Below are positions 1 to 64,000 of a DNA stretch of 64,000 nt, in pieces. The translations under genes were made by a program, and so were the position numbers. Below the pieces are notes generated by a model, which searched no databases, had not been told where the DNA came from, and saw only the letters and a program-made list of their open reading frames with translations. Source of the stretch: an uncultured Bacilli bacterium. Its GTDB lineage: Bacteria > Bacillota_I > Bacilli_A > RF39 > UBA660. How positions within the stretch are numbered: position 1 is the first letter of the stretch; each line of letters starts with the position of its first letter. The stretch is from positions 652 through 64,651 of the forward strand of contig CALVJQ010000002.1 of the NCBI GenBank assembly GCA_944332265.1, in the 5' to 3' direction.

Positions 1-1543
1 CATTTAAAATTGTACTTGGAACTTCATAAATACTTTGGTCAGTCATTCCTTGAGGAGTAATATTTTTTAATTCTGTTGTAACTTTTTTATCACCACGATC
101 ACGACCTGAGAAAACATTAAATTCATAAGTTATAGTAACAAAGTCCCCATAAAAATCACGGTGAGAATTTTTATAATATGACGTATCTTTATCCCAAATT
201 AATTCGTCTTCAATAATTACTAGAGCATTTCCCCCACTTGGAACTATGGTATCAGTGATGTTTGTACAATCATCATTTTCATCACATATTTTTTGTGTAT
301 ATTTATAGCTGGTTTTAGTATTAAAACTATTAATAGTAATTTTTGTATCTCCTAAAGTTGTATCTTTTAATGAATTTTCGATACCTAGTGATGACTCACC
401 AATAGATGATTTCTTAGTAATATTATGAGGTCTTATATTTATTTTACGATATTTAGATACTAATTTATTATTTTTAATAACTGGAGCTTCATTTAAAATA
501 CGTATTTGATAACTTGTTTTTATTTGATTTTTATTTAATTCATAGACAAATACATATTCATCAGATGATTTTGCTGGTAAAGGACTACCTTGATATGTTT
601 TAGCAATGTCAATGAAACGAGAACTACGATCATAACTCGGATATAATACTTCATCGCCAATATATAATCTAAAGTACGAGGTATCGATAGGTGTTGAAGC
701 TCCTTTGTTCTCAACGCCAATTTTAACAGCAAGATAATATTTATCCTTAGCTATTATTTTACCTTGGTAATCTGTATTAGTTATGTAACTTTCTTTAACT
801 GATACAGAAAAGTTATCTAGTATAACTGCTTGATTGGAAGCGTATGTACGATTATAAACACGATAATTTGTATATGTTGTATAACCAACTATTAAAATAA
901 GAGCAACTGCAATACATGTAAATACTAGTTTATTTTCTAATATATAATATTTTAATTCACGAATTAAATGGATAATATTTTTCTTAAGACTATTATTTTC
1001 ACTACCGACTTTTATTTCAATTTCATCTTCATCGTCACTAACTTTTAAATCGGCATTTTTATCAAAACGGAAAGTTTTTATATTAAATCCAGAGGCATTT
1101 ACGATATTAACTAACATAAAAAAATAAATCGGTAAATAAACAATAAAAGAAATATCACGGACAAGATTAGCAAATGTTGGATCTAAACTATCTCTTTCTA
1201 TACTACTCATTGATGAACCTAGTATTACCATCGCAATAAGTAAAACAATATAATATAATACACTTATACCATATATTAAGTTATTTTTTTTCCTTGTAGC
1301 AAATATAAAATAAAGAATAGCATTAGAGATAAGCATAAAGACTATCGCTACTGCAGTTAAAACTGTAACATATGTATCAGCAAAATTGGTTTCATGAGTA
1401 GTATATCCTTGAGCTATATAATCACTAAAGAAACCAGCAATATCCCCAAACTTAAGGGATAAATAAAGCATAGGAATTAATAACAATAAATTGATTATTT
1501 TATAGTATTTGACAACTATATTATAAGGATTTCTTATAATCAT
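1..1543 (-). CDS. 5'-truncated (at window edge) polytopic membrane protein with C-terminal extracytoplasmic DUF4352-like beta-rich region
   Basis: Open frame on the minus strand from the window edge to the ATG at 1541-1543, preceded by AGGAGG. My translation shows about 6 N-terminal TM helices, an acidic linker, a further TM helix, then a beta-rich domain. Not in the ORF track because it runs off the window. Confidence 0.5.
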   Translation of the reverse strand, partial: MIIRNPYNIVVKYYKIINLLLLIPMLYLSLKFGDIAGFFSDYIAQGYTTHETNFADTYVTVLTAVAIVFMLISNAILYFIFATRKKNNLIYGISVLYYIVLLIAMVILGSSMSSIERDSLDPTFANLVRDISFIVYLPIYFFMLVNIVNASGFNIKTFRFDKNADLKVSDDEDEIEIKVGSENNSLKKNIIHLIRELKYYILENKLVFTCIAVALILIVGYTTYTNYRVYNRTYASNQAVILDNFSVSVKESYITNTDYQGKIIAKDKYYLAVKIGVENKGASTPIDTSYFRLYIGDEVLYPSYDRSSRFIDIAKTYQGSPLPAKSSDEYVFVYELNKNQIKTSYQIRILNEAPVIKNNKLVSKYRKINIRPHNITKKSSIGESSLGIENSLKDTTLGDTKITINSFNTKTSYKYTQKICDENDDCTNITDTIVPSGGNALVIIEDELIWDKDTSYYKNSHRDFYGDFVTITYEFNVFSGRDRGDKKVTTELKNITPQGMTDQSIYEVPSTILN

Positions 1544-1639
1544 TTATTTCATACCTCCTATTCTTTTTTTATTATATCATATCTTGTTTAATAATTATTA
1601 ATTATTTAATTGCAAATAAAAAAGTAGAAATCTACTTTT

Positions 1640-2089
1640 TTAATTTTTCTTAACTAATAGTTGTCCAGATTGGAGATATATTGTATCGTTAGTATTTAAT
1701 AATTCTAATGGTCTTTGATTAAATTTTTGAGCTACTATATCTAAGGTATCTCCTTCTTTTGTTACATAATAACTATAATTACTTTTAGGAATTAGAATTT
1801 CTTGATTAGGATAGATATAATCTTGACTGTTTAAACCATTTAATAAAGCTAATAACTCAGGATTAATATTATATTGGCGAGCTATTTCATATAGGGTGTC
1901 TCCTTTTTTGATTGTATAGTATTCAAAGTATTGTTCTTTATTAATTGGAACTATTATTTCTTTACCTGCTCTTAGCATATCAGGAAAAGGAATATTATTT
2001 AATTCTAAAATAATATTTTCTTTAGTATGAAATTTTTCAGCAATAGTAGTTAAACTATCTCCTTGTTGTATTAGGTATTTATCGTACAT
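1640..2089 (-). CDS. LysM-repeat protein (3 LysM domains)
   Basis: Three repeats of the LysM signature (YxVKKGDTLxxIAxxY...LxxLN) in 149 aa; SD AGGAGTGA upstream. Confidence 0.75.
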   Translation of the reverse strand: MYDKYLIQQGDSLTTIAEKFHTKENIILELNNIPFPDMLRAGKEIIVPINKEQYFEYYTIKKGDTLYEIARQYNINPELLALLNGLNSQDYIYPNQEILIPKSNYSYYVTKEGDTLDIVAQKFNQRPLELLNTNDTIYLQSGQLLVKKN

Positions 2090-2115
2090 AAAATCACTCC
2101 TAATATAACATATGT

Positions 2116-3270
2116 TTATTTTTCTGTTTGGTCATTAATAAAGATTAAATTTTTATTATTTCGTTGCCATTCTTCATAAGAAATAAGTTTTGTTTCTCCA
2201 TATTTTAAATTATACTTATATAATGTATCATTTACTAAATAATATACTTCATCATTATTAACATGAATAATAGAAGATATTTTTTGATTAGATATTTTAG
2301 TTTTAATATTATAATCTAAATATGTTAAGTATAAGGTATTATTTTTTAATTCATAATGATAGTTGTTAGGATATTTAAATTGATAATCTTTAGATATAAG
2401 TTTATTTAAAGTTATTTTTTCAGAATGATTATTATTATATATAATTCCTTGTTTATTTGAAGAACCTACAATACGCATTTTTTCACGATGAGGTACTAAT
2501 TCATATTCTATTTTATTCTTACGATCAACTATATAAAGAGATTTGTCATGATATCCTAAAATATAACTATCAAATGATATATCATATTTTAATTTCCATT
2601 CTTTTAATTCAAGGGTATTCATATTTAAAATATATACTTTATTAAATGAGTGTTTTTGTTCATAATCAGGAATAACTATATATTCATTTACTCTTGAAGC
2701 TAGAGGAATATCATATATATCATTATCAAATATTTTAATAAATTCTCTAGTAGAGTTGTTAATATAGGTAAATCCTTTATAAGACCAGATGAATATTTTG
2801 TTTGCTGTATTATATAGTTGATAATTTTCATATGTATCTTCTTTTATAGTTGAATTTTCTAAATATTTAGTTATTTTTTCTTTTACTTGACCTTCAACTA
2901 AGTGAGCATCAATTAGTTTATCTTGATAACTACATAAAGGTTTGGTAGTAATGTAATCACTTTTAATAAGAAGACATGTATAATCATCTGCTTCATATTT
3001 AGTAATGTCTTTTATTAGTTTATTTTCTTTTATATATTTACTATTATAAATTAAATTATATGTTATATCGTTATATACTATTTCATAATAAAACACTTGA
3101 TTTTTATCGTCATAGTTTTCACTTATTTTATATTCATTTAAATTATATTCATAACTATAAGATTTTGTTTTAAATAAAGAAAGAATAAATAAAATTATGG
3201 CTATTAAAATAATTAGGAATAAACACATTATGATAATAGCACTTTTTTTAAGTTTGTACTTTTTCTTCAT
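2116..3270 (-). CDS. membrane-anchored hypothetical protein (N-terminal signal-anchor, Tyr/Asn-rich extracellular domain)
   Basis: 384-aa ORF with a good SD (AGGAG), a hydrophobic segment after the N-terminal K-rich stretch, and no recognisable catalytic motif. Confidence 0.5.
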   Translation of the reverse strand: MKKKYKLKKSAIIIMCLFLIILIAIILFILSLFKTKSYSYEYNLNEYKISENYDDKNQVFYYEIVYNDITYNLIYNSKYIKENKLIKDITKYEADDYTCLLIKSDYITTKPLCSYQDKLIDAHLVEGQVKEKITKYLENSTIKEDTYENYQLYNTANKIFIWSYKGFTYINNSTREFIKIFDNDIYDIPLASRVNEYIVIPDYEQKHSFNKVYILNMNTLELKEWKLKYDISFDSYILGYHDKSLYIVDRKNKIEYELVPHREKMRIVGSSNKQGIIYNNNHSEKITLNKLISKDYQFKYPNNYHYELKNNTLYLTYLDYNIKTKISNQKISSIIHVNNDEVYYLVNDTLYKYNLKYGETKLISYEEWQRNNKNLIFINDQTEK

Positions 3271-3289
3271 AATATACTCCTATAATAAA

Positions 3290-3739
3290 TTACTCTATAT
3301 CGTTTGTACGAGCAGCATATTTTTGTTTTTGTTCCATCATATTACTAGTTATAGCGTTTTCTATCTCTGGTAAACTTTTTTTATCTAAGTCGGAAAAGAA
3401 GACTCTTTCTTTTACGGTATCAATTGTAACACGACCAAATAGAAGACCACTATAAGCAGTTAAATCATTAAACATATCAGGAGTAATGGAGATTAAAGTA
3501 TATCCGGTAATAATATGATCTTGCCCTATTAATAGTCTTTTATTAGTAACTGTTAAAACTGCTGTTGAAAAGAAATCAAAGACATCTGGAGTTTTTTGAC
3601 CAGCAAAAGAATATAAAGGTTCTTCATCAGAAGCTAGATGTTCTTCAACTACTTTTGAATGTTTGCGTAAACGCCACCAAGTAATTGTTCCTGGATATTT
3701 TGCTTTAAACATACATACTTGATCATATACTTTTCCCAT
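3290..3739 (-). CDS. small cytoplasmic protein, bacterial PH (bPH_2/YdbT-like) domain candidate
   Basis: 149 aa with SD AGGTGA; the central 'TNKRLLIG' and surrounding beta-rich pattern resemble bPH_2 proteins. Family assignment is from memory. Confidence 0.4.
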   Translation of the reverse strand: MGKVYDQVCMFKAKYPGTITWWRLRKHSKVVEEHLASDEEPLYSFAGQKTPDVFDFFSTAVLTVTNKRLLIGQDHIITGYTLISITPDMFNDLTAYSGLLFGRVTIDTVKERVFFSDLDKKSLPEIENAITSNMMEQKQKYAARTNDIE

Positions 3740-3741
3740 AT

Positions 3742-4263
3742 TTACTCACCTAATCCTTCTACTATTTTATTTAATTTATCATTTGTGAATGTTGTAATAG
3801 ATAATATTTGATTATTACTTACACTTAGTATATAGTTTGTTTCTAGGGATGATAAACGTTCATCTAGTTCATAAAATGCTATAGTATTTTTTTTAGATAA
3901 TTTATTTATTTCTAAAAGATAAATTTTAGTATTTTTATAGTAAGCTATTTTATTAATCATTTCTATAAATTTATCGTGAGTATTTGTTGTATTATCTAAA
4001 ATAGCAATTGTTGTTATATCTTCATCTTTATATAATTTTTTGAATTTTTTATAACTAATTGTTGCATAATATTTTTTATTATCTTGATAATCTTCATCTG
4101 TTTCTCTAAATAATATTTCTTGAGTTATTTTATCTTCTTTATTAGCTTTATTATATATAGAGATAAAATAGATATTAGAAATAATTAATACTATTATTAT
4201 ACAGATAAATAGAATTATTACTTTGTTATTATTTGGTTTTTTGTTTTGTTTTTTTTTACTCAT
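3742..4263 (-). CDS. small membrane-anchored hypothetical protein
   Basis: The ORF track starts at GTG 4272, but AGGTGG overlaps that codon; the ATG at 4263 with a 5-nt spacer is the likely start. K-rich N-terminus followed by one TM helix. Confidence 0.45.
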   Translation of the reverse strand: MSKKKQNKKPNNNKVIILFICIIIVLIISNIYFISIYNKANKEDKITQEILFRETDEDYQDNKKYYATISYKKFKKLYKDEDITTIAILDNTTNTHDKFIEMINKIAYYKNTKIYLLEINKLSKKNTIAFYELDERLSSLETNYILSVSNNQILSITTFTNDKLNKIVEGLGE

Positions 4264-4333
4264 AAAAACCACCTGCTATATATGTTTATTTTATAATGTT
4301 TTATTTATTAATGCAATAAAAAGGAAACTATTA

Positions 4334-5632
4334 CTAGTTTCCAAAAGTTAATAATACATAAGCTATACCTATTCCAATACCACAAATTAATGATACAGCA
4401 GCGATTAGAATAGCAGCAGTGGCAAAACCTTGACTTTTTTTCTCTTCTTCGACAACTAATTTGATATCCTCTTGTTCTAATTGTTTCTTTTTTTCTTTTA
4501 GTAACTCTGGATGATCTTTAGGGTTAATTGGATATTTCTTTTGAATTAAGTCTAATTTAGTTGTTACACGAACGTTGATACTTTGAGTCGCCATTGTTCT
4601 TTCTACTTTATTTGTTTTTTCTTCTTTAGCTAATTTAGATTCTTTTTCTTTTTGTAATTTAGCAATATCTTGAATATTTTTAACAATGTCATTTTCTAAT
4701 ATAGAAGCATTTTTTAAATCTGTATTATTATAAATTATTCTAATAACAGCATCTATATATAATTTTTTAGCATCATTAATAGCTTCGCTCATTTTTCTTA
4801 TTTCAGGATAGAATCTTTCAAATAAGGTATTTATTAAAGCGGTTTTATTTACTAGTTTATTATTTAATATATATTCATTATCGCCAACTAAATTATCTTT
4901 ATCTATACTATTAGTTACAGAGATTGGGCTTAAATAAGCATCAGACCAAACTGGCTTTTTATATTCATTTTGTTTGCTAATTAAACAATAATCTAAACCA
5001 CGATATTTGCGACCAACAATATAATCGAATAGAATCATACGAAGATATTTTTTTTCAATTGCTCTTTTAACTTTAGTATCGATAGATGTACCAGTTTGAA
5101 GTTCAATTTCTTTAATTAAAGCATATAACCCTAGTTTAATAATATCTTCTATAGTATCATGACTTTTAATACCATTTCCTTTAGTATATATTGGTATTTC
5201 TAAAACATTAGTTAACCAAGTAGCATCTTTTTCAGGAATTACACCATTATTTAAATATGTTAGCATATGGTTAATAACGGTTGTAGCAGATATTCTTGTC
5301 TCAATATCTTTACTATAATTTAATAAGGTAAAGACTCCGATATTTTGATCTTCTGTTACTATTCTTTTACTTTCTTCGTGATCAACATCAAATAATTCGG
5401 CAATGTCTGATTTTATAATATCATAATCATCTATATACATTGTATCAGGGTTTAAACTATTTGATTTAAAAACACCAAATACATTATTATTTAATTGAAC
5501 TAGTTGTGAGCCATCTTTAAAGTTGTTAAAAACTTCCATCGTTATTGGTTCTTCGCGACGGATACCATTATCTAAGGATACTATATATTTTTGTTCAGGT
5601 TGAATATTTGTTTCAGAATAATTTTTCTCCAT
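4334..5632 (-). CDS. tail-anchored hypothetical protein (large cytoplasmic domain, C-terminal TM helix)
   Basis: 432-aa ORF with SD AGGAG 8 nt upstream. The only hydrophobic helix is at the extreme C-terminus (GFATAAILIAAVSLICGIGIGIAYVLL), preceded by a K/E-rich coiled segment. Confidence 0.5.
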   Translation of the reverse strand: MEKNYSETNIQPEQKYIVSLDNGIRREEPITMEVFNNFKDGSQLVQLNNNVFGVFKSNSLNPDTMYIDDYDIIKSDIAELFDVDHEESKRIVTEDQNIGVFTLLNYSKDIETRISATTVINHMLTYLNNGVIPEKDATWLTNVLEIPIYTKGNGIKSHDTIEDIIKLGLYALIKEIELQTGTSIDTKVKRAIEKKYLRMILFDYIVGRKYRGLDYCLISKQNEYKKPVWSDAYLSPISVTNSIDKDNLVGDNEYILNNKLVNKTALINTLFERFYPEIRKMSEAINDAKKLYIDAVIRIIYNNTDLKNASILENDIVKNIQDIAKLQKEKESKLAKEEKTNKVERTMATQSINVRVTTKLDLIQKKYPINPKDHPELLKEKKKQLEQEDIKLVVEEEKKSQGFATAAILIAAVSLICGIGIGIAYVLLTFGN

Positions 5633-5719
5633 AATAACTGCTCCTAGTCTATAAGAGAATTATAGCAGATATTTATTAATTTGGGTATAAAAAATGTACA
5701 TTTTGTTGATTTACTATTA

Positions 5720-5746
5720 AAAAAAGACCAATATGGTCTTTTGGTT
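5720..5746 (-). terminator. intrinsic terminator hairpin (AAGACCA-TAT-TGGTCTT) with flanking A/T runs, directly after the tRNA-like element
   Basis: Perfect 6-7 bp GC-containing stem read in the sequence, with a T-run on the minus strand after it. Confidence 0.4.
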
Positions 5747-5752
5747 GACATT

Positions 5753-5828
5753 TGGTGCCGAGAGACTGAGTTAAACAAGTCACCTTATGCAAACAAAGCA
5801 TACGTTCTAACGTTACAACTATCTCGGC
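5753..5828 (-). ncRNA. tRNA-like element, 76 nt: 7-bp acceptor stem plus encoded ACCA, perfect 5-bp anticodon stem with loop UUUGUUU (anticodon UGU); D and T arms degenerate
   Basis: Minus-strand sequence is GCCGAGA-TA-...-TATGC-TTTGTTT-GCATA-AGGTG-ACTTG-TTTAACT-CAGTC-TCTCGGC-ACCA. It is about 60% identical to the tRNA-Thr(CGU) 3 kb away and is followed 8 nt later by a terminator. Only 3 bp of the T-stem and 3 bp of the D-stem pair. Confidence 0.45.
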
Positions 5829-5968
5829 ATAAATAGTACTTTTTCAAGTACATTAATATAATACCACAAAGTTTTAAAATTATACAATTTTTTTAAATAA
5901 ATTGACACTATAATTACAAATTTATTAGAAAATGATATAATTAGATTATCTTTAGGAAGGATGTTCTT

Positions 5969-6670
5969 ATGAATCAAGAAAAATTTGGACAAGTTATTAA
6001 AGAGATAAGAAAAAAGCATAATTTAACACAAAGTCAATTAGCACAAAAATATAATGTTACTTATCAAGCTGTAAGTAAATGGGAAAATGGTTTGAATATG
6101 CCTGATACTGGATTAATAAAACAAATTAGTAAAGATTTTAATATTAGTTTAGAAGAACTATTAGATGGTGAATATAAAGAAAAGGCAGAACATCCTAAAA
6201 CATTTAAATGGTTATTACTATTAATTCCACTTATAATTTTAATTATTATAGGAATAATATTATTAGTTGTAAAACTTAACGATGATTTTAAATTTAAAAC
6301 TTTATCTTCTTCTAGTAATTTTTTTAATATATCTGGGAGTATTGCTTATAATGAAAGTAAATCTGCTATATATATTACTAATATTGAATATAGTGGAGAG
6401 GAAGATGATACTTTATATAAAGATATAGAATGTAGTTTATTTGAATCAGACAATAACGTAGATGTGAAAATAAGTTCTTTTTCTTCTAATAAAGAAAATA
6501 TTAAATTAGATGAATTTTTAAAAGAAGTTACTTTATCTGTTGATGACTATGAAAAAAATTGTGATGAATATAATGATAATAGTTTATATTTAACAATTAA
6601 TGCAACTGATAAAAATGATAAAATTACAACTTATAAAATTCCTTTAACAATGGATAGCTGTGCTACTTAA
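5969..6670 (+). CDS. membrane-anchored XRE-family (HTH_3) transcriptional regulator with extracellular C-terminal domain
   Basis: N-terminal HTH 'LTQSQLAQKYNVTYQAVSKWENG', then a TM helix (WLLLLIPLIILIIIGIILLVV), then a roughly 130-aa extracytoplasmic domain. A TTACAA-16-TATAAT promoter and an SD are upstream. Confidence 0.7.
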   Translation: MNQEKFGQVIKEIRKKHNLTQSQLAQKYNVTYQAVSKWENGLNMPDTGLIKQISKDFNISLEELLDGEYKEKAEHPKTFKWLLLLIPLIILIIIGIILLVVKLNDDFKFKTLSSSSNFFNISGSIAYNESKSAIYITNIEYSGEEDDTLYKDIECSLFESDNNVDVKISSFSSNKENIKLDEFLKEVTLSVDDYEKNCDEYNDNSLYLTINATDKNDKITTYKIPLTMDSCAT

Positions 6671-6771
6671 TTTAACTCAACTCTTAGTTGAGTTATTTTC
6701 AACTATTTCTTTATTTATTTTTATTTGTTTTTTTTGTATGATGATAGCAAGAAAGGAGAAATTATGTATTT

Positions 6772-8736
6772 ATGAAAAAGAAAAAAATATTATTGGGACT
6801 GGGAGTTTTAATTATTGTAATACTCTTAGTAATTGGAGGATTTTGGATAGGAAAAAATAAGTTAAATAAAGAAGAAGTTAATCAAGTTAAAAGTATGATT
6901 GCTTTACAAAGTGAAAAAGAAAAGGATTTTAAAATTGATGGTTATACAATTGATGAACCTAATGTTATTTTGAATCCTTATGGCAATTCGCCATTAACAG
7001 CATTAATAATGTTTGAAACTGATAAGGAGGTTGAAGTAACAGTTACTATAAAAGGTGATGATAAATTATCAACTTTTACACATACTTTTGCTAAAGAAAA
7101 AGAGCATTATTTACCTATTTATGGTTTATATGCTGATAGAAAAAATAAAGTTATAATTGAATATGAAGATGATAATCAAGAAATTAAAAAGGAAATAGAA
7201 ATTAAAACTGATAAATTACCTTCTAATATGGCTTTGCCAACGGAAGTAGATGCTAAAAAAAGTAAATTAACTAACGAATTATATTTCTTTACACCATCTA
7301 GTAGTGGGTATACTATGGCATATGATGTAAATGGTGATGTTAGATGGTATTTTACTAATTATGCATTATGGAAAATAGACAGATTAGAAAATGGAAATCT
7401 TTTAGTTAGTACGGAAAGATTAGTTAATAGTCCATATTATATGACAGGATTATATGAAATGGATTTATTAGGTAAGATATATAATGAATATAGTCTTCCT
7501 GGGGGATATCACCATGATTATTATGAAATGGAAAATGGAAATCTTTTAGTTGCAAGTGATGACTTTAATAACGAAAGTGGTACTGTAGAAGATTATATTG
7601 TTGAATTAGATAGGAAAACTGGAGAAATAGTAAAAACATTTGATTTAAAAGATGTTTTAAAGATGACAGATGGTAAAAGTGAAAACTGGTCTGATTATGA
7701 TTGGTTTCATAATAATTCAGTTTGGTATGATAAAAAAACTAATTCTATTACCTTGTCAGGTCGTCATCAAGATGCTGTTATTAATTTAGACTATGATACA
7801 GGAAAATTAAATTGGATTATTGGTGATTCAACTAATTGGAGTGAAGAATATCAAAAGTATTTCTTTACACCTGTTGGCGACGACTTTGAATGGCAATGGA
7901 GTCAACATGCGGCAATGATTACTCCAGAAGGATATGTATTTATCTTAGATAACGGTAATAATAAATCAAAAATTAAAGAAGAATATGTTGATGCTTCTAA
8001 TAGTTATACTAGAGGAGTTATGTATAAGATAGATACTGATAAAATGACAATTGAACAAGTATGGGAATATGGTAAAGAAAGAGGAAGTGAATTTTATTCT
8101 CCATACATATCTGATGTTGATTATTTAGATAAGGATCATTATATAGTTCATTCTGGTGGTATAGTATTTGTAGATGGTAAAAATTCTAATCAACCTGCGG
8201 GATTTAGTAAAGGTGCTGAATTATTATCTGATACAGTAGAAATTATTGATGATGAAGTAGTTTTTGAAATAAAATTACCAACAAATAATTATCGTGTTGA
8301 AAAAATGAGTTTATATACTGATGATAATAATTTTAAATTGGGTGAAGCAAACAGAATTGGTTCACTTGGTGAAACAAAGAAAGATGATAAAAAATTAACA
8401 TTTAATTTATTTACTAAAAAAATCGATGATACTTATAAAAAACATGATATTAGTATTGATAAAGAGGTTGATCGTTTAGTAGTTAAAGGTCAATTTAAAA
8501 GAACTGATTCAGTTAATATTGTATTATATAAAGGAATAACTGCTAATTATTATAACCTACGAGTAAGTAAAAAACCATATACTGCTTTATGTGTTGATAT
8601 TTTTACAGAAGAAGAGACTAAAAATGGAATTGTTGTTACTAAGTATATTAATAATGATGGTTTAAAAGGTAAGTATGCTGTATATATTGAAATAAATGGA
8701 ACATTATATAATACTAATGAATATGTTGAATTTTAA
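6772..8736 (+). CDS. signal-anchored beta-propeller protein, arylsulfotransferase (ASST)-like
   Basis: 654 aa with an N-terminal TM helix; repeated 'ENGNLLV' and 'GGYHHDYY' and Trp-rich propeller-like repeats recalled from the ASST family. Not verified by search. Confidence 0.45.
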   Translation: MKKKKILLGLGVLIIVILLVIGGFWIGKNKLNKEEVNQVKSMIALQSEKEKDFKIDGYTIDEPNVILNPYGNSPLTALIMFETDKEVEVTVTIKGDDKLSTFTHTFAKEKEHYLPIYGLYADRKNKVIIEYEDDNQEIKKEIEIKTDKLPSNMALPTEVDAKKSKLTNELYFFTPSSSGYTMAYDVNGDVRWYFTNYALWKIDRLENGNLLVSTERLVNSPYYMTGLYEMDLLGKIYNEYSLPGGYHHDYYEMENGNLLVASDDFNNESGTVEDYIVELDRKTGEIVKTFDLKDVLKMTDGKSENWSDYDWFHNNSVWYDKKTNSITLSGRHQDAVINLDYDTGKLNWIIGDSTNWSEEYQKYFFTPVGDDFEWQWSQHAAMITPEGYVFILDNGNNKSKIKEEYVDASNSYTRGVMYKIDTDKMTIEQVWEYGKERGSEFYSPYISDVDYLDKDHYIVHSGGIVFVDGKNSNQPAGFSKGAELLSDTVEIIDDEVVFEIKLPTNNYRVEKMSLYTDDNNFKLGEANRIGSLGETKKDDKKLTFNLFTKKIDDTYKKHDISIDKEVDRLVVKGQFKRTDSVNIVLYKGITANYYNLRVSKKPYTALCVDIFTEEETKNGIVVTKYINNDGLKGKYAVYIEINGTLYNTNEYVEF

Positions 8737-8740
8737 AAGA

Positions 8741-8811
8741 GCTTGTTAATAACTAATCAGTTATTAACAAGTTAAATAAAAAGAATAGTTTGAAAATTCA
8801 AGCTATTCTTT
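8741..8811. terminator. two hairpins (CTTGTTAATAAC/GTTATTAACAAG and GAATAGTTTG/CAAGCTATTC) followed by a T-run; bidirectional terminator for the ASST-like gene and tRNA-Thr
   Basis: Inverted repeats read directly from the sequence, with A/T runs flanking both sides. Confidence 0.5.
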
Positions 8812-8825
8812 TTTTAAATATTATA

Positions 8826-8900
8826 TGGTGCCGACTGCCGGATTTGAACCAGCGACCTACGCGTTACGAGGGCGTTGCACTACCACTGTGCTAAGTCGGC
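8826..8900 (-). tRNA. tRNA-Thr (anticodon CGU), CCA encoded
   Basis: Reverse complement folds as a cloverleaf: acceptor GCCGACT/AGTCGGC, D-arm GCAC-AGTGGTA-GTGC, anticodon loop CUCGUAA, T-arm GCTGG-TTCAAAT-CCGGC, discriminator A, then CCA. There is one C-C mismatch at 31-39. Confidence 0.85.
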
Positions 8901-8967
8901 TTATATAAATTATACACTTTTTTTTAAAATAGTGGTATACTTTTATAAATAATAGGAGTTGATTTTT

Positions 8968-9993
8968 GTGAAATGTGTTTCCTTAAAAGGTAAAAAGAAA
9001 CTAGAAGTTTCGACTATTAATAATGCAAAGTCTAAAGATGGTAGTGTTGTTATTGATATTAAGAAAACAGGAATTTGTGGTTCTGATATTCATTATTGGG
9101 ATATGGGAATGCCTGATGGATTAGTAATGGGACATGAGTTTTGTGGAGTAGTAACTGACCCTGGGTCACGTAAAGATTTAAAAATTGGAGATCGTGTAAC
9201 AGGTTTACCTATTTCGCCTTGTGGAAAGTGTCCTGCTTGCTTAAGTGGAAATCCACAATATTGTCCTGATACTTGGACATATGCTGTTGGGTTGTCTTTA
9301 ACTAACCCTGGTGGTTATGCTGAGGCAACTGCCGTAAGACCCGATTTAGTTATTAAGGTTCCTAGTAATATTACTGATTCTGAAGTTGCGATGGTAGAAC
9401 CAACTGCTGTTGGGTTGCATGCTGTTAATTTAGCTGATATTAAAATAGGTTCTAAAGTTTTAGTTATTGGAGCGGGAATTATAGGCGATATATGTGCTAT
9501 GTTTGCTAAAATGAATGGAGCTTCTTATGTAGCTATATCTGAAACTAATGAAAAACGTGGTAAAAAAGCAGTTACATTAAAGTGTGCTGATGAATACTTT
9601 TATGCTCATGATGAAAAGTTTATGGAAAATGTTAGAAGAGAGTGTCCTTTTGGATATGATGTAGTATTTGATTGTTCAGGGAATAGTGCAGCTGTTTCAA
9701 CTGCCCTTGCTTGTGTTAAACCAAATGGAACTGTAGTTATGGTTGGAGTTTCAATGGAAAGTATTACTATTCCTTCTGTTTTATTAGTTATGCATGAATT
9801 AAAAGTATATGGAGCTATTGGATATACATATGATGAATTTAAAGAATGTATTGATTTAATGTCTACACGTAAAATTGATATGTTGAAATTTGTTGATGAT
9901 ATAGTTGGATTAGATGGCGTACAAAATGCTTTTGAGAGATTGACTTCCGGCGAAGATAATGCTATTAAAATTTTAATTGACCCAAATAAATAA
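8968..9993 (+). CDS. Zn-dependent alcohol/polyol dehydrogenase (MDR family, sorbitol/threonine dehydrogenase-like)
   Basis: 'GICGSDIHYW' and 'GHEFCGVV' catalytic-zinc motifs, a structural-zinc Cys cluster (CGKCPACLSGNPQYC) and a 'GAGIIG' Rossmann motif. GTG 8968 sits 10 nt after AGGAG, which is better than the track's TTG 8959. Confidence 0.8.
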   Translation: MKCVSLKGKKKLEVSTINNAKSKDGSVVIDIKKTGICGSDIHYWDMGMPDGLVMGHEFCGVVTDPGSRKDLKIGDRVTGLPISPCGKCPACLSGNPQYCPDTWTYAVGLSLTNPGGYAEATAVRPDLVIKVPSNITDSEVAMVEPTAVGLHAVNLADIKIGSKVLVIGAGIIGDICAMFAKMNGASYVAISETNEKRGKKAVTLKCADEYFYAHDEKFMENVRRECPFGYDVVFDCSGNSAAVSTALACVKPNGTVVMVGVSMESITIPSVLLVMHELKVYGAIGYTYDEFKECIDLMSTRKIDMLKFVDDIVGLDGVQNAFERLTSGEDNAIKILIDPNK

Positions 9994-9996
9994 AAA

Positions 9997-10053
9997 CCAC
10001 ATAGTGGTTTTTTTATTTTAAAAAAAAGAGATTACCTAGTTAAAAGTAATCTT
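9997..10053. terminator. terminators: ACCAC-ATA-GTGGT hairpin plus T-run (plus strand, for adh) and AGATTAC/GTAATCT hairpin followed by T8 on the minus strand (for tmRNA)
   Basis: Both hairpins read in the sequence. Confidence 0.45.
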
Positions 10054-10095
10054 ATTTTTATATATTAAACTCTAAAGATAAGAGTATGTTACATA

Positions 10096-10461
10096 TGGTG
10101 GAGCAGAGGAGAATCGAACTCCTGTCCAAACTACTCTGTTATATAACGTCTACAAGTTTAGTTAGATTTATAATTTCATTAAGAAGACGGCTATAACGTA
10201 CCTATTTCTTAACTATCCTAAAAAAGATTCATTATTAGATCTTAGGATATCTAATAATATAATCTATATATATTAACCCTTAATTTATCCTATAGATGAA
10301 AATAAATAAGAGTGCTTCTTAACCTTCTATTAGGCAAATGCTAAAGCATTTGAAGCGAAATTATATGACTCTTTGTCATTTTATTTTAATTGTGAATTTT
10401 AGGTAATTCCTACCACTTGCAGTCATACACAGACATAATCTGTCGAAACCTGGTCTGCCCC
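10096..10461 (-). ncRNA. ssrA: tmRNA (ssrA), about 366 nt
   Basis: Minus-strand 5' end GGGGCAGACCAGGTTTCGACAG and 3' tRNA-like end GGACAGGAGTTCGATTCTCCTCTGCTCCACCA. An internal tag frame GAC AAA GAG TCA TAT AAT TTC GCT TCA AAT GCT TTA GCA TTT GCC TAA TAG reads (D)KESYNFASNALAFA**. Confidence 0.85.
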
Positions 10462-10514
10462 GTGTAGTTAATTATATCATATTTTTTTATTTTTAGAAAA
10501 ATTTAGATGCTTTT

Positions 10515-10545
10515 TTGACAATTTTTTGTCATATAGTGTTATAAT
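10515..10545 (+). promoter_or_regulatory. sigma-A-type promoter (TTGACA ... TGtTATAAT) with a perfect palindrome TGACAATTTTTTGTCA overlapping the -35
   Basis: Read in the sequence. The spacer is 19 nt, compensated by an extended -10 (TG). It lies 130 nt upstream of the J-like gene. Confidence 0.4.
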
Positions 10546-10677
10546 TTTCTTAATTAAATATTTTATATTTTGATTGGCATTTATCCTATATATAAAGATA
10601 AGGTTGACTTTTTAAGTGTTATATGGTAGTGTAAGTGACGAAAAGGAGAAAATGTTTTATTAAGGGGGGTAATACTA

Positions 10678-12020
10678 TGAATTATTATGATATTTTAAAC
10701 ATTCAAACAGATGCTACTTCAGATGAGATAAAAGTAGCTTTAGAGAATTACGAAAATCAACTTTATGAAGATCGAATTAATGATAAAATCTCAGCACAAG
10801 AATTCAATGATTTAATTGATGAATTCGAAGAAATAAAAAAGGTTTTACTTAATGATGATCTTCGCCAAGAATATGACAAAAAATTTGCTAAACGTAAAAG
10901 GCAAAATACTGGTAAAGGTAAGAAAAAAACGGGAGCCGTTGTTGCAGGAGCCGTGGCAGCATCACTTATAGTAGCAGCTTTAATTGGAACTAATGCAGAT
11001 AAAATATCTACACTATTTAGAAGTACAGGAGGAGATGTTACAGTTTCTCAAGATGTAAATCAAGAAAATAACGATTACACATCAGGTAATACTAGTACAG
11101 GAGAAACTGCTGAAGCAGAAGATAATATAGAAGTTTTAGAAGAAACTCCTGAACCTATTAATTATGGGGATATTAATGATGATGCTTTAGTAACTGAAAG
11201 AGCTACAACTTTAGTTAATCAATTAAATGATATGGGAATTATTAATCCTTCTACTGGAACAGCTTATACTGTTGAAGAAATAAAGACATTAATTTTATAT
11301 ATTAATGGTGTATATACACCTACTACATTAGAAGAAATCGATGTTTTACATTTAAATCTATTAAATCTTTTGATTTCTCCATTAAATGTTGATCCATATT
11401 TATACCATGTTGTATATGCATCAGGAAATGATGATTTTAAAGATATGGTAAATCCTGAAGCGATTAAACCAATTGATTTTGGTTCAGCATTGGCTGAATA
11501 TGGAACTAATGGGGTTTATCCATTAACTGAGTGGATTCAACAAAAACGTGAAGATATATTTAAAGCTACTGATAGAGAGACTATTAATAGTATATATGTT
11601 GAAGTTGGACAAGTAATGGCAGACATTATGAAAGGTAATGGATGTACAATTAAAGTTGATGATGTTGAATATACTTATACAAGTGAACAAATTCTTGCTA
11701 ATCATGCATCAGCTATGCTTCTTACTACGGAAGCACAATTAATATTTGCTAACCATTATGAGGTAAGAGATATAAATGATAATGTTATTGATTCAGTTCA
11801 AACTACTTGGGAAGTTTATAACAAATTTAATGGTGATGAACCTGATCATGTTACATTAGATGAAATTCAAGCTTGGATTAATAATGGTTGTGATTATGAA
11901 TGGGGTATCGATGATGTTTTAATTAACGGTCAAACATTCGGACAAAGAATTCAAGGGGATTTGGAAGGCATGGCACAAAATAACTATGCAATGTCATCTG
12001 GTAAAACACTTTCTAAGTAA
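10678..12020 (+). CDS. bitopic membrane protein with N-terminal degenerate J-domain (HPD replaced by YED) and large extracytoplasmic domain
   Basis: ATG at 10678 after AAGGGGGG. Residues 1-70 align with the DnaJ J-domain (YYDILNI...DEIK...YD) but have 'LYEDRIN' where 'YHPDRN' is expected. A TM helix GAVVAGAVAASLIVAALIG follows, then about 330 aa of acidic extracellular sequence. Confidence 0.6.
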
Positions 12021-12043
12021 ATATAGGTAGGAGGTTATAAGTT

Positions 12044-14227
12044 ATGTACGATAATGATAATGTTACTTACAAAGTTGGAATTAACTGGAAAGATATTATA
12101 ATTAAAGTAATAATTTTAGCTTTATTTATCTTACTTCTTTTATGGCTATTTCCTAAGGCTAATTTAGATGTTTTCTATGATTCAATTTATTCAGAAAACA
12201 TTAAAACAATGAAAGATGCTGCAAGAAACTATTATACTGTTGATAGACTTCCAGCAAATGTTGGCGATCAAACATCAATGACATTAAAAGAAATGATTGA
12301 TAATAAAATGTTAATCAGATTTACCGATAAAGATGGTCAAACTTGTGATGAGACTACTAGTAAAGTTGAAGTTACAAAGATTGCTGATGATGAATATACT
12401 TTAAAAGTACAATTAAATTGTGGTGAACAACAAGATTATATATTAGAAACTATTGGTTGTACTACTGTATGTTCTAATGGTACTTGTACAACTGTAATCA
12501 ATAATGGTGATAATTCTAGTACTATTGCTAACAACAATAATAATCAATCTAATAATACAACTGGTATATCTAATGATGATTCAGTAACTGAAAGAGTTGA
12601 TTCTGATGGTACTGAAACTGGTAGTGTTAAAGATGATATTTATACAGTAAAAACGATACTATATCAACATAAAAAAGCAATTGTAACTACGAAGACTGTT
12701 TATACTTGCCCTAGTGGTTACACAAAGAATGGTACTAAATGTATTAAGAAAACTACTGGTGCTACAATCGATGCTACTCCTGTATACAATCCTGATCAAG
12801 TTATAACTACGGACGCTAAATATAATTATACTGGCGACTATACTGTTAGTGCTGATCCAATTAAGAAAGAAGTTGGAACCGATTATACTTGTCCTTCTGG
12901 TTATACATTAAATGGAGCATATTGTATAAAATATACTAACGCAACAGAACATAAAGGTGAAACTACTTATACTTGTCCTTCTGGTTATACTAAGAATGGT
13001 ACAAAATGTGTTAAGACTTATGATGCTACAAAGAAAACTGGCAGTGGATCTTATAGTTGTCCTAGTGGTGGAACTTTAAGTGGTTCTAAGTGTACAATAA
13101 CTTCTAATGCTTCTGCTAGTACAAGTTATACTTGTCCTTCTGGTTATACAAAAAATGGAACAAGTTGTTATAAAGTATATACGGCATCTGGAAGTACTAC
13201 TTATAGTTGTCCTTCTGGTTATACAAGAAGTGGTTCTACTTGTTCTAAAACTACTTCAGTAGCAGCTACTGCTCATACTTCATATGGTGGATGGGTAAAT
13301 CAAGGAACTAAGTATTATACTTCATCTTCTAAAGCATATACTGGTACTACTTCTAAATTAGTATTACAAGGTGCTATTTCTGGAGCTACTTGTGGTTCTC
13401 CTTGTGGAAATAAAGGTATATGGTATAAATATATTTACTATACTAGAAGTCAATCTACTTCATATACTTGTCCTTCTGGTTATTCAAGAAGTGGTTCTAC
13501 ATGTTATAAGACAACAACTATTTCTGCAACTGCTAATACTAAATATAGTTGTCCTAGTGGAGGATCTTTAAGTGGAAATAAATGTACAATAACTTCTAGT
13601 GCTACTGCTAATACTACTTATAGTTGTCCTTCTGGATATTCAAAGAATGGTACTAAATGTACTAAAACATATAATGCAACTTATAATTCTGGTTCAACAA
13701 GTTATACTTGTCCTAATGGTGGAACTTTATCTGGTACGAAATGTACAATAACTAAGGATGCTACTGCTTCAACTGGTCAAACAACATATACTTGTCCTTC
13801 TGGATATACATATAATTCAAGTACTAAGAAATGTGAAATGAAAATAAGTGCTACTGCAACTAAGAAATATAGTTATAGTTGCCCTACTGGATATACAGCT
13901 TCTGGTGAAGGAGAAAATATGAAATGTACTAAAACTGTTAAAGGAGAAAACAAATACTATTGTGAAGATAGTGATGCAGTTTTAAATGGTACTAAGTGTA
14001 TTAAAACTGTTAAGGGTGATATTAAGAATTATACTTGTCCTAATGGCTATACATTAAGTGGAGAGAAATGTATAAAACAAACAACTGTTACTATAGATGC
14101 TACTGTAAGTACTAAGAAATCTACATCTTATCAATATAAATGGAGTGAGAAATCTTATTTAGAAGGTTGGACATTTACTGGTAAGACTAAGACTTCAACA
14201 AAAACTTATACAGCTGGTCAAAGATAA
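12044..14227 (+). CDS. signal-anchored surface protein with about 14 tandem Cys-pair repeats ([ST]Y[ST]CP[SN]G[YG][ST]x[NS]G[ST]xC[TIVY]K)
   Basis: Strong SD (GGTAGGAGG) 24 nt after the upstream stop, an N-terminal TM helix, and a repeat unit of 24-30 aa with exactly two Cys; Thr/Ser/Lys-rich. Confidence 0.6.
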   Translation: MYDNDNVTYKVGINWKDIIIKVIILALFILLLLWLFPKANLDVFYDSIYSENIKTMKDAARNYYTVDRLPANVGDQTSMTLKEMIDNKMLIRFTDKDGQTCDETTSKVEVTKIADDEYTLKVQLNCGEQQDYILETIGCTTVCSNGTCTTVINNGDNSSTIANNNNNQSNNTTGISNDDSVTERVDSDGTETGSVKDDIYTVKTILYQHKKAIVTTKTVYTCPSGYTKNGTKCIKKTTGATIDATPVYNPDQVITTDAKYNYTGDYTVSADPIKKEVGTDYTCPSGYTLNGAYCIKYTNATEHKGETTYTCPSGYTKNGTKCVKTYDATKKTGSGSYSCPSGGTLSGSKCTITSNASASTSYTCPSGYTKNGTSCYKVYTASGSTTYSCPSGYTRSGSTCSKTTSVAATAHTSYGGWVNQGTKYYTSSSKAYTGTTSKLVLQGAISGATCGSPCGNKGIWYKYIYYTRSQSTSYTCPSGYSRSGSTCYKTTTISATANTKYSCPSGGSLSGNKCTITSSATANTTYSCPSGYSKNGTKCTKTYNATYNSGSTSYTCPNGGTLSGTKCTITKDATASTGQTTYTCPSGYTYNSSTKKCEMKISATATKKYSYSCPTGYTASGEGENMKCTKTVKGENKYYCEDSDAVLNGTKCIKTVKGDIKNYTCPNGYTLSGEKCIKQTTVTIDATVSTKKSTSYQYKWSEKSYLEGWTFTGKTKTSTKTYTAGQR
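12690..14080 (+). repeat. imperfect tandem coding repeats, about 14 units of 72-90 bp, two alternating subtypes
   Basis: Recurrent 'ACTTGTCCTTCTGGTTATAC' and 'AGTTGTCCTAGTGGTGGAAC' DNA cores, seen directly in the sequence. Confidence 0.6.
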
Positions 14228-14235
14228 GAAAAAAG

Positions 14236-14262
14236 TTATTATGAAATTCATAATAACTTTTT
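14236..14262. terminator. bidirectional terminator hairpin AGTTATTATGA-AAT-TCATAATAACT plus T-run
   Basis: Perfect 11-bp stem between the two convergent genes. Confidence 0.5.
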
Positions 14263-15644
14263 TAATTGAATAAATATAAATTATTATCGATTAAGATTAA
14301 TTTATCTTTTTTATATGTTTCAAGGAATATATATTTTATATTATTTTGATTATCTATAATATAACCTGTTTTTTCGACTGTAGGAGAGTTTTCTATTATA
14401 TTAAAGGATTTTATTGTATTTGATATAAATTCTTCTGTATCAAGCTCTTTTTCGTTAATATTAGTAATATATGTTATAGTATCTGTTTGATATTCGTTAT
14501 AACCAATTAAAAGGATAGTATATATATCATTGTTTTGGATAACAATAAAATTTAAGATTGTTTTATTATAGAACTCTTGTTTTTCATTTGTTTTTAAATT
14601 AGTTATTGAGAAGATATTATCTTCTAGTTTTAATTCATATTGATTATTAGAATTATCTAATTGATATTCAGTATAAACTGGATAAGTTAATTCATTATAA
14701 GATATTTCTTTTAAATCATAATTATAGCATATTTCAGGATTATCATATTCTGGTAAATAACCTATAGAAAAATATAAAACAATAATAATAAAGATTAAAC
14801 GAGATTTATTTTTCTCTGATTTTTCTATTTCTTCAGCTGTATATTTAATAGAAACTAAGTCTTTTATTTTATCTTTTCTGAGAAGATAAAGACCTATTAG
14901 AATATAAATTATAGACATAATTATGGATATTAAAAGACTTGATATTAAATATGTTTTGGTAATATTTCCCTCTGTACAATCTTTAATAGTATCAATAAGG
15001 GATATATAAATAGCAAAATCCCAAAAGCCATGAATGAAAGCATTAGCCCAGATATTTTTAGTACGATAGTAAATACATCCTAAAAGGAAACCGGCACCAA
15101 TAGCTTGAATAATTTGAGCTATTGTTTCAATTATACCTTGGCCACCAATCCAAATATTGGATATATGCATTCCTCCAAAGATTATAGATGAACATAAAAT
15201 AGAGATAATTACTTGTTTTTGAGTATTGCTATATTTTTCAATAAATTCATTTTGAATCCAACCACGACATAGTATTTCTTCCATTACACCAATAGAAAGA
15301 CAATATAGTAATAAAGATAGTACATCGATTATTAAAGGATTAGTTTTAAGACTCAATAAATTAACTAGTAAACTTAGAAAAGATAAACCAATCATAAAAC
15401 CACCAATTAATAATGATTTGCTAAAGTTTTCTTTCTTTTCTTTAAATATATATGTATTTTTAAATATTATAATAACAATTACAGCTAAGAGGATACAACT
15501 CATTTCAACGATAAACTCTCTACCATAACGACCATATAAAATTGATCTTGATATTATTGGGTATAATTGGTTACTAATTATTTCATATATAAAAAAGAAT
15601 AATAATAATTTTAAAAATAGTAAGACTATTTTAAGTTTTTTCAT
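14262..15644 (-). CDS. CPBP-family (CAAX/Abi) intramembrane metalloprotease with extra C-terminal extracytoplasmic domain
   Basis: Motifs 'EEILCRGW' (EExxxR), 'FGGMHISN' (FxxxH) and 'HGFWDF' (HxxxN/D) in successive TM helices; 460 aa; SD GAGGTG. Confidence 0.7.
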   Translation of the reverse strand: MKKLKIVLLFLKLLLFFFIYEIISNQLYPIISRSILYGRYGREFIVEMSCILLAVIVIIIFKNTYIFKEKKENFSKSLLIGGFMIGLSFLSLLVNLLSLKTNPLIIDVLSLLLYCLSIGVMEEILCRGWIQNEFIEKYSNTQKQVIISILCSSIIFGGMHISNIWIGGQGIIETIAQIIQAIGAGFLLGCIYYRTKNIWANAFIHGFWDFAIYISLIDTIKDCTEGNITKTYLISSLLISIIMSIIYILIGLYLLRKDKIKDLVSIKYTAEEIEKSEKNKSRLIFIIIVLYFSIGYLPEYDNPEICYNYDLKEISYNELTYPVYTEYQLDNSNNQYELKLEDNIFSITNLKTNEKQEFYNKTILNFIVIQNNDIYTILLIGYNEYQTDTITYITNINEKELDTEEFISNTIKSFNIIENSPTVEKTGYIIDNQNNIKYIFLETYKKDKLILIDNNLYLFN

Positions 15645-15689
15645 TTTAACACCTCATATAATAAGAATATCATATTATTAATTGTTGTT

Positions 15690-15718
15690 AAATAAGAAAA
15701 AAGTACTATTAAAGTACT
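15690..15718. terminator. hairpin AAAAGTACT-ATTAA-AGTACTTTT, terminator of the pheST operon (bidirectional)
   Basis: Perfect 9-bp stem with flanking A/T runs, immediately after the pheT stop. Confidence 0.5.
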
Positions 15719-15720
15719 TT

Positions 15721-18087
15721 TTAACTTCTTAATTTAGCTGTTGTTTTTTCTTCTACTTCTTTAATTATTTTATTAAAGACAATCATAACTTCTTCATCAG
15801 ATAAAGTTCTACTTGAATCTTTAAATGTAAGTTTGTAAGCAATTGATTTTTTACCTTCTGTAATATTATTATATATATCAAATACTTCTATATTAGTTAA
15901 TAAACGACCACCTGATTTTTTTATTTGATTTTTAATTACTTCGCTTTCAATATCATTATCAACTACAAAAGCTAAATCTTTAACTATTTCTGGATATTTT
16001 GATGCTTCTTTGAATTTTAATGGTTTTATTTGTTTATTATATAATTTAGTCATTGATAATTCAGCTAGATATATTTCTTCTTTCTTATATGAAGGATGAA
16101 TACGACCAATGATACCTATTTCTTCACGATCTATATATATCTTAGCACTAATACCAGGATGAAGATCTTTGATTTCTGATGAGACAAAGGTATATCTATT
16201 TTTAAATCCTAAATAATTTAATAAATTTTCAATTATACCTTTAAGACAATAGAAATCACATTTAGTAGTTGTATGTTGCCAATCATTTATTAGGTAATTT
16301 CCTTTCATTAAGATTGCTACTTTACTATCTTCATTATAATTAATATCATAAGTTTTAGATATTTCATAAATTAATATATCTTTTACATTACGTGCTTTAT
16401 TATATTCGTATACATTTATTAAAGATGGTAGTAAAGATGTTCTTATTATAGATTTATCAGAACTCATAGGATTAGGTAATTTAATTTTTTCTTTATTTTC
16501 ATAATTGAATCTACTTGCCATTTCAGGACTTATTAAAGTATAGTTTTTAGTTTCATTTAAACCTAGAGTTCTTAATCTTTTAGTTATTTGTTTTCTTAAT
16601 AGAACATCTCCTACATATATTCCTCGACGATTTGGAATATTAGGTAAAGTAGAAGTAAGATTTTCATAGCCATATAATCTACCTATTTCTTCAGCTATAT
16701 CATTAACATTTGGATCAACGTCTAAACGACGATGAGGGATAGTAACAGTAAAAATATTTTTATTTAATTTATAAGGAAACATTAAACGATTTAATTCTGT
16801 TTCAACATCTTTATCAGTTAACTCTAAACCTAAAAGAGTACTTATTTCATTTGTTTTAAATTTAACTATCTTATCTTTTTTATCTATATTATCATATTTA
16901 GCAATTCCACTTAGAATTGTGGCATTTGCGTATTTTTCTAGTAAATAGCAAGCTCTTTCTAAGGCAGCATCAGTATATTCATAAGATAAACCTTTACCAT
17001 ATCTTATTGATGCTTCACTTTTTAAATCCAGACGACTTGAAGTATAACGAATACTTACAGAATCAAAGATAGCGCTTTCTATTAAAATATCTTTAGTATT
17101 TTCATCAACTTCTGTATTTTCCCCACCCATAACACCTGCTATACAAACTGGTTTTTGACCATCAGTTATTACGATATCGCTAGTTAGTAATGAACGTTCT
17201 TGACCATCTAAAGTTTTAATCTTTTCATTTTCTTTAGCATTACGAACTAAAATTGTATCTCCTAGTTTGTTTTTATCAAAGAAATGTAGAGGTTGACCAT
17301 ATTCTAGCATTACATAGTTAGAAATATCTACAACGTTATTTATAGGGCGCATTCCAGCACTAATTAGGCGTTTTTGAATAAATGATGGTGATTCTTTTAT
17401 TTCAACGTTTTTTACCATCTTAGCAGTGTAGTATGGGCATTTGTCGGTTTCTACTTTAATTTTTATATAATCATTTATATCTTCAGCAATTTCTTTATAC
17501 TTAGTATCTGGTAGTTTTACTTTTTTATTTAAGATACTAGCTATTTCATAAGCAAAACCAATATGATAGTAACAATCATTGTTACGATGTTTATGAACAT
17601 CTAATTCATATAGAACATCATCTGTACCTAGGTATGTATTAGCATCTGTACCTGGTTCTAAATCTGTATTTAGAATTTCGATTCCTTTAGCATATGTTTC
17701 TTCGGTTTTTTCTTCTACTCCAAGCTCAAATAAAGCACAAATCATACCATTAGATTCTTCTCCACGAATTATACCGGCTTTTATTTCGTTATTTCCTGGT
17801 AGTATACATCCTGGTAATGCAACAATTACTTTTATTCCTTCTTTAACATTTGGAGCACCACATACGATTTGAGTGATTTTATTTCCAATATCTACTTGGC
17901 AGATATGTAGGTGATCACTATCTGGATGATCAGTACATTTAATAACTTTTCCAATTACAAGGTTATCTATGTGACTATCTATTACTTTTTCAACATTTAC
18001 ACCAGCTTTAGTTATCTTAACAGCTAGTTCATGTAAGTCTTCTTCTTCGATATCTATATAGTCTTTTACCCAATTTAAACTTATCAT
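15721..18087 (-). CDS. pheT: phenylalanine--tRNA ligase beta subunit
   Basis: 788 aa; N-terminal tRNA-binding domain, B3/4 and B5 domains, C-terminal FDX-ACB-like region; overlaps the pheS stop (ATGA). Confidence 0.95.
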   Translation of the reverse strand: MISLNWVKDYIDIEEEDLHELAVKITKAGVNVEKVIDSHIDNLVIGKVIKCTDHPDSDHLHICQVDIGNKITQIVCGAPNVKEGIKVIVALPGCILPGNNEIKAGIIRGEESNGMICALFELGVEEKTEETYAKGIEILNTDLEPGTDANTYLGTDDVLYELDVHKHRNNDCYYHIGFAYEIASILNKKVKLPDTKYKEIAEDINDYIKIKVETDKCPYYTAKMVKNVEIKESPSFIQKRLISAGMRPINNVVDISNYVMLEYGQPLHFFDKNKLGDTILVRNAKENEKIKTLDGQERSLLTSDIVITDGQKPVCIAGVMGGENTEVDENTKDILIESAIFDSVSIRYTSSRLDLKSEASIRYGKGLSYEYTDAALERACYLLEKYANATILSGIAKYDNIDKKDKIVKFKTNEISTLLGLELTDKDVETELNRLMFPYKLNKNIFTVTIPHRRLDVDPNVNDIAEEIGRLYGYENLTSTLPNIPNRRGIYVGDVLLRKQITKRLRTLGLNETKNYTLISPEMASRFNYENKEKIKLPNPMSSDKSIIRTSLLPSLINVYEYNKARNVKDILIYEISKTYDINYNEDSKVAILMKGNYLINDWQHTTTKCDFYCLKGIIENLLNYLGFKNRYTFVSSEIKDLHPGISAKIYIDREEIGIIGRIHPSYKKEEIYLAELSMTKLYNKQIKPLKFKEASKYPEIVKDLAFVVDNDIESEVIKNQIKKSGGRLLTNIEVFDIYNNITEGKKSIAYKLTFKDSSRTLSDEEVMIVFNKIIKEVEEKTTAKLRS

Positions 18088-19133
18088 TATTCGGCCTCCT
18101 TTCGATCGAATGTTTCTAATTCTCTTAGATCTGTTTGATAGAATGTTCTTATATCATTAATACCATATTTTAACATGGCTAATCTTTCAGCTCCAAAACC
18201 AAAAGCAAAACCTGACCAGATGGCTGGATCATAGCCACAATTTCTTAATACATTAGGGTGAACCATACCTGCTCCACTAACTGTAATCCAACCTGTATTC
18301 TTACATAGTGGACATCCTTTTCCTTTACAAACAAAGCAAGAGATATCTGTTTCTACTGATGGTTCAGTAAATTGATAATAACTAGGTCTAAATCTAGTTT
18401 CACAATCTTCCCCAAATAATTTTTTAGCTATTACATCGAATGTTCCTTTTAGATCAGATAAACGAATATTTTTGTCAACTAATAAACCTTCAATTTGCAT
18501 AAATTGATGAGAATGAGTTGCGTCATCAGCATCACGACGATATGTTTTTCCTGGACAGATCATACGAACTGGTTCTTTACCTCCTGCTTTTAGCATTGTT
18601 CTTATTTGGACAGGAGATGTTTGACTACGAAGAAGAATTTTCTCATCTTCAATATAAAATGTATCTTGTGCATCTCTTGCTGGATGACCCTTAGGAATAT
18701 TTAACATTTCAAAATTATATTTATCTTCTTCTACTTCTGGGCCATCTACAACATCATAGCCCATTGACATAAAAACTTCTTCAATTTCTTCAATTATTTT
18801 TTCAAGAATATTTGGTGCTCCAACAGGAATCTTAGTAGCAGGTAATGTTACATCAATTTTTTCACTAGCTAGTTTTTTATTTAGTTCTTCTTCTTCATAA
18901 AATTTAATTTTATTTTCAATATTAGATGCTAGTTCTTGTTTTAAATCATTTAGTAATTTACCAAATTCTTTTTTCTCTTCTTGGTTTAATTCTTTAATAT
19001 GAGAAGACAGTTCATTTACTGGACCTTTTTTCCCTAAATATTCAACTTTTATTTCGTTGATTTCTTTTAAATTATTAGTCTCTTCTATTTTTTTTAGGAC
19101 TTCTTTTTTTAATTGTTCAACTTTTTCTTTCAT
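18087..19133 (-). CDS. pheS: phenylalanine--tRNA ligase alpha subunit
   Basis: 348 aa; class II aaRS motifs (FRPSYYQFTEPS, GFAFGFGAERLAML); SD GGAGG. Confidence 0.95.
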   Translation of the reverse strand: MKEKVEQLKKEVLKKIEETNNLKEINEIKVEYLGKKGPVNELSSHIKELNQEEKKEFGKLLNDLKQELASNIENKIKFYEEEELNKKLASEKIDVTLPATKIPVGAPNILEKIIEEIEEVFMSMGYDVVDGPEVEEDKYNFEMLNIPKGHPARDAQDTFYIEDEKILLRSQTSPVQIRTMLKAGGKEPVRMICPGKTYRRDADDATHSHQFMQIEGLLVDKNIRLSDLKGTFDVIAKKLFGEDCETRFRPSYYQFTEPSVETDISCFVCKGKGCPLCKNTGWITVSGAGMVHPNVLRNCGYDPAIWSGFAFGFGAERLAMLKYGINDIRTFYQTDLRELETFDRKEAE

Positions 19134-19149
19134 ATATTTACCTCCAATA

Positions 19150-19395
19150 AAAAAAATCTAAAACTAAGGGACGAGAAAACCCGCGGTACCACCCTAATTC
19201 TAGATATCTAGCACTTTTATAGATTTAACGCATCTATTTACGATACAACTCCAACAGTGAATTTCATTATATTATTTATCTATAAATGCTTCCAGCTTTT
19301 AACATTTAATCTCTATTTAAGAACTTAATATAATTACTTAATCCGTCTTCAACGTTTTTCTAAAAAGTATTTTAGCATACTTATAAATAATATGC
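19150..19395 (-). promoter_or_regulatory. T-box riboswitch leader (Phe specifier UUC) with promoter TTGCAT-17-TAAAAT
   Basis: Conserved T-box sequence AATTAGGGTGGTACCGCGGG (reverse complement of 19180..19199), a stem I AGAGA motif, a 'GAAAUUCAC' specifier region, and a terminator hairpin plus U-run before the pheS SD. Confidence 0.8.
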
Positions 19396-19408
19396 AATTT
19401 TTTTGATT

Positions 19409-20254
19409 CTATATTTTATTAAATTCAATTATTTCTTTATAAATTTCTTTTATTTGGTCTTGTTCTTTAATATTATAGTTGTTTAGAATTTTATTTATTT
19501 GGTCTTGTTCCTTTAATTTAGTATTTTTTAAAATTTTTTCAAAGTTAGTAATAGTAAGTTTAATACTTTCTTCGTCAGTTAAATGGCTATATGATTTAAT
19601 ACGCATAATACCATATTCAGTTTCTCTTTTAGTTATTGCTCCAATATAACTTGTTATATTACGATATATTTTAGGTTTAGTATATTCATTATATATCATT
19701 ATAGAATAAATTAGATTGTTTATATTATTATTTTTACTTTTTATGAATTTAGCATATTGATTTTTGAATTTAGCATATTGAACAATAATTTGTTCTTTTT
19801 TTATTTTTAAATCTTTATTTTTTAATGATATTTTCTTTTCTTTAGTTAATTCATTATACAAATGTGATATGTATAATATTATTAAAAACCATAATAAAGG
19901 TTTAATATCTGAAGGATTAGGGATTACTGTATCTACTTGATTAATAAAGTAATTATATGTAAATAAACTAAGAGCTATACTAACAACGCTTTCAATAATA
20001 AACATTGTGTTGCTAATCTTATTTTCTTTGGATATTACAGATGTTATATAGAAGTTGCGAATAAAAATTTCGAATACAACAATTAGGAAGATATTATTTT
20101 TTATAGTTGGAAATAAAGCTGATAATATTATTATATAAATAGATGGAATAAGAATATAATTGATTGATCGATTTTCTTTATTTTCTAAAATATTTAGTAT
20201 TATAGTTAGGGGAATAGTTAAAATAATTTGTATTATCAAAGTTAGTAAATCCAT
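19409..20254 (-). CDS. polytopic membrane hypothetical protein with cytoplasmic C-terminal domain and internal duplications
   Basis: 281 aa with SD AGGAGG; 4-5 TM helices; direct DNA repeats TTTATTTGGTCTTGTTC(T/C)TTTAAT x2 and TGAATTTAGCATATTGA x2 inside the ORF (protein 'NNYNIKEQDQI' and 'QYAKF' duplications). Confidence 0.5.
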   Translation of the reverse strand: MDLLTLIIQIILTIPLTIILNILENKENRSINYILIPSIYIIILSALFPTIKNNIFLIVVFEIFIRNFYITSVISKENKISNTMFIIESVVSIALSLFTYNYFINQVDTVIPNPSDIKPLLWFLIILYISHLYNELTKEKKISLKNKDLKIKKEQIIVQYAKFKNQYAKFIKSKNNNINNLIYSIMIYNEYTKPKIYRNITSYIGAITKRETEYGIMRIKSYSHLTDEESIKLTITNFEKILKNTKLKEQDQINKILNNYNIKEQDQIKEIYKEIIEFNKI

Positions 20255-20341
20255 AGGTATCCTCCTTTTTGAATGTTATACTACTATAAAATCGTTTTAA
20301 AGTCAATGAAGATAAAAAAAGTAGATAAATTTCTTTATCTA

Positions 20342-20587
20342 CTATATTTGTGATTTTAAGATTCTAGTTAAAATTATTATTAGTTCTGGATCTTTAACAC
20401 GATCAACATAGGTATCTTGACCATCTATTATTTCTTCAACTATAGCAACGTTACTAGGTATGATATCTTTATTTTCGTCTACACCCATTACTAGAAAATA
20501 TTTTACACCACCATACATTGTTTCATTTAATACAACATATTTTTCATTATTTTCTAAACTTATAATAGTATTTGTTTTTAAACTCAT
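20342..20587 (-). CDS. small acidic conserved hypothetical protein (DUF1292-like, tentative)
   Basis: 81 aa with SD AGGAGA and a terminator hairpin (AGTAGATAAA/TTTATCTACT) at its 3' end. Family assignment is from memory only. Confidence 0.35.
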   Translation of the reverse strand: MSLKTNTIISLENNEKYVVLNETMYGGVKYFLVMGVDENKDIIPSNVAIVEEIIDGQDTYVDRVKDPELIIILTRILKSQI

Positions 20588-20602
20588 TGTATCTCTCCTA
20601 TC

Positions 20603-22717
20603 TTAGTTTTGATTATTATCCAGACTATTAATATATTGATCAAGTTCATGAGTTAAATCTTCAGTTGTTACTTGTTTATTATTATTTTGAAGCTCTTCAT
20701 ATTTTTTTTCAGGGTTGAAAATAGTATCTATTGATAATGGATTATTATCTTGAGGTTCATTATTTTCTTCTTTATTTGATTCTTGAGTTACTTCCTCTTC
20801 TTTTTCTTCTTCAGATGGAAGTTCTTCATTATTAGCTATTTCTGTTGGTAATGGATTTTCTACCGGTATTTGTTCTTCTTCAATTTTTTCTGGTTCTAAT
20901 ACTGATTCTTCATTTAGATTACTTTCATTGGAAGTATTTTCTTCAATATTTGAAGTTAATTGTTCATCTGGTTGAGATATTTCAGAATCTTCATTATCAA
21001 CATCATCTAATATATTAGAAGGAATAGTTATTTGAGCTTCATCTATTACTTTTATTCCTCTTTTAGGAGGTGCTGATATTTCGTCAATTGGTGTTTCATC
21101 TAGAGAATCTATTAATTGATAATCTTCTTTTATATATTGATCATAATCACGAGGAATAATTTTACTTGTATTATTTATTAATTCAATATCAATATCTTTT
21201 ATAAGGTCTAAACCTAAATATTCTTCAAGACGATTTATAATATCTATTGGAGCTTCAGGAAATTGACGGCGATGTTTAATATCAATTACTATTTGTGCTA
21301 GTTCTTTAAGAACATCTTTATCTTTGTTTTTAGAAGCGATATCAATTAAGCCAGATTTTTTAGAAGTCAAACGATTTTTTAAACGATTAATTTCTTCTTC
21401 TGCTTCTTTAATTTTGTCACGAAGATTTTCACATTCATATTTGATTATTCTTGTAGCATTTTCAATATCTTCAGCTTCATCATTTTTAAATGATGTAGCA
21501 ATTTTTTCTGCTTCTTTAATGTCTTCTTTCTTTTCATCTAGAGATGCTTTTAAACGAGCTTTTGCTCCAATGCTAGTATCTGGTGTTTCATCATATGCTC
21601 TTTGAAATTCACTATAATCTTTTTTCATTGTAGCAATCATTTCAGCTATTATTTTATCTTTAGCATTATAATTAAATTCACTATCTTTATCAACTAAAAG
21701 AATTTTATTATTTAGCTGATTTAAATCTTCTTGCCATTTTGTAATACGTTCATTTAGAAATTCAGTTCTAACTTTTTCTGGAGTATTTGCTTCAAGAATA
21801 TTATATGTTTTTTGGTCAATTTCATTGGCAAATGAATCACGAGCTTGAGTGGCTCTTAATAATTCCTCTTCTAAAGCATTATTTATAGGAACATTAATAT
21901 AAGGAATTCTAATTACTTGATTAAGAAGGTTTATTAAATATGGACGAGTTTTAGATAAATCTTCTTTATTATTAATAATTTCTTTTATTTTAGATTCTAA
22001 ATACTTAGGATCTTTTTTTATTTCTTCTAAACGTATATTTAGGGCTTTTTTCTTACTTTCTAATTCAGCGATTCTTTTGTTGTTTTTTTCTTTTTTTACT
22101 TTATCTATATAGTTATCGCGGTTTTCTAAGGATGCTTGAGTTTCTGCAAGTATTTTCTTTTTCTTATCTATTTTTTCTTCAAGGACTTTAATAGCTTCTG
22201 TATAATCAATTATTTGTTGTTGGATTTCATCATAGTTTCCACTTTGACTATTTAGTTCGTCATTTAGTTTATTTATGTTTTCTGTTGTTTCAGTAATTAA
22301 CATATTATAATGATTAACTATCTCAGTATCAGTTGTTGTACTTATACGTTCTTGCATGCTTAATAGATATTTTTCTTGACTATCTTTATTGTTTCTTAAT
22401 AAAGTTGTTTGATCATATAATAGTTTTTCTTCATCTTTTAGATTTGCTAATTCCTTGTTTTTTTCTTTTAATTCGTTTTTTAATGATTGAAGTTGTTTTT
22501 TAGTTATTATTTCAATGTTACGATCGGCCATTTCAGCGCTTGTATCATATATTTCTTCTTCAGAAATAGAATTTATATCATCTATTTCTTGGTTGTAACT
22601 TTTTAATTTTGTTTCGATTTCTTCTTCTTCGACACGTAAAGATGGACCATCACTTTTGGAGCGTGACATTTTTACTAATACATCCAAATTCCAAAATACT
22701 TTTAATTTATCGTCCAT
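20603..22717 (-). CDS. large acidic coiled-coil protein (704 aa), unknown function
   Basis: Heptad-rich K/E sequence through most of its length, a Glu/Asp/Asn-rich low-complexity C-terminus, and no TM or NTP-binding motif. Confidence 0.55.
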   Translation of the reverse strand: MDDKLKVFWNLDVLVKMSRSKSDGPSLRVEEEEIETKLKSYNQEIDDINSISEEEIYDTSAEMADRNIEIITKKQLQSLKNELKEKNKELANLKDEEKLLYDQTTLLRNNKDSQEKYLLSMQERISTTTDTEIVNHYNMLITETTENINKLNDELNSQSGNYDEIQQQIIDYTEAIKVLEEKIDKKKKILAETQASLENRDNYIDKVKKEKNNKRIAELESKKKALNIRLEEIKKDPKYLESKIKEIINNKEDLSKTRPYLINLLNQVIRIPYINVPINNALEEELLRATQARDSFANEIDQKTYNILEANTPEKVRTEFLNERITKWQEDLNQLNNKILLVDKDSEFNYNAKDKIIAEMIATMKKDYSEFQRAYDETPDTSIGAKARLKASLDEKKEDIKEAEKIATSFKNDEAEDIENATRIIKYECENLRDKIKEAEEEINRLKNRLTSKKSGLIDIASKNKDKDVLKELAQIVIDIKHRRQFPEAPIDIINRLEEYLGLDLIKDIDIELINNTSKIIPRDYDQYIKEDYQLIDSLDETPIDEISAPPKRGIKVIDEAQITIPSNILDDVDNEDSEISQPDEQLTSNIEENTSNESNLNEESVLEPEKIEEEQIPVENPLPTEIANNEELPSEEEKEEEVTQESNKEENNEPQDNNPLSIDTIFNPEKKYEELQNNNKQVTTEDLTHELDQYINSLDNNQN

Positions 22718-22843
22718 ATTTACACACCCTTTATTCTAGTCTAAATTAATCATATCATAAAGATTGTTTATTTTCAATAAAACTGTTTTTAGATATAAAA
22801 ATTTCTTATTTAAAATATAATTTTTTTAGAGGATGGAGAGTTT

Positions 22844-23212
22844 ATGAATAGATTTCCCCCAAGTTATGATCCAAAATTATATACAATTAGTGCTGTAATT
22901 ATTGGATTAGCATTAATTGATAATTTTACAGCTAATGAGCAGAATGCTATAGGTAATTGGTTTATGACGATTGGTCAAACCCTTGAAAATTCAGCAACCT
23001 GGCAACAAGTAATTGAAGAGAGAATTATTGGTAATACGATAAATATTAATAGTAAGGAAGCAAAGTGTGGAGGAAGTCCTTATATGAATAATAAACCATT
23101 GTATCCTAAAAATGAACAAGCTTATAAAGGTGAAAATGGTGATTTTTTTATGGATCTCGAAAAAACTATTAATATTATGAAAGAAGAAATTAGTAATTTA
23201 AAAAGCAAATAA
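22844..23212 (+). CDS. hypothetical protein (122 aa)
   Basis: ORF with SD GGATGGAGAG; central hydrophobic stretch; no recognisable motif. Confidence 0.4.
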   Translation: MNRFPPSYDPKLYTISAVIIGLALIDNFTANEQNAIGNWFMTIGQTLENSATWQQVIEERIIGNTININSKEAKCGGSPYMNNKPLYPKNEQAYKGENGDFFMDLEKTINIMKEEISNLKSK

Positions 23213-23240
23213 AAAAAAAGAACTATTAAACTAGTTCTAA
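23209..23240. terminator. bidirectional terminator AGAACTA-TTAAAC-TAGTTCT with A9/T runs (end of the alpha operon after rplQ)
   Basis: Read in the sequence. Confidence 0.5.
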
Positions 23241-23570
23241 TTTTACTGTTAGAGCGTCATCTCCAACTCTTTCTTTAAGTTTTATGATTCTAGTATATCC
23301 ACCATTTCTAGTTTCATAACGTTTAGCTAATTCACTAAATACTTTATCAACTACTTGAGTATCATTATTAACAAAAGCTAAAGCTTTTCTTCTAGAAACT
23401 AGAGTTCCTCTTTTACCATAAGTAATCATTTTATCAACGAATTTTCTTACTTCTTTTGCTCTTGCTTCTGTTGTTACTACAGATTCATTTAAAATAACAT
23501 CTTTAGTTAAACCAGCTAAAATACTTCTACGGATACTTTTTTCTCTATTTAATCTTCTATACTTTGCCAT
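23226..23570 (-). CDS. rplQ: 50S ribosomal protein L17
   Basis: Characteristic L17 sequence (MAKYRRLNR...). Confidence 0.93.
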   Translation of the reverse strand: MAKYRRLNREKSIRRSILAGLTKDVILNESVVTTEARAKEVRKFVDKMITYGKRGTLVSRRKALAFVNNDTQVVDKVFSELAKRYETRNGGYTRIIKLKERVGDDALTVKLELV

Positions 23571-23599
23571 AAGTATTTTACCTCCTTGTTTTTTATTTA

Positions 23600-24544
23600 T
23601 TAATCGCGGAACTTAAGTCCCATTTCTTTTACTTTGTCTATTACTTCTTTTAATGATTTTTTACCTAAATTACGAATCTTTGTAACTTCTATTTCTTTTT
23701 TAGAAATTAAGTCTTGAACAGTATTTATACCTGCTCTTTTTAGACAATTATAAGCACGTACTGAGAATTCAATTTCTTCGATAGGTGTTTCTAATGTTTT
23801 AGTAATAGTATCTACTTTCTTTTCAGCCATTAATCCTGATACATCACTAATAGCATTTAAATCTGTTACAATATTGAAATGTTCAATTAATATACGTGCA
23901 GATAAAGCCATTGCCTCTTCAGGAGTTATTGAACCATTAGTATATACATTGATAATTAATTTATCGAAGTTTTCATTTTGTCCTACACGAGCACTTTCAA
24001 CTTCATAACTTACTCTTTCAATTGGAGAGTATAATGAATCGATAGCTATAACACCAACTTTATTTTCACCTAATAATTTTTGGTTAGTTTTAGAATCAAC
24101 ATATCCACGGCCGTTACTTACTGTCATTTCCATATCTAGTTTGCCACCTTTAACTAGGTTAGCTATTACAAAATCTGGATTAACAATTTCGATATCAGCA
24201 TCTCTTTCAATGTCGCCAGCTGTTACAGCTCCTTCTTTATCAGCATATAATCTAATAACTTTATCTTCATCTGAATGATTTTTTATTACAACGCTTTTTA
24301 AAGCTAATACAATAGCAGTAACATCTTCTACTACACCATCTATTTTTTGGAATTCATGCATTACACCTTCAATTTTTACAGATGTAATAGCGCTTCCTGG
24401 TAGAGAAGATAACATAACTCTTCTTAAAGCGTTTCCAATTGTTGTACCAAAACCTCTTTCTAGTGGTTCTAGTTCAAATTTTCCATAGTGATTACTTTCA
24501 ATGTATTCTGTAATTTTGTATTCTGGTTTTTCAAATCTTAACAT
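23600..24544 (-). CDS. rpoA: DNA-directed RNA polymerase subunit alpha
   Basis: 314 aa with N-terminal dimerisation domain and C-terminal CTD. Confidence 0.95.
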   Translation of the reverse strand: MLRFEKPEYKITEYIESNHYGKFELEPLERGFGTTIGNALRRVMLSSLPGSAITSVKIEGVMHEFQKIDGVVEDVTAIVLALKSVVIKNHSDEDKVIRLYADKEGAVTAGDIERDADIEIVNPDFVIANLVKGGKLDMEMTVSNGRGYVDSKTNQKLLGENKVGVIAIDSLYSPIERVSYEVESARVGQNENFDKLIINVYTNGSITPEEAMALSARILIEHFNIVTDLNAISDVSGLMAEKKVDTITKTLETPIEEIEFSVRAYNCLKRAGINTVQDLISKKEIEVTKIRNLGKKSLKEVIDKVKEMGLKFRD

Positions 24545-24566
24545 ATCCTTAAGTCCCCTCTTTCAA

Positions 24567-24950
24567 TTAATTTCTTGGACGTTTTGGTGGACGACATCCG
24601 TTATGTGGAACTGGAGTAACGTCATTAATAGATGTAATTTCTAATCCTGCAGTTTGTAATGAACGAATTGCGTTTTCACGTCCTGCACCTAAACCCTTAA
24701 CAAATACTTCTACTTTTTTAACTCCATTATCCATTGCGGCTTTAGCAGCAGCTTCTGAACTCATACCAGCAGCAAATGGAGTTTTCTTTTTTGAACCCTT
24801 ATATCCAATAGTACCAGCAGAAGCCCAACTAATTACATTACCTTCTTTATCAGTAATTGTTACAACTGTATTGTTGTAAGTTGAATGAATATGAGCTTGT
24901 GCTTCTGGAATATTTTTCTTTACTTTTCTTTTTCTTCTATTATAAGCCAT
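24567..24950 (-). CDS. rpsK: 30S ribosomal protein S11
   Basis: S11 signature sequence. Confidence 0.93.
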
Positions 24951-24971
24951 AATCTTTTAACCTCCTATTTA

Positions 24972-25346
24972 TTATTTAGTAGCTTTCTTCTTGTTAGCAA
25001 CTACTTTACCTTTACCTTTTCTTGTACGAGCGTTTCTTGAAGTTCTTTGACCATGTACTGGAAGACCTTTTTTATGTCTAGTTCCTTGATAACTATTAAT
25101 TTCCATTTTATTTTTAATGTTTAATTGAACTTCACGACGTAGGTCACCTTCAACCATGTGTTTATCTACTTCAGAACGTAATTTTGTAATTTCTTCGTCA
25201 GTTAAATCTTTAATCTTTTTTTCTCTATCTACTCCAGCATTATCGCAGATTGTATTTGCTAAACTTCTACCTATACCATAAATAGCAGTTAATCCTATAC
25301 AAGTATGTTTTTCACCTGGTAATTCAATATTTTTAATACGTGCCAT
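24972..25346 (-). CDS. rpsM: 30S ribosomal protein S13
   Basis: S13 signature ([10 protein letters not shown]...GIGRS). Confidence 0.93.
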
Positions 25347-25360
25347 ATTTTACCTCCTAA

Positions 25361-25474
25361 TTAACCTTGTTTTTGTTTGTGTTTTGGATTTTCACAAATA
25401 ACCATGATTTTTCCTTTTCTTCTTATGATTTTGCATTTTGCACAAATTTTTTTAACTGATGGTCTAACTTTCAT
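25361..25474 (-). CDS. rpmJ: 50S ribosomal protein L36
   Basis: 37-aa [37 protein letters not shown]. It is absent from the ORF track but obvious on the minus strand between rpsM and infA. Confidence 0.85.
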
Positions 25475-25487
25475 AATTGTACCTCCA

Positions 25488-25706
25488 TTATTTTTTATTC
25501 CATATTATACGCCCACGTGTTAAATCATAAGGCGATAACTCAATTGTAACTGTATCACCTGGTAAGATACGAATCATATTAACTCGCATTTTACCAGAAA
25601 CGTAGGCTTCTACAGTATGTCCGTTAGGTAATTCAACGATTGGAGTTCCTCCTTTTAGGATCTCAACAACTTTACCTTCAACTTCAATTTTTTCTTCTTT
25701 AGCCAT
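25488..25706 (-). CDS. infA: translation initiation factor IF-1
   Basis: 72 aa, S1-like fold, typical IF-1 sequence. Confidence 0.93.
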
Positions 25707-25764
25707 ATTTCTCTCCTATATAATTTTTTTTGCCTTTATTGGTAAGGTGGATGTTGATAACTTA

Positions 25765-26427
25765 TTAGTTACCAACATTTCCACTTTGAAGAATTTGTTC
25801 AACTACTTTAAAAACTTCGTCTGATTCAACATTAGCATCGATTACATATAGCTTTTCTAATTTTTTATAATAATCAAGCACTGGTGAAGTCACATCTATA
25901 TAAGTTTGAAATCTTTTTTTAAATGTTTCTTCTGTATCATCAGCACGATGTTTTAGTTCGCTACCACATTTATCACAAATCCCTGTCTTTTTAGGCATAA
26001 AATTTTCAAAATATGTATTATAACTTGCTCCACATTTTGAACAAATTACTCTTCCAAGAGCTCTTTTCATTGCTAATTCTTCTTCTAAATCTAGATATAT
26101 TGTAACATAATTATCTATATTTAATTCATCAAAAATACTTTTTAATATTTCTGCTTGTGCAATGTTTCTTGGATAACCATCTAAAATGAATTTCTCACCT
26201 TTTAAATTTTGTAATTCATTTTTTAGAAGTTCAGTGATTATTTCATCACTTACCAATTCGCCTTTTGATATAATTTTATCGATTCTCTTCCCTAAAGCTG
26301 ATTGTTTTTTTATTTCTTCTCTTAATAAGTCTCCTGTAGAGATATGTTTATAATCATACTTAGTTACAAGTTTGTCACTAAGTGTTCCTTTACCAGCTGC
26401 AGGAGGCGCTATAAATATAATATTCAT
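25765..26427 (-). CDS. adk: adenylate kinase (Zn-lid type)
   Basis: P-loop GAPGAGKGT; lid CxxC...CxxC. Confidence 0.93.
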   Translation of the reverse strand: MNIIFIAPPAAGKGTLSDKLVTKYDYKHISTGDLLREEIKKQSALGKRIDKIISKGELVSDEIITELLKNELQNLKGEKFILDGYPRNIAQAEILKSIFDELNIDNYVTIYLDLEEELAMKRALGRVICSKCGASYNTYFENFMPKKTGICDKCGSELKHRADDTEETFKKRFQTYIDVTSPVLDYYKKLEKLYVIDANVESDEVFKVVEQILQSGNVGN

Positions 26428-27686
26428 TATCTTCTTATACCTGCCCTATGATTTCTACTAATTAGACTACTCTCTAATTGTTTATATGTTTCTATAGCTA
26501 CACCAACAACGATTAGTAATCCTGTTCCTCCAATTGTTACAGAACTTGATAGTCCTGAGAAGTTAGAAAATAGTATTGGTAATCCTGCAATAATAACTAG
26601 GAATAAAGAACCTACTATTGTTAGTTTACTTAATACATTACTTACGTATTCTATTGTATTATTTCCTGGTCTAACACCTGGAATGTATGCTCCACTCTTA
26701 CTTAGATTTTTAGCCATTTCTTCAGGATTCATTTGTAAGAAAGTATAAAAATATCCGAAGAAGAAGATTAAAAATACATAAATAGCAAATCCAGTTAATG
26801 AGGTGTTAACAATATATTTGTTAACAAAATCAATAGCTGTTTGATTGTCAATAAAATTAACAACAGTAGTTGGAATTGCCATCAAAGTTGAAGCAAATAT
26901 TACTGGAATAACTCCAGCAGAATTAATTTTGATTGGAAGGAAATTCTGATGTCCTCCATATGCACTATTTGTTCTATTAGCGTATTGTATTGGTATTCTT
27001 CTTTCAGCAAGTTGTACCCATACCATACCAATAATTATTAGTAGATATATTATTACAAATGAGCCGAATAACAATGAACCAATAACAGTATTAAAACTTT
27101 CAGCTAATACTAGTTCATTAAAGGCATTAACAAATACACTTGGCATAGATTGTAAAATACCAGCCATGATTAGTAATGATAAACCATTACCGATACCTCT
27201 TTTAGTTATTTGATCACCAATCCATAGTAATAAACATGTTCCAGCAGTTAAAACGACAGTTGTTTTTAAAATAGTTGACCAATCATTTGAATTGGAAAAA
27301 ACTATTGTAAATATATAACCTTGGATAAAAGCAAATGCTACTCCAAGATATCTTGTAATTTGATTTATTTTTTGTTTGCCTGTATAACCTTGCTCTTTTA
27401 ATTCTTTAAAATATGGAATGATGTCCATTTGTAATAATTGTGTAATAATTTGAGCTGTAATATATGGGGTTACACCTAATGCAAAGATGGAGAATGAAGA
27501 TAAACCTCCACCTGTCATTAAGTTGAAAATTTCTAAGAAACCTAATTCCTCATATACTGTATTAGCCCATGGTACAGTAATTGTACTTCCGAAACTAAAT
27601 ACTGCTAAACAAAATAGTGTAAAATATATTCTTTTTCTTAAATCTTTATTGTTACGGTTAAATAGCTGTTTTAGGTTAGAAAACAT
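26427..27686 (-). CDS. secY: preprotein translocase subunit SecY
   Basis: 419 aa, 10 TM helices, in conserved position. Confidence 0.95.
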   Translation of the reverse strand: MFSNLKQLFNRNNKDLRKRIYFTLFCLAVFSFGSTITVPWANTVYEELGFLEIFNLMTGGGLSSFSIFALGVTPYITAQIITQLLQMDIIPYFKELKEQGYTGKQKINQITRYLGVAFAFIQGYIFTIVFSNSNDWSTILKTTVVLTAGTCLLLWIGDQITKRGIGNGLSLLIMAGILQSMPSVFVNAFNELVLAESFNTVIGSLLFGSFVIIYLLIIIGMVWVQLAERRIPIQYANRTNSAYGGHQNFLPIKINSAGVIPVIFASTLMAIPTTVVNFIDNQTAIDFVNKYIVNTSLTGFAIYVFLIFFFGYFYTFLQMNPEEMAKNLSKSGAYIPGVRPGNNTIEYVSNVLSKLTIVGSLFLVIIAGLPILFSNFSGLSSSVTIGGTGLLIVVGVAIETYKQLESSLISRNHRAGIRR

Positions 27687-28130
27687 CTAGATCACCTCAG
27701 CTTTTCCGCCAGCACTTTCAATTTTTGTAACGGCTGAACTTGAGAATCTATTAGCTTTAATAGTTAATTTCTTTTCTAGTTCACCATTGCCTAAGACTTT
27801 TACGCCACAAAGTTGTTTTTTGATAATTCCCTTTTCTTTTAATAATTCTGGAGTTACAATGTCTCCATCTTCAAAAAATTTATTTAAATCACTTAAATTA
27901 ATTGTTGCATATTCTATTCTAAATTTAGTATTTTTAAATCCACGTTTTGGAACTCTTCTATAAAGAGGAGTTTGTCCACCTTGGAACCAAGCTGGAATAC
28001 TTGCTCCTGAACGTGATTTTTGACCTTTTTGACCTCTAGTAGAAGTTTTACCTCTTCCACTACCTGGGCCACGACCAACAATTTTCTTTCTCTTTGCTTC
28101 AGGAGATTGAGCTAATTCATTTAATTTCAT
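27687..28130 (-). CDS. rplO: 50S ribosomal protein L15
   Basis: L15 sequence. It directly abuts rpsE, leaving no room for rpmD. Confidence 0.93.
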
Positions 28131-28132
28131 AA

Positions 28133-28636
28133 CTATAACTCCTCAACTTTCTTTCCTCTTAAAGCTGCAATATGTTCAGGTGTTTTTTGCATCTTAAGAG
28201 CTTCTAGAGTAGCTTTTGCAACATTAATTTTTGTATTTGATCCAAGTGATTTAGAAACTATATCACGTACTCCTGCTAATTCTAGAACATCTCTGGCAGA
28301 TCCACCAGCGATAACTCCAGTACCTTCTTTTGCAGGTTTAATTAATACTTGAGCACGTCCTATTTTTCCAATAGCTTCATGTGGGATTGTTCTGTTATCA
28401 ATTAAAGCAATCTTTGTTACGTTTTTATTAGCTGCTTGAATAGCTTTTTTAATAGCTTCTGGTACTTCGTTAGCTTTACCAGTTCCGATTCCAACTAATC
28501 CTTTTCTATTTCCAACAACAACTGTTGCAGAAAATCTAAAATGACGACCACCTTTTGTAACTTTTGTTACACGGCCAATTGAAACAACTTTTTCTTCAAG
28601 CAAGTTTTTCTTAGAGTCCATTTTTGTTTTTGGCAT
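28133..28636 (-). CDS. rpsE: 30S ribosomal protein S5
   Basis: S5 sequence (GGRHFRFSA...). Confidence 0.93.
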
Positions 28637-28652
28637 AATTTGTACCTCCCTC

Positions 28653-29009
28653 TTAGAATTCTAGTCCATTTTCACGTGCTGCTTCAGCTAATGCTTGAAC
28701 ACGTCCGTGGTAAAGGTATCCACCTCTATCGAAAACTACTTTTGTAATATTAATTTTCTTAGCTTTTTCAGCAATGTCTTTACCAACTAATTTAGCACCT
28801 TCAACATTGCCACCATTTTTAATTTTTAATTCGACAGATGAAGAGCTAGCTAGAGTAACGCCCTTAACATCATCGATAATTTGCGCAAATATTTGTGTAT
28901 TTGATCTAAATACATTTAATCTTGGGCACTCAGCTGTACCGCTTATTTTATTACGAATACGAGAATGTCTTTTTTTACGCATTTCATTTCTTGATTCTTT
29001 AACTATCAT
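28653..29009 (-). CDS. rplR: 50S ribosomal protein L18
   Basis: L18 sequence (RLNVFRSN...). Confidence 0.92.
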
Positions 29010-29029
29010 AATATCTCGACTCCTTACCC

Positions 29030-29569
29030 TTATTTAGCTGCTTTCTTACCTTCTTTACGACGAACATATTCACCTTTGTAACGAACACCTTTACCTTTGT
29101 AAGGTTCTGGTTCTCTTACACTACGAACATTAGCCGCAAATTCAGTAACATGTTGCTTATCTATTCCTGAAATTGTAATTTCAGTGTTACTTACTTGTTC
29201 TGCTTTTAAATCAGCAGGAACTTCAATTACAACTGGATGTGAATAACCAGCATTTAATGTAATTTTGTTGCCTTGAACTTGGAATCTATATCCAACTCCA
29301 ACAGCTTCTAAACCTTTTTGATAACCTTCAGTTACACCAGTAATCATATTTTTGATTAAAGCATTTGTTGTACCATGTTGTTGTTTTGCAACTTTAGTAT
29401 CATTTGGTCTTTTTGTAATTATCTTGCCATCAACTTCTTCAACACTTATAATGTCTGCTTTGTTATAACTTAATTCACCCTTAGGTCCTTTTACAGTTAC
29501 AGTATTATCATTAACAGTTACTGTTACTCCTGATGGAATAACTAATTCTCTTTTTCCAATTCTACTCAT
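29030..29569 (-). CDS. rplF: 50S ribosomal protein L6
   Basis: L6 sequence. Confidence 0.93.
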
Positions 29570-29581
29570 AACTTGTTTTCC

Positions 29582-29977
29582 TTACCAAATATAGGCAAGT
29601 ACTTCTCCTCCTAGACCAGCTTCACGAGCTTCTTTGTCAGTCATTAATCCTTTTGAAGTTGAGATGATTGCAATTCCTAATCCGTTAAGTACACGAGGAA
29701 TTTCATCACTTTTGGCATAGACACGTAATCCAGATTTTGAGATTCTTTTTAAACCTGTAATTACTCTTTCTTTTTTATCACCATATTTAAGTGTTATGTT
29801 TAATTTATCGCCTTTAAGATTTTTTTCATATTTAAAATCAGCAATATAACCTTCACGTTTTAGGATTTCAGCAATTCCTAAAGTCATTTTAGAACCTAAA
29901 ACTTCAACATTTTCATATTTCATTTGATTTGCATTACGTATTCTTGTAAGCATATCTGCAATTATATCTCCTACCAT
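29582..29977 (-). CDS. rpsH: 30S ribosomal protein S8
   Basis: S8 sequence. Confidence 0.93.
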
Positions 29978-29995
29978 AGTCTAAATTCCTCCTTT

Positions 29996-30181
29996 CTACC
30001 AACTTGACTTCTTAACGCCAGGGATTTGTCCATTATTTGCCATTTCTCTGAAGCAAATACGGCATAACTTATATTTACGAAGAACTCCATGAGGACGTCC
30101 ACATCTTTCGCAACGAGTATAAGCTCTTGATTTAAATTTTGCAGGTCTTTGTTGTTTAACTTTTAAACTAGTCTTTGCCAT
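29996..30181 (-). CDS. rpsN: 30S ribosomal protein S14, type Z (zinc-binding, 61 aa)
   Basis: [12 protein letters not shown]...[23 protein letters not shown] with a CxxC...CxxC zinc ribbon. The ATG at 30181 follows AGGAGGAGG; the track's longer ORF starts upstream of the SD. Confidence 0.9.
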
Positions 30182-30200
30182 AAATATTTTCCTCCTCCTT

Positions 30201-30740
30201 TTACTTTCTAAATGGCATTCCAAATTCATTTAATAATTCGAATGCTTCTTCGTTTGTTTTTGCTGTTGTTACGAATACGATATCCATTCCTCTGATTTTT
30301 AGAACTTGATCATATTCGATTTCTGGGAATATAATTTGTTCTTTTATTCCTAAAGTATAATTTCCTTTACCATCAAAAGCGGTTTTTGAAATACCTCTGA
30401 AGTCTCTAACACGTGGAAGAGCTATTTTAATTAACTTTTCCATGAAATTATACATATTTTCACCACGTAATGTAACTTTAGCTCCGATTACTTGGCCTTC
30501 TCTTATTTTAAAGCCAGCTATTGATTTACGAGCTTTTGTTACAACAGGTTTTTGACCAGATATTAATTCTAGGTCTTTTACTGCTGCTTCAATGAATTTT
30601 GAATCATGTGAAGCTTCACCAACTCCCATATTAATTACTATTTTTTCTAATTTTGGAACTTCCATTTTAGATGAATAATTAAATTTTTTCATTAGAGAGT
30701 CGATGATTTGTTCATTATATAACTTTTTAAATGTACTCAT
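30201..30740 (-). CDS. rplE: 50S ribosomal protein L5
   Basis: L5 sequence. Start taken at the ATG (MSTFKK...) rather than the track's GTG four codons upstream; the exact start is uncertain. Confidence 0.9.
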
Positions 30741-30751
30741 ATCTTCACCCA

Positions 30752-31057
30752 CTAACTAGCTTTCTCTTCTGTTTTTTTAGATTTTTTTGCTGTTTTTGTA
30801 GCAGTTGCTTTTTTTGGTTCTGCTTTTTTTGTTGCTTTTTCATCAACAACTTTTACGTTAGATACATGAATTGGTGCCTCAACTTCAACTATTGAACCAA
30901 CTTCATTCATTCTGTTTGGTTTTACATGTTTTTTTACGATATTGATTCCTTCAACAACTACTTTGTTGTCTTTAGCTAGAGTCTTAATAATTCTTCCAGT
31001 TTTGCCTTTATCTTTACCAGCTAAAACTTTTACATTGTCGCCAACTTTAACTTTCAT
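30752..31057 (-). CDS. rplX: 50S ribosomal protein L24 (Lys-rich C-terminal tail)
   Basis: L24 KOW sequence. Confidence 0.92.
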
Positions 31058-31071
31058 ATTCTAGTTACCTC

Positions 31072-31440
31072 CTATAATACTTCAGGTGCAAGTGAAACTA
31101 TCTTCATGAAATCTTTTTCACGTAGTTCACGAGCAACAGGTCCTAAAACTCTTGTTCCAATTGGACTCTTATCTTCTCTAATCAATACACATGCATTGTC
31201 GTCAAATTTGATATATGAACCATCAGCTCTTCTAACACCTTCAACTGTTCTAACGATTACAGCTTTTACAACTTTTCCCTTAGGAATATTACTATTTGGA
31301 ATAGCTTTTTTTACTGTTCCGATTACGATATCACCAATGTTACCGCTTTTTACTCTACTTCCACCTACAACTCTAATAACAAGTAGTTCACGAGCACCAG
31401 AGTTATCTGCAACTTTAAGTCTTGATTCTTGCATTACCAT
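31072..31440 (-). CDS. rplN: 50S ribosomal protein L14
   Basis: L14 sequence ([13 protein letters not shown]). Confidence 0.94.
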
Positions 31441-31451
31441 AATGATACCCC

Positions 31452-31712
31452 CTATAGAACAACAGCTTCGATTAGCACTTCGTCTAGTTCATATCTTTTT
31501 GTTTTTGATAATGGTCTAGTAGAACTAATTCTAACTGTGTCTCCTTCTTTTGCTTTATTTAACTCGTCATGAGCTGTATATTTTTTTGAGTATTTAACTC
31601 TTTTACCATAAAGTGGATGCTTTTTATATGTTTCAACTAAAACAGTAATTGTCTTGTCATTTTTTGCACTTACAACTTTACCAACTAATGTAGTTTTTTT
31701 AGTATCTGCCAT
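31452..31712 (-). CDS. rpsQ: 30S ribosomal protein S17
   Basis: S17 sequence. Confidence 0.92.
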
Positions 31713-31933
31713 TATTTTTCGCCTCCATTTTCTCTTTCTGCTAAAATAGTTTTCATTCTAGCAACGTTCTTTCTTAACTCACGAATCCTAGATGGCTTTT
31801 CTAATGAACCAGTTGATTGTTTTAATCTAAGATCGAATAGTTCTTTTTTAGATTCTGTGATTTTTGCTTTTAGATCTTCGTCTGATAAAGCTCTTAGTTC
31901 TTTTACTACTTCATTAACCTTCATTAGATTCAC
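31712..31933 (-). CDS. rpmC: 50S ribosomal protein L29
   Basis: L29 sequence; overlaps the rplP end. Confidence 0.9.
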
Positions 31934-32348
31934 CGCCTTTGTCTTCTTTTTTAACTATTTTGCAAGTTATTGGAAGTTTATGAGATGCAAGTCTTAAAGC
32001 TTCTCTTGCTATTTCTTCACTAACGCCCCCAACTTCAAACATGATTTTGCCTTTTTTTACTACAGCAACCCATTGTTCAACATTACCTTTACCTTTACCT
32101 TGACGAACACCAAGAGGTTTCTTAGTTAATGGTAAATGTGGGAAGATGTTAATCCATACTTTTCCTCCACGTTTCATGAAACGAGTCATTGCGATACGAG
32201 CTGCTTCAATTTGTTGAGCAGTTATATATGTACCTTCTGTAGCCATAAGACCATATTCGCCATAATGTAATTCAGTATTTCCTTTTGCTTTTCCTTCGTA
32301 TGATAAACGATGTTGTTTACGATACTTAGTTCTTTTTGGCATTAACAT
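31914..32348 (-). CDS. rplP: 50S ribosomal protein L16
   Basis: [14 protein letters not shown]... Confidence 0.94.
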
Positions 32349-33006
32349 CTTTGTTCTCTCCCTTCACAGCTTTTTTAGTAGGAAGAATTTCACCTTTGTA
32401 AATCCAAACTTTTACACCAATTTTTCCATATGTTGTATTTGCTTCAGCGATAGCATAATCAATGTCAGCTCTAATTGTATGTAAAGGAACAGTTCCTTCA
32501 GTGTAACCTTCAGTACGAGCCATTTCTGCTCCACCAAGTCTTCCTGAAACTGAAGTTTTAATTCCTTTAGCTCCAGCTTTCATTGTATTTCTAATAGCTC
32601 TTTTTTGAGCGCTTCTAAATGGTGCTCTTGCTTCGATTTGACTAGCGATTTGTTCAGCTACTAATTTAGCATTTAGATCTGGATTTTTTACTTCGATGAT
32701 AGAAACATAAATTTCTTCATCTACTAATTTTTTAAGTTCATTTCTTAATTTTTCTATGTCTTCTCCACCGTGTCCGATAATAACACCAGGTTTAGCAGTA
32801 TAGATTTTTACATCTGTTCTTTTTGAAGTTCTTTCAATTAGAACAGTTGCAATTGCAGCATCTTTCATTTTAGTTGCAATATATTTACGAATTTTATTAT
32901 CTTTATTTAAAAGATTACCAAATTCTTTTTTGTCTGCGAACCAATTAGCTTCCCAATCTTTATTAACGCCTACTCTTAGGCCAATTGGATTTACTTTTTG
33001 TCCCAT
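32326..33006 (-). CDS. rpsC: 30S ribosomal protein S3
   Basis: [13 protein letters not shown]..., KH domain. Confidence 0.94.
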
Positions 33007-33007
33007 A

Positions 33008-33352
33008 CTATTTTACCTCCTTATTATCAGATACTTTGATAGTAATATGACTTGTTCTTTTATCTCTTCTATCTACTTTTGTTCTTGAACCAAATTTAAT
33101 TCTTTTTAAAACTTGTCCTGGATTAATGTAGCATTCAGAGATAACAAGATCAGATTCATTTGCGCCATTGTTATTTACGGCATTAGCTACTGCAGATTTT
33201 AAAACCTTAAGGATTAATCTACTTGCTTTAGTATTAGTATTTTCTAATATACCTTCTGCTGTTTGTACATCTTTTCCTCTTACTAAATCAAGAGTCATTC
33301 TTGCTTTACGAGGAGCGATCATAGCATTTTTATGTATTGCATATGTTTCCAT
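33008..33352 (-). CDS. rplV: 50S ribosomal protein L22
   Basis: L22 sequence. Confidence 0.92.
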
Positions 33353-33370
33353 TACTTATTCTCTCCTTTC

Positions 33371-33634
33371 CTACTTTTGTCCAGCATGTCCGCCAAATTT
33401 ACGAGTTAATGCAAACTCACCTAATTTGTGTCCAACCATATCTTCTGTAATATAAACTGGAATAAATTCTTTACCATTATGAACAGCTATTGTATGTCCT
33501 ATGAAATCAGGATAAATAGTTGAACGACGAGACCATGTTTTAATAACTTCTTTTTTATTGTTTTTATTTAATTCTTGAACCTTTTTTAATAATCTATCAA
33601 ATACATAAGGTCCTTTTTTTAAACTTCTTGCCAT
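33371..33634 (-). CDS. rpsS: 30S ribosomal protein S19
   Basis: S19 sequence. Confidence 0.93.
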
Positions 33635-33647
33635 TATTTATTTCCTC

Positions 33648-34478
33648 CTATTTTTTCTTACGACTAACAATTAGCTTGCTAGATTTTTTCTTGCTACTAC
33701 GAGTTTTAACTCCCATAGCTTTTTTACCCCATGGTGTCATTGGTGACTTACGTCCAACTGGAGCACGTCCTTCACCACCACCATGTGGATGGTCATTAGG
33801 GTTCATAACTGAACCACGGTTTGTAGGTCTTATACCCATGTGACGTTTACGTCCAGCTTTTCCAAGATTAACTAGTTCATAATCTTCGTTACCTACAGTT
33901 CCGATTGTTGCCATACAAGTTCCAAGAACTTTTCTTGTTTCGCCTGATTGTAATCTAATTAATACGTATTTGTCTTCACGACCAAGTATTTGTGCGCTTG
34001 TTCCAGCTGCACGGCATAGAGATGCTCCTTTTCCTGGTTGTACTTCAATACAATGGATTGTTGTACCAACAGGAATGTTAGCAAGTGGTAAAGCATTACC
34101 AATTTTGATATCAGCGTTTTCGCCTGCTTCAATAATTGATCCTACAGTTAGATCTTTTGGAGCGATTATATATCTCTTTTCTCCATCGCGATAATTAATT
34201 AATGCAATATTAGCATTACGATTTGGATCATATTCGATAGTAGCTACTTTTCCAGTAACTCCAACTTTATTTCTCTTGAAATCAATAACTCTGTATTTTT
34301 GTTTTGCCCCTCCACCGATGTGGCGAACAGTCATTTTTCCTTGGTTATTTCTTCCGCCTGATTTTGTTTTTGAAACCAATAATGATTTTTCAGGAGCTGA
34401 AGTCGTTATTTCATTATTTGCTAAAGTAGTCATTCCACGGCGACCATTAGTCGTTGGATTATATTTCTTTATTGCCAT
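33648..34478 (-). CDS. rplB: 50S ribosomal protein L2
   Basis: L2 sequence (276 aa). Confidence 0.95.
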
Positions 34479-34494
34479 AATTTCTTCTCTCCTT

Positions 34495-34770
34495 CTATAA
34501 TTCTATTTTGTCACCATCAACTAGTGTGACAAATGCTTTTTTATAAGTTTTAGTTTTTCCAGCATATCTTCCAACTCTTTTAGCTTTAGATTTAGTATTT
34601 AAAGTGTTTACTTTTTTTACTTTTACGCCAAAAGCTTCTTCGATAGCTTTCTTTATTTCGATTTTATTTGCAGATGCATTTACTTTAAAAGTATATACAT
34701 TTGCTTCTGCTTGGATAGCAGATTTTTCTGTAATTACAGGTGCAATAATAATATCAGTATAATCTTTCAT
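34495..34770 (-). CDS. rplW: 50S ribosomal protein L23
   Basis: L23 sequence. Confidence 0.92.
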
Positions 34771-35393
34771 TATTTAAGTCCCCCTTCAATTACTTCAATA
34801 GCTTTTTCATCGCAAACAACAACATCAGCATTTACTAAGTCATAGCAATTTATTTCATCAGCATTTATGTTATATGCATAACCTAAATTTCTTGTTGCCA
34901 TGTATAAATTTTCGTTGTCTTCGCCTGTTACGAATAAAACTTTTCCTTCTAATTTAAGTGTTGCCATTATATCTTTGATAGTTTTTGTTTTTAAATTATC
35001 AAGATTAATGTTATCTATTACCATTAATTCCTTATCTTGGAATTTATGAGATAGAGCACTCTTAAGTGCTAAAGCTCTTTCTTTTTTATTGATTTGGAAT
35101 GTATAGTCTCTAGGTGTTACACCTCCAGCAATTCCGCCTCCACACCATTGTGTAGCTCTAATTGAACCTTGACGAGCTCTACCTGTTCCTTTTTGTCTCC
35201 AAGGTTTTCTTCCACCACCAGAAACTTCAGAACGTGTTTTAGTTTTGGCAGTTCCTTGTCTAGTTGCTGCTAGTTGTAAATCAATTGCCTTTTTTAGAAC
35301 AATATCATTTGCTTCTATATTCCATACATTGTCAGCTAAAGTTAAATCTTTTAGTTTTTCGCCTTTTATATTAATTAATTGTATTTTTGCCAT
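34770..35393 (-). CDS. rplD: 50S ribosomal protein L4
   Basis: L4 sequence. Confidence 0.94.
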
Positions 35394-35416
35394 ATTAGAT
35401 CACCTTTCTAAGTAAA

Positions 35417-36178
35417 TTACTTACTTTCTCCTTGGTTTTCTTCTGTAGCAACAACTTCTTCAGCAGTAGTTTCTTCTACTGGAGTAGTGTTTTCTACAAC
35501 TTCATCAACAACTGTTTCATCTTCGTAAGAAAGGATTTCTTTTGCTTCAGCAGCACCTTTCTTTTTAGTAGCAGTTCTAATTAAAACTAAAGATTGTTTA
35601 GCTCCTGGAATATTTCCACTAACTAAAATATAATTTTCAGCAGCATTTACTTCGATAATTTCTAGGTTTTGGATTGTTGTTGTTTCAACACCCATGCGAC
35701 CAGGTAATTTTTTACCTTTAAGAACACGCATTGGTCTCATTGTACCCATTGAACCTGGTCTTCTGTGATAACGTGAACCGTGTGCCATAGGGCCTCTTGA
35801 TTGGTTCCAACGTTTAATAACACCTTCGGTACCTTTACCTTTACTTGTACCTGTTACGTCAACATATTCACCAGCAGCGAATACATCAGCGCCAATAGTA
35901 TCTCCTAAGTTATAAGTACCTTCGTAATTACGAATTTCTTTTAAGTAGCGCTTAGGAGTTGTATTTGCCTTTTTAGCATGACCAATACTAGCTTTGCTAG
36001 CATTTTTTTCTTTCTTGTCTACTGTAGCTAGTTGAATTGCGTTATAACCGTCTTTTTCAGTTGTTTTGATTTGTGTAACAACATTTGGTTCAACTGAAAC
36101 AACTGTTACAGGGACAAGTTTTCCATCTTTTGTAAAGACTTGAGTCATTCCGACTTTACGTCCTAAGATTCCTTTCAT
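35417..36178 (-). CDS. rplC: 50S ribosomal protein L3 (with about 40-aa acidic C-terminal extension)
   Basis: L3 sequence over 210 aa, then a Glu/Thr/Val-rich tail. Confidence 0.93.
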
Positions 36179-36202
36179 TTTCTTACCTCCATATTATTTT
36201 CA

Positions 36203-36508
36203 TTATTTTATGTTAATAGCAACACCACTTGGAATATCTAAGTGAGCAAGTGCTTCAACAGTTTCTTTTGTTGGGTTTTTAATATCTATAAGTCTCTTGT
36301 GAGTACGACTTTCAAATTGTTCTCTAGAGTCTTTGTATTTGTGTACAGCTCTTAGTACAGTGATTTTTTCTACTTCAGTAGGTAGTGGCACTGGACCAAC
36401 AACTTCTCCCCCAGTTCTTTTAACAGTTTCAACAATTTTTCCGCAAGCTAGATCTAATAGTCTATGATCATAAGCTTTTAGAGTGATGCGAACTTTGTTA
36501 CTTGACAT
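36203..36508 (-). CDS. rpsJ: 30S ribosomal protein S10
   Basis: S10 sequence. Confidence 0.95.
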
Positions 36509-36642
36509 TTTATGTCCTCCCTTCGTCTATATCTAGTATAGACTTGCTCCGTAATGAATTCCCCGACTTTTTTGGATAGTTATTTAACAACCTTTCCTAG
36601 TGTATCGGCAACCTCACACATCTAAGCAGTCATACGTTTTTA

Positions 36643-36671
36643 ATTATAGCAACAATGTCCGATAAATGCAA
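36643..36671 (-). promoter_or_regulatory. sigma-A promoter of the S10 operon (TTGCAT-17-TATAAT) with about 125-nt structured leader
   Basis: Hexamers read on the minus strand with an exact 17-nt spacer; a GC-richer leader follows, a candidate L4 autoregulatory leader. Confidence 0.5.
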
Positions 36672-36699
36672 GGAAAAGTTTAGTTTTTTGTAAAAAAAA

Positions 36700-36724
36700 T
36701 ATTACACACAAGATGTAATATTTA
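36700..36724. terminator. bidirectional hairpin ATATTACA-CACAAGA-TGTAATAT with flanking A/T runs (gpmI terminator)
   Basis: Read in the sequence; overlaps the gpmI stop. Confidence 0.45.
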
Positions 36725-38227
36725 TTTTTTACTGATTAAAATATCTGATTCTTTCATTTCTTTAGGAATCGCAATATCCATGTATTTTAGAAGAGTTGGA
36801 GCAAAACTAGTTAATATTCCATTATTTAGCTTGCATTTTTTATCCATTATAATAAATGGTACAGGACTTAATGTATTTTTAGTTATAATATTATTATTTC
36901 TATCAATTATTGTATCGGCATTAGCATGACTTGAAATAATAATAACTTTATAAAAGTTTTCTTCAGCTACTTCAATAATTTTACCTAAGCAAACATCTAT
37001 AGCTTGAAGACCGTTAATTGTTGCTTGATAATTGCCGGTATGACCTACTTCATCAGGATTGGCGAAATTAGCTAAAATAAAGTCATAATCTTTTTCCATA
37101 CATTTAATAATTGTTTTAGCAACTGATAATGAGTTCATTTCTGGTTTTAGATCAAAACTATCTACAGTTGGAGAATCAATACTATAAATATCGCAATTTT
37201 CAAGTTTTAAATATCTTTTACCATTTAGATAATAGCTCATTGAACTAGTTTTTATGCTTTCATAGATATGGGCTTGGGTTAATCCTAGTCCAGCTAAATA
37301 TTCTGGGAGTGAATTTTTATTTTTGGGCATTTCAAAAAAATAATTGTTATTCAATCTTTTATCTATTTCAAATAGACTATAAACTCTAATATTTATTTGA
37401 TAATTATTAAATTCAATAAAATCTTTATTACAAATAGAATCTAATATTTGAAGTTGATTTTCTTTACTAAAATTTAAAAATATTAAAACATCTTTACTAT
37501 CAAGTGATTGAAAATCATCTGTTTTTAATGGGGGCAAATATTCATCTGATAATTTTTTTTCATAACATTTTTCAATCACGCGTGGAAGATTTTTAGCATC
37601 GATACCACGACCGTCAAAAAGAAGATCATAATACATCTTTGTCCTTTTATAGTCTTTTGTATCATCTAAAGCATAATAACGTCCACAAACAGATGCTAGT
37701 TTTATATTATTATGAATATTATTTTCTATATCTTTTAAATATTTGTATATTTTATGTTTATCGGAATCGCGGCCATCAGCGATTAAGTGAAGAAATACAT
37801 TGTTTTCTATCTTATCGTGTTGAATAGTATTTAAGAAACATTTTAAATGATTTAAGTGGGAGGATACTCCACCATCTGATAGCAAATGAATTATATGAAG
37901 ACTTTTATTTGGATAGCTATGAAGATAATCTATCATTTCGTTATACTTAGGATTATATTTTAAACGTTCTCTTTTAAATACTTCATTTATTTCATCTAAA
38001 GGATTTTCTATTTGACGGCCTGTACCGATTATTTCATGTCCTAATTCACTACTACTACATTGTTTTTCAGGCAAGCCAATGGAAGGACCGCTGGCTTTTA
38101 ATAGACAATGGGGATAGTTGTTCCAAATATTGATGAAATTATTCATTCCGGCATTTTTAATAGCGTTACCATAAATATCTTCACGCATACCAAAGCCATC
38201 TAATATAATTGTTAAAATCTTCTTCAT
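36722..38227 (-). CDS. gpmI: 2,3-bisphosphoglycerate-independent phosphoglycerate mutase
   Basis: iPGM motifs (ILDGFG, HLLSDGGVSSH, ADGRD, SHANAD); ATG at 38227 (MKKIL...) with AGGAG 7 nt upstream. Confidence 0.88.
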   Translation of the reverse strand: MKKILTIILDGFGMREDIYGNAIKNAGMNNFINIWNNYPHCLLKASGPSIGLPEKQCSSSELGHEIIGTGRQIENPLDEINEVFKRERLKYNPKYNEMIDYLHSYPNKSLHIIHLLSDGGVSSHLNHLKCFLNTIQHDKIENNVFLHLIADGRDSDKHKIYKYLKDIENNIHNNIKLASVCGRYYALDDTKDYKRTKMYYDLLFDGRGIDAKNLPRVIEKCYEKKLSDEYLPPLKTDDFQSLDSKDVLIFLNFSKENQLQILDSICNKDFIEFNNYQINIRVYSLFEIDKRLNNNYFFEMPKNKNSLPEYLAGLGLTQAHIYESIKTSSMSYYLNGKRYLKLENCDIYSIDSPTVDSFDLKPEMNSLSVAKTIIKCMEKDYDFILANFANPDEVGHTGNYQATINGLQAIDVCLGKIIEVAEENFYKVIIISSHANADTIIDRNNNIITKNTLSPVPFIIMDKKCKLNNGILTSFAPTLLKYMDIAIPKEMKESDILISKK

Positions 38228-38263
38228 ACACATACTCCTAATAACATAATAGCACAAGAAAAA

Positions 38264-38294
38264 AAGAAATTATAGAGGACACGCATAATTTCTT
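38264..38294 (-). terminator. intrinsic terminator/attenuator AAGAAATTAT-N11-ATAATTTCTT plus U7 between the spo0A-like gene and gpmI
   Basis: Perfect 10-bp stem; the T-run on the minus strand ends about 30 nt before the gpmI start. Confidence 0.4.
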
Positions 38295-38299
38295 TTTGT

Positions 38300-39058
38300 T
38301 TAATATATAGTTCTTCCTTCTTCTATCATTAATTTATCTACAATGATAGCAATAAATTCACCATTAGTTGGCTTTGTTTTATAGTAATCAACACAATTAG
38401 AAAAAAGCTCGTTAGAATATTCGTAATTACCTCTATCCCAACCAGTCTCAATTGCACTTCTTATAGACCTTTCAATACAACTTTCTTTTTTGGAAAAAGA
38501 TTCTGCTAGCATAGGATATATTTCTTTTGTGATTGACGTTAATAATGATGGTTCCATATAACATTCATATATTGCCTTTCTAAGATAATGAAAACCATTC
38601 TTATCAGGAGCTATACCTAATTTTTTCAATATTTCAGCAACTTTATCGTATATTGATATTTTATGAAAATTATATTTTTCCTGTTTATTTTTTATTTCTT
38701 TTAAAGATATTATTAATTCATTTATTTTATAATTCTTAGGAATAACATTAAATATTTGATAATTAGAAGCTGCTAGATTATAGCAATCTAGTCTTATATT
38801 ATCAATAATAATTGTACGTGATAGAAGAACTTCATTTTTATAATTCATTAACAATTCTAAAATGTTTTCTCCTGGAATAGTTCCATCAACTAATATTGCA
38901 TCCAAGTCATCACTACTATTGATAATTTGTAGTGCGTCTTTGTAATTATCTGCTGTATATTTTATTGTTATTTCTGTTGTTCTAGATGTTATTTCTTGCT
39001 TAAGTTTGTTCGCTTCTTCGTTACTACATACTACCAATGTATTCATATTATTTTTCAT
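38300..39058 (-). CDS. spo0A: Spo0A-family response regulator (receiver domain plus Spo0A_C DNA-binding domain)
   Basis: C-terminal 110 aa closely parallel B. subtilis Spo0A_C (HYLRKAIYECY...ITKEIYPMLAESF...CIERSIRSAIETGWDRGN...KPTNGEFIAIIVDKLMIEE). The receiver has Asp in 'AILVDGTIPG' and Lys in 'VIPKNY', but an N-terminal 'SNEE' replaces the usual DD. Confidence 0.75.
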   Translation of the reverse strand: MKNNMNTLVVCSNEEANKLKQEITSRTTEITIKYTADNYKDALQIINSSDDLDAILVDGTIPGENILELLMNYKNEVLLSRTIIIDNIRLDCYNLAASNYQIFNVIPKNYKINELIISLKEIKNKQEKYNFHKISIYDKVAEILKKLGIAPDKNGFHYLRKAIYECYMEPSLLTSITKEIYPMLAESFSKKESCIERSIRSAIETGWDRGNYEYSNELFSNCVDYYKTKPTNGEFIAIIVDKLMIEEGRTIY

Positions 39059-39128
39059 GTTCCTTTTTCTCTTTCTATGTTTTTAGTTTAAATTATACTT
39101 ACTTGGTATTATGTACTATTTTGTCGAC

Positions 39129-39854
39129 TTAGATATTTTTTTGAATTTTTTGATAAATATATTCTACTTCGCTACTCTCTTTTGAGCTTTCTCCTAAAAC
39201 AAAGCCATCTAATTCATCTATTTTAACTAACTCATCTATATTATCTTCGTTGACACTACCTCCATATAATACTGGAAGTTCTAAATTATACTTTTCTTTT
39301 ATAATACTTTTAATTTCTTTTATACGGATTGTTATTTCTTCATTACTAGGAATTATTCCCGTACCTATTGCCCACCTAGGTTCATAGACTATTATCATTT
39401 TTGTTCTTTTATAGTCAGGGACTTCATCTATTATAGTTAGAAGTTGTTTTTTTAATCTTTTATTAATTTTTAATTTATCTTTTTCTGTTTCGCCAATAAA
39501 ATAAATTGGTTTTATATGACTATGATATGATTTTTTTATTTTAGATATTATCATTTTATTATTTTCTAACAATAATTTTCTTCTCTCACTATGTCCTACT
39601 AAAGCATATTTGACATTTATTGATTGTAATTGATTGGCTGTTGTCTCTCCTGTATAAGAACCTTCTTCAAACATTGAAACATCTTGACTTCCTAAAGAGT
39701 AATTGGGACTTTGAAAAAGGTATAAAAAAGGCAACGACGGGCAAATAATTAATTCGATAGTAGGTATTGTAAGTATTTTTGATATTTCTTTTTCATATGA
39801 TTTTAATTCGTCTTTAGTTTTATTGGCTTTTAAATTGCAAACTAAATATTTCAT
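39129..39854 (-). CDS. tpiA: triose-phosphate isomerase
   Basis: Motifs NLKAN, ALVGHSERR, YGGSV; overlaps the pgk stop. Confidence 0.85.
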   Translation of the reverse strand: MKYLVCNLKANKTKDELKSYEKEISKILTIPTIELIICPSLPFLYLFQSPNYSLGSQDVSMFEEGSYTGETTANQLQSINVKYALVGHSERRKLLLENNKMIISKIKKSYHSHIKPIYFIGETEKDKLKINKRLKKQLLTIIDEVPDYKRTKMIIVYEPRWAIGTGIIPSNEEITIRIKEIKSIIKEKYNLELPVLYGGSVNEDNIDELVKIDELDGFVLGESSKESSEVEYIYQKIQKNI

Positions 39855-41044
39855 TTGTCACTATCTGGAATATTATCAATAGCTGGTAATCCACCTTGGA
39901 TTATATATTCTAACGTTGCTCCTCCTCCGGTAGATAGGAAGTTGAAACGAGTTTCTAATTTGAAATGTTTTACTGCACTTACACCGTCGCCACCACCTAC
40001 TACTTTAACGGCATTGCTGGCTGTTATTCTATTTAGTAGTTCTCTTGTTCCAGTTGCAAATCTTATATCTTCGTATTTACCTGCTGTTCCGTTTACAAAT
40101 ATTGTTTTTGATTGTTTAATAATTTCATCGTATTTATCGATTGTTTTCATGCCAATATCAAAAATTATATCATCTTCGGCTACTTTATTAATGTTAACGT
40201 GTTCTACATAGTTTTCATCATATACACGGCCGACAATAGCATCTACTGGAAGCATTATTTTATCTTTATATTTAATTAATATTGTTTTTATTCGATTCAT
40301 TATATTTGGATCTTTAGTTCTTAAAGAATTACCAACGTTAAAACCTAAAATGGCCAAGCATGAATTGGCAATACCACCAGTTAATAGCAGCTGATCACAT
40401 CTTGGAAGAAGTGATTCAATTAATTCTACTTTATCTTCTACTTTGGCACCACCCATAACAATAGTAAATGGATGAGCAGCATTCAAAATATAAGTATCAA
40501 GCATTTCTACTTCGTGTTGAACTAAAAAGCCGATACAACTAGGAAGAAATTTAGCTACTCCATAAGTAGATGCATGTTTACGATGAGCAGAGCCAAAGGC
40601 ATCTAGACAGAAGATATCGGCAAGTCCTGCCCAATACATAGCTAGTTGGGTATCATTTCCACTTTCTAAGTTATTAGGAACATCTTCAAATCGGGTATTT
40701 TCTAAAACAATTATTTCCCCAGGATTCATATTCTCTATTTTTGCCTCAAGGTATAAACTCCTTGGTTGTTTAGAAAAAATAACTTTAGTATTTACCAATT
40801 TTTGGAGATGGGCAGCAATAGGAGCAAGTGAGTTCTTGGCTTTATCTTCTTCTTTTTTTACTTTACCAAAATGGGAAAGAATTATTATTTTAGCTCCTTC
40901 TTTAATTAAGTAATCAATTGTATTTAAAGCAGCTACTATTTTGCTATCATCAAGAATTATATTGTCTTTTACTGGAACATTAAAATCACATCTTAATAAT
41001 ACTCTTTTATTTTTGACATCCATATCTTGAATTCTTTTTTTCAT
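39851..41044 (-). CDS. pgk: phosphoglycerate kinase
   Basis: 397 aa with typical PGK N- and C-domain motifs. Confidence 0.93.
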   Translation of the reverse strand: MKKRIQDMDVKNKRVLLRCDFNVPVKDNIILDDSKIVAALNTIDYLIKEGAKIIILSHFGKVKKEEDKAKNSLAPIAAHLQKLVNTKVIFSKQPRSLYLEAKIENMNPGEIIVLENTRFEDVPNNLESGNDTQLAMYWAGLADIFCLDAFGSAHRKHASTYGVAKFLPSCIGFLVQHEVEMLDTYILNAAHPFTIVMGGAKVEDKVELIESLLPRCDQLLLTGGIANSCLAILGFNVGNSLRTKDPNIMNRIKTILIKYKDKIMLPVDAIVGRVYDENYVEHVNINKVAEDDIIFDIGMKTIDKYDEIIKQSKTIFVNGTAGKYEDIRFATGTRELLNRITASNAVKVVGGGDGVSAVKHFKLETRFNFLSTGGGATLEYIIQGGLPAIDNIPDSDK

Positions 41045-41136
41045 ATCATCACCTCTTTTATTATAAAATACTTATAATTGGACTTCAATTTCTTAAATAT
41101 TCCTTTACATAAAAAAGTGCCTTATAGACACTTTAA

Positions 41137-42150
41137 TTATTTATTAACATTCATCAACTTTTTAGCTGTACGCATCATTTGTGCTGTATAACCCATTTCA
41201 TTATCATACCATGCTATTATTTTTACAAGTTGACGACCTTCACTTTCTAGGACATTAGTTAATAAACCATCTACCAATGCTCCTGTTTTCTTACCTAAAA
41301 TATCACTAGATACAACTGGATCCATTGTGATTTTTAAGGTCTCATTTTGGTTGTTAGTAAACAATGTGTTTATTTCTTCAATTGTTGTATTTCTCTTTAA
41401 TTCTAAAGTTACATCTACAACTGAACCATCTGAAACAGGAACACGGAAGGCATTACCATCCATTTTACCTAAAAGGGATGGAATAACTTTGCCAATAGCA
41501 CTTGCTGCTCCTGTTGAAGCAGGAACAATATTCATGGCACATGCACGTCCACGGCGAGCTTTTATTCCTTTTTTGTGGGGAATATCTAGTGTTGCTTGAT
41601 CGTTGGTGTAGGCATGAACAGTAGTCATATATCCTTTTACAATACCAATATTATCTTCAATTACTTTTAAGACAGGCGCTAGACAGTTAGTTGTACATGA
41701 AGCAGCAGAAATAACTGTTTCACTACCATCTAATGTATCAGAATTAACATTATATACTATAGTCTTCATTTCGCCTTTTCCAGGAGCTGATATAATTACT
41801 TTCTTAGCACCAGCTTCTATATGCTTTGATGCATCTTCTAAACTAGTAAATAGACCTGTACATTCTAAAACTACATCAATGTCTAAATCTCTCCAAGGTA
41901 AATTGGCAGGGTCTTTTTCGCTATACACTTTTATTCTTTTAGTACCCTTAATAACTATTTCATCGCCTTCAAAATCGATGATATCCTCATGAAATGAACG
42001 ATGATTAGTATCATACTTTAACAGATATGCTAAAGTTTCCGCATCTGTTAAATCGTTTATTGCTACGATATCAAAATCACTTCCTGTTATCATTTCTCTA
42101 AATGCAAGACGTCCGATTCTTCCGAATCCATTAATTGCTACTTTTATCAT
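41137..42150 (-). CDS. gap: glyceraldehyde-3-phosphate dehydrogenase
   Basis: NGFGRIGR Rossmann motif and ASCTTN catalytic Cys motif. A terminator-like hairpin plus U-run lies between gap and pgk (41100..41130). Confidence 0.95.
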   Translation of the reverse strand: MIKVAINGFGRIGRLAFREMITGSDFDIVAINDLTDAETLAYLLKYDTNHRSFHEDIIDFEGDEIVIKGTKRIKVYSEKDPANLPWRDLDIDVVLECTGLFTSLEDASKHIEAGAKKVIISAPGKGEMKTIVYNVNSDTLDGSETVISAASCTTNCLAPVLKVIEDNIGIVKGYMTTVHAYTNDQATLDIPHKKGIKARRGRACAMNIVPASTGAASAIGKVIPSLLGKMDGNAFRVPVSDGSVVDVTLELKRNTTIEEINTLFTNNQNETLKITMDPVVSSDILGKKTGALVDGLLTNVLESEGRQLVKIIAWYDNEMGYTAQMMRTAKKLMNVNK

Positions 42151-42164
42151 TTTATCTCCTCTTT

Positions 42165-43835
42165 CTATTTATATGTTTCAAATGAACTTTTACCAATAAA
42201 TTCACGTAGGATTGAATCATCACCAACATAATCTGATGGAATTGGGTAAAAACCACGAAGTGAATTAATTAAACGACGGGCTTCGTTGTATGCTGATGAA
42301 TTACTTTTTACAGAATATAATAATGGTTCAACAAAGACTTTTAAGACTCCAACTTCATAAACTAGCGATGTATTAACAATTTTATTTACGTTGTTAATAT
42401 ATGGAAAAATATATTTTTCTTCGCCACTACGAACGGAATTCCAATAATTTATTGTTTCACCAACATCGGTTGCACGTGTACGATTGTCACGAACTATGCG
42501 ACGCATTAAACGTAAGTCGGTTGTTGAAATGTAATTATGACGATCAACGTTTATTGGAATAAATGGACTTAGATATACTTTATATTTTAGTGTTGGATCT
42601 AAATCAGGAGTCATCGCATCATTTAGACAATGTAATCCTTCCATTAAGATAATGGCATTTTCATTTAATTTAATCGGTTCATTATTAAATTCTTTTTCTC
42701 CAGTAACAAAATTATATTCTGGTAAATCAACTTTTTTACCTTGAATCAAATCTTTTAATTGCTTGTTAAGTAATTTTAAATCTAAAGCTTCTAAGCATTC
42801 AAAATCGTATTCGCCATCTTCCTTTTTAGGGGTATCTTTTTTATTTTTAAAGTAGTTATCAACTGATATAACTAAGACTTCATACCCTCGACTACGTAAT
42901 TGTAAAGCTACTTTTTTAGTTGTTGTTGTCTTTCCTGATGAGGAAGGTCCTGCAAAAAGAACATATTTTGCACCCTTTTTTACTATATCATCTACTAAGT
43001 CATGAATTTGATTACTAAAGTTTGTTTCAACTAATTTTATTAAATCTTCTATCTTACAATCTGACACTTGACGATTTAGATCTGGTATATATGGAATACC
43101 TAAATCTTTAATCCATTTTTTCCCTTCTTCAAAACACTTTATGACATTTTGATAATGGATATATTCTGGAACTTTAAACTTTGAATTAGGGGAAGGAAAT
43201 AGTAGGACTAATTTATTATCTCCTAAAAAGACTAAATCATATTTATTTAAGCAGCCTGTTGAATAAGGCATTTCAGAATAAAAATAATTTATATAATTAC
43301 GTAATTTGTAAACTGTTACAATGTTATTAGTTAAATTATGAATGTTTTGAGCTTTTTCTGGAGCTTTTACTTTATTGTAATAATTAATTGCTTCTTTCTT
43401 TTCAACATTTAAATTGTAAATTCTTTCGTCATTAGCAATTATTTCATTCATCTTAGTTTTTAGTTTTTTGGCATCTGTTAAAGTAAACTTTTTATCACAG
43501 ATTATTGTCATGTGTATACCATTAGCAATAGAATGATCAAATGTTACTTCATAACATAAACCAAAAGTTTCTTTTAAAGCTACTTCTGTTACAAATTCTA
43601 AACCATATTTATTAATTTTATATCCATTAGTAGATGTAACATCAATGAATTCTAGCTTTGTTGCACGATTTATTTTTGTTTCCATTGGAACTGTTTCATT
43701 ATCAATCTCTGCTCCTACTATATTATAGGGCATTTTAGATTTATATAATTTACTTAATTCATATATAGTTGTTCCTTTTTCGACTTCGATAACAGTTCCA
43801 TCATTAAAAGTTACGTTAGTTCTATTTGTTGCCAT
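42165..43835 (-). CDS. uridine-kinase/PRK-family nucleoside kinase with N-terminal TGS/ThrRS-like domain
   Basis: N-terminal ThrRS-like TGS segment, P-loop 'VLFAGPSSSGKTTT' and PRK-like core; 556 aa. Confidence 0.6.
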   Translation of the reverse strand: MATNRTNVTFNDGTVIEVEKGTTIYELSKLYKSKMPYNIVGAEIDNETVPMETKINRATKLEFIDVTSTNGYKINKYGLEFVTEVALKETFGLCYEVTFDHSIANGIHMTIICDKKFTLTDAKKLKTKMNEIIANDERIYNLNVEKKEAINYYNKVKAPEKAQNIHNLTNNIVTVYKLRNYINYFYSEMPYSTGCLNKYDLVFLGDNKLVLLFPSPNSKFKVPEYIHYQNVIKCFEEGKKWIKDLGIPYIPDLNRQVSDCKIEDLIKLVETNFSNQIHDLVDDIVKKGAKYVLFAGPSSSGKTTTTKKVALQLRSRGYEVLVISVDNYFKNKKDTPKKEDGEYDFECLEALDLKLLNKQLKDLIQGKKVDLPEYNFVTGEKEFNNEPIKLNENAIILMEGLHCLNDAMTPDLDPTLKYKVYLSPFIPINVDRHNYISTTDLRLMRRIVRDNRTRATDVGETINYWNSVRSGEEKYIFPYINNVNKIVNTSLVYEVGVLKVFVEPLLYSVKSNSSAYNEARRLINSLRGFYPIPSDYVGDDSILREFIGKSSFETYK

Positions 43836-43970
43836 ATAATCCCTCTCTTATTCTAAAATAATTATACTATAAATCATTATTTTTTGTTACAAAAATTAAA
43901 GATATTTAATTTTTAGTTTATTTTATATAGAACAATATTATGTTATAATGCTAGAAATGGAGGAACTTTA

Positions 43971-45344
43971 ATGAAGAAAAAAATTGGCTTTAGTATTATT
44001 GCTTTAATAGTAATAATTCTTGGTATTTATGTCACTTATGTTAATTTTAAATTTCCACCTTATGTAACTAATATTGAAATTAATGAATCTAAACGATTTG
44101 ATAATCAAGTTATTTTTAATATAGAAGTTAAGAGTCATTTATTGAAAATTGATAAAACAACATGGTGTTTATTAAGTATTAATGATAATTTACCTAAGGA
44201 AGATGATGACGGTTGGATTAAAGCAACAAATGGGTATTGTTCTTTTACGGTAGAAGATGGAGAATATAATATTTTTGTTAAAGATAGTTTAGGTAATATT
44301 GTCAATGCTGATAAACAAAAAGTTAATATTGATAAAATATTAGAAATTAAACCTAGTAAAAACATATTTTATATGTGGAGAGGAATGGAGCAAAAACTAT
44401 CTTATGAAATAGTTAAGTTAGGTAATGTTAAAGATAATATAAAAATGACATCAGCTAATGATAAGATAGCTTCTATTAGTGAAAATGGAATAATTACTGC
44501 TAATAATTATGGAACAACTACTATTTCTTTAACTAGTGAAGATGGAGCTTTAAGTAAAGTTAAAATAATTGTTAGTCCTTTTATTACTAAGCCGGTTGTT
44601 AATACTAAGAAAAGCTATATAACATGTAAACAATTTAATTTAGAGGAAGCTAATTTAATTGATGAAATATTATTTGATAGAATAGATGACGCAGGATATG
44701 GAACTAGGGCTGGTGTAGTAGCTGCTGCACGTTTTATTACTTTGGAATTTGCTTATCGTATACATTATTTTTATGAAAATGGACGTTTAAATAATTATTC
44801 TCCTTATAAACATGTTGATGGAGAGGGACGATATTATCACAGAGGTTTATATTTAAATGAAAGCAAATTTGCTGATATAACAGCAAGTTTTGTTGGACCG
44901 GCAATTTGGGGATGCGATTTACAAAATTATACTGATTGGGGACCTTATGTTACTGGTAAATATTATCCAAACGGGCTTGATTGCTCTGGCTTTGTTACAT
45001 GGGCTTTATTAAACGGAGGTTTTGATGTTGGAGATATTGGTGCAGGAGCCAATGCTAATCATAATGATTTAGATGATTTGGGTGAAAAAGTTATGATTAC
45101 TAATGAATTAATGAACTCCGGTAGAGTTAAAGTTGGTGATTTAATTGGCCTTAATGGTCATATGGCTATTTTAGCTGGTTGGGATGATAATAATTATTAT
45201 ATTGCTGAATCTCTTAATACTACTGGTGGAGTAGTAATGACCGTAGTTAAAAAAAGTAATTTAGTGAATAATAGTATATATGATTATATTATATTAATGG
45301 ATGAAGTTTATAAAAAAGATGGTAATTTATCTAATATGTGGTAA
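43971..45344 (+). CDS. signal-anchored NlpC/P60 (C40) cell-wall peptidase with Ig-like (Big_2) domain
   Basis: N-terminal TM helix; a Big_2-like segment around 'TANNYGTTTISLTSEDG'; catalytic Cys in 'LDCSGFVTWAL' and His in 'GHMAILAG'. Confidence 0.7.
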   Translation: MKKKIGFSIIALIVIILGIYVTYVNFKFPPYVTNIEINESKRFDNQVIFNIEVKSHLLKIDKTTWCLLSINDNLPKEDDDGWIKATNGYCSFTVEDGEYNIFVKDSLGNIVNADKQKVNIDKILEIKPSKNIFYMWRGMEQKLSYEIVKLGNVKDNIKMTSANDKIASISENGIITANNYGTTTISLTSEDGALSKVKIIVSPFITKPVVNTKKSYITCKQFNLEEANLIDEILFDRIDDAGYGTRAGVVAAARFITLEFAYRIHYFYENGRLNNYSPYKHVDGEGRYYHRGLYLNESKFADITASFVGPAIWGCDLQNYTDWGPYVTGKYYPNGLDCSGFVTWALLNGGFDVGDIGAGANANHNDLDDLGEKVMITNELMNSGRVKVGDLIGLNGHMAILAGWDDNNYYIAESLNTTGGVVMTVVKKSNLVNNSIYDYIILMDEVYKKDGNLSNMW

Positions 45345-45372
45345 AAAGAAGTGCTATTTGGCACTTCTTTCT
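45345..45372. terminator. bidirectional terminator AGAAGTGCxxxxxxGCACTTCT between the NlpC/P60 gene and whiA
   Basis: Read in the sequence. Confidence 0.45.
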
Positions 45373-46286
45373 TTGTGTTTTTCGACTAATTTTTTTACTT
45401 TAATAAAATAATGATTTATTCCTGACTTACCTATTTTACGGCCAGTTTCTGTAGATATAATATCGGCCAATTCCTGAAGGGAAGTTTCAGGATATGCTTC
45501 ACGATATTTAATTGCTGATTGAACGTTTTCATCTAGTAAACCAAGAAGGTCGTGCTCTTTTATATAGTTTATGTCATCTAATTGTTTCAAGCCAGTTTTT
45601 AAAACTTTTTCTTGATTAGCAATTTCACAGTTATTTAAGCGATTAACCATATTTTTATGATCACGGTATATACGAATATCTTCAAAATAAAAGAAACAAT
45701 TGGTTGCACCAAATAAGCGAATTAACTCGCTTATCATTTCAGCACTTTTTATATATGTCATATAGTTATTATTTCTTTTAATTACTTTGGCAGTTATATT
45801 ATAGCGCTTTAATAATTTAGCAAGAAATAAACCCTCTTTTTGGGTTGAGGTATTGAATTCTAAATGATATCCTGCTTTACTTGGATCATTGATACTACCA
45901 CAGGCAAGAAATGCTCCTTTAAGAAAAGAAGTTAACTCTTCTTGACTATTTAGAAAATATTCTTCCGGTAGTATTTTTTTATTATTTTTAATAATGCTTA
46001 AGGATTCAAGTATAGTATCCACTTTTTCGTTTATTTCTAATATATAGATTTGTTTTATACGAAATCGTTTTTGGTTACGAATAGTTATTTTAATATTAAC
46101 ACTAAAATTATTTTTTATATCTTTATAGATTCTTCTAGCTACTGAGGCATTTTCCATAATAAGTGCTATCTTATCTTTTTTTATACGAGCAGAGAATCTA
46201 ATAAATGATGATAGTTCAACTAGTGATTCTAATACGGAGATATCATTTTTAGTTATTTCTTCTTTTAATCTTGTTGTAAAGGTCAT
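45354..46286 (-). CDS. whiA: DNA-binding cell-division/sporulation regulator WhiA
   Basis: 310 aa; degenerate LAGLIDADG-like N-domains plus C-terminal HTH; conserved position downstream of yvcK. Confidence 0.8.
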   Translation of the reverse strand: MTFTTRLKEEITKNDISVLESLVELSSFIRFSARIKKDKIALIMENASVARRIYKDIKNNFSVNIKITIRNQKRFRIKQIYILEINEKVDTILESLSIIKNNKKILPEEYFLNSQEELTSFLKGAFLACGSINDPSKAGYHLEFNTSTQKEGLFLAKLLKRYNITAKVIKRNNNYMTYIKSAEMISELIRLFGATNCFFYFEDIRIYRDHKNMVNRLNNCEIANQEKVLKTGLKQLDDINYIKEHDLLGLLDENVQSAIKYREAYPETSLQELADIISTETGRKIGKSGINHYFIKVKKLVEKHKERSAK

Positions 46287-46287
46287 T

Positions 46288-47235
46288 TTATTCGTCCTCT
46301 ATTAAGTAAGAAAATATTAGATAAGCAGTTTTAAGGGAATTGTGTCTTACATAACCTTCTTCAACTTTGAATAATTTTTCTTCTAAAACTTCAACCCCCA
46401 TATTTTGTAGAGTTTTATTATCAACAGCTACAGGATCTTTACCTTCAGATTTAGCTAGTAAAGACATATTTTTAGGAATTTTAGAATTATTAGCAATAAC
46501 AGCATTAATAGTTCCAGCTCCTAAATATTTTTCTAAGAAATTAATATGATCACTAACTTTAAAATTATCTGTTTCTCCTGGTTGAGTAAGCATATTACTT
46601 ATATACATTTTACGAGCTTTGGAGTTTTTAATAGCTTCTTGAATTTCGGGAATAATAATATGAGGTAGAACACTTGTTAATAGAGATCCCGAACTAAAAA
46701 TAATTAAATCGGCTTTTTTAATTTCTTCTAATACTTTTGGTGTAACTTTAACTTTTTTACTATATTTTAAGTCAACGACTTTTCTTTTTGATTCTGTTAT
46801 TTGGGCTTCACCTATTATTTCATATCCTTCTTTTGTAATACCGACTAAATCAACATTATCTTCTGTAATAGGAAGAAGTTTTCCTTTGACATCTAATAAA
46901 TCACATAATATTGGCAATGAATGAGCAAAATCACCTTTCATTTCTAATAGGGCTGTCATTATTAGATTTTTAATAGAATGGTTTCCAATACTACTATCAT
47001 TACTAAAACGATAGTTAAATAATTCTTTTACTCCTTTAGATTCTGTAGACATTGCCATTAATACTTTAGTTATATCCCCAACAGCGGGAATTGAAAATTC
47101 TTCACGAAGACGGCCTGTACTTGTCCCATTGTCAGACATACTTACAACTGCAGTTATATCCATAGGAAATTGAATCATTCCTTTTAACAATTGTGACATT
47201 CCACTTCCGCCACCAAATATTACAACTTTTTTCAT
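46288..47235 (-). CDS. yvcK: YvcK/CofD-like gluconeogenesis-morphology factor (UPF0052)
   Basis: MKKVVIFGGGSGMSQLLKG...; ATG at 47235 with GGAGG 7 nt upstream. The track's longer ORF begins upstream of the SD. Confidence 0.8.
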   Translation of the reverse strand: MKKVVIFGGGSGMSQLLKGMIQFPMDITAVVSMSDNGTSTGRLREEFSIPAVGDITKVLMAMSTESKGVKELFNYRFSNDSSIGNHSIKNLIMTALLEMKGDFAHSLPILCDLLDVKGKLLPITEDNVDLVGITKEGYEIIGEAQITESKRKVVDLKYSKKVKVTPKVLEEIKKADLIIFSSGSLLTSVLPHIIIPEIQEAIKNSKARKMYISNMLTQPGETDNFKVSDHINFLEKYLGAGTINAVIANNSKIPKNMSLLAKSEGKDPVAVDNKTLQNMGVEVLEEKLFKVEEGYVRHNSLKTAYLIFSYLIEDE

Positions 47236-47300
47236 AATATAACCTCCATTAAATATTATGATAACACATTTATTTAACTTGTAATAATAAGTTATAAAGT

Positions 47301-47490
47301 AATTGACAAAATACGACATTTTAAAACAATTTATGACAATATTAGACAATATATGACTAATATAGACTATTTATGACAATAAAAGACTAAATACGATATT
47401 TTATGACATTATTAGACATTTATCGACTATTATAAACATAATTAGACTTATTACGACATAATTTGATATTATTCGACAAATTTCGACAAT
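47301..47490. repeat. array of 19 consecutive, exactly phased 10-bp units, consensus (A/T)T(A/T)NGAC(A/T)(A/T)T
   Basis: Unit sequence: AATTGACAAA ATACGACATT TTAAAACAAT TTATGACAAT ATTAGACAAT ATATGACTAA TATAGACTAT TTATGACAAT AAAAGACTAA ATACGATATT TTATGACATT ATTAGACATT TATCGACTAT TATAAACATA ATTAGACTTA TTACGACATA ATTTGATATT ATTCGACAAA TTTCGACAAT. Two units contain a perfect Spo0A box (TTCGACA = TGTCGAA). Confidence 0.7.
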
Positions 47491-47520
47491 ATAAAAAGAA
47501 AAAAAGAAGGTTTAACCTTC

Positions 47521-48741
47521 TTATCCTCTAGTAGTCCACTTCCAGCCTTTGCTACTTTTTAAACCTGATATTGATTGTACAGCGGTTGCTCCAGTATTAG
47601 CTTTAAATTTGTTCCATTGACTTCTACCACTTTCAGAGAAGAAGTAACCATAAGAAATAGCGTAATGTAAGTGAGCTCCATAAGTACAATAATCATATCC
47701 TCCAGAAAGGGCATGAGAAGTTGAATAACCACCAACAGTTCCAATTACTTGACCTTTAGTAATTTTTTGACCAGATGAAACTTTAATACTTAATAAATGG
47801 GCCATTTCTACAGTGTATTTTTTACCATCTACTAAAGCATGCATGTATACAATATTTCCACCACAATCTGTTTTACGAGCTACGTAAATAACAGTTCCGT
47901 TAGCTGGAGCATATACTGGTGTTCCCTCTGGATTACCACCTAGGTCCATACCGGCATGACTTTTTTTGTAAGCTTGCGTTACTTTTCCTTTGGTTAATGG
48001 ACGAGAAAATGAACCTGAACCTTCCATTTTAGAGAAGTAACAAACTTCTACATCATCATTATCTTTACAACCTGCTTCTTCAAATAGTTTAATCATATTT
48101 TTTTGAGCTTTAATTTGGTCTGCAAAACCCATACCTATACTAGCTTGTTTATCAACATATTCGTGAAGTTCTTCTAATTGCGTTTCATAAGAAGCAATTG
48201 AATTTGTTAAAGTAACGTTGTCTTCTGCTAATTTAACTTGTAATTTTTCATTTTCTTCTATTAGGACATCTAAGCTATCAAGTTGTTCTTGAGTATAGTC
48301 TACAACTTGTTCAACTACTGCTTGTCTTTCCATCATTTCTGAAATACTTGTTGCGGAGAATATATAATCCGTATAAACTTCATCAGGATTTAAATTAGAA
48401 TATTGTAAAGATACTAAAACATCTTTCATTTCTTCTTGTTTTATTTTTATTTCTTCTTGGCTTTCAGCAACTTTCTTTTTAGCATCTTCGACACGTTGTT
48501 CATTTAGAATGATTGTGTTATTGGCATCTTTTATAGCTTGAGATTTTTTTTCAATATTTTGCTTTGCTTCATTTGTTAAAGCATCTGCTTCAGCTTTTTG
48601 ACTTTCTAGTTCTGCTACTTTATTTTTGTAATCGATTAATCTTTCCGCTTTGACTTCTTTGACTTTGAATGGACATGTTGTAACAAAAACAATAGCAAAT
48701 ATTATAAACAGATTAATTATTTTTTTTGATTTCTTTATCAT
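47521..48741 (-). CDS. EnvC/PcsB-like coiled-coil M23 peptidase (FtsEX-associated)
   Basis: Signal peptide, a long coiled coil, and a C-terminal M23 domain (HxxxD ... HLHYAIS); it overlaps ftsX upstream. Confidence 0.7.
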   Translation of the reverse strand: MIKKSKKIINLFIIFAIVFVTTCPFKVKEVKAERLIDYKNKVAELESQKAEADALTNEAKQNIEKKSQAIKDANNTIILNEQRVEDAKKKVAESQEEIKIKQEEMKDVLVSLQYSNLNPDEVYTDYIFSATSISEMMERQAVVEQVVDYTQEQLDSLDVLIEENEKLQVKLAEDNVTLTNSIASYETQLEELHEYVDKQASIGMGFADQIKAQKNMIKLFEEAGCKDNDDVEVCYFSKMEGSGSFSRPLTKGKVTQAYKKSHAGMDLGGNPEGTPVYAPANGTVIYVARKTDCGGNIVYMHALVDGKKYTVEMAHLLSIKVSSGQKITKGQVIGTVGGYSTSHALSGGYDYCTYGAHLHYAISYGYFFSESGRSQWNKFKANTGATAVQSISGLKSSKGWKWTTRG

Positions 48742-49652
48742 ATCTTTAAATACTTCCTTACTGTTATATAACTACCAAACATACCAACTAATGATCCAAT
48801 AATTAGCAAAGCAATAGATGTATAAAAGACAAATGGTATTGGAGTTATCATTCTTATATAATTTGTAAATAGATGGCCTTCTAATTTATCAAAAGCAAAG
48901 ATATAACCCCAAATAGTAGCTAGGATTGGGATAAGTGACCCTATCATACCTAAGAATAAACCTTCTATTACAAATGGTAATTTTATTGTAAAATTACTTG
49001 TTCCAACAAGTCGCATAATTTCTATTTCATTTTTACGGGCAAAAATAGTTAATTTAATAGTATTACATATTAAGAAGGTGGTAACTACTATTAAGCCAAT
49101 AATTATAACAATAGTTACTTTTTCAACAACATTAAATAAAGGAATCATGTTGTCTACAACGTCTTCGCTATATTTAACGTTACTTACTTTATCGATGTTT
49201 TTTAATGTCTCAGCAGTTTTTCCTAAATCTTCGACATTTTTAACTGATATTATAAATTCTGATTCTAATGGATTTGTTTCTTCTGTCCAACTTTCCATTA
49301 TAGAATATAAAGAAGAACTTTCTTCTGTGTTTTTCATAGTTTCTTCTTTAATTGTCTCTTTATCTTTATAAATCAATTCATCACCTTTAACATTCTTTAT
49401 AGCTAGAATTTTACTTCTTATAGAGTTAATATCATCTTCAGTAGCAGTTTTATCTATAAAAGCGATAATAGTTAATGTATTTTCGATATCGTGAGTAAAA
49501 TTATTTACATTAGCAGAAAAAATTATCGCAAGAGAGACAATAACTAAAGTTATTGTTGTACAAATTATAGAAGCAATACTTAAGCTAAAATTACGAAAGA
49601 TACTTTTTACTGCGTTAGCAATATTACGACTAAATATTCTTATGGCTTTCAT
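48738..49652 (-). CDS. ftsX: cell division permease FtsX
   Basis: 4-TM FtsX-like permease with a large first extracellular loop; overlaps ftsE. Confidence 0.8.
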   Translation of the reverse strand: MKAIRIFSRNIANAVKSIFRNFSLSIASIICTTITLVIVSLAIIFSANVNNFTHDIENTLTIIAFIDKTATEDDINSIRSKILAIKNVKGDELIYKDKETIKEETMKNTEESSSLYSIMESWTEETNPLESEFIISVKNVEDLGKTAETLKNIDKVSNVKYSEDVVDNMIPLFNVVEKVTIVIIIGLIVVTTFLICNTIKLTIFARKNEIEIMRLVGTSNFTIKLPFVIEGLFLGMIGSLIPILATIWGYIFAFDKLEGHLFTNYIRMITPIPFVFYTSIALLIIGSLVGMFGSYITVRKYLKI

Positions 49653-50340
49653 CGGCTGTATAACCTCCTTTCTTAGAATCTGAGGTTAAAACACCATTTT
49701 CTAAAGTAATAACTCTTTTTTTCATAGAATTTACAATATCTTTATCGTGTGTAACCATTACAACGGTTGTTCCCATATCTTTATTAATGCTATTAATTAC
49801 TTTTATAATTTCCTTTGATGTTTTAGGATCTAAGTTTCCTGTTGGCTCATCACATATCAGTAGTTTAGGCTCATTAACTATTGCACGAGCTATACAAACT
49901 CTTTGTTGTTCACCACCTGATAATTCATTTGGAAAACTTCTTGTTTTTTCTTTTAAACCAACACGATCTAGAGCTTTTATTACACGTGATTTTATGATAT
50001 TGCTTTTTAAACCCAAATTTTCGAGACCAAAAGCTACATTTTCATAAACTGTTAGTTTAGGTAATAATTTAAAATCTTGAAAAACAATACCTAACTTTCT
50101 TCTTAATTTATAAACACGACTATTATATAGCTTAGCAACATTTATTCCACCAACCATTACTTGACCTTTTGTTGGTTTTTCTTCACGGTAAAGTAGTTTT
50201 ACTAAAGTTGATTTTCCACAACCAGAGGCTCCTGTAACAAAGACAAATTCGCCTTTTTCAATTGATAATGATAAATCAGCAATTGCCGTTACGCCATTTT
50301 TATAAACTTTGTAGCAATTTTTTATATCAATGAATTTCAT
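49630..50340 (-). CDS. ftsE: cell division ABC ATPase FtsE
   Basis: Walker A GASGCGKST, signature LSGGEQQR, Walker B LLICDEPT. ATG at 50340 after AAGGTGG. Confidence 0.85.
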   Translation of the reverse strand: MKFIDIKNCYKVYKNGVTAIADLSLSIEKGEFVFVTGASGCGKSTLVKLLYREEKPTKGQVMVGGINVAKLYNSRVYKLRRKLGIVFQDFKLLPKLTVYENVAFGLENLGLKSNIIKSRVIKALDRVGLKEKTRSFPNELSGGEQQRVCIARAIVNEPKLLICDEPTGNLDPKTSKEIIKVINSINKDMGTTVVMVTHDKDIVNSMKKRVITLENGVLTSDSKKGGYTADESHKNI

Positions 50341-50396
50341 TATACACCACCTTATCATATTAATTATAGCAAAGAAACAAGCTAAAAAAAACCCCT

Positions 50397-51293
50397 TTAC
50401 AAAAAGGGGAATTGTTCTTTACGTTGTCCTCCGTAAACTTCATAACAGTCACTAATTATAAAGAAAGCTTCGGGGTCTATTTTAGCAACGACGTTTTTAA
50501 ACATATAGTAATCCTTAGTAGGAACAACACACATTATTAAATCGTTGGTTTCTTTTGAATAACCTCCTTTTGTATGCATAATAGTGTATCCACTCTTAAT
50601 CTCTTGAATAAAGGAAGTAATTTCATCAACTTTCTTACTATGGATATAAAACATTTTACTATTGGATATACCTAACATGATTTTATCTACTAAGATACCA
50701 TTGATTGCGACTATTATTATAGAATATATGGCATTATTTATACCAAAGACAACAGCGCCGAAAGCAATTATTATCGCATAAATTATAAAGGAAGCTGTTC
50801 CAGTTGGAATTTTAAAATATTTATTAAATAATTGAATAATTATATCTGTTCCACCAGTTGAAAAGCCAATTTTATATAAAAAGCCATTAGCAGTTCCAAA
50901 AAGTAAAGCACTTATAATAGCAGTTATTAAAAAATTATCAAATACTAGTTGTTCTGCAAGATGAAGGCATATGTCTTCTGTTAATGAAACAAAAACGGGA
51001 TATAATATTGAGCCAATAATTGTTAATCCGGTACTTTTAGGTCCGAGAAAGATAAAGCTAATAATGACTAATATAATATTAGTAACGAAAATAAAAGTAG
51101 CGGGGTTTATATTCATTAACTCATGAAAGATAGTAGCAATACCACTTGTGCCACCAATTGCTAGATTGTTATACAATAAAAATGTATTATAGTTTATTGC
51201 TAAAACTAAAACGCATATAATAACAACGATTAATCGTGACCAGAAGTTTTTTGATCTTACTTCATCAATTAATTCTCTATAATTGAATTTCAT
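50397..51293 (-). CDS. YitT-family membrane protein (DUF161 plus C-terminal DUF2179)
   Basis: 5 TM helices with 'GGTSGIATI' and a soluble C-terminal domain. The start is assigned to the ATG after AGGTGA; coordinates are uncertain by 1 nt. Confidence 0.6.
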   Translation of the reverse strand: MKFNYRELIDEVRSKNFWSRLIVVIICVLVLAINYNTFLLYNNLAIGGTSGIATIFHELMNINPATFIFVTNIILVIISFIFLGPKSTGLTIIGSILYPVFVSLTEDICLHLAEQLVFDNFLITAIISALLFGTANGFLYKIGFSTGGTDIIIQLFNKYFKIPTGTASFIIYAIIIAFGAVVFGINNAIYSIIIVAINGILVDKIMLGISNSKMFYIHSKKVDEITSFIQEIKSGYTIMHTKGGYSKETNDLIMCVVPTKDYYMFKNVVAKIDPEAFFIISDCYEVYGGQRKEQFPFL

Positions 51294-51353
51294 ATTATTC
51301 ACCTATTTTTATTATACTATATTTATTTTTATTTGCATATATTGCTTTAAGAG

Positions 51354-51716
51354 GTGATAAAAATGGATGGTAATTATTACCAAAATCCAACGTTTCCATC
51401 ATTAAATGATAAGAAGGATAATTTTTCTTTTGAAGAAGGATACCAAGCAGGACAATTAGCTGATATACCTATGCAACAAAGTTATATTGAAAATATTTTA
51501 AGACATAATAAAGGGAAAAAAGTTAAGGCTTATGTTAGTTTTCCTGATGCTAAAGATTGGAAAGATAAAGTCTTTGAAGGAACTATAGAACAAGCAGGTA
51601 GAGATCATTTAATTATTCGTGATTATCAAAATGGACATTGGTATTTAATTTTGATGATATATTTGGATTATGTTGAGTTTGATGAAAAAATTGATTATAC
51701 AGAAAACAAGTTTTAA
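51354..51716 (+). CDS. GerQ-like spore-coat protein family candidate
   Basis: C-terminal segment 'YIENILRHNKGKKVKAYVSF...GTIEQAGRDHLIIRD...WYLILMIYLDYVEFDE' resembles the conserved GerQ/YwdL core as I remember it. GTG start after AGAGGTGA. Confidence 0.35.
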   Translation: MIKMDGNYYQNPTFPSLNDKKDNFSFEEGYQAGQLADIPMQQSYIENILRHNKGKKVKAYVSFPDAKDWKDKVFEGTIEQAGRDHLIIRDYQNGHWYLILMIYLDYVEFDEKIDYTENKF

Positions 51717-51739
51717 AAAGCTACTATTTAAGTAGCTTT

Positions 51740-52237
51740 TTAGATATATAATGAAAAATTTCTCTTTTCTTGACCTAATGTTGTTGATGGACCATGACCT
51801 GGATATATAGTTATTTCATCATCATATTTTTCTATTTCGTGAAGACTATTTATCATATCTTTTTGATTTCCTCCTAAATCAGTTCGACCAATGCCATTTT
51901 TGAATAAAAAGTCGCCACAAAACATAATTTTCTCTTTAGGGAAATAAAATGTTCTAGAATCAAAAGTGTGACCTGGGGTTTCTAACATGATAAAATTAAA
52001 ATTGTTATTATTAATATTATTAATTTCAACATTATAATAACTTAGAAGTTCTTCTAATGCTTCGATATGATCTTGATGAAAATGAGTTACTAAACAACCA
52101 ACAACTTTATTTTCATCTATTTCTTTTTTTATTTTAGGAAAGTCTGCACCAGGGTCAATTACTAAGCATTCATTATTGTTTTTTAAAATATAACAATTAG
52201 TCTCTAAAGGACCAACAATTACTTTTTTTATTTCCAT
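51740..52237 (-). CDS. MBL-fold metallo-hydrolase (glyoxalase II-like)
   Basis: HFHQDH motif and downstream His/Asp ligands; ATG after AGGTGG. Confidence 0.7.
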   Translation of the reverse strand: MEIKKVIVGPLETNCYILKNNNECLVIDPGADFPKIKKEIDENKVVGCLVTHFHQDHIEALEELLSYYNVEINNINNNNFNFIMLETPGHTFDSRTFYFPKEKIMFCGDFLFKNGIGRTDLGGNQKDMINSLHEIEKYDDEITIYPGHGPSTTLGQEKRNFSLYI

Positions 52238-52326
52238 TTTAACCACCTGTTTACATTTTATTATAAATTATTTCTTTTGTAAATTTAATAATATGCTATA
52301 ATTTATGTAGAATTGAGGTTATGTAT

Positions 52327-52872
52327 ATGCCAATATTATATAGTTTTTTATTTATTATAATTATTATTGGAGCTATTGGAATTTTGTATGTTTATCAATA
52401 TAATCAATTACAACATTCAAAGACTAAAATTGATCATGCTGAATGTTTAATTGATGAAGCTTTAAGAGAAAAGTATGATTTATTATTAAAAGCTGATAAA
52501 GTTATTCAATCTGAATTAAATGTAGATAAAACCTTTTTTAAAGGTTTAGACAAAGTTAAGAATGAAAATATTAGTAATTTTGACTTAGATAGAAAGTTAA
52601 CTGAGTTTATTAGAATTTTAGATCAAATAAAACTCGATTATCCAGATTTAACTAATAATAAAGGGTTTAAAGAAATAATTAGTGAAAACAAAAAGAATGA
52701 TGAAAAGTTACAAGCAGCTAAGTCATATTACAATAAATATACTAGTGAACTTAATGATTTAATTAGAAAGTTTCCATCTAATGTTGTAGCTAGAATGCAT
52801 GGTATAGAAATAAAATCTTTCTTTGATGGAAAAAATATGGAGGACGAAATCATAGATGATTTTAAATTATAA
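52327..52872 (+). CDS. LemA-family membrane protein (tentative)
   Basis: N-terminal TM helix then a coiled cytoplasmic domain ('EALREKYDLLLKA'); a bidirectional terminator AAATCTA-TTTAAG-TAGATTT follows at about 52876..52905. Confidence 0.45.
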   Translation: MPILYSFLFIIIIIGAIGILYVYQYNQLQHSKTKIDHAECLIDEALREKYDLLLKADKVIQSELNVDKTFFKGLDKVKNENISNFDLDRKLTEFIRILDQIKLDYPDLTNNKGFKEIISENKKNDEKLQAAKSYYNKYTSELNDLIRKFPSNVVARMHGIEIKSFFDGKNMEDEIIDDFKL

Positions 52873-52897
52873 AAAAAATCTATTTAAGTAGATTTTT

Positions 52898-53563
52898 TTA
52901 TTTGTCTAAAGACCAATCAATCTCTTTTAAATTATGTTCTTTTAAGAATTGATTAGTTTTAGAAAATGGATGGCTACCAAAGAAACCATAACGTGCTGAA
53001 AATGGAGAAGGATGTGGGGAAGTTAAAATCAAATGATGAGGATTAGTTATTAATTTAGCTTTTTCTTTAGCAAAATTTCCCCATAGTATAAATACTACTG
53101 GTTCTTCTTTGGTATTTAAAACTTTAATTATATAATCTGTTAAGAGTTCCCACCCTAAATTACGATGAGAAGCTGGCTTATCTTTTTCTACAGTTAAAAC
53201 CGCATTTAATAGCAAAACTCCTTCTTTGGCCCATTTAGTTAAATCGCCTTTAGAAGAAGGCTTTATTCCTAAATCACTTTCTAATTCTTTGTATATATTT
53301 TGTAATGATGGAGGAATCTTAATTCCTTCTTGAACAGAAAAAGATAAACCGTGAGCTTCGCCGACTCCATGATATGGATCTTGTCCAACAATGACGACCT
53401 TAGTATTGGCAAATGAAGTTAATTTTAGTGCATTAAAAACATAGTTTTTGGGAGGAAAGATTGTTTTAGTAGCATATTCATTTTCAATTATTTTATAAAA
53501 CTTTTTAAATCCTTCACTTTCCCATATAATTTTTAATTTTTCATCCCAATCATTACCTATCAT
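52898..53563 (-). CDS. ung: uracil-DNA glycosylase (family 1)
   Basis: 'VVIVGQDPYHG' and 'GVLLLNAVLTV...HSPLS'-type motifs; 221 aa. Confidence 0.9.
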   Translation of the reverse strand: MIGNDWDEKLKIIWESEGFKKFYKIIENEYATKTIFPPKNYVFNALKLTSFANTKVVIVGQDPYHGVGEAHGLSFSVQEGIKIPPSLQNIYKELESDLGIKPSSKGDLTKWAKEGVLLLNAVLTVEKDKPASHRNLGWELLTDYIIKVLNTKEEPVVFILWGNFAKEKAKLITNPHHLILTSPHPSPFSARYGFFGSHPFSKTNQFLKEHNLKEIDWSLDK

Positions 53564-53646
53564 ATTATCACCACTATTTATTAATTTAACATAATTAATA
53601 TTTAATGTTAATTCTTTTCATAAAAAAAGAGTAAATTTTACTCTTT

Positions 53647-53940
53647 TTATGATAATTTATTTATGATATCACTCATTTTTAAGTGAAAATCGCAAATTGA
53701 GTTTTGAATAGAATTTGTTAATACTAGTATTGCTTCAACAAAATCATCTTCTGTATAATTTTTGTTTTTTAAATCGGTTAGTTCTTTATTAATAATCATT
53801 TCATTTTCTGCACCTATTTCTTTACAAAATCCATTTGAGATAGCTGCAAGCATTTTTAATTGTTCAAAAACTATTTCTTGTTTTTCTCTTAATGGTAATT
53901 TTTTAATATCACTTAAATATTCATTAAAATCGTTTTCCAT
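53647..53940 (-). CDS. hypothetical protein (97 aa)
   Basis: ORF with short spacing to the downstream gene; no recognisable motif. Confidence 0.4.
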   Translation of the reverse strand: MENDFNEYLSDIKKLPLREKQEIVFEQLKMLAAISNGFCKEIGAENEMIINKELTDLKNKNYTEDDFVEAILVLTNSIQNSICDFHLKMSDIINKLS

Positions 53941-53948
53941 AAATCCTC

Positions 53949-55682
53949 CTAAAATAATTTTCTGGCTTCTTCAATATCTTTTTCAGTAACTTCTTCTTTT
54001 TGAGCTAATCTATTTAATTTAGCATATGACCCAGTTACTTTAGCAATTGTTCTTTGTAATTTATTCATACCATAGAATCTCTGTCTTGCTTGTTCTATTT
54101 CATTAGTGAATTCTCCTCTTGTTTTTGCAGAGCCTTCTTTTACTTGACTAGCTTTTACATAATATAAGTTAAATAATGGTTCTTCACCAAAATAGTCTTT
54201 ACAAACAGCTATTTTATTCATTTCATTTATTTTACTTTGTTCTTCAGTCATTTCTTGTTGGTTATTAACATTTATTTTTCTAGCTATTAATGATGCGAAA
54301 CAATCTTGTAAATATTTTAATGAATCGTTTCTTGACTCTTGAATCCTTCTTATTTCCTCTTCGCTTTGACTATATAAATTATTATTATATTGTTGATTTT
54401 TTAAAATATTGTAAAGTGATACTAATTGGTCAACTGACATTAATCTTGTTGCAGTAGATAACTTACTATAATATTCTACTTGGTTTCGACTATTAATTGA
54501 TCCCCATTTTCTAATAGAATCTATAATTTTGTTATTTATTGCCATTTTCAATTCTTCTGGAGTAACTAATCTAGGATTATTTTCATTAATATGGAACACT
54601 TCTTCATATGTACCTGATAATTGCGTTTTTATAGCATTTTTGATTTTTTCTTGTTCTTCTCTTGGTAATGCATTATATTGTTTTATATAGTTATTATAAG
54701 CTTGTGTATAAATTTCTATACTATTTCCCATTTTTAATTTACGCATTAAAGAACGAGAGTTTAATTGTGTTTTTATGTCATTACCAAACCCATCATTATT
54801 TAACAAATATTGAATTTGAGAATGGTAACAAGCTACTGCTAATTCCATTAGTGCGTACACTGAGTTACGACTATGAAATTGGTCTTTTTTAAATAATCCT
54901 TTGTCGTTACTATACTTATTTGATAATCTATTCATTTCAAAAGCTTCTGCTACAATATCATCAAAACTGTATGTTCCATATCCTGTATATGCATCGCGGA
55001 TTTCTTGCTTTTGTTCATATGTTAAACCAGTTATAGCTGTTCTTGGATCTTCAAGTTTTTTAATTATATTTTCATTAATTTCTTTTTGCTTTTCTTCGTC
55101 AGTTAAATATTTTGAAGAATATAATTCTGGTTTTTTTTCTGGAGTTGATGTTCTAGTTGTATATATTGTTCTTACATCAGATGTTGGGTAAGTTGTAGTA
55201 GAACGTGGTTGAGTTTGTTGTTTAACTTCTGATTTTTTTACTTCTTTTTCTCTTCTTAGAAGTTGGTCAAGTTCAACACTATTGATTATATATGATTCTA
55301 GATATCCTCTAGCACAATCTATTGGATCGTTTGCTATTCTACTAGCTAGAGTAAATGCTTCTCCATATTCAATTTTTATATCATTTCTCTTGAAACGAGT
55401 TTCAATTTCTTTTTCTATTGCTGATGAATTAAATGTTTTACTTTTTTCAATATCTTTTAAAGCATTATTGATTTTTCTTTGTATTTTTTTCTTTTCAGCA
55501 ATGTCTTGTGCTCTACTTAATTTGATATATAAATTATCAAGATTTTTTCTTTGACGATTATTTTTACATTTAATGTTTGATTCAGCAATATTAAACAATA
55601 TTAAAAATTTAACTACGTCTTTTCTTTTCTTTTTTATAGCAAGATCTTCTAGAGATTTATCTTCATTATACATTTTATACAC
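53949..55682 (-). CDS. large cytoplasmic K/E-rich hypothetical protein (577 aa)
   Basis: Long ORF with no TM or known catalytic motif. Confidence 0.5.
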   Translation of the reverse strand: MYKMYNEDKSLEDLAIKKKRKDVVKFLILFNIAESNIKCKNNRQRKNLDNLYIKLSRAQDIAEKKKIQRKINNALKDIEKSKTFNSSAIEKEIETRFKRNDIKIEYGEAFTLASRIANDPIDCARGYLESYIINSVELDQLLRREKEVKKSEVKQQTQPRSTTTYPTSDVRTIYTTRTSTPEKKPELYSSKYLTDEEKQKEINENIIKKLEDPRTAITGLTYEQKQEIRDAYTGYGTYSFDDIVAEAFEMNRLSNKYSNDKGLFKKDQFHSRNSVYALMELAVACYHSQIQYLLNNDGFGNDIKTQLNSRSLMRKLKMGNSIEIYTQAYNNYIKQYNALPREEQEKIKNAIKTQLSGTYEEVFHINENNPRLVTPEELKMAINNKIIDSIRKWGSINSRNQVEYYSKLSTATRLMSVDQLVSLYNILKNQQYNNNLYSQSEEEIRRIQESRNDSLKYLQDCFASLIARKINVNNQQEMTEEQSKINEMNKIAVCKDYFGEEPLFNLYYVKASQVKEGSAKTRGEFTNEIEQARQRFYGMNKLQRTIAKVTGSYAKLNRLAQKEEVTEKDIEEARKLF

Positions 55683-55752
55683 TCTCCTATTGTATTAATT
55701 ATATCATATTAAATTATAAATCAAAAAAAAATGATATAAATTTTATATCATT

Positions 55753-56190
55753 TTACTTATGGTATGTTTCATTATTTAGAATTTTAAACGAACGATATAT
55801 TTGCTCTAATAACATACCTCTAAATAATCCATGAGGAAATGTAAGTTTGGAAAATGATAAACGATAGTTAGCTCTTTTCTTTATAGTTTCATCTAAGCCA
55901 TAAGAACTTCCTATGATGAAAGTTATTGTACTATGACTAAGAAAAGTATTATCGATTTTTCGAGCTAATTCTTCAGAAGAAATATTTTCTCCTTGAATAT
56001 CTAGCGCTATTACATAATCTTGGTTGTTGATATGTTTGGAAATATCAACAGCTTCTTTTTTTAAATCATTAGAATCATTTAATTCTATTATTTCAATTCT
56101 ATGATAACGAGAAATTCGTTTTTGATAGTCAGAGATTAATTTTTTTAAGTATTCTTCTTTTATTTTACCAAGACATATTATTTTAATCAT
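55753..56190 (-). CDS. rlmH: 23S rRNA (pseudouridine1915-N3)-methyltransferase RlmH
   Basis: SPOUT fold, 'MIKIICLGKIKEEYLKKLISDYQKRISRY...IEL'; conserved position after yycJ. Confidence 0.85.
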   Translation of the reverse strand: MIKIICLGKIKEEYLKKLISDYQKRISRYHRIEIIELNDSNDLKKEAVDISKHINNQDYVIALDIQGENISSEELARKIDNTFLSHSTITFIIGSSYGLDETIKKRANYRLSFSKLTFPHGLFRGMLLEQIYRSFKILNNETYHK

Positions 56191-56960
56191 ATTTCAATCA
56201 ACTCACTTTTTTCTCTTTGTTTAGCACATGAGATATTAGTAAATTCTATATCATATTCAGTAAATATTTCTTTTATTGTATTTAATGCTTTTTCTTCAGT
56301 ATTATTTTTATGGGATAAATGAGTAAGTAGAATTTTTTTAGTATCTGGGCCAATTATTTTTGCTAAATAGATTGCACTATCTTTATTTGATAAGTGTCCA
56401 TATGGCCCCATAACACGATCTTTTAACCAACGAGGATAAGGACCATTAAGGAGCATTTCAACATCATGGTTACTTTCAAATAAATAGACATTTAGATTTG
56501 ATAATTGGGCAAAATTTTTAGTATTAATATAGCCAGTGTCGGTCATATAAGCCATCGATTTTCCTTTACTACGAAGAATAAAACTGCGAGAATCTGATGT
56601 ATCATGAGAAGTTTTTAAAATTTCAACTGTTACATCTGTAAGATTAACAATTTCATCATATAAAACTATTCGATCATAGTATTTTAAATCTTCTAATTCA
56701 GAAAACATTTTTGGGCTTACGCATATTACAGGATGATATTTTTTTATAAGATTTTTTAAGGCTTTAATGTGATCATCATGAACATGAGTAATAAATATAT
56801 AATCTATATCCTCTAAATTAACAGATATCTCTGAAAGTTTATCTTTTATATATTTTACAGTCATTCCTGCATCTAATAGAATTTTGTGTTCATCGGTTTC
56901 GACATATGTTACGTTTCCTTCTGAACCACTTGCTAAATTACATATTTTCATTAGCGCCAT
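56187..56960 (-). CDS. YycJ/WalJ-like MBL-fold metallo-hydrolase
   Basis: 'ITHVHDDH' motif, 257 aa; overlaps rlmH (ATGA) and the upstream M23 gene. Confidence 0.75.
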   Translation of the reverse strand: MALMKICNLASGSEGNVTYVETDEHKILLDAGMTVKYIKDKLSEISVNLEDIDYIFITHVHDDHIKALKNLIKKYHPVICVSPKMFSELEDLKYYDRIVLYDEIVNLTDVTVEILKTSHDTSDSRSFILRSKGKSMAYMTDTGYINTKNFAQLSNLNVYLFESNHDVEMLLNGPYPRWLKDRVMGPYGHLSNKDSAIYLAKIIGPDTKKILLTHLSHKNNTEEKALNTIKEIFTEYDIEFTNISCAKQREKSELIEI

Positions 56961-58462
56961 AATGTTCGAGGATTATATGAACGACTACCTGGGCTATATG
57001 GTTTGCCACGGAATAAACCAAAATGCAAATGTGTTCCTGTTACATTTCCGGTATTTCCCATAGCTGCGATTCTTTGTTTTCTACTAACTCTTTGCCCTGC
57101 TTTAACATATACTTTGGAACAGTGAGCATATACAGTAAACCAACCGTTTTGATGATCGATTACAACGTTTAAGCCTGCGTCACGACCAACTATTCCACTG
57201 TATTGTGCTTGAACTACGACGCCATCTAAAGAGGCATATACTGGAGAACCATATCCAGTACCTGAAATATCCATTCCATCATGTAGAGTTCCCCAACGAT
57301 AACCATATTCACTAGTAATAATATATGGTGAATTGGTTGGCCATGCCCAAGCAGCCCCAGTATCAACATATTGTGTACTTGATTGCCAGCCATTTGAAGA
57401 TGGTCTTTTTTTAGTACCTTTAATTGTTATTTTATTTTGAACTGGTCTAATTACAATAGGAACTCCTATAATTGTTCCTCCTGAACTTTGTTCTCCATTT
57501 ACAAATTGTACACGACTCGTAATACGATTTATTCCATTTATACCCTCTTGTTTTACTTTAGAATAATTGGTATATTTACTAGAATCATTTTCAACAACAC
57601 TTTGATATTGTTGTTCAACATCAGATGTAATTAGTTCTTCATATACTAAGCTTAAGACAGGATCGATTAGGGCAACATTTATTTTTTGGCCGATAGCCAA
57701 TAATGTATCAGAACTTTTTATATCATCATTTGCAATAAGTAATTCTTCAACATTTAATTTATTTTTTTCAGCAATAGATGAAACTGTATCTCCTTGAGTA
57801 ACGGTATATTCTATTTGTGATTCGTTTTCACCAAATAGAAGATATTTAGTTAATTCATTAGCATCTGTATAGATTGTTTCATCTGTACTAATATATGATT
57901 CTTTAATAGTTATATTATCTTTAAAATACATATTTTCTATTATATAGCCAGTATCGATTATTTCAGCTTGTGTATCAGTTAGATATTGTTCATATCTTTC
58001 TTCGCCGATAAATGTAGCTACAACATTATTTAAAGCTTCTTCAAAAACGTTTTGATCTAAGACATAAATATAAGTTGGAGTTGCATTTTCAACATCAGGT
58101 TTTATTGTTATGGTGTATCCTTTTACAGTGAATTTTTTCTCGTCTTTAATTGAATCATATACTTTTTTTACGGTTGTTACTTCTTTATCGTAAGTATTTT
58201 TTTTTACTATTTGGAAGCCTTTAGGAGGATATACTTGATCAACATTATATTCGTCTTTTATTTCACTTTGTTCTTTATTTATTAAAGAATAAAGTTCATC
58301 TTTTGATTTTATTAAACCAATTTTATTACCATCAAGATATACTTGATATATTTGGGTAGCTTTAGTATATTTTTCTTCTTTTATAAAACTAAAGACAGTT
58401 AATATACTAATAAAAGTAATTAATAAGATACAAAGAATTTTACTTTTTATAGGTACTTTCAT
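56951..58462 (-). CDS. signal-anchored LysM-M23 peptidoglycan metalloendopeptidase (paralog A)
   Basis: N-terminal TM; a conserved 'YQVYLDGNKIGLI' N-domain; a LysM ('YTVTQGDTVSSIAEK...'); C-terminal M23 (HDGMDI ... HLHFG). Confidence 0.75.
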   Translation of the reverse strand: MKVPIKSKILCILLITFISILTVFSFIKEEKYTKATQIYQVYLDGNKIGLIKSKDELYSLINKEQSEIKDEYNVDQVYPPKGFQIVKKNTYDKEVTTVKKVYDSIKDEKKFTVKGYTITIKPDVENATPTYIYVLDQNVFEEALNNVVATFIGEERYEQYLTDTQAEIIDTGYIIENMYFKDNITIKESYISTDETIYTDANELTKYLLFGENESQIEYTVTQGDTVSSIAEKNKLNVEELLIANDDIKSSDTLLAIGQKINVALIDPVLSLVYEELITSDVEQQYQSVVENDSSKYTNYSKVKQEGINGINRITSRVQFVNGEQSSGGTIIGVPIVIRPVQNKITIKGTKKRPSSNGWQSSTQYVDTGAAWAWPTNSPYIITSEYGYRWGTLHDGMDISGTGYGSPVYASLDGVVVQAQYSGIVGRDAGLNVVIDHQNGWFTVYAHCSKVYVKAGQRVSRKQRIAAMGNTGNVTGTHLHFGLFRGKPYSPGSRSYNPRTLWR

Positions 58463-58481
58463 GTATAGCCTCCTTTCCTTT

Positions 58482-59990
58482 TTATTTATAGAATTGTAAT
58501 GGATTTATTCCTCGACCGTTAGAATATGGTACACCTACAAAGACACCAAAGTGTAAGTGGTTACCAAATGCTCGTCCTGTTTGACCAACTCCTGCAATTA
58601 ATTGCCCTTTGCTTACTGTTTGACCATTTTTAACATATATTTTAGAGCAGTGAGCATATACGGTTGAATATCCGTTAGCATGTTGGATTACGACGTTATA
58701 TCCAGCTGAAGAACCAGCATAACCTCCCCATCCAGCATTTATTACAACTCCATCTAAGGCTGCATATATTGGTGAACCAGCTGGTCTTGGAATATCTAAT
58801 CCATCATGATATTCTCTGATGCCATTTAACGTACGCCATCCAAAGCTTGATGAAGTATAATATGTAGAATCTGTTGGCCATCCCCAATTAGAATTATCAC
58901 TAATGATAATAACTTGACTTCCTGGAACTGTTGGTTTTTTAGTTCCACGAATTATTACTTCATTTACAACTGGTTTTATTATTTGATCAGGAGCAACACT
59001 AAAGCCAACATCAGTACTTTGGTTACCATTGATATATTGAACTCGTAATGTAACTCTTGATATTCCATCTTCACCTGCTGTTTGGACTTTTTTATATCCA
59101 ACATATTCATTTGGATCATCTATATATTCAGTCTGATAATACTTTTTAGTATCTGACACTTCTAGGTTTTCATATACTAAATTTAGCATTGGTTCAATTA
59201 AAGCTACGTTTATCTTTTGACCTACTGCTAAGAGTGTATCTTCACTATCTATGTCATCATTAACTAATAGTAATTCGTTAATATTTAATTCATTTGCTTC
59301 TGCTACTGATGCAATAGTATCTCCTTGAACAACAGTATATTCTTTAGTAGATTGACTATCATTAAACAAAAGGTGTTTAGTAAGTTCGTTAGCATCTGTA
59401 TAGATTTTTTCTTCAGAACTTATATAAGATTCTTTAATTTTAATATTTTCTTGAAAATACATACTTTCAATTATATAGCCTGTATCTACAATTTCTGGTT
59501 GAGTTTTATCAACATACTGTTGATATCTTTCCTCACCAATAAATGTTTTAACAACATTTTCTAGGGCTTCTTTAAAGACGTTTTGATCTAGAACATAGAT
59601 GTATATCGGTTCTTTATCTTCATCTTCACTTGTAATAGTTATAGTATATCCTTTTAAAGTAAAGGCTTTATCTTCTTGAATAATATCATATATATCTTCA
59701 ACAGTTGTTTCGTTTTGTTCATAAGTATTTTGACGAATTATTTGGAATCCTTTAGGAGGGTATACTTGGTTAACATTATATTCTTTTTTGATTTCTGATT
59801 GTTTTTGATTTATTAAATCATATAATTCGTTTTTTGAAGATATTAAACCAATTTTATTACCATCTAGATAGACTTGATACTTTGATGTTGCTCTTTCATA
59901 GTTTTTATTAGTATAAAAATCTAATGATAATAAAGCAATGGCAATTATAGATATAATTGTACATGTTAAAAAGCTTATTTTTTTACTCAT
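58482..59990 (-). CDS. signal-anchored LysM-M23 peptidoglycan metalloendopeptidase (paralog B)
   Basis: Same architecture, about 55-60% identical to paralog A over its full length; overlaps the dnaB stop. Confidence 0.75.
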   Translation of the reverse strand: MSKKISFLTCTIISIIAIALLSLDFYTNKNYERATSKYQVYLDGNKIGLISSKNELYDLINQKQSEIKKEYNVNQVYPPKGFQIIRQNTYEQNETTVEDIYDIIQEDKAFTLKGYTITITSEDEDKEPIYIYVLDQNVFKEALENVVKTFIGEERYQQYVDKTQPEIVDTGYIIESMYFQENIKIKESYISSEEKIYTDANELTKHLLFNDSQSTKEYTVVQGDTIASVAEANELNINELLLVNDDIDSEDTLLAVGQKINVALIEPMLNLVYENLEVSDTKKYYQTEYIDDPNEYVGYKKVQTAGEDGISRVTLRVQYINGNQSTDVGFSVAPDQIIKPVVNEVIIRGTKKPTVPGSQVIIISDNSNWGWPTDSTYYTSSSFGWRTLNGIREYHDGLDIPRPAGSPIYAALDGVVINAGWGGYAGSSAGYNVVIQHANGYSTVYAHCSKIYVKNGQTVSKGQLIAGVGQTGRAFGNHLHFGVFVGVPYSNGRGINPLQFYK

Positions 59991-61344
59991 TATTTAAATC
60001 TTCCTTTTCTGGAGCTAAGTAATTGCGAAAATTACTCATATTTAACTCGAACAATAATTGAAATTTGCCAGTAGATCCTTTACGATGCTTAGCTATGATA
60101 ATATCGGCAACAACATTTTTTTGCTGTTCTAGTTGTTCTTTAGCTTTATAGTAATCATTACGATTAATGAATAAAACCATATCTGCATCTTGTTCTATTG
60201 ATCCTGATTCTCTTAAATCTGACAACATAGGCTGATTGTTTTCTCTTTTTTCGGCACTACGTGAAAGTTGGGCTAAAGCTATAACTGGAACTTTTAATTC
60301 CATAGCCATAGTCTTTAAGGCACGAGAGATATCTGATACTTCTTGTTGACGTGACTCTGGGCGTTTTCCACCACTTGTAACTAATTGTAAATAGTCGATA
60401 ATGACTAGACCAAGGCCTTCTTCTTTGTTAGCTAAGGTACGACATTTGGCTTTTATTTCTGAAGCAGTAATACCCGCATCATCAACAATTTGAATATTAG
60501 TTTCAGCTAGTTGACTGTTAGCTTCATTAATTCTTTTCCAATCTTCATGATTCATTTGACCCGTTTGGATTTTATATGAATCAATTTGTCCAACAGCAGA
60601 ACGCATTCTGTTAACTAGCTGTTCAGCCGGCATTTCTAGATTAAATATAGCAATTGCTTTTTTAGTATGTTGAGCCGCATTGGTAGCTATATTTAGAGCA
60701 AAAGCTGTTTTTCCCATTCCGGGACGAGCAGCAATAATAATCATTTCACCTGCATGTAGACCTGATGATGCTTTATCTAAATCATAAAAACCGGTTGGTA
60801 GTCCTGTTATATCTGATTTATTTTGTGATAAACGTTCAAGATTTTCTTGAGCTGTAGCAATTGCATCTTTAATATGAATGAAATCACTTGTTTGTCTTTC
60901 TTTAACAACATTTAAGATTTTCTTCTCTGCTTCATCAAGCATATGAGTGATATCTTCATCTTCTTCATAAGCATTAGTAACAATATCTGTTGCTGTTTCA
61001 ATTAAGTTACGCATTACAGCTTTATCTTTAACAATCTTAATATAGTAATCTAGATTAGCTGCAGTAGCTACTGAATCAATTACATCACTTATATATTCTA
61101 TTCCACCAACAGCATTTAAATTTTTTTTACGGTCTAGGACTTCTTTAACTGTTGTAATATCAACAGGAATTTTTTCGTCGTAACATGTTTTTATTGCTTC
61201 AAATAGCTTTTGATTTGCTTCGCTATAAAACATTTCAGAATATAATTCTTCACAGATTTTGGTTAGGGCATTTTTATTTAAAAAAGCAACACCTAAAACG
61301 CTCATCTCTGCTTCTAAATTTTGAGGCATTTTTCGTGCTGGCAT
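59983..61344 (-). CDS. dnaB: replicative DNA helicase DnaB
   Basis: Walker A 'GMGKTAF', RecA-like C-domain, N-terminal 'MPQNLEAEMSVLG'. Confidence 0.93.
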   Translation of the reverse strand: MPARKMPQNLEAEMSVLGVAFLNKNALTKICEELYSEMFYSEANQKLFEAIKTCYDEKIPVDITTVKEVLDRKKNLNAVGGIEYISDVIDSVATAANLDYYIKIVKDKAVMRNLIETATDIVTNAYEEDEDITHMLDEAEKKILNVVKERQTSDFIHIKDAIATAQENLERLSQNKSDITGLPTGFYDLDKASSGLHAGEMIIIAARPGMGKTAFALNIATNAAQHTKKAIAIFNLEMPAEQLVNRMRSAVGQIDSYKIQTGQMNHEDWKRINEANSQLAETNIQIVDDAGITASEIKAKCRTLANKEEGLGLVIIDYLQLVTSGGKRPESRQQEVSDISRALKTMAMELKVPVIALAQLSRSAEKRENNQPMLSDLRESGSIEQDADMVLFINRNDYYKAKEQLEQQKNVVADIIIAKHRKGSTGKFQLLFELNMSNFRNYLAPEKEDLNNE

Positions 61345-61357
61345 TTAATCACCTACT

Positions 61358-61801
61358 TTATTGTTTTTTTAAAGTTACTTTTAAATCAGCAATTACTTTT
61401 TTATGTAATTCTATTTTTACAATGTGTGTTCCTAGTGAATCTAGAGAATGATCTAATATGATTTTCTTTTTATCTATATCAAAATTTTTCTTTTTTAATT
61501 CTTCGCAGATTTGTTTAGTGGAAACAGTTCCAAATACTTTATCCTGTTCACCAGTTTTTACTTTAATAATAATTTCTATGTTTTTAAGTTCTTTAGCTAT
61601 TTTTTGGCATTCTTCGATAAATGCTTCTTCTTGAGCTTTTCTTTTATCTAGTTCACGATTTAGAGTTTTTTGATTGGTTGCAGTAGCAGCGATTGCTAAA
61701 CCATTTTTTATAAGATAGTTTCTTGCATATCCATCGCTAACTTCAATAATTTGATCTTTTTTTCCTTGCTTTTTTACATCTTGAAGTAAAATTACTTTCA
61801 T
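61358..61801 (-). CDS. rplI: 50S ribosomal protein L9
   Basis: [21 protein letters not shown]...; ATG at 61801 after AAGGAG. The track's GTG start sits on the SD. Confidence 0.88.
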
Positions 61802-61868
61802 AAGAATCACTCCTTTATATAAATGTCGTCTTATATTATATCAAATATTTGGTAAATAATAAACCTTA

Positions 61869-63038
61869 TTAACTTTTTAGTAATAGATACTCTTTTATTT
61901 CTTTTTCACTTGGTTTTAACTTATGATTTCTAATATTTTTAATAACATCGCTTTCAACAATAAGTCTTACTTTCATATTAGGGATTGTTGTAAATAAAAT
62001 AGGATTTACTTGAAGATTGGTTAAATTTTTACTAAGGAGATTAGAAATTGCTTGGAAGTATATTTTTTCTATTTTATAGAGATTAACTAAGCCTTCTTGA
62101 TTCATTTCGATTTTAAATGATATTTCTTGATAATGAAATAAAGCTATTAAGAAAGTTATTGAATATTGATTAATAATGTAGTTTATTTGTTTTGCTTTGC
62201 TACTTAATAATTTATTTTTGTATTTTAGAAAAGCTTGTAAATATTTGGTTGTTTTTTTATCTACTTTTAACCTTTCAGTAAAACTTGCTATTTCAGAAGA
62301 AGAACAGGAGTTTAAAAGAATAAATAATCTTAAGAGATAGTCATTAGATGATTCTTTTATCATATTACAAATATTATAATAATCTTTATTTTTTATTTCA
62401 GGAATTATTTCTAAAATAAATGGCTTAAGATTGTTAATTATTTGGGGAAGATATTGACCACTTAGAATTTTTTTTAACTCATTATATACTTTTTCTGGAG
62501 TTGATGTTGATAAGTTTTTGCGATATATTAGCATTTGTTGATAACAATTTTTATCAATGGTAAATCCTAATTTAGAGGAAAGCCTGATAGCTCGTAAAAT
62601 ACGAGTTGGATCTTCTTTAAATGTTTCTCCATTAGGATTAACTAATTTAATAAGGTGGTTATTTAGGTCATTAGCACTAAGGAGGTAGTCGTAAATTATT
62701 CCTGTTGCATCTTCAATAATAGTATTGATAGTAAAATCTCTTTTCATTAAATCTTCTATAATTGTTTGCCCTTTCATTTGGGCTATTTCTGTTTGTGTTC
62801 CTAATATATTAAGAACTCCAACTTGACGATTAGCATTTTGTTTCATAATATGAAATTTAGGATATAATTCTTTTACTTTATCTAACGGCATATTAGTACA
62901 AATATCATAGTCATTAATTGGTAAACCAAGCATTTTATCGCGAACAGCTCCACCAACTATATATGCTATATATCCTAATGAATTAATTGTATATAATATA
63001 TTTTTAATTTCTTTTTCAATTTCTTCGTTATTTGTCAT
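61869..63038 (-). CDS. cca: CCA-adding tRNA nucleotidyltransferase (PolyA_pol family)
   Basis: 'GGAVRD' head motif, 'RDFTIN' and 'DPTRILRAIR'. Confidence 0.75.
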   Translation of the reverse strand: MTNNEEIEKEIKNILYTINSLGYIAYIVGGAVRDKMLGLPINDYDICTNMPLDKVKELYPKFHIMKQNANRQVGVLNILGTQTEIAQMKGQTIIEDLMKRDFTINTIIEDATGIIYDYLLSANDLNNHLIKLVNPNGETFKEDPTRILRAIRLSSKLGFTIDKNCYQQMLIYRKNLSTSTPEKVYNELKKILSGQYLPQIINNLKPFILEIIPEIKNKDYYNICNMIKESSNDYLLRLFILLNSCSSSEIASFTERLKVDKKTTKYLQAFLKYKNKLLSSKAKQINYIINQYSITFLIALFHYQEISFKIEMNQEGLVNLYKIEKIYFQAISNLLSKNLTNLQVNPILFTTIPNMKVRLIVESDVIKNIRNHKLKPSEKEIKEYLLLKS

Positions 63039-63210
63039 TTCTTTCTCCTTATAAAGCTTGGATAGTATAACACAATTAACATAAAATGTAAAAAGAAACG
63101 TAAAAGTTTTTATATTATAATATTTTTTATATTATTTTAGTTACTTCATATATATAATATAAAGCGGTTTATTATTTTTGTGTGATATAATTTAAATGAA
63201 GGTGATTTTT

Positions 63211-64000
63211 GTGATTAAAGGTAAAAAAGTATTCATTTTAGGTATGGCAAGAAGTGGATTTGAAGCAGCTAAGATACTTGCTAAAGATAATGAAGTATTA
63301 GTTACAGATATGAATGAGCAAGATATTAATCAAGTACAAATTTTAGAAGAACTTGGAGTAAAAATTGTAATATGTAAAAATCCAATAAATTTATTAGATA
63401 ATTCATTTGACATTATGATTAAGAATCCTGGGATAAAATATGATCATCCTACTGTTTTAAAAGCTAAAGATTTAGGAATAAAAGTTATTAACGAAGTTGA
63501 ACTTGCTTATAAATATATGAATAAGAATGTAAATATAATTGGAGTTACTGGTTCGAATGGTAAAACAACAACAGTAACTTTAATATATAATATAATGAAA
63601 GAAGCTGGATTACCTGTACATCTTGGTGGTAATATCGGAACTCCTTTATGTAATTTTGTTAAAGACATAAAAGAAAATGATTATTTAGTTATGGAAATAT
63701 CTGATCACCAATTATGTGATATGTATAGTTTTAAAACTAATGTAAGTGTTTTAACTAATATATACGAAGTACATACAGATTTTCATGATTCTCATGAAAA
63801 ATATGTTCAAACTAAGAAAAAGATTTTTAATAATCATACAAAGAAGGATATTGCGATAATAAATTTTGATAATAAAGAAGCTGTTGATATTTCTAAAGAT
63901 ATCAACAGTACCAAGTATTATTTTTCTAAAAATAGTAAACAGAATGTTTATTTAAAAGATAATGCTATATATTATCATGACGAAAAAGTAATAGATTGTA
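63211..64000 (+). CDS. murD: UDP-N-acetylmuramoylalanine--D-glutamate ligase (3'-truncated at window edge)
   Basis: GTG start after AAGGTGA; N-terminal Rossmann 'VFILGMARSG', P-loop 'GVTGSNGKTTT'; the ORF continues to the window end. Confidence 0.8.
   Translation, partial: MIKGKKVFILGMARSGFEAAKILAKDNEVLVTDMNEQDINQVQILEELGVKIVICKNPINLLDNSFDIMIKNPGIKYDHPTVLKAKDLGIKVINEVELAYKYMNKNVNIIGVTGSNGKTTTVTLIYNIMKEAGLPVHLGGNIGTPLCNFVKDIKENDYLVMEISDHQLCDMYSFKTNVSVLTNIYEVHTDFHDSHEKYVQTKKKIFNNHTKKDIAIINFDNKEAVDISKDINSTKYYFSKNSKQNVYLKDNAIYYHDEKVIDC

What the first reader, a model, noticed from the sequence alone, without database searches (positions are those of the whole stretch)
5753..5828. Unannotated tRNA-shaped RNA with intact acceptor/CCA and anticodon stem but decayed D and T arms
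The minus strand of the 336-bp divergent intergenic region encodes a 76-nt sequence with a perfect 7-bp acceptor stem, discriminator A plus encoded CCA, U8-A9, and a perfect 5-bp anticodon stem with loop UUUGUUU (anticodon UGU). An intrinsic terminator follows 8 nt downstream. It shares about 60% identity and the same AGGUN variable loop with the genuine tRNA-Thr(CGU) 3 kb away. The T-arm (ACTTG-TTTAACT-CAGTC) and D-arm pair only 3 bp each, and position 37 is U. This could be a recently pseudogenised tRNA-Thr(UGU). It could also be a tRNA-derived regulatory RNA, for example a tRNA mimic, retained with its own promoter and terminator immediately upstream of the tail-anchored protein gene.
Basis: seen in the sequence. 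Interest (0 to 1): 0.6.

Follow-up and report, generated by a model that had tools for sequence, protein, structure and literature searches.

The report
Conserved odd-shaped threonine tRNA paralogue
The 76-base sequence is not a dying tRNA gene: it is a well-conserved, separately transcribed, oddly built copy of a threonine tRNA, found only in one group of gut bacteria, and it probably works outside normal protein synthesis.

Summary
It is not a decaying pseudogene. The Rfam tRNA model scores it 42.7 bits (threshold 29) when the region is searched alone; speed filters hid this hit in the larger scans. I found 14 sequence variants in Candidatus Coprovivens-like gut Bacilli. They are 84–99% identical to each other, while their flanks are about 62% identical. 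Four stem pairs change on both sides and stay paired. The anticodon is always threonine (UGU or CGU). The bacterial ThrRS determinants and the ACCA end never vary. Every locus has its own extended −10 promoter and a terminator. The element most likely arose by duplication of the neighbouring tRNA-Thr(CGU); in one lineage the two genes lie about 80 nt apart. The un-tRNA-like features are themselves conserved: U14, no G19–C56 elbow pair, a one-base bulge in the T stem, and U or A at position 37. Two lineages lack the element, and in others its anticodon duplicates that of the genuine tRNA, so it is not an essential decoder. Best reading: a functional non-canonical tRNA-Thr paralogue, probably chargeable by ThrRS and acting outside decoding. 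That function is unproven. Its link to the downstream HipA-like operon is positional only.

The parts
5882..5887 (-). -35-like hexamer TTGTAT of the element's own promoter, 18 nt upstream of the -10 box
   Evidence: Read from the sequence. TTGTAT or TTGCAT sits at the same spacing in the window, L001, L003 and L007.
5858..5866 (-). Extended -10 box TGGTATTAT
   Evidence: A TGNTANNNT box ends 12-34 nt upstream of G1 in all 17 loci examined; sequence.
5836..5851 (-). 5' leader hairpin GUACUUGAAAAAGUAC, presumably removed by RNase P
   Evidence: Predicted fold. In several lineages the pairing is kept with a different sequence, but L017 and L025 have no such hairpin, so it is not essential.
5753..5828 (-). 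76-nt non-canonical tRNA-Thr paralogue: acceptor 1-7/66-72, anticodon stem 27-31/39-43, anticodon UGU at 5795-5793, T arm with a bulged U, A73 and encoded CCA
   Evidence: RF00005 scores 42.7 bits. There are 14 variants with covariation at 6:67, 7:66, 29:41 and 30:40. My own model finds one copy per locus.
5719..5742 (-). Intrinsic terminator: AAAAGACCA-UAU-UGGUCUUUU followed by a U run
   Evidence: Predicted fold. A hairpin plus U run follows the CCA in every locus, with differing stem sequences. The simple scan missed it.
5659..5667 (-). Separate extended -10 promoter (TGCTATAAT) of the downstream operon. It shows that the element and the operon are distinct transcription units.
   Evidence: Sequence. 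The box is conserved in all loci, including L032, which lacks the element.
8826..8900 (-). Genuine tRNA-Thr(CGU), the likely parent of the element
   Evidence: ARAGORN and Rfam at 66.5 bits. It is the only other sequence that the element's own model hits, at about 25 bits. In L017 it lies about 80 nt upstream of the element.
4334..5632 (-). Neighbouring gene: a tail-anchored protein with a HipA/CtkA-like kinase fold. It is a positional partner only.
   Evidence: It always lies downstream of the element: 111-157 nt in the loci and about 290 nt in L033. Foldseek matches CtkA, HipA and HipT. Homologues without the element exist.

Best explanation
The element is a functional RNA gene, transcribed on its own. 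It is a diverged paralogue of the neighbouring tRNA-Thr(CGU), most likely produced by tandem duplication in an ancestor of the Candidatus Coprovivens-like Bacilli. A sigma-A promoter with an extended -10 box makes a short precursor that ends at an intrinsic terminator. RNase P and 3' exonucleases would then trim it to a 76-nt RNA with a genome-encoded CCA end (inferred). The RNA keeps what threonyl-tRNA synthetase reads (G1-C72, C2-G71, G4-C69, G35, U36) and a 12-bp acceptor/T helix. It has lost, and keeps lost, features that decoding depends on: A37 (it has U or A there), the G19-C56 elbow pair, A14, and a regular T stem. I therefore think it is charged with threonine but used poorly, if at all, by EF-Tu and the ribosome. 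That would make it a 'non-proteinogenic' tRNA-Thr that either carries threonine to some non-ribosomal acceptor or acts as a tRNA-Thr look-alike for a tRNA-binding partner. Shown here: the tRNA-like fold, purifying selection, the conserved transcription unit, the threonine-only anticodon and the dispensability. Inferred: processing, charging, exclusion from translation and the downstream use.
For: (1) It is tRNA-like beyond chance: RF00005 scores 42.7 bits against a threshold of 29. (2) It is under selection. Mean pairwise identity is 91.5% (minimum 84%) against 61-63% for the 70 nt upstream and 100 nt downstream. All cells of the acceptor and anticodon stems are paired, and both-sided changes occur at 6:67, 7:66, 29:41 and 30:40, the last with four pair types. 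The states at 7:66 and 29:41 occur in all four combinations, so the changes recurred. (3) Identity features never vary in the 14 variants: G1-C72, C2-G71, C3-G70, G4-C69, A5-U68, U33, G35, U36, A73 and CCA. The bacterial Thr identity set is G1-C72, C2-G71, G4-C69, G5-C68, G34, G35, U36 (PMC9976931). (4) The anticodon is UGU or CGU only. C34 appears on two different stem backgrounds, L015 and L033. (5) A promoter and terminator are present in 17 of 17 loci. (6) Origin: the element's own model hits only the genuine tRNA-Thr(CGU), at about 25 bits, and the two are in tandem in L017. (7) It is not an essential decoder. In the L015-type (L015, L016, L020, L021, L026) and L033 lineages its anticodon is CGU, and in the L015-type loci the genuine tRNA-Thr(CGU) lies 1-3 kb away. 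The element is absent from L032 (close clade, 69% protein identity) and from L029 (57%). (8) The non-canonical features are conserved rather than drifting. The bulged U and U38 are invariant. U14 and U19 change only in L030, and U56 only in L033. Position 37 flips between U and A in unrelated lineages. (9) Precedent: the staphylococcal non-proteogenic tRNA-Gly species have U/D19 and UGC or UGU instead of UUC in the T loop, and bind EF-Tu and the ribosome poorly (PMC7826273).
Against: I have no expression, charging or EF-Tu data. No aminoacyl-tRNA-dependent transferase (FemAB-type or other) turned up in the window ORFs I scanned or in the neighbouring genes of the fetched loci. I could not scan the whole genome. 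A score of 42.7 bits is within the range of real decoding tRNAs, and a threonine-only anticodon is also what selection against mistranslation would produce for a working elongator tRNA. The fold of the middle of the molecule is unresolved. A rod in which the D half pairs with the T half is the minimum-energy and RNAalifold consensus structure and fits the data about as well as the cloverleaf. I did not confirm that a canonical tRNA-Thr(UGU) exists elsewhere in these genomes.
Confidence: 0.45

Rival explanations
1. It is simply an unusual but working elongator tRNA-Thr, a minor extra isoacceptor that annotation pipelines miss and that is used in ordinary translation.
For: RF00005 scores it above threshold. 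It has a 7-nt anticodon loop with U33 and only threonine anticodons. It keeps G53-C61, U54, U55, A58, G18, A21, G26/A44, G10-C25 and an encoded CCA. It has a tRNA-like promoter and terminator. It evolves only about twice as fast as the genuine tRNA.
Against: Position 37 is U in 10 of 14 variants and flips between U and A, whereas the genuine tRNA has A37. There is no G19-C56 pair, position 14 is U, and the T stem has a bulge. ARAGORN rejects it at default and -ps thresholds. In several lineages its anticodon duplicates that of the neighbouring tRNA-Thr(CGU), and two lineages lack it. Conserved aberrant features are hard to explain for a redundant decoder.
Confidence: 0.25
2. It is an uncharged tRNA-Thr mimic that regulates gene expression by binding a threonine T-box leader or ThrRS, in the manner proposed for Bacillus cereus tRNA-Other.
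For: The threonine anticodon and free ACCA end are conserved, and these are the two elements a T-box reads. T-box regulation exists in this organism: there is a pheS leader at 19164-19361, 86.1 bits. Precedent: tRNA-Other is poorly charged, is not on polysomes and affects the trpS1 T-box (PMC3399842).
Against: T-box stem I docks on the tRNA elbow, and here the G19-C56 pair is missing. No threonine T-box or thrS gene was available to test. Strict conservation of the acceptor-stem determinants for ThrRS is not needed for T-box binding.
Confidence: 0.15
3. It is a cis-acting leader or a base-pairing small RNA that controls the downstream HipA-like operon.
For: It always lies upstream of that operon, 111-157 nt in most loci and about 290 nt in L033, although the upstream neighbour differs between lineages.
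Against: A strong terminator and a separate conserved promoter lie between it and the gene. Duplex predictions with the translation start region are no better than for shuffled sequence, with z from -1.3 to +1.1. Distant homologues of the operon lack it (L011-L013, L029), and L032 has lost it while keeping the operon and its promoter. No Rfam cis-regulatory family matches.
Confidence: 0.06
4. It is a decaying tRNA pseudogene or an attachment-site remnant left by an integrating element.
For: It is AT-enriched relative to the genuine tRNA (43% against 60% G+C). It lies at the far side of variable cargo that follows a tRNA gene.
Against: It is 91.5% identical across lineages while its flanks are about 62% identical. 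It shows compensatory substitutions. It is full length and has a conserved promoter and terminator.
Confidence: 0.02

Closest known systems
Canonical bacterial tRNA-Thr (here the neighbouring tRNA-Thr(CGU), window 8826-8900)
   Same: Both are 76 nt. The first five acceptor pairs are identical, as are A73 and the encoded CCA. Both have G35 and U36, a 7-nt anticodon loop with U33, G53-C61, U54, U55 and A58. The element passes Rfam RF00005.
   Different: Overall identity is 55%. The element has U or A at position 37 instead of A37, U38, U14, U19 and U56 (so no G19-C56 pair), a bulged U in the T stem, a 4-nt variable region and G13·G22. Its G+C content is 43% against 60%. ARAGORN does not call it.
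Non-proteogenic tRNA-Gly isoacceptors of Staphylococcus (NP1-3), donors for Fem peptidoglycan transferases (PMC7826273)
   Same: Both are lineage-restricted paralogues of a normal tRNA. Both keep the synthetase identity and carry altered D and T loops, with U at 19 and a non-UUC T loop. In Staphylococcus these changes weaken EF-Tu and ribosome use.
   Different: The amino acid here would be threonine, not glycine. No Fem-type enzyme was found nearby. The T-stem bulge and pyrimidine at 37 are not features listed in the introduction of that paper, the only part I read. Charging and EF-Tu exclusion are untested here.
Bacillus cereus tRNA-Other (pseudo-tRNA next to a genomic island; PMC3399842)
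   Same: Both are tRNA-derived RNAs beside variable or island DNA. Both are dispensable and thought to act outside translation, and both have an anticodon that could address a T-box.
   Different: tRNA-Other is reported as part of larger transcripts with long 5' and 3' extensions. This element has a promoter 12-34 nt upstream and a terminator about 10 nt downstream. tRNA-Other has a Trp anticodon.
Escherichia coli thrS operator (tRNA-Thr anticodon-arm mimic in an mRNA; described in PMC9976931)
   Same: Both present a threonine anticodon-like loop that ThrRS could bind.
   Different: The operator is part of an mRNA leader, has no acceptor arm or CCA, and controls translation of thrS. This element is a free-standing full tRNA shape and is not next to thrS.

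Membership tests
tRNA (Rfam RF00005) | Covariance-model score at or above the gathering score of 29 bits | tested here: met
   42.7 bits, E = 1.4e-8, for window 5756-5828. The hit was lost to filters in larger searches. The L030 variant gives no hit.
tRNA (Rfam RF00005) | 7-bp acceptor stem, 5-bp anticodon stem, 7-nt loop with U33, discriminator base plus CCA | tested here: met
   All cells are paired in 14 variants, with covariation at four pairs. U33, A73 and CCA are invariant.
Decoding (elongator) tRNA | Purine at position 37 (A37 in tRNA-Thr) | tested here: not met
   Position 37 is U in 10 of 14 variants and A in 4 (L007, L018, L023 and identical copies). The genuine tRNA has A37.
Decoding (elongator) tRNA | Elbow and core tertiary pairs G19-C56 and U8-A14; regular 5-bp T stem | tested here: not met
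   U19/U56 in 12 of 14 variants (C19 in L030, G56 in L033). Position 14 is U in 13 of 14 variants and C in L030. The T stem needs a bulged U. G18, U54-A58, U55 and G53-C61 are kept.
Decoding (elongator) tRNA | Binds EF-Tu and the ribosome; needed to read its codons | not testable with these tools
   Indirect evidence only: its anticodon is redundant with the neighbouring tRNA-Thr(CGU) in some lineages, and it is absent from L029 and L032.
ThrRS substrate (tRNA-Thr identity) | Bacterial determinants G1-C72, C2-G71, G4-C69, G5-C68, G34, G35, U36 (PMC9976931 Table 1) | tested here: inconclusive
   G1-C72, C2-G71, G4-C69, G35 and U36 are present and invariant. Pair 5:68 is A-U, as in this organism's genuine tRNA-Thr. 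Position 34 is U or C. I could not test aminoacylation itself.
Non-proteinogenic tRNA (staphylococcal tRNA-Gly type) | Paralogue with altered D/T loops that keeps synthetase identity | tested here: met
Non-proteinogenic tRNA (staphylococcal tRNA-Gly type) | A partner aminoacyl-tRNA-dependent transferase in the genome | tested here: inconclusive
   No FemAB or similar family appeared among the 29 window ORFs I scanned (9, 20 of at least 300 aa) or among the called neighbours of the related loci. I could not scan the rest of the genome.
tRNA pseudogene | Neutral decay: no conservation beyond the flanks, and stems broken by uncompensated changes | tested here: not met
   91.5% identity against about 62% for the flanks. 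No stem cell is broken in the acceptor or anticodon helices.
B. cereus tRNA-Other-like element | tRNA-like module embedded in a longer regulatory transcript | tested here: not met
   The -10 box ends 12-34 nt before G1, and a terminator follows within about 10 nt of the CCA in all loci. This is from sequence only; I did no transcript mapping.
Cis-regulatory leader (riboswitch, T-box or attenuator) of the downstream operon | Match to a known leader family, or a terminator/antiterminator choice in the same transcript as the gene | tested here: not met
   No Rfam cis-regulatory family matches at E <= 10. The operon has its own conserved promoter after the terminator.

The most novel reading that the evidence does not exclude
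The RNA is a dedicated, non-decoding threonyl carrier. ThrRS charges it, EF-Tu and the ribosome ignore it, and it feeds threonine to an as yet unrecognised aminoacyl-tRNA-dependent enzyme of the cell envelope. It might work together with the adjacent membrane-anchored HipA-like pseudokinase operon (bPH and LysM proteins), given that HipA-family kinases are known to act on tRNA-bound aminoacyl-tRNA synthetases.
Probability: 0.15. Interest if true: 0.75.

Novelty: new variant of a known kind. Interest (0 to 1): 0.45.

Why it matters
Bacterial tRNA paralogues that selection has moved away from decoding are rare. The two I found in the literature are the staphylococcal tRNA-Gly species that feed cell-wall synthesis and the Bacillus cereus tRNA-Other. 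This would be a threonine example with a different set of alterations: U or A at 37, a T-stem bulge and no elbow pair. It comes with natural 'knock-out' lineages that lack it, which makes its role directly testable by comparing genomes and metatranscriptomes. There is also a practical point. Both standard detectors missed it in routine mode, ARAGORN at default thresholds and Infernal because of its speed filters, so similar conserved tRNA-like genes may be under-reported in AT-rich genomes.

Tried and rejected
1. Whole-window ARAGORN and Rfam scans and a 401-nt Rfam scan at E <= 10 were all negative for the element. An 86-nt search showed this to be a filter artefact.
2. Relaxed ARAGORN (-ps80) of 14 variants, but it also makes 27 presumably spurious calls in the window, so I did not use it as evidence.
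3. Two viral-contig scans with D-arm and T-arm patterns gave nothing or chance matches. BLAST against phage and plasmid collections gave no match. One metagenome hit, L024, was a chance match.
4. A base-pairing small-RNA role on the downstream start region is not supported: duplex energies are no better than for shuffled sequence.
5. A rod-like fold in which the D half pairs with the T half is the minimum-energy and RNAalifold consensus structure. Two one-sided changes preserve it and two break it (G12 in L030, G56 in L033). The cloverleaf has one change that preserves a pair and one that breaks one. I could not decide between the two folds.
6. An alternative small D hairpin (11-14/18-21) fits all four D-region substitutions but is very weak, so I leave it open.
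7. I tested for a functional tie to the neighbouring protein. Its fold is HipA/CtkA-like. However, three distant homologues (L011-L013), the 57%-identical L029 and the close clade L032 have no element. The tie is therefore only positional.
8. Pfam, NCBIfam and PADLOC searches of the operon proteins and Pfam searches of 20 more window ORFs gave no aminoacyl-tRNA-using enzyme and no defence system.
9. I could not check whether a canonical tRNA-Thr(UGU) exists elsewhere in the genome.

Full report
**1. The observation**

The minus strand of window 5753-5828 reads GCCGAGATAGTTGTAACGTTAGAACGTATGCTTTGTTTGCATAAGGTGACTTGTTTAACTCAGTCTCTCGGCACCA.
- a perfect 7-bp acceptor stem;
- A73 followed by an encoded CCA;
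- U8 and A9;
- a perfect 5-bp anticodon stem;
- the loop UUUGUUU, with anticodon UGU at 5795-5793 and U at position 37.

It lies in the 336-bp gap between a 432-aa gene (5632→4334, minus) and a divergent XRE-type gene (5969→6670). A 9-bp hairpin followed by seven U residues (5742-5719) starts 10 nt after the CCA. The consensus terminator scan did not report this hairpin. Identity to the genuine tRNA-Thr(CGU) at 8826-8900 is 42 of 76 positions. The sequence occurs once in the window.

**2. Is it tRNA-like beyond chance?**

Three scans did not report it: default ARAGORN, the whole-window Rfam scan and a 401-nt Rfam scan at E <= 10. When only 86 nt were searched, the Rfam tRNA model scored it 42.7 bits against a gathering score of 29, with E = 1.4e-8. 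The earlier negatives were therefore losses in Infernal's speed filters.

The Infernal alignment shows a cloverleaf with these features:
- a D stem 10-13/22-25 in which 13:22 is G·G;
- a 4-nt variable region;
- a T stem of five pairs interrupted by one bulged U (GAC-u-UG / CAGUC).

The T arm is therefore intact in a register shifted by one base, not decayed. ARAGORN calls the element tRNA-Thr only when its threshold is cut to 80%. That setting also yields 27 presumably spurious calls in the window, so I give it no weight.

**3. Conservation**

The organism is a Candidatus Coprovivens-like member of the Bacilli, at about 27% G+C. I collected related loci in three ways:
- through the neighbouring protein in the genome collection;
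- through exact-protein look-ups;
- through one metagenome scan with a D-region pattern.

These gave 14 distinct versions of the element from about 30 contigs. A covariance model built from them finds exactly one copy per locus. Its only other hit is the genuine tRNA-Thr(CGU), at about 25 bits.

Mean pairwise identity between different versions is 91.5% (minimum 84%). The 70 nt upstream and the 100 nt downstream are 61% and 63% identical. The neighbouring protein in these lineages is only 52-100% identical.

All acceptor-stem and anticodon-stem cells are paired. Both-sided changes occur at four pairs:

| Pair | Types seen |
|---|---|
| 6:67 | G-C, A-U |
| 7:66 | G-C, A-U, G·U |
| 29:41 | C-G, U-A |
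| 30:40 | A-U, G-C, G·U, U-A |

The states at 7:66 and 29:41 occur in all four combinations, so these changes happened more than once. The element accumulates about twice as many differences as the genuine tRNA-Thr(CGU) in the same loci. This is purifying selection on a structured RNA, and it rules out a recent pseudogene.

**4. Transcription unit**

All 17 loci examined have an extended -10 box (TGNTANNNT) ending 12-34 nt before G1, and a hairpin with a U run within about 10 nt of the CCA. The terminator stems differ in sequence between lineages. In the window the parts are:
- -35 box TTGTAT at 5887-5882;
- extended -10 box TGGTATTAT at 5866-5858;
- a leader hairpin at 5851-5836;
- the terminator at 5742-5719.

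The leader hairpin is present in many lineages but not all, so it is not essential. After the terminator comes a second, conserved extended -10 promoter (TGCTATAAT, 5667-5659) and a GGAG ribosome-binding site for the 432-aa gene. The RNA and the operon are therefore separate units.

**5. What is conserved and what is not**

These positions never vary in the 14 versions: G1-C72, C2-G71, C3-G70, G4-C69, A5-U68, U8, A9, G10-C25, G18, A21, G26, A44, U33, G35, U36, U38, G53-C61, U54, U55, A58, A73 and CCA.

The published bacterial identity set for ThrRS is G1-C72, C2-G71, G4-C69, G5-C68, G34, G35 and U36 (PMC9976931). The element keeps all of these except two. Pair 5:68 is A-U, as it also is in this organism's genuine tRNA-Thr. 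Position 34 is U or C.

The anticodon is UGU in most versions. It is CGU in two groups with different anticodon stems, the L015 type and L033, so C34 probably arose or was retained independently. No non-threonine anticodon was seen.

Position 37 is U in ten versions and A in four, scattered over lineages. Position 32 is U or A.

The departures from a normal tRNA are themselves conserved:
- U14 (C only in L030);
- U19 (C only in L030) opposite U56 (G only in L033), so there is no G19-C56 elbow pair;
- the bulged U in the T stem;
- the 4-nt variable region.

**6. Origin and distribution**

In L017 the genuine tRNA-Thr(CGU) lies about 80 nt upstream of the element on the same strand. Elsewhere the genuine tRNA lies 1-3 kb upstream with different genes in between. 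In the window these are an arylsulfotransferase and a membrane-anchored XRE protein. Where the genuine tRNA is not within the fetched stretch, the upstream neighbour is again different: a 5'-3' exonuclease gene in L005 and a Ham1 gene in L007. In L032, which has no element, a GNAT gene separates the genuine tRNA from the operon.

The simplest history is a tandem duplication of tRNA-Thr(CGU), followed by insertions of cargo just downstream of the genuine tRNA.

The element always precedes the same operon. It lies 111-157 nt upstream in the loci and about 290 nt upstream in L033. However, five operon-bearing loci have no element:
- the operon's distant homologues in L011, L012 and L013;
- the 57%-identical L029;
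- the close clade L032, at 69% protein identity.

L032 still keeps the genuine tRNA-Thr and the operon promoter. The element is therefore lineage-restricted and dispensable.

**7. The neighbouring gene**

The 432-aa protein has no Pfam, NCBIfam, PADLOC or PDB sequence match. An AlphaFold model (pLDDT 71.6, pTM 0.73) matches Helicobacter CtkA, HipA and HipT kinases by Foldseek, with best E = 2.8e-5. The kinase-like domain is N-terminal, followed by long helices and a C-terminal membrane anchor. The family is small, 61 clusters at 50% identity.

This point is weak.

From my own knowledge, HipA-family kinases act on aminoacyl-tRNA synthetases. That makes the adjacency tempting, but the distribution in section 6 and the lack of complementarity to the gene's start region leave only a positional link.

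**8. Mechanism**

The RNA keeps what ThrRS, RNase P and 3'-end maturation need. It has lost features that decoding normally requires, and those losses are fixed rather than drifting. In the L015-type loci (L015, L016, L020, L021, L026) its anticodon duplicates that of the genuine tRNA-Thr(CGU) 1-3 kb away, and L033 also carries CGU. Two lineages lack the element altogether.

If it were only a redundant decoder, I would expect it to decay or to keep canonical features. It does neither. I therefore favour a threonine-accepting tRNA paralogue that works outside ordinary decoding (confidence 0.45).

The closest precedent is the staphylococcal non-proteogenic tRNA-Gly group. Those tRNAs also have U at 19 and a non-UUC T loop, and they bind EF-Tu and ribosomes poorly (PMC7826273).

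The rivals, in order of my confidence:
- An odd but working elongator tRNA-Thr (0.25).
- An uncharged mimic acting on a threonine T-box or on ThrRS, like B. cereus tRNA-Other (PMC3399842) (0.15). A T-box does exist in this window upstream of pheS.
- A cis-acting or base-pairing regulator of the operon (0.06).
- A pseudogene (0.02).

**9. Limits**

- I have no expression or charging data.
- I could not scan the whole genome for a canonical tRNA-Thr(UGU) or for aminoacyl-tRNA-dependent transferases.
- The metagenome pattern fixed the D region, so D-arm variation is under-sampled. Only the protein-anchored loci are unbiased, and two of them (L030 and L033) did show D-loop or T-loop changes.
- The central fold is unresolved. 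The cloverleaf is favoured by the tRNA model. A rod in which bases 9-18 pair with 52-60 is the minimum-energy and RNAalifold consensus structure. In the central domain each has changes that keep pairs and changes that break them, and neither shows a both-sided change.

**10. Verdict**

The pseudogene reading is rejected. The 'retained tRNA-derived RNA' reading is supported, but a regulatory role and a link to the neighbouring gene are not shown. The element is a new variant of a known kind, the non-canonical tRNA paralogues. Interest is moderate (0.45).

Noticed in passing
window 19164-19361 (-): A T-box leader lies upstream of pheS/pheT. It scores 86.1 bits, just under the Rfam gathering score of 93, with E = 1.6e-19. 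It did not appear in the whole-window gathering scan.
   Followed up: partly
window 5748-5833; Infernal's default filters lost a 42.7-bit tRNA hit when 64 kb or even 401 nt were searched. It appeared only in an 86-nt search. Other weak or AT-rich structured RNAs in this window may have been missed in the same way.
   Followed up: partly
window 4334-5632 (-), and downstream to about position 1: The gene encodes a tail-anchored protein with a HipA/CtkA-like kinase fold and an apparently degenerate catalytic loop. It heads a conserved operon: a ~173-aa membrane protein, a bPH_3 protein, a ~380-aa membrane protein, a LysM protein and a ~535-aa protein. The family is small (61 clusters at 50% identity) and has no annotation.
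   Followed up: partly
window 5969-8736 (+): A membrane-anchored XRE/HTH protein and an arylsulfotransferase lie between the genuine tRNA-Thr(CGU) and the element. Other lineages carry different genes or nothing there (L017, L032), so this looks like a cargo insertion site downstream of the tRNA gene. I saw no integrase.
   Followed up: no
window about 5680-5712 (-): The box AAATCAACAAAATGTACATTTTTTATACC lies between the element's terminator and the operon promoter. It is conserved in many lineages, including L032, which lacks the element, and L033. It may be an operator for the operon.
   Followed up: no
L032 1741-1815 (+): In the lineage that lost the element, the genuine tRNA-Thr(CGU) has G73 instead of A73 as its discriminator base.
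   Followed up: no
window 10096-10461 (-) and 8959-9993 (+): A tmRNA gene (123.5 bits) and a zinc alcohol dehydrogenase gene lie just beyond the genuine tRNA-Thr(CGU). The order tmRNA, then tRNA-Thr(CGU), then the element recurs in L015, L021 and L023.
   Followed up: no
L030 702-777 (+): This variant has three D-region changes (U12G, U14C, U19C). They break the cloverleaf pair 12:23 but all strengthen a small alternative hairpin 11-14/18-21. It gets no Rfam tRNA hit and no ARAGORN call on the correct strand, even at a 60% threshold.
   Followed up: partly

What the first reader, a model, noticed from the sequence alone, without database searches (positions are those of the whole stretch)
10515..15644. 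Novel envelope module next to tmRNA: degenerate-J-domain membrane protein, Cys-pair-repeat surface protein, and a convergent CPBP intramembrane protease
Three adjacent genes with no recognisable housekeeping role form a compact unit. A promoter carrying a perfect palindromic operator (TGACAATTTTTTGTCA) sits on the -35. The operon is tightly coupled, with 24 nt between the genes and a strong SD. Its first gene encodes a cytoplasmic J-like domain (HPD replaced by YED), a TM helix and an extracellular domain. Its second gene encodes a 727-aa surface protein that is almost entirely Cys-pair hairpin repeats. It ends at a bidirectional terminator shared with a CPBP (CAAX/Abi-type) protease gene that has an extra C-terminal domain. 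CPBP proteases typically process or confer immunity toward secreted peptides and proteins. A J-like domain tethered to the membrane beside a repeat surface protein suggests chaperone-assisted assembly or signalling across the membrane. I do not recognise this combination as a described system.
Basis: partly seen in the sequence, partly recalled or inferred. Interest (0 to 1): 0.75.

Follow-up and report, generated by a model that had tools for sequence, protein, structure and literature searches.

The report
Conserved J-like and Cys-repeat surface operon
Two of the three genes form a tightly linked operon of unknown function, found only in uncultured gut bacteria of the RF39 group, that most likely builds a long membrane-anchored surface fibre together with a partner membrane protein; the third gene, a CPBP protease, is only an occasional neighbour.

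The parts
10096..10461 (-). tmRNA (ssrA) gene, divergent from the operon. It is a conserved neighbour, not shown to be functionally linked.
   Evidence: Rfam RF00023, 123.5 bits. A divergent tmRNA lies upstream of the J-like gene in 31 of 32 related loci with enough upstream DNA.
10515..10545 (+). Distal promoter-like site P1: TTGACA, 19 nt, TGnTATAAT. It carries the 6-4-6 inverted repeat TGACAA-TTTT-TTGTCA (10516-10531).
   Evidence: Read from the sequence. The -35 and extended -10 recur in L003-L007. The inverted repeat recurs only in L007 and partly in L004. Repeats of this class are common in the window.
10587..10632 (+). Proximal conserved block P2: TATATATA-AGATAAGG-TTGACT (10604-10609), 17 nt, TGg-TAGTGT (10627-10632). 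This is the better conserved promoter or regulatory element.
   Evidence: The block is conserved in all of L003-L007. No Rfam family matches the leader.
10677..12020 (+). J-like bitopic membrane protein, 447 aa. It has a cytoplasmic degenerate J domain (1-76, HPD to YED), a basic cluster plus TM helix (about 87-104), a disordered acidic linker (about 105-155) and a conserved ectodomain (160-447).
12044..14227 (+). Cys-repeat protein, 727 aa. It has a short conserved cytoplasmic tail, an uncleaved TM helix (15-35), a pilin-fold domain (42-138, conserved C101/C126), a disordered N/S-rich linker (139-198), a beta-ribbon stalk with 13 CPxG...C hairpins and a conserved C-terminal YKWS..LEGWTFTGKTKT motif.
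14229..14263 (.). Bidirectional terminator-like hairpin shared by the convergent transcription units.
   Evidence: 17-nt perfect arms. dG -14.6/-14.0 kcal/mol, z -6.7/-7.1.
14262..15644 (-). CPBP (Rce1-like) intramembrane protease with an extra TM helix and a C-terminal extracytoplasmic domain. It lies downstream of pheS-pheT on the same strand and is not a conserved member of the module.
   Evidence: PF02517 E=4e-20. Motifs are present. Context census.

Best explanation
The region holds two unrelated things.

(1) A vertically inherited, translationally coupled two-gene operon of a clade of uncultured gut Bacilli (Candidatus Coprovivens and relatives, GTDB order RF39).
- Gene 2 encodes a type-II membrane protein. 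Its membrane-proximal domain has a type-IV-pilin-like fold but no prepilin cleavage site, so it stays anchored by its own helix.
- From that base a flexible linker and a long, thin beta-ribbon stalk project outwards. The stalk is built of EGF-type, probably disulfide-closed hairpins and ends in a conserved tip motif.
- This is a surface fibre, most likely an adhesin or spacer that reaches through and beyond the wall.
- Gene 1 encodes its dedicated partner: a bitopic protein with a novel conserved ectodomain on a flexible tether outside and a J-domain-derived three-helix module inside.
- That module has lost HPD and the basic helix II. It is therefore a structural or docking module, not an Hsp70 activator.
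- The two proteins are made in fixed proportion and probably form a complex at the fibre base or with the fibre.

(2) A CPBP protease gene that belongs to the pheST strand. In this sub-lineage it happens to lie between pheT and the operon, sharing only a terminator hairpin.

Shown: gene structures, domain folds, HPD loss, conservation and co-occurrence. Inferred: surface fibre, complex formation, adhesion.
For: - Co-occurrence is 40/40, with gaps of at most 24 nt in 38 loci.
- The downstream side is rearranged many times, yet the pair is never split except by one extra same-strand gene in L001 and L009.
- Gene 2 topology and shape: TM 15-35, helix 42-63 plus four strands, then about 500 residues of short strands. 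pTM is 0.26, typical of an extended model.
- C101 and C126 are invariant. There are 13 CPxG..C hairpins, and homologues pass the Pfam cEGF cutoff.
- Hairpin number (12-22) and protein length (about 650-1007 aa) vary between relatives, while the N-domain scores 203-235 bits everywhere.
- Gene 1: J fold and homology, no HPD in any of 34 homologues, YED aligned to HPD, ectodomain pLDDT above 90 with 40 invariant positions.
- There are no phage, plasmid or defence-system matches. The context is core chromosome (ssrA, pheST, ribosomal genes).
- CPBP is absent from 26 of 28 loci.
Against: - No experiment or annotated homologue exists. Every hit is a nameless metagenomic protein.
- The whole block ssrA / J-like / Cys-repeat / pheT is syntenic, so part of the co-occurrence could be shared ancestry.
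- 53 more distant members of the N-domain family have no J-like neighbour, and some of those still carry Cys hairpins. The partner is therefore not needed by the superfamily as a whole.
- Disulfides could not be inspected in the model. This is an anaerobe and no oxidase was identified.
- Physical interaction of the two proteins was not tested, because no complex prediction was available.
Confidence: 0.45

Rival explanations
1. One reading: a three-gene envelope module in which the CPBP protease processes the Cys-repeat protein, or confers immunity to it, with J-domain chaperone assistance.
For: The genes are adjacent and share a terminator in the window, L003 and L005. The CPBP motifs are intact.
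Against: CPBP is present in only 2 of 28 loci with enough downstream DNA. pheT or other genes follow the pair elsewhere. CPBP homologues lie behind pheS-pheT or in unrelated contexts. The gene is convergent and on the pheST strand, 76 nt after pheT, with no terminator between them.
Confidence: 0.04
2. The J-like domain still engages the DnaK system, for example by docking DnaJ or DnaK as Pam16 does with Pam18. This would keep the 727-aa Cys-rich precursor export-competent at the membrane. Gene 1 would then be a dedicated export or assembly chaperone.
For: J-domain homology and fold are real. The Asp of HPD and the following Arg are retained in the window protein. The genes are tightly coupled. 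J-like proteins lacking HPD that regulate true J proteins are known (Pam16: PMC11349236, PMC7064343).
Against: HPD is absent from the whole family and the J-like region has almost no invariant residues. Helix II is acidic rather than basic. Distant family members work without any J-like neighbour.
Confidence: 0.12
3. A core envelope-morphogenesis, division or sporulation structure rather than an adhesin. The pair would be a housekeeping scaffold of RF39 cells.
For: The pair sits in a single conserved core-chromosome position between ssrA and pheST and ribosomal genes. The N-domain family also sits beside smr, priA, gyrB and rpoZ in other lineages. RF39 is predicted to be walled and possibly spore-forming (PMC10868615).
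Against: Repeat number and sequence vary strongly between relatives, which is typical of exposed surface proteins. The promoters look sigma-A-like. There is no similarity to known division or sporulation proteins.
Confidence: 0.15
4. Gene 2 is a modular type IV pilin or pseudopilin that is polymerised into, or caps, a type 4 filament.
For: The best structural neighbours of the N-domain are GspI/EpsI/XcpV and S. sanguinis PilA. Pilins with a grafted module are widespread (PMC8179133). The window protein has Gly12 followed by a hydrophobic stretch, with Asp at +5.
Against: Gly at -1 is not conserved; K, R, N or S replace it in relatives. Four polar or charged residues lie in the first 10 positions after it. 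There is no N_methyl or prepilin motif hit in Pfam or NCBIfam. No type 4 filament machinery genes appear in any of about 50 neighbourhoods.
Confidence: 0.07
5. A transmembrane sensor pair. The ectodomain of gene 1 would sense the state of the fibre or an external ligand, and the J-like domain would relay the signal inside.
For: The bitopic architecture resembles anti-sigma and one-component sensors. There is a weak DUF4179-type hit over the TM region, E=0.13.
Against: No regulator is conserved nearby. The J-like domain evolves fast. The DUF4179 hit is not significant.
Confidence: 0.08

Closest known systems
J-domain proteins, and J-like proteins without HPD (Pam16/Tim16; chloroplast NdhU/CRRJ-type membrane J-like subunits; E. 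coli DjlA as a membrane-anchored true J protein)
   Different: The J-like domain is N-terminal and is followed by a TM helix and a large novel extracytoplasmic domain. Helix II is acidic. No partner J protein is encoded nearby. It occurs in Bacilli and is linked to a surface-protein gene.
Type IV pilins and pseudopilins (GspI/EpsI/XcpV) and modular pilins (S. sanguinis PilB/PilC, PMC8179133)
   Same: An N-terminal hydrophobic helix continues into an amphipathic helix packed on a 4-stranded sheet, with a conserved Cys pair. A large module is grafted C-terminally.
   Different: There is no class III signal peptide, no sequence signature and no filament machinery nearby. It is probably a monomeric anchor rather than a filament subunit.
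cEGF / EGF C-terminal hairpin repeats, and Cys-rich TraN
   Same: The CPxG[YF]..G..C hairpin motif is shared. Homologues P0098 and P0059 pass the Pfam cEGF cutoff. There is a weak NCBIfam TraN hit.
   Different: Only the two-Cys hairpin is repeated, not the six-Cys EGF domain. The window protein scores 13.9 bits against a cutoff of 26.6. TraN scores 27.7 bits against a cutoff of 796, so that match reflects Cys spacing and not homology.
Fibrillar adhesins of Gram-positive bacteria (repeat stalk plus anchor plus tip)
   Same: It has an elongated repeat stalk of variable copy number between conserved ends.
   Different: It is anchored by an N-terminal TM helix and pilin-fold domain, not by a C-terminal LPXTG motif. 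The stalk is made of 2-Cys hairpins, not Ig-like domains. It is co-encoded with a pseudo-J membrane partner.
CPBP / Rce1-like glutamic intramembrane proteases
   Same: The third gene is a member: PF02517 with its motifs.
   Different: It has an extra TM helix and a 170-aa C-terminal domain. It is not linked to the pair outside a small sub-lineage.

Membership tests
J-domain (DnaJ/Hsp40) proteins | Sequence match to the J-domain profile | tested here: inconclusive
   The window protein scores 25.3 bits, below the Pfam cutoff of 27.8. Relatives in L001 and L002 pass with 34.4 and 33.8 bits. The family profile hits E. coli DnaJ at E=6e-7.
J-domain (DnaJ/Hsp40) proteins | J fold (helices I-IV) | tested here: met
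J-domain (DnaJ/Hsp40) proteins | HPD tripeptide between helices II and III, required for Hsp70 ATPase stimulation | tested here: not met
   YED aligns to HPD. None of 34 aligned homologues has HPD.
Type IV pilins / pseudopilins | Class III signal peptide: a hydrophilic leader ending in Gly or Ala, then about 21 hydrophobic residues with Glu at +5 | tested here: not met
   Gly12 is not conserved; K, R, N or S replace it. The following 10 residues include N, K, D and K. There is no N_methyl or prepilin hit.
Type IV pilins / pseudopilins | Pilin fold: a long N-terminal helix packed on an antiparallel sheet | tested here: met
Type IV pilins / pseudopilins | Co-occurrence with prepilin peptidase, assembly ATPase and platform protein | tested here: inconclusive
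   None appears within 6-8 kb in about 50 loci. Whole genomes were not available.
cEGF (PF12662) | Score above the Pfam gathering cutoff | tested here: not met
   The window protein scores 13.9 bits against 26.6. Some homologues pass: P0098 with 39.2 and P0059 with 31.2.
TraN mating-pair stabilisation protein | Score above the NCBIfam cutoff | tested here: not met
   27.7 bits against a cutoff of 796. There are no plasmid homologues of the N-domain.
CPBP / Rce1-like protease (third gene) | PF02517 match and the EExxxR, FxxxH and HxxxN/D motifs | tested here: met
   72.3 bits against a cutoff of 22.4. EEILCR, FGGMH and HGFWD are present.
Proposed three-gene module (J-like + Cys-repeat + CPBP) | Conserved co-occurrence of all three genes | tested here: not met
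   The pair is conserved in 40/40 loci. CPBP is present in 2 of 28 loci with enough downstream sequence, plus one cut copy.

The most novel reading that the evidence does not exclude
The N-terminal TM-plus-pilin-fold domain defines an unrecognised superfamily of at least 933 clusters at 50% identity, with no Pfam, PDB or named member. These would be self-anchored surface fibres in Mollicutes-related gut Bacilli. In the RF39 clade the fibre would be operated by a transmembrane pseudo-J-domain partner that couples a cytoplasmic factor to the fibre. That would be a new kind of envelope apparatus, derived from a pilin that no longer needs a pilus machine.
Probability: 0.25. Interest if true: 0.7.

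Novelty: new variant of a known kind. Interest (0 to 1): 0.5.

Why it matters
RF39 bacteria are abundant, uncultured gut organisms with reduced genomes, and their way of life is unknown. This operon is a lineage-wide, core, surface-directed module.

- The fibre protein is a prime candidate for how these cells attach to a host or to partner cells. It also offers a handle (epitope or tip motif) for visualising or enriching them.
- It shows a J domain reused without its catalytic motif on a bacterial bitopic membrane protein.
- It shows a pilin fold used as a stand-alone membrane anchor.
- It provides two confidently modelled domains with no solved relatives.
- For the scan itself, the result shows that adjacency plus a shared terminator wrongly suggested a three-gene system.

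Tried and rejected
- **ARAGORN:** it missed the tmRNA, which Rfam found.
- **First family scans:** they used a wrong frame.
- **Foldseek against the PDB with the full Cys-repeat model:** nothing significant, best E=0.11.
- **afdb50 fold library:** not available.
- **Sequence profiles against the PDB:** no pilin or other link for the Cys-repeat protein or its N-domain.
- **Pfam on the N-domain:** only noise.
- **PADLOC:** no defence-system match.
- **PHROGs:** only one unknown-function phage family matches the J-like/TM part.
- **Phage and plasmid collections:** no homologue of the N-domain.
- **Cluster look-up of ten distant family members:** no names returned.
- **Literature searches:** no description of these proteins.
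- **The 345-aa middle gene of L001:** no significant relation to the gene 1 ectodomain, hhalign probability 1.7%.
- **A structured leader RNA upstream of gene 1:** not supported, z -1.9 and no Rfam hit.
- **Operator status of the inverted repeat:** rejected for lack of conservation, and because such repeats are common in the window.
Full report
**What is in the sequence**

The window is about 27% G+C. The cited span holds three ORFs.
- Gene 1 most likely starts at ATG 10677, behind AAGGGGGG, and ends at 12020.
- Gene 2 runs 12044-14227. It lies 23 nt after gene 1 and is preceded by GGAGG.
- Gene 3 runs 15644-14262 on the other strand.

Rfam finds a tmRNA at 10096-10461 (-) with 123.5 bits; ARAGORN missed it. 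A 17-nt-arm perfect hairpin at 14229-14263, flanked by A6 and T6, folds at -14.6 and -14.0 kcal/mol on the two strands (z -6.7 and -7.1). It is a plausible bidirectional terminator.

**Promoter region**

TTGACA (10515-10520) and TGnTATAAT (10537-10545) are separated by 19 nt. The "palindrome" TGACAATTTTTTGTCA is a 6-4-6 inverted repeat, not a 16-nt palindrome.
- The window holds 143 inverted repeats of that class, against about 75 in Markov simulations.
- The repeat is absent from the closest relative (L003) and from L005 and L006. It is present in L007 and partly in L004.

An operator is therefore not supported. A second block nearer the gene, TATATATA..GATAAxGTTGACT-17-TGnTAGTGT (about 10587-10632), is conserved in all five relatives. 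It is the better candidate promoter. No Rfam family and no unusually stable fold occupies the leader.

**Gene 1**

- Pfam DnaJ matches residues 2-67 at 25.3 bits, just under the cutoff of 27.8.
- Distant relatives pass the cutoff (34 bits).
- A 34-sequence family profile hits E. coli DnaJ at E=6e-7.
- YED aligns to HPD, and no homologue has HPD.
- Helix II is acidic.

By established knowledge of J domains, where HPD mutants are inactive, this domain cannot stimulate Hsp70.

**Gene 2**

The protein has 35 Cys and 13 units of Y[TS]CP[ST]G[YG][TS]xxGxxC. This unit is the C-terminal hairpin motif of EGF domains. Some homologues pass the Pfam cEGF cutoff, but the window protein does not. The TraN hit (27.7 bits against a cutoff of 796) reflects Cys spacing only.

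The AlphaFold model (pLDDT 71, pTM 0.26, consistent with an elongated shape) shows these parts:
- a TM helix at 15-35;
- a helix at 42-63 packed on four strands (76-138);
- a disordered linker at 139-198;
- about 500 residues of short strands.

The defining class III signal peptide is not present. Gly12 is replaced by K, R, N or S in relatives, and charged residues follow it. No sequence signature of pilins is detected. I read this domain as a pilin-fold anchor that is not processed or polymerised.

The N-domain is the most conserved part of the protein, scoring 203-235 bits in every relative. Hairpin number (12-22) and protein length (about 650-1007 aa) vary, and a C-terminal YKWS..L.GWT.TGKTKT motif is retained.

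**Gene 3**

PF02517 scores 72 bits and EEILCR, FGGMH and HGFWD are present. A further TM helix and a 170-aa C-terminal domain are conserved in homologues. It is a bona fide CPBP protease.

**Co-occurrence**

Loci came from homologue look-ups, a genome scan and a metagenome scan with the N-domain alignment. I scored them with HMMs built here.

In the 40 loci whose N-domain is close to the window's:
- a J- and/or ectodomain-positive gene lies directly upstream on the same strand in 40 of 40;
- 38 have a gap of at most 24 nt or an overlap;
- L001 and L009 carry one extra 330-345-aa gene (a possible lipoprotein) between the two;
- a divergent tmRNA lies upstream in 31 of 32 loci with enough upstream DNA;
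- downstream, pheT follows in 15 of 28 loci with enough sequence, and the rest show at least six different neighbours;
- CPBP is present in 2 of the 28 (window and L005), plus a cut copy in L003.

CPBP homologues elsewhere sit behind pheS-pheT on the same strand (L015) or in unrelated contexts (L016, L017). In the window the CPBP gene starts 76 nt after pheT with no terminator between them. It belongs to that side.

**The wider family**

The 140-aa N-domain alone finds 933 clusters at 50% identity (628 at E of 1e-10 or better). The domain is always N-terminal, in proteins of about 350-1000 aa. None has a name, and none occurs in phage or plasmid collections.

Fifty-three more distant loci have no J-like gene and no tmRNA nearby. 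They sit beside smr, priA, gyrB or rpoZ. Some of these still have Cys hairpins; others carry different repeats. The J-like partner is therefore a clade-specific addition to an older, broader family.

**Organism**

The nearest named relatives are Candidatus Coprovivens, placed in GTDB order RF39, family CAG-1000 (PMC8035907). RF39 is predicted to be mostly walled and possibly spore-forming (PMC10868615).

**Interpretation**

The best-supported reading is a two-protein surface module. One protein is a self-anchored fibre with a hairpin-repeat stalk. The other is a dedicated bitopic partner whose cytoplasmic part is a dead J domain.
- Established here: the anatomy, the conservation and the exclusion of CPBP.
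- Inferred: surface exposure, disulfides, complex formation and adhesion.

Rivals that remain open are residual DnaK-system docking, a morphogenetic scaffold, a true pilin and a sensor. They are scored in the Rival explanations section. No function can be assigned from homology, because no member has been studied.

**Verdict**

The trio interpretation is wrong and the pair interpretation is right. The module is undescribed, but it can be read as a new variant of membrane-anchored fibrillar surface proteins with an unusual partner. Interest is moderate (0.5): two unusual domain uses and a large unannotated family, with no direct evidence of function.

Noticed in passing
window 10096-10461 (-); L001, L004, L005, L007, L009-L012: ARAGORN did not call the tmRNA gene, but Rfam finds it at 105-138 bits in all these loci. 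Its divergent adjacency to the J-like gene (31 of 32 loci) is kept more strictly than the downstream synteny.
   Followed up: partly
window 10587-10632 (+): A conserved block TATATATA..GATAAxGTTGACT-17-TGnTAGTGT lies between the distal promoter and the start codon. It is present in all five close relatives and is either a second promoter or a regulator site.
   Followed up: partly
window 19164-19361 (-): A T-box leader upstream of pheS scores 86.1 bits, below the Rfam gathering score of 93, so the default scan missed it. Relatives score 93.7-102.
   Followed up: yes
L001 6943-7980; L009 4995-5987: In a sub-lineage, an extra 330-345-aa gene with an N-terminal TM helix and a possible lipobox (VSSC) lies between the J-like and Cys-repeat genes. 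There the J-like protein's ectodomain no longer matches the main family.
   Followed up: partly
L013 1875-2975, and the same position in L044, L045, L064, L081, L083: A second protein of about 367 aa has a TM helix followed by a pilin-like sequence pattern (helix, then LP..., then a conserved Cys pair). It lies a few genes upstream of the N-domain family member, in a polA / xerC-like / smr block.
   Followed up: no
window 19409-20254 (-) and 20603-22717 (-): A 281-aa polytopic membrane protein and a 704-aa acidic coiled-coil protein have no Pfam match. Their homologues lie directly next to the pair in L002 and L019 and in the same block in L011, so they are further conserved unknowns of this lineage.
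   Followed up: partly
window 5969-9993: On the 3' side of the tmRNA gene lie an HTH_3 regulator, an arylsulfotransferase (ASST, E=2e-101), tRNA-Thr(CGT) and a zinc alcohol dehydrogenase. This flank differs in every related locus and GC skew flips at about 6000. It looks like a variable insertion zone at the ssrA 3' end.
   Followed up: partly
window 10677-11063 (residues 1-129 of gene 1): The J-like/TM part matches phage family phrog_14336 (unknown function, E=1.6e-7). Some phages therefore encode a similar membrane-tethered J-like N-terminus.
   Followed up: no
P0183, P0178, P0179 (homologues of gene 1): Some homologues repeat, two or three times, the first ~60-aa module of the ectodomain (..A..LV.QLN.AG.VN..T..PYT..E....I.Y..G.Y.P). 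The pattern loosely recalls helical peptidoglycan-binding repeats, but no Pfam match supports this.
   Followed up: no

What the first reader, a model, noticed from the sequence alone, without database searches (positions are those of the whole stretch)
10678..12020. Membrane-tethered J-like domain with the catalytic HPD motif replaced by YED
Residues 1-70 align convincingly with the DnaJ J-domain (helices I-IV: YYDILNI..DEIK..A...Y....YD), but the invariant His-Pro-Asp that stimulates Hsp70 ATPase is Tyr-Glu-Asp. This is the same kind of degeneration seen in eukaryotic Pam16/Tim16 J-like proteins, which regulate rather than stimulate Hsp70. A bacterial membrane-anchored J-like protein with an HPD-less domain and a 330-residue extracytoplasmic domain is not a standard DjlA/DjlB/DjlC architecture.
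Basis: partly seen in the sequence, partly recalled or inferred. Interest (0 to 1): 0.55.

Follow-up and report, generated by a model that had tools for sequence, protein, structure and literature searches.

The report
Membrane protein with a dead J-domain
This gene from an uncultured gut bacterium encodes a membrane protein whose inner end looks like a DnaJ chaperone domain but has lost the residues needed to switch on Hsp70; the loss is ancient and maintained, and the protein always comes paired with a cysteine-repeat surface protein next to the tmRNA gene.

Summary
A single TM helix and a 288-residue folded ectodomain follow. The loss is not an artefact: none of about 100 homologs, down to about 25% identity, has HPD. 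Four of the five basic DnaK-contact residues are also replaced by acidic or neutral ones, and helix II is charge-reversed. Within the species the domain is as constrained as the ectodomain. It is therefore a maintained pseudo-J domain (a "type IV JDP"), very unlikely to stimulate Hsp70. The Pam16 analogy is untested and is not the closest one. ARC6/Ftn2/ZipN (HPD-less J-like domain, TM helix, extracytoplasmic domain) is a nearer precedent, although there is no homology beyond the J-fold. New context: the gene forms a bicistronic unit with a 727-aa Cys-repeat membrane protein in 13 of 13 loci of its own family. Four more distant loci place a different HPD-less J-like membrane protein, plus a third bitopic protein, upstream of the same partner. 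In 15 of 15 loci the unit sits divergently next to ssrA. The ectodomain has no Pfam, PDB or BFVD match. Best reading: a non-chaperone J-fold adaptor on a dedicated membrane partner of a surface protein. Function is inferred, not shown.

The parts
10096..10461 (-). ssrA (tmRNA) gene, divergent from the J-like gene and conserved at this position in 15 of 15 related loci
   Evidence: Rfam RF00023, 123.5 bits, E=1e-49, full-length model. Same arrangement in 14 other loci. ARAGORN misses it.
10471..10479 (-). Invariant ATTATAnCA, which reads TGnTATAAT on the minus strand: a likely extended -10 of ssrA, about 10 nt upstream of the tmRNA 5' end
   Evidence: Invariant columns in the 11-locus alignment A6. 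Promoter function is inferred.
10515..10545 (+). P1, a conserved promoter-like element: TTGACA (10515-10520) and TG-T-TATAAT (-10 hexamer 10540-10545); spacer 19 nt here, 17-18 nt in most relatives
   Evidence: TTGAC and TAnAAT are invariant or nearly invariant in A6. The consensus scan did not list it because the spacer exceeds 18 nt. Function is inferred.
10604..10632 (+). P2, a second conserved promoter-like element: TTGACT (10604-10609), 17 nt, then TG-n-TAGTGT (10624-10632)
   Evidence: Invariant TTGA..TT and TG.TA...TA columns in A6. Function is inferred.
10663..10670 (+). Shine-Dalgarno sequence AAGGGGGG, 6 nt before the ATG
   Evidence: Sequence read. GGGG is invariant in A6.
10677..12020 (+). 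CDS of the J-like bitopic membrane protein (447 aa plus stop)
   Evidence: Identical protein P0001 is present on many gut metagenome contigs.
10677..10892 (+). Cytoplasmic pseudo-J domain (residues 1-72; model helices 3-7, 15-34, 40-58, 60-77), net charge -10
   Evidence: Pfam and NCBIfam, AF2, Foldseek, charge.
10764..10772 (+). Codons TAT GAA GAT = Tyr30-Glu31-Asp32, occupying the HPD position; in the model they lie inside an extended helix II (residues 15-34) and not in an apical loop
   Evidence: Alignments; DSSP of the model; codons read.
10878..10988 (+). Basic juxtamembrane stretch (residues 68-85) and the single TM helix (residues 86-104)
   Evidence: Hydropathy scan. The positive-inside rule gives an N-in orientation (inference).
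10989..11153 (+). Extracytoplasmic low-complexity, disordered linker (residues 105-159)
   Evidence: pLDDT about 30. Most polymorphic part within the species: the linker/TM segment (residues 73-159) has 18.4% polymorphic sites.
11154..12017 (+). Conserved ectodomain 'A' (residues 160-447), mostly helical with a small sheet; no known family or fold match
   Evidence: AF2 pLDDT above 90. No credible Foldseek match in PDB or BFVD. No Pfam or PDB profile match. Only 56 cluster representatives among 1.84 billion proteins.
12044..14227 (+). Partner CDS (727 aa): conserved 16-residue cytoplasmic tail, TM helix (residues 17-37), membrane-proximal alpha/beta domain (about 40-137), Asn/Ser-rich linker, 12 clear two-Cys repeats Y[TS]CP[SN]G[YG]..G..C (residues 218-680), 35 Cys in total
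   Evidence: Adjacent to the J-like gene in 13 of 13 type A loci. Weak cEGF and TraN hits only. Family of more than 1,361 proteins.
9992..10012 (.). Bidirectional terminator-like hairpin that closes the upstream ADH gene and lies 3' of ssrA; it marks the left edge of the block
   Evidence: No terminator-like site in the 23-nt gap between the J-like gene and the partner (12021-12043).

Best explanation
The gene encodes an N-in/C-out bitopic membrane protein. Its cytoplasmic head keeps the J-domain fold but has lost the means to activate Hsp70: HPD is gone and the basic docking face is charge-reversed. The head is therefore a pseudo-J domain (a 'type IV JDP') that has been kept as a protein-protein interaction or scaffolding module, not as a co-chaperone. 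The protein works as the dedicated membrane partner of the co-transcribed Cys-repeat surface protein. Most likely, its conserved ectodomain binds the partner's highly conserved membrane-proximal domain outside the cell, and the acidic J-fold links the complex to some cytoplasmic component. Shown here: the J-fold; loss of HPD and of 4 of 5 basic contact residues; ancient, family-wide loss; purifying constraint within the species; obligatory gene pairing; chromosomal core location next to ssrA. Inferred: no Hsp70 stimulation; physical interaction of the two proteins; an adaptor role for the J-fold.
For: (1) J-fold: Pfam full-length match at 30.2 bits, above the 27.8 gathering score, on the isolated domain; NCBIfam; AF2 plus Foldseek probability about 1 to solved J-domains. 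(2) Catalytic determinants lost: Y30-E31-D32 at the HPD position. DnaJ R22/K26/R27/K48/K51, the electrostatic contacts in the DnaJ-DnaK crystal (PMC8215388), correspond to K19/E23/N24/D48/E51. Helix II net charge is -3 here and -2.4 on average in the family, against +2 to +6 in four canonical J-domains. Even conservative HPD substitutions abolish ATPase stimulation in every system tested (PMC8215388, PMC13254874). (3) The loss is ancestral and maintained: 0 His and 0 Pro at the HPD columns in 58 sequences; none of about 100 family members has HPD in the J-like domain; the four type B loci, with unrelated ectodomains, also have HPD-less J-like domains. (4) The domain is not decaying: polymorphic-site density among 50 within-species variants is 5.6% in the J-like domain, 6.2% in the ectodomain and 18.4% in the linker/TM; fold-core residues (YYxxLG, A, L, RxxYD) persist; some relatives have duplicated the domain in tandem. 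(5) Partnership: the J-like gene and the Cys-repeat gene are 12-26 nt apart in 13 of 13 type A loci, even where the J-like proteins are only 28-32% identical. There is no terminator between them. Four of four more distant partner homologs also have an HPD-less J-like bitopic gene upstream. (6) The ectodomain is not enzyme-like: across the wide family only Tyr197 and Cys405 are invariant, and the near-invariant positions are Gly, Asn, Pro, Thr, Tyr, Gln and Ala. (7) Precedent: the ARC6 J-like domain (PPQ instead of HPD) does not bind chloroplast Hsp70s and instead binds the ARC3 MORN domain (bioRxiv 10.1101/2024.01.08.574726). J-folds also serve as structural subunits, for example mL77 and NDH subunit U, which appeared among the PDB matches.
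Against: The J-like domain evolves fast between genera: 60% identity against 90% for the ectodomain with the nearest genus, and dN/dS 0.30 against 0.09, about the same as the linker. A few family members lack the domain entirely while keeping the partner and the ssrA context (P0139/L013 and L021). So it is dispensable in some lineages and could be only weakly functional. The partner's cytoplasmic tail is equally conserved in the J-less loci, so the J-fold probably does not act through that tail. Absence of HPD does not strictly exclude engaging Hsp70: ICP22 and a de novo designed J-analogue both lack HPD yet recruit or stimulate Hsc70 (PMC13254874). The function of the partner is itself unknown.
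Confidence: 0.5

Rival explanations
1. A Pam16-like or 'recruiter' pseudo-JDP. The J-like domain still engages the Hsp70 system without stimulating it. It might pair with the J-domain of the cell's real DnaJ, or hold DnaK at the membrane, to regulate or concentrate chaperone activity where the large Cys-rich partner is inserted or exported.
For: The J-fold is retained and constrained within the species. Pam16 is a documented HPD-less J-domain that binds Pam18, and competition or recruitment roles for pseudo-JDPs are openly discussed (PMC13254874). Asp32 and Lys19 (equivalent to DnaJ D35 and R22) survive in this species. The co-transcribed partner is a 727-aa, 35-Cys protein that might plausibly need help in biogenesis.
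Against: The basic helix II/III face that docks on DnaK is charge-reversed across the family, and Asp at the third HPD position is kept in only 7 of 58 members. There is no Pam16-family profile match. No J-protein, dnaK or grpE gene lies in the operon or the window. J-less family members exist with the same partner. The ARC6 J-like domain, the nearest architectural analogue, does not bind Hsp70 (bioRxiv 10.1101/2024.01.08.574726).
Confidence: 0.2
2. A transmembrane signalling or tethering device of the anti-sigma or ZipN type. The ectodomain, together with the partner, senses or positions something at the envelope. The cytoplasmic J-fold sequesters or recruits a specific cytoplasmic protein such as a regulator, a cytoskeletal protein or a division protein.
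For: The layout, a small cytoplasmic N-domain, one TM helix and a large ectodomain, is typical of anti-sigma factors and of ZipN/ARC6. ZipN is an FtsZ membrane tether with an N-terminal DnaJ-type domain (PMC6391411). Type B loci have three co-transcribed bitopic proteins, which recalls divisome-like subcomplexes. The block has a core-genome position and near-consensus promoters.
Against: No sigma factor or regulator gene is consistently linked. The XRE-type HTH genes nearby are not conserved in position. The DUF4179 hit is only E=0.13 and covers the TM region. ZipN and ARC6 have a cytoplasmic FtsZ-binding region of about 500 residues between the J-like domain and the TM helix (PMC6391411); here only about 13 residues separate them. 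There is no sequence homology to ARC6/ZipN beyond the J-fold.
Confidence: 0.15
3. A vestigial domain. The ancestor was a functional membrane JDP, and the J-domain is now an evolutionary leftover that only supplies a soluble, charged N-terminal cap for correct N-in topology. All function resides in the ectodomain and the partner.
For: Fast divergence between genera, with dN/dS equal to that of the disordered linker. Several clades have also lost the helix IV RxxYD motif. J-less members exist. The review literature leaves 'accidents of evolution' open (PMC13254874).
Against: An HPD-less J-fold has been retained across lineages so divergent that the ectodomain family differs. Within-species constraint equals that of the ectodomain and is three times tighter than the linker. 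Fold-core residues are conserved and the domain is confidently folded. Some members carry tandem duplications of the domain. No family member with an intact HPD was found that could stand for the supposed functional ancestor.
Confidence: 0.12
4. Still a functional Hsp70 co-chaperone that uses a non-canonical motif (YED) with a co-evolved DnaK.
For: Asp32 is retained. A de novo designed J-analogue without HPD can stimulate Hsc70 (PMC13254874).
Against: The tripeptide is not conserved within the family (Y/F/I/A, then anything, then L/E/K/Q/D), so no alternative motif is under selection. Four of five basic contacts are lost. H-to-Q and D-to-N changes alone abolish activity in every natural system tested (PMC8215388).
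Confidence: 0.03

Closest known systems
ARC6 (plant chloroplast) / Ftn2 = ZipN (cyanobacteria)
   Same: N-terminal J-like domain without HPD (PPQ in ARC6), a single TM helix and a C-terminal extracytoplasmic domain that pairs with another bitopic protein (PDV2 in plants). The ARC6 J-like domain does not bind Hsp70 and acts as a protein-interaction module (bioRxiv 10.1101/2024.01.08.574726; PMC6391411).
   Different: No sequence or profile similarity outside the J-fold. ZipN and ARC6 have a cytoplasmic FtsZ-binding region of about 500 residues before the TM helix (TM at about 608-630 of 798 in Anabaena ZipN); here the TM helix follows the J-fold after about 13 residues. The phylum differs (Bacillota against Cyanobacteria). 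There is no evidence here for a role in division.
   Same: A recognisable J-domain with a non-conservatively replaced HPD (DKE or DKS) that cannot stimulate Hsp70. It is membrane-associated and maintained by selection (PMC13254874).
   Different: [quoted passage not shown] No J-protein is encoded in this operon or window. No Pam16 profile matches. From general knowledge, the Pam16 J-like domain is C-terminal and the protein has no large domain on the far side of the membrane.
Type IV JDPs / pseudo-JDPs / DNAJD proteins (operational class)
   Same: It meets the definition: a clearly recognisable J-domain with HPD non-conservatively replaced (PMC13254874; Pulido and Leister 2018 as cited in PMC6391411).
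   Different: The class is defined by what is missing, not by common descent or mechanism. Described members are almost all eukaryotic or cyanobacterial. The large JDP census discarded HPD-less sequences before analysis (PMC10410713).
E. coli membrane JDPs DjlA, DjlB and DjlC
   Same: Bacterial inner-membrane proteins with a cytoplasmic J-type domain (PMC8215388).
   Different: From general knowledge, DjlA has an N-terminal TM helix and a C-terminal J-domain with an intact HPD. [quoted passage not shown] None has a large ectodomain and none has lost the motif.
J-folds used as structural subunits (mitoribosomal mL77, chloroplast NDH subunit U, ciliate complex I J-subunits)
   Same: These came up as sequence or structure matches to the N-terminal domain. 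They show that the J-fold can be recruited as a plain structural or interaction module.
   Different: They are eukaryotic organellar complexes with unrelated partners. Their HPD status was not examined here.
TraN (F-type conjugation) and cEGF-like repeats, for the partner protein only
   Same: Cys-rich short repeats. Weak NCBIfam TraN hit (E=1e-6, 27.7 bits against a cutoff of 796) and faint cEGF hits. One JGI homolog is labelled TraN.
   Different: The score is far below the family cutoff and the hit covers only the repeats. There are no conjugation genes nearby, no plasmid or phage matches, and the location is the core chromosome. The TraN label is an annotation artefact.

Membership tests
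Functional J-domain protein (Hsp70 co-chaperone, Pfam PF00226) | Four-helix J-domain fold of about 63-70 residues | tested here: met
   Pfam profile 1-63 of 63 matched, 30.2 bits on the isolated domain against a gathering score of 27.8. AF2 pLDDT about 88. Foldseek probability 0.97-1.0 and target TM-score about 0.7 to solved J-domains.
Functional J-domain protein (Hsp70 co-chaperone, Pfam PF00226) | His-Pro-Asp tripeptide in the loop between helices II and III | tested here: not met
   Tyr30-Glu31-Asp32 at that position. 0 His and 0 Pro in 58 family members. In the model the tripeptide lies inside an extended helix II.
Functional J-domain protein (Hsp70 co-chaperone, Pfam PF00226) | Basic face of helices II and III that docks on the acidic Hsp70 NBD/SBD-beta (DnaJ R22, K26, R27, K48, K51; PMC8215388) | tested here: not met
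   The equivalents are K19, E23, N24, D48, E51. Helix II net charge is -3, against +2 to +6 in canonical domains.
Functional J-domain protein (Hsp70 co-chaperone, Pfam PF00226) | Stimulates the ATPase of a partner Hsp70 | not testable with these tools
   This needs a biochemical assay with purified residues 1-80 and DnaK.
Type IV JDP / pseudo-JDP / J-like (DNAJD) protein | Clearly recognisable J-domain | tested here: met
Type IV JDP / pseudo-JDP / J-like (DNAJD) protein | HPD non-conservatively replaced, as a stable feature of the orthologous group and not a one-off mutation | tested here: met
   (the whole family). (49 of 50 strain variants have YED, one has YEE). (type B loci).
Pam16/Tim16 | Sequence membership of the Pam16 family | tested here: not met
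   Pfam scans at E up to 10 list only PF00226 among J-type families for this protein.
Pam16/Tim16 | Acts as a heterodimer with a functional J-protein (Pam18) | not testable with these tools
   No interaction assay or complex prediction was available. No candidate J-protein gene lies in the operon, and no 'Y[HY]PD' J-signature or Hsp70 signature occurs anywhere in the 64-kb window.
ARC6 / Ftn2 / ZipN | N-terminal HPD-less J-like domain, a single TM helix and a C-terminal extracytoplasmic domain | tested here: met
   The definition comes from bioRxiv 10.1101/2024.01.08.574726 and PMC6391411.
ARC6 / Ftn2 / ZipN | Homology of the non-J regions, including the long cytoplasmic FtsZ-binding region | tested here: not met
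   No Pfam or NCBIfam hit outside the J-domain. Only about 13 residues lie between the J-fold and the TM helix, against about 540 in Anabaena ZipN (PMC6391411).
ARC6 / Ftn2 / ZipN | Tethers FtsZ and localises to the division site | not testable with these tools
   This needs localisation and interaction experiments.
DjlA / DjlB / DjlC membrane JDPs | DjlA: N-terminal TM helix and C-terminal HPD J-domain. DjlB/DjlC: tail-anchored with a functional HPE | tested here: not met
   Here the J-like domain is N-terminal, the motif is YED, and a 343-residue external region follows the TM helix. Definitions from PMC8215388 and PMC13254874.
TraN mating-pair stabilisation protein (partner gene only) | Scores above the NCBIfam family cutoff and sits in a conjugative transfer gene context | tested here: not met
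   27.7 bits against a cutoff of 796. No tra genes nearby. No plasmid match.

The most novel reading that the evidence does not exclude
The block ssrA, pseudo-J bitopic protein (plus a second bitopic protein in type B loci) and Cys-repeat surface protein could be a lineage-defining envelope machine of uncultured gut Bacilli. In this reading a positively maintained pseudo-J domain is the cytoplasmic adaptor of a trans-envelope complex, functionally parallel to ZipN/ARC6-PDV2, for example positioning or organising a surface or division structure. It may be co-regulated with trans-translation through the shared divergent promoter region. That would make it the first non-cyanobacterial bacterial example showing that HPD loss in a J-domain is selected and not accidental.
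Probability: 0.15. Interest if true: 0.7.

Novelty: new variant of a known kind. Interest (0 to 1): 0.42.

Why it matters
The J-domain field has an explicitly open question: are HPD-less 'type IV' JDPs accidents of evolution or selected, and do they compete with, recruit or ignore Hsp70 (PMC13254874)? Large surveys removed such sequences before analysis (PMC10410713), so bacterial examples are barely catalogued. This family is a clean bacterial test case. The loss is ancestral. It comes with reversal of the docking-face charge. The domain is retained across lineages in which even the attached ectodomain has been exchanged, and it is constrained within a species. The family also flags an uncharacterised, abundant, core-genome gene pair (or trio) of human and animal gut Bacilli that contains two domains with no structural relatives found, plus an unexplained strict linkage to the tmRNA gene. 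The limits are that everything functional is inferred, the organisms are uncultured, and HPD-less J-like membrane proteins as a kind are already known (ARC6/ZipN, Pam16).

Tried and rejected
(1) Sequencing artefact or pseudogene: rejected. The identical protein occurs on many independent contigs, and the loss is family-wide.

(2) Chance resemblance to a J-domain: rejected.

(4) Partner N-domain as a type IV pilin or pseudopilin (TM helix, long helix, then a 4-stranded sheet): not supported. There are no pilins among the Foldseek hits and all probabilities are 0.6 or below. There is also no prepilin G-F-T-L-I-E motif.

(5) Partner tail 'TYKVGINW' as a KxYKxGKxW signal peptide (a lead recalled from memory): not supported by NCBIfam or Pfam, even on the isolated 45 residues.

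(6) TraN or conjugation: rejected.

(7) Phage or defence origin: no phage or PADLOC match. The PHROG 14336 hit (E=1.6e-7) covers only the J-domain and TM region.

(8) Riboswitch or leader RNA in the '660-nt leader': rejected. The space is occupied by ssrA.

(9) Type B ectodomains as remote homologs, or a split version, of ectodomain A: hhalign probability 1% or less.

(10) Anti-sigma factor: the DUF4179 hit is E=0.13 over the TM region only, and no sigma gene is linked.

(11) dN/dS for distant pairs: synonymous sites are saturated, so only the WIN-L001 pair was used.

(12) Word-index homolog search with the partner's first 149 residues: it returned only fragments and no names.
Full report
**Observation**

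A strong Shine-Dalgarno sequence (AAGGGGGG, 10663-10670) precedes it. Both the SD and the start are conserved in orthologous loci, so the upstream in-frame GTG at 10635 listed is not the start.

Pfam's DnaJ model matches residues 2-67 over the whole profile (1-63 of 63). The isolated domain scores 30.2 bits (E=5e-7, gathering score 27.8) and the full protein 25.3 bits. NCBIfam DnaJ_bact gives E=5e-8.

An AlphaFold2 model built on 59 homologs has pLDDT about 86-92 over residues 1-77. Foldseek matches that part to solved J-domains at probability 0.97-1.0, target TM-score about 0.7, rmsd 2.2-3 A over about 67 residues. The J-fold is therefore real.

HMMER alignments to solved J-domains and a MAFFT alignment with four canonical J-domains place Tyr30-Glu31-Asp32 (nt 10764-10772) opposite His-Pro-Asp.

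Hydropathy gives one TM helix at residues 86-104, preceded by a very basic stretch (residues 68-85), so the protein is N-in/C-out. The external part is a disordered linker of about 55 residues plus a confidently folded 288-residue domain (160-447).

**More than HPD is lost**

In the DnaJ-DnaK co-crystal, the electrostatic contacts are DnaJ R22, K26, R27, K48 and K51, and H33, P34 and D35 contact the DnaK linker, SBD-beta and R167/Q378. H-to-Q or D-to-N changes abolish ATPase stimulation in every system tested (PMC8215388; PMC13254874).

- The equivalent residues here are K19, E23, N24, D48 and E51.
- Helix II has a net charge of -3, against +2 to +6 in four canonical domains.
- The whole domain has a net charge of -10.
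- In the model, helix II (residues 15-34) runs through the YED position, so there is no apical loop there.

**Is the loss conserved?**

Yes. A word-index search found 115 homologs. An exhaustive HMMER scan of 1.84 billion representatives with the ectodomain found only 56 clusters.

- In 58 aligned members (38-98% identity) the three HPD columns hold 0 His, 0 Pro and 7 Asp. Tyr or Phe replaces His in 34.
- No J-like domain of any member, down to about 25% identity, contains HPD.
- Family helix II charge averages -2.4.
- Several clades have also lost the helix IV RxxYD motif.
- Some distant members carry two tandem J-like domains.
- A few have none, only a signal anchor.

**Is the domain decaying?**

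Among 50 near-identical within-species variants, polymorphic-site density is 5.6% in the J-like domain, 6.2% in the ectodomain and 18.4% in the linker/TM. YED is present in 49 of 50.

Between genera the J-like domain diverges fast. Against the nearest genus it is 60% identical, compared with 90% for the ectodomain, and dN/dS is 0.30 against 0.09. More distant pairs are saturated.

So the domain is maintained but evolves in a lineage-specific way. That is what one expects of an interaction module. It is not what one expects of a co-chaperone that must fit the highly conserved DnaK.

**Genomic context**

The gene is followed after 23 nt, with no terminator, by a 727-aa protein. That partner has:
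- a 16-residue cytoplasmic tail;
- a TM helix (residues 17-37);
- a membrane-proximal alpha/beta domain (about 40-137, pLDDT about 90);
- an Asn/Ser-rich linker;
- 12 clear two-Cys repeats Y[TS]CP[SN]G[YG]..G..C, with 35 Cys in total.

The pair is adjacent (12-26 nt apart) in 13 of 13 loci of this family. That includes loci whose J-like proteins are only 28-32% identical, and two loci whose upstream protein lacks the J-like domain. The partner's first 140 or so residues are far better conserved than the J-like protein.

The partner family is large, with more than 1,361 hits, all unnamed apart from one spurious 'TraN' label.

Four more distant partner homologs (about 40% identity) sit in three-gene loci: an HPD-less J-like domain with a TM helix and a different ectodomain, then a second bitopic protein, then the partner. 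Those ectodomains show no detectable homology to the window's ectodomain (hhalign probability 1% or less). The invariant theme is therefore an HPD-less J-fold on a bitopic protein encoded upstream of the Cys-repeat protein.

**An unexpected regularity: ssrA**

The apparent 660-nt leader is mostly the tmRNA gene ssrA on the opposite strand (10096-10461; Rfam 123.5 bits, E=1e-49). ARAGORN missed it.

ssrA lies divergently and immediately upstream of the J-like gene, or of its J-less relative, in 15 of 15 loci examined. The spacer is 207-244 nt in type A loci and 112-153 nt in type B loci. The genes beyond ssrA and beyond the partner differ among loci.

The shared intergenic region contains:
- an invariant element next to ssrA that reads TGnTATAAT on the minus strand;
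- two conserved plus-strand promoter-like elements, P1 at 10515-10545 and P2 at 10604-10632.

Nothing similar exists in the phage or plasmid collections or in PADLOC. This is a vertically inherited core-genome block of uncultured gut Bacilli, found in MAGs labelled Candidatus Coprovivens, 'Bacilli bacterium' and 'Erysipelotrichaceae'. I cannot explain the ssrA linkage. It could reflect co-regulation, or synteny frozen by overlapping divergent promoters.

**The ectodomain**

Across the wide family only Tyr197 and Cys405 are invariant. The near-invariant positions are Gly, Asn, Pro, Thr, Tyr, Gln and Ala. There is no conserved acid/base/nucleophile set, which argues for a binding or scaffold domain and against an enzyme.

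**Mechanism proposed**

This is a bitopic membrane protein with a cytoplasmic pseudo-J domain that no longer activates Hsp70. That step is strongly inferred from sequence and literature. The domain is retained as an interaction module. The protein functions with the co-transcribed Cys-repeat surface protein. The gene linkage is shown. Physical contact, most plausibly ectodomain to membrane-proximal domain, is inferred. Confidence is about 0.5 for the whole statement. It is higher, about 0.85, for 'not an Hsp70 ATPase stimulator', and about 0.8 for 'works with the partner'.

Rivals:
- a Pam16-like or recruiter role toward the Hsp70 system (0.2);
- an anti-sigma or ZipN-like signalling or tethering device (0.15);
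- a vestigial domain (0.12);
- a still-functional non-canonical co-chaperone (0.03).

**Comparison with the known**

By definition the protein is a type IV JDP, also called a pseudo-JDP or DNAJD protein (PMC13254874).

The nearest architectural precedent is ARC6/Ftn2/ZipN: an N-terminal J-like domain without HPD, one TM helix and an extracytoplasmic C-terminal domain. The ARC6 J-like domain does not bind Hsp70 and instead binds another protein (bioRxiv 10.1101/2024.01.08.574726; PMC6391411). Homology is limited to the J-fold, and the long FtsZ-binding region is absent, so this protein is not a member of that family.

Pam16 shares only the dead J-domain. DjlA, DjlB and DjlC differ in domain order, motif and lack of an ectodomain.

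I rate the finding a new variant of a known kind. HPD-less membrane J-like proteins are known. This family, its ectodomain, its obligatory partner and its ssrA linkage are undescribed as far as the libraries and literature searched here show.

**Verdict**

Interest is moderate (0.42). It is a clean, evolutionarily maintained bacterial pseudo-J domain within an uncharacterised conserved envelope gene block. It bears on an open question in the JDP field, but there is no functional evidence and the hosts are uncultured.

Noticed in passing
window 10096-10461 (- strand): A full-length tmRNA gene (ssrA; Rfam RF00023, 123.5 bits) that ARAGORN did not report, either on the whole window or on the 560-nt sub-region.
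   Followed up: yes
window 10096-14227; L001-L005, L007, L009, L010, L013, L019-L022, L024: ssrA is divergently adjacent to the J-like/partner operon in 15 of 15 loci (spacer 112-244 nt), although the outer flanks vary, the ectodomain family is exchanged in some loci, and the J-like domain is absent in two. No explanation found.
   Followed up: partly
window 10471-10479, 10515-10545, 10604-10632: The ssrA/J-like intergenic region has an invariant minus-strand TGnTATAAT next to ssrA and two conserved plus-strand promoter-like elements in tandem (P1 near-consensus; P2 with an extended -10). Why there are two is unknown.
   Followed up: partly
window 1640-5632 (- strand): 4334-5632, 3742-4272, 3290-3739, 2116-3270, 1640-2089: A minus-strand set of uncharacterised genes (432 aa; 176 aa; a 149-aa bacterial PH domain protein, bPH_3; 384 aa), followed in the window by a LysM protein, recurs in the same order on the far side of ssrA in L004, L009, L010, L013 and L021. 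It may be part of the same conserved neighbourhood.
   Followed up: partly
L019 4641-9139, L020 4670-9094, L022 2412-6806, L024 2864-7570: A three-gene variant of the locus: an HPD-less J-like domain with a TM helix and a different ectodomain, then a second bitopic protein of 304-350 aa, then the Cys-repeat partner. The two extra ectodomain families also have no Pfam match on record.
   Followed up: partly
proteins P0122, P0123, P0128, P0131, P0134, P0150, P0082: Distant family members carry two tandem HPD-less J-like domains before the TM helix. P0139, P0140, P0149, P0155 and the L021 upstream protein have none.
   Followed up: partly
window 12044-14227: The partner has an odd number of cysteines (35), as do most of the full-length orthologs examined (31-43). 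The J-like protein's ectodomain has one invariant Cys (Cys405). An intermolecular disulfide is conceivable but untested.
   Followed up: no
window 5969-6670 (+): An XRE-type HTH protein with a TM helix and an extracellular C-terminal domain, that is, a membrane-bound transcription regulator. HTH_3 genes also occur near the block in L007/L008 and L021, but not at a conserved position.
   Followed up: partly
window 6772-8736 (+), 8826-8900 (-), 8959-9993 (+): An arylsulfotransferase (ASST family, E=2e-101) with an N-terminal signal anchor, a tRNA-Thr(CGT) gene and a Zn-dependent alcohol dehydrogenase lie between the conserved minus-strand gene set and ssrA. The ADH and tRNA also flank ssrA in L010.
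   Followed up: no
protein P0269; window 12044-14227: One JGI homolog of the partner is annotated 'conjugal transfer mating pair stabilization protein TraN'. This rests on the Cys-rich repeats only (27.7 bits against a cutoff of 796) and is a misannotation.
   Followed up: yes
protein P0114: A 467-aa protein matches the query at 77% identity over 33% of its length but carries PF03477 and PF13597 domains. It is probably a chimeric gene call or a misassembly.
   Followed up: no
L002 15234-15438, L005 15345-15549, L007 17084-17283: T-box leaders upstream of pheS, downstream of the block. This is expected for Bacillota pheST and shows that these loci are ordinary chromosomal regions.
   Followed up: no
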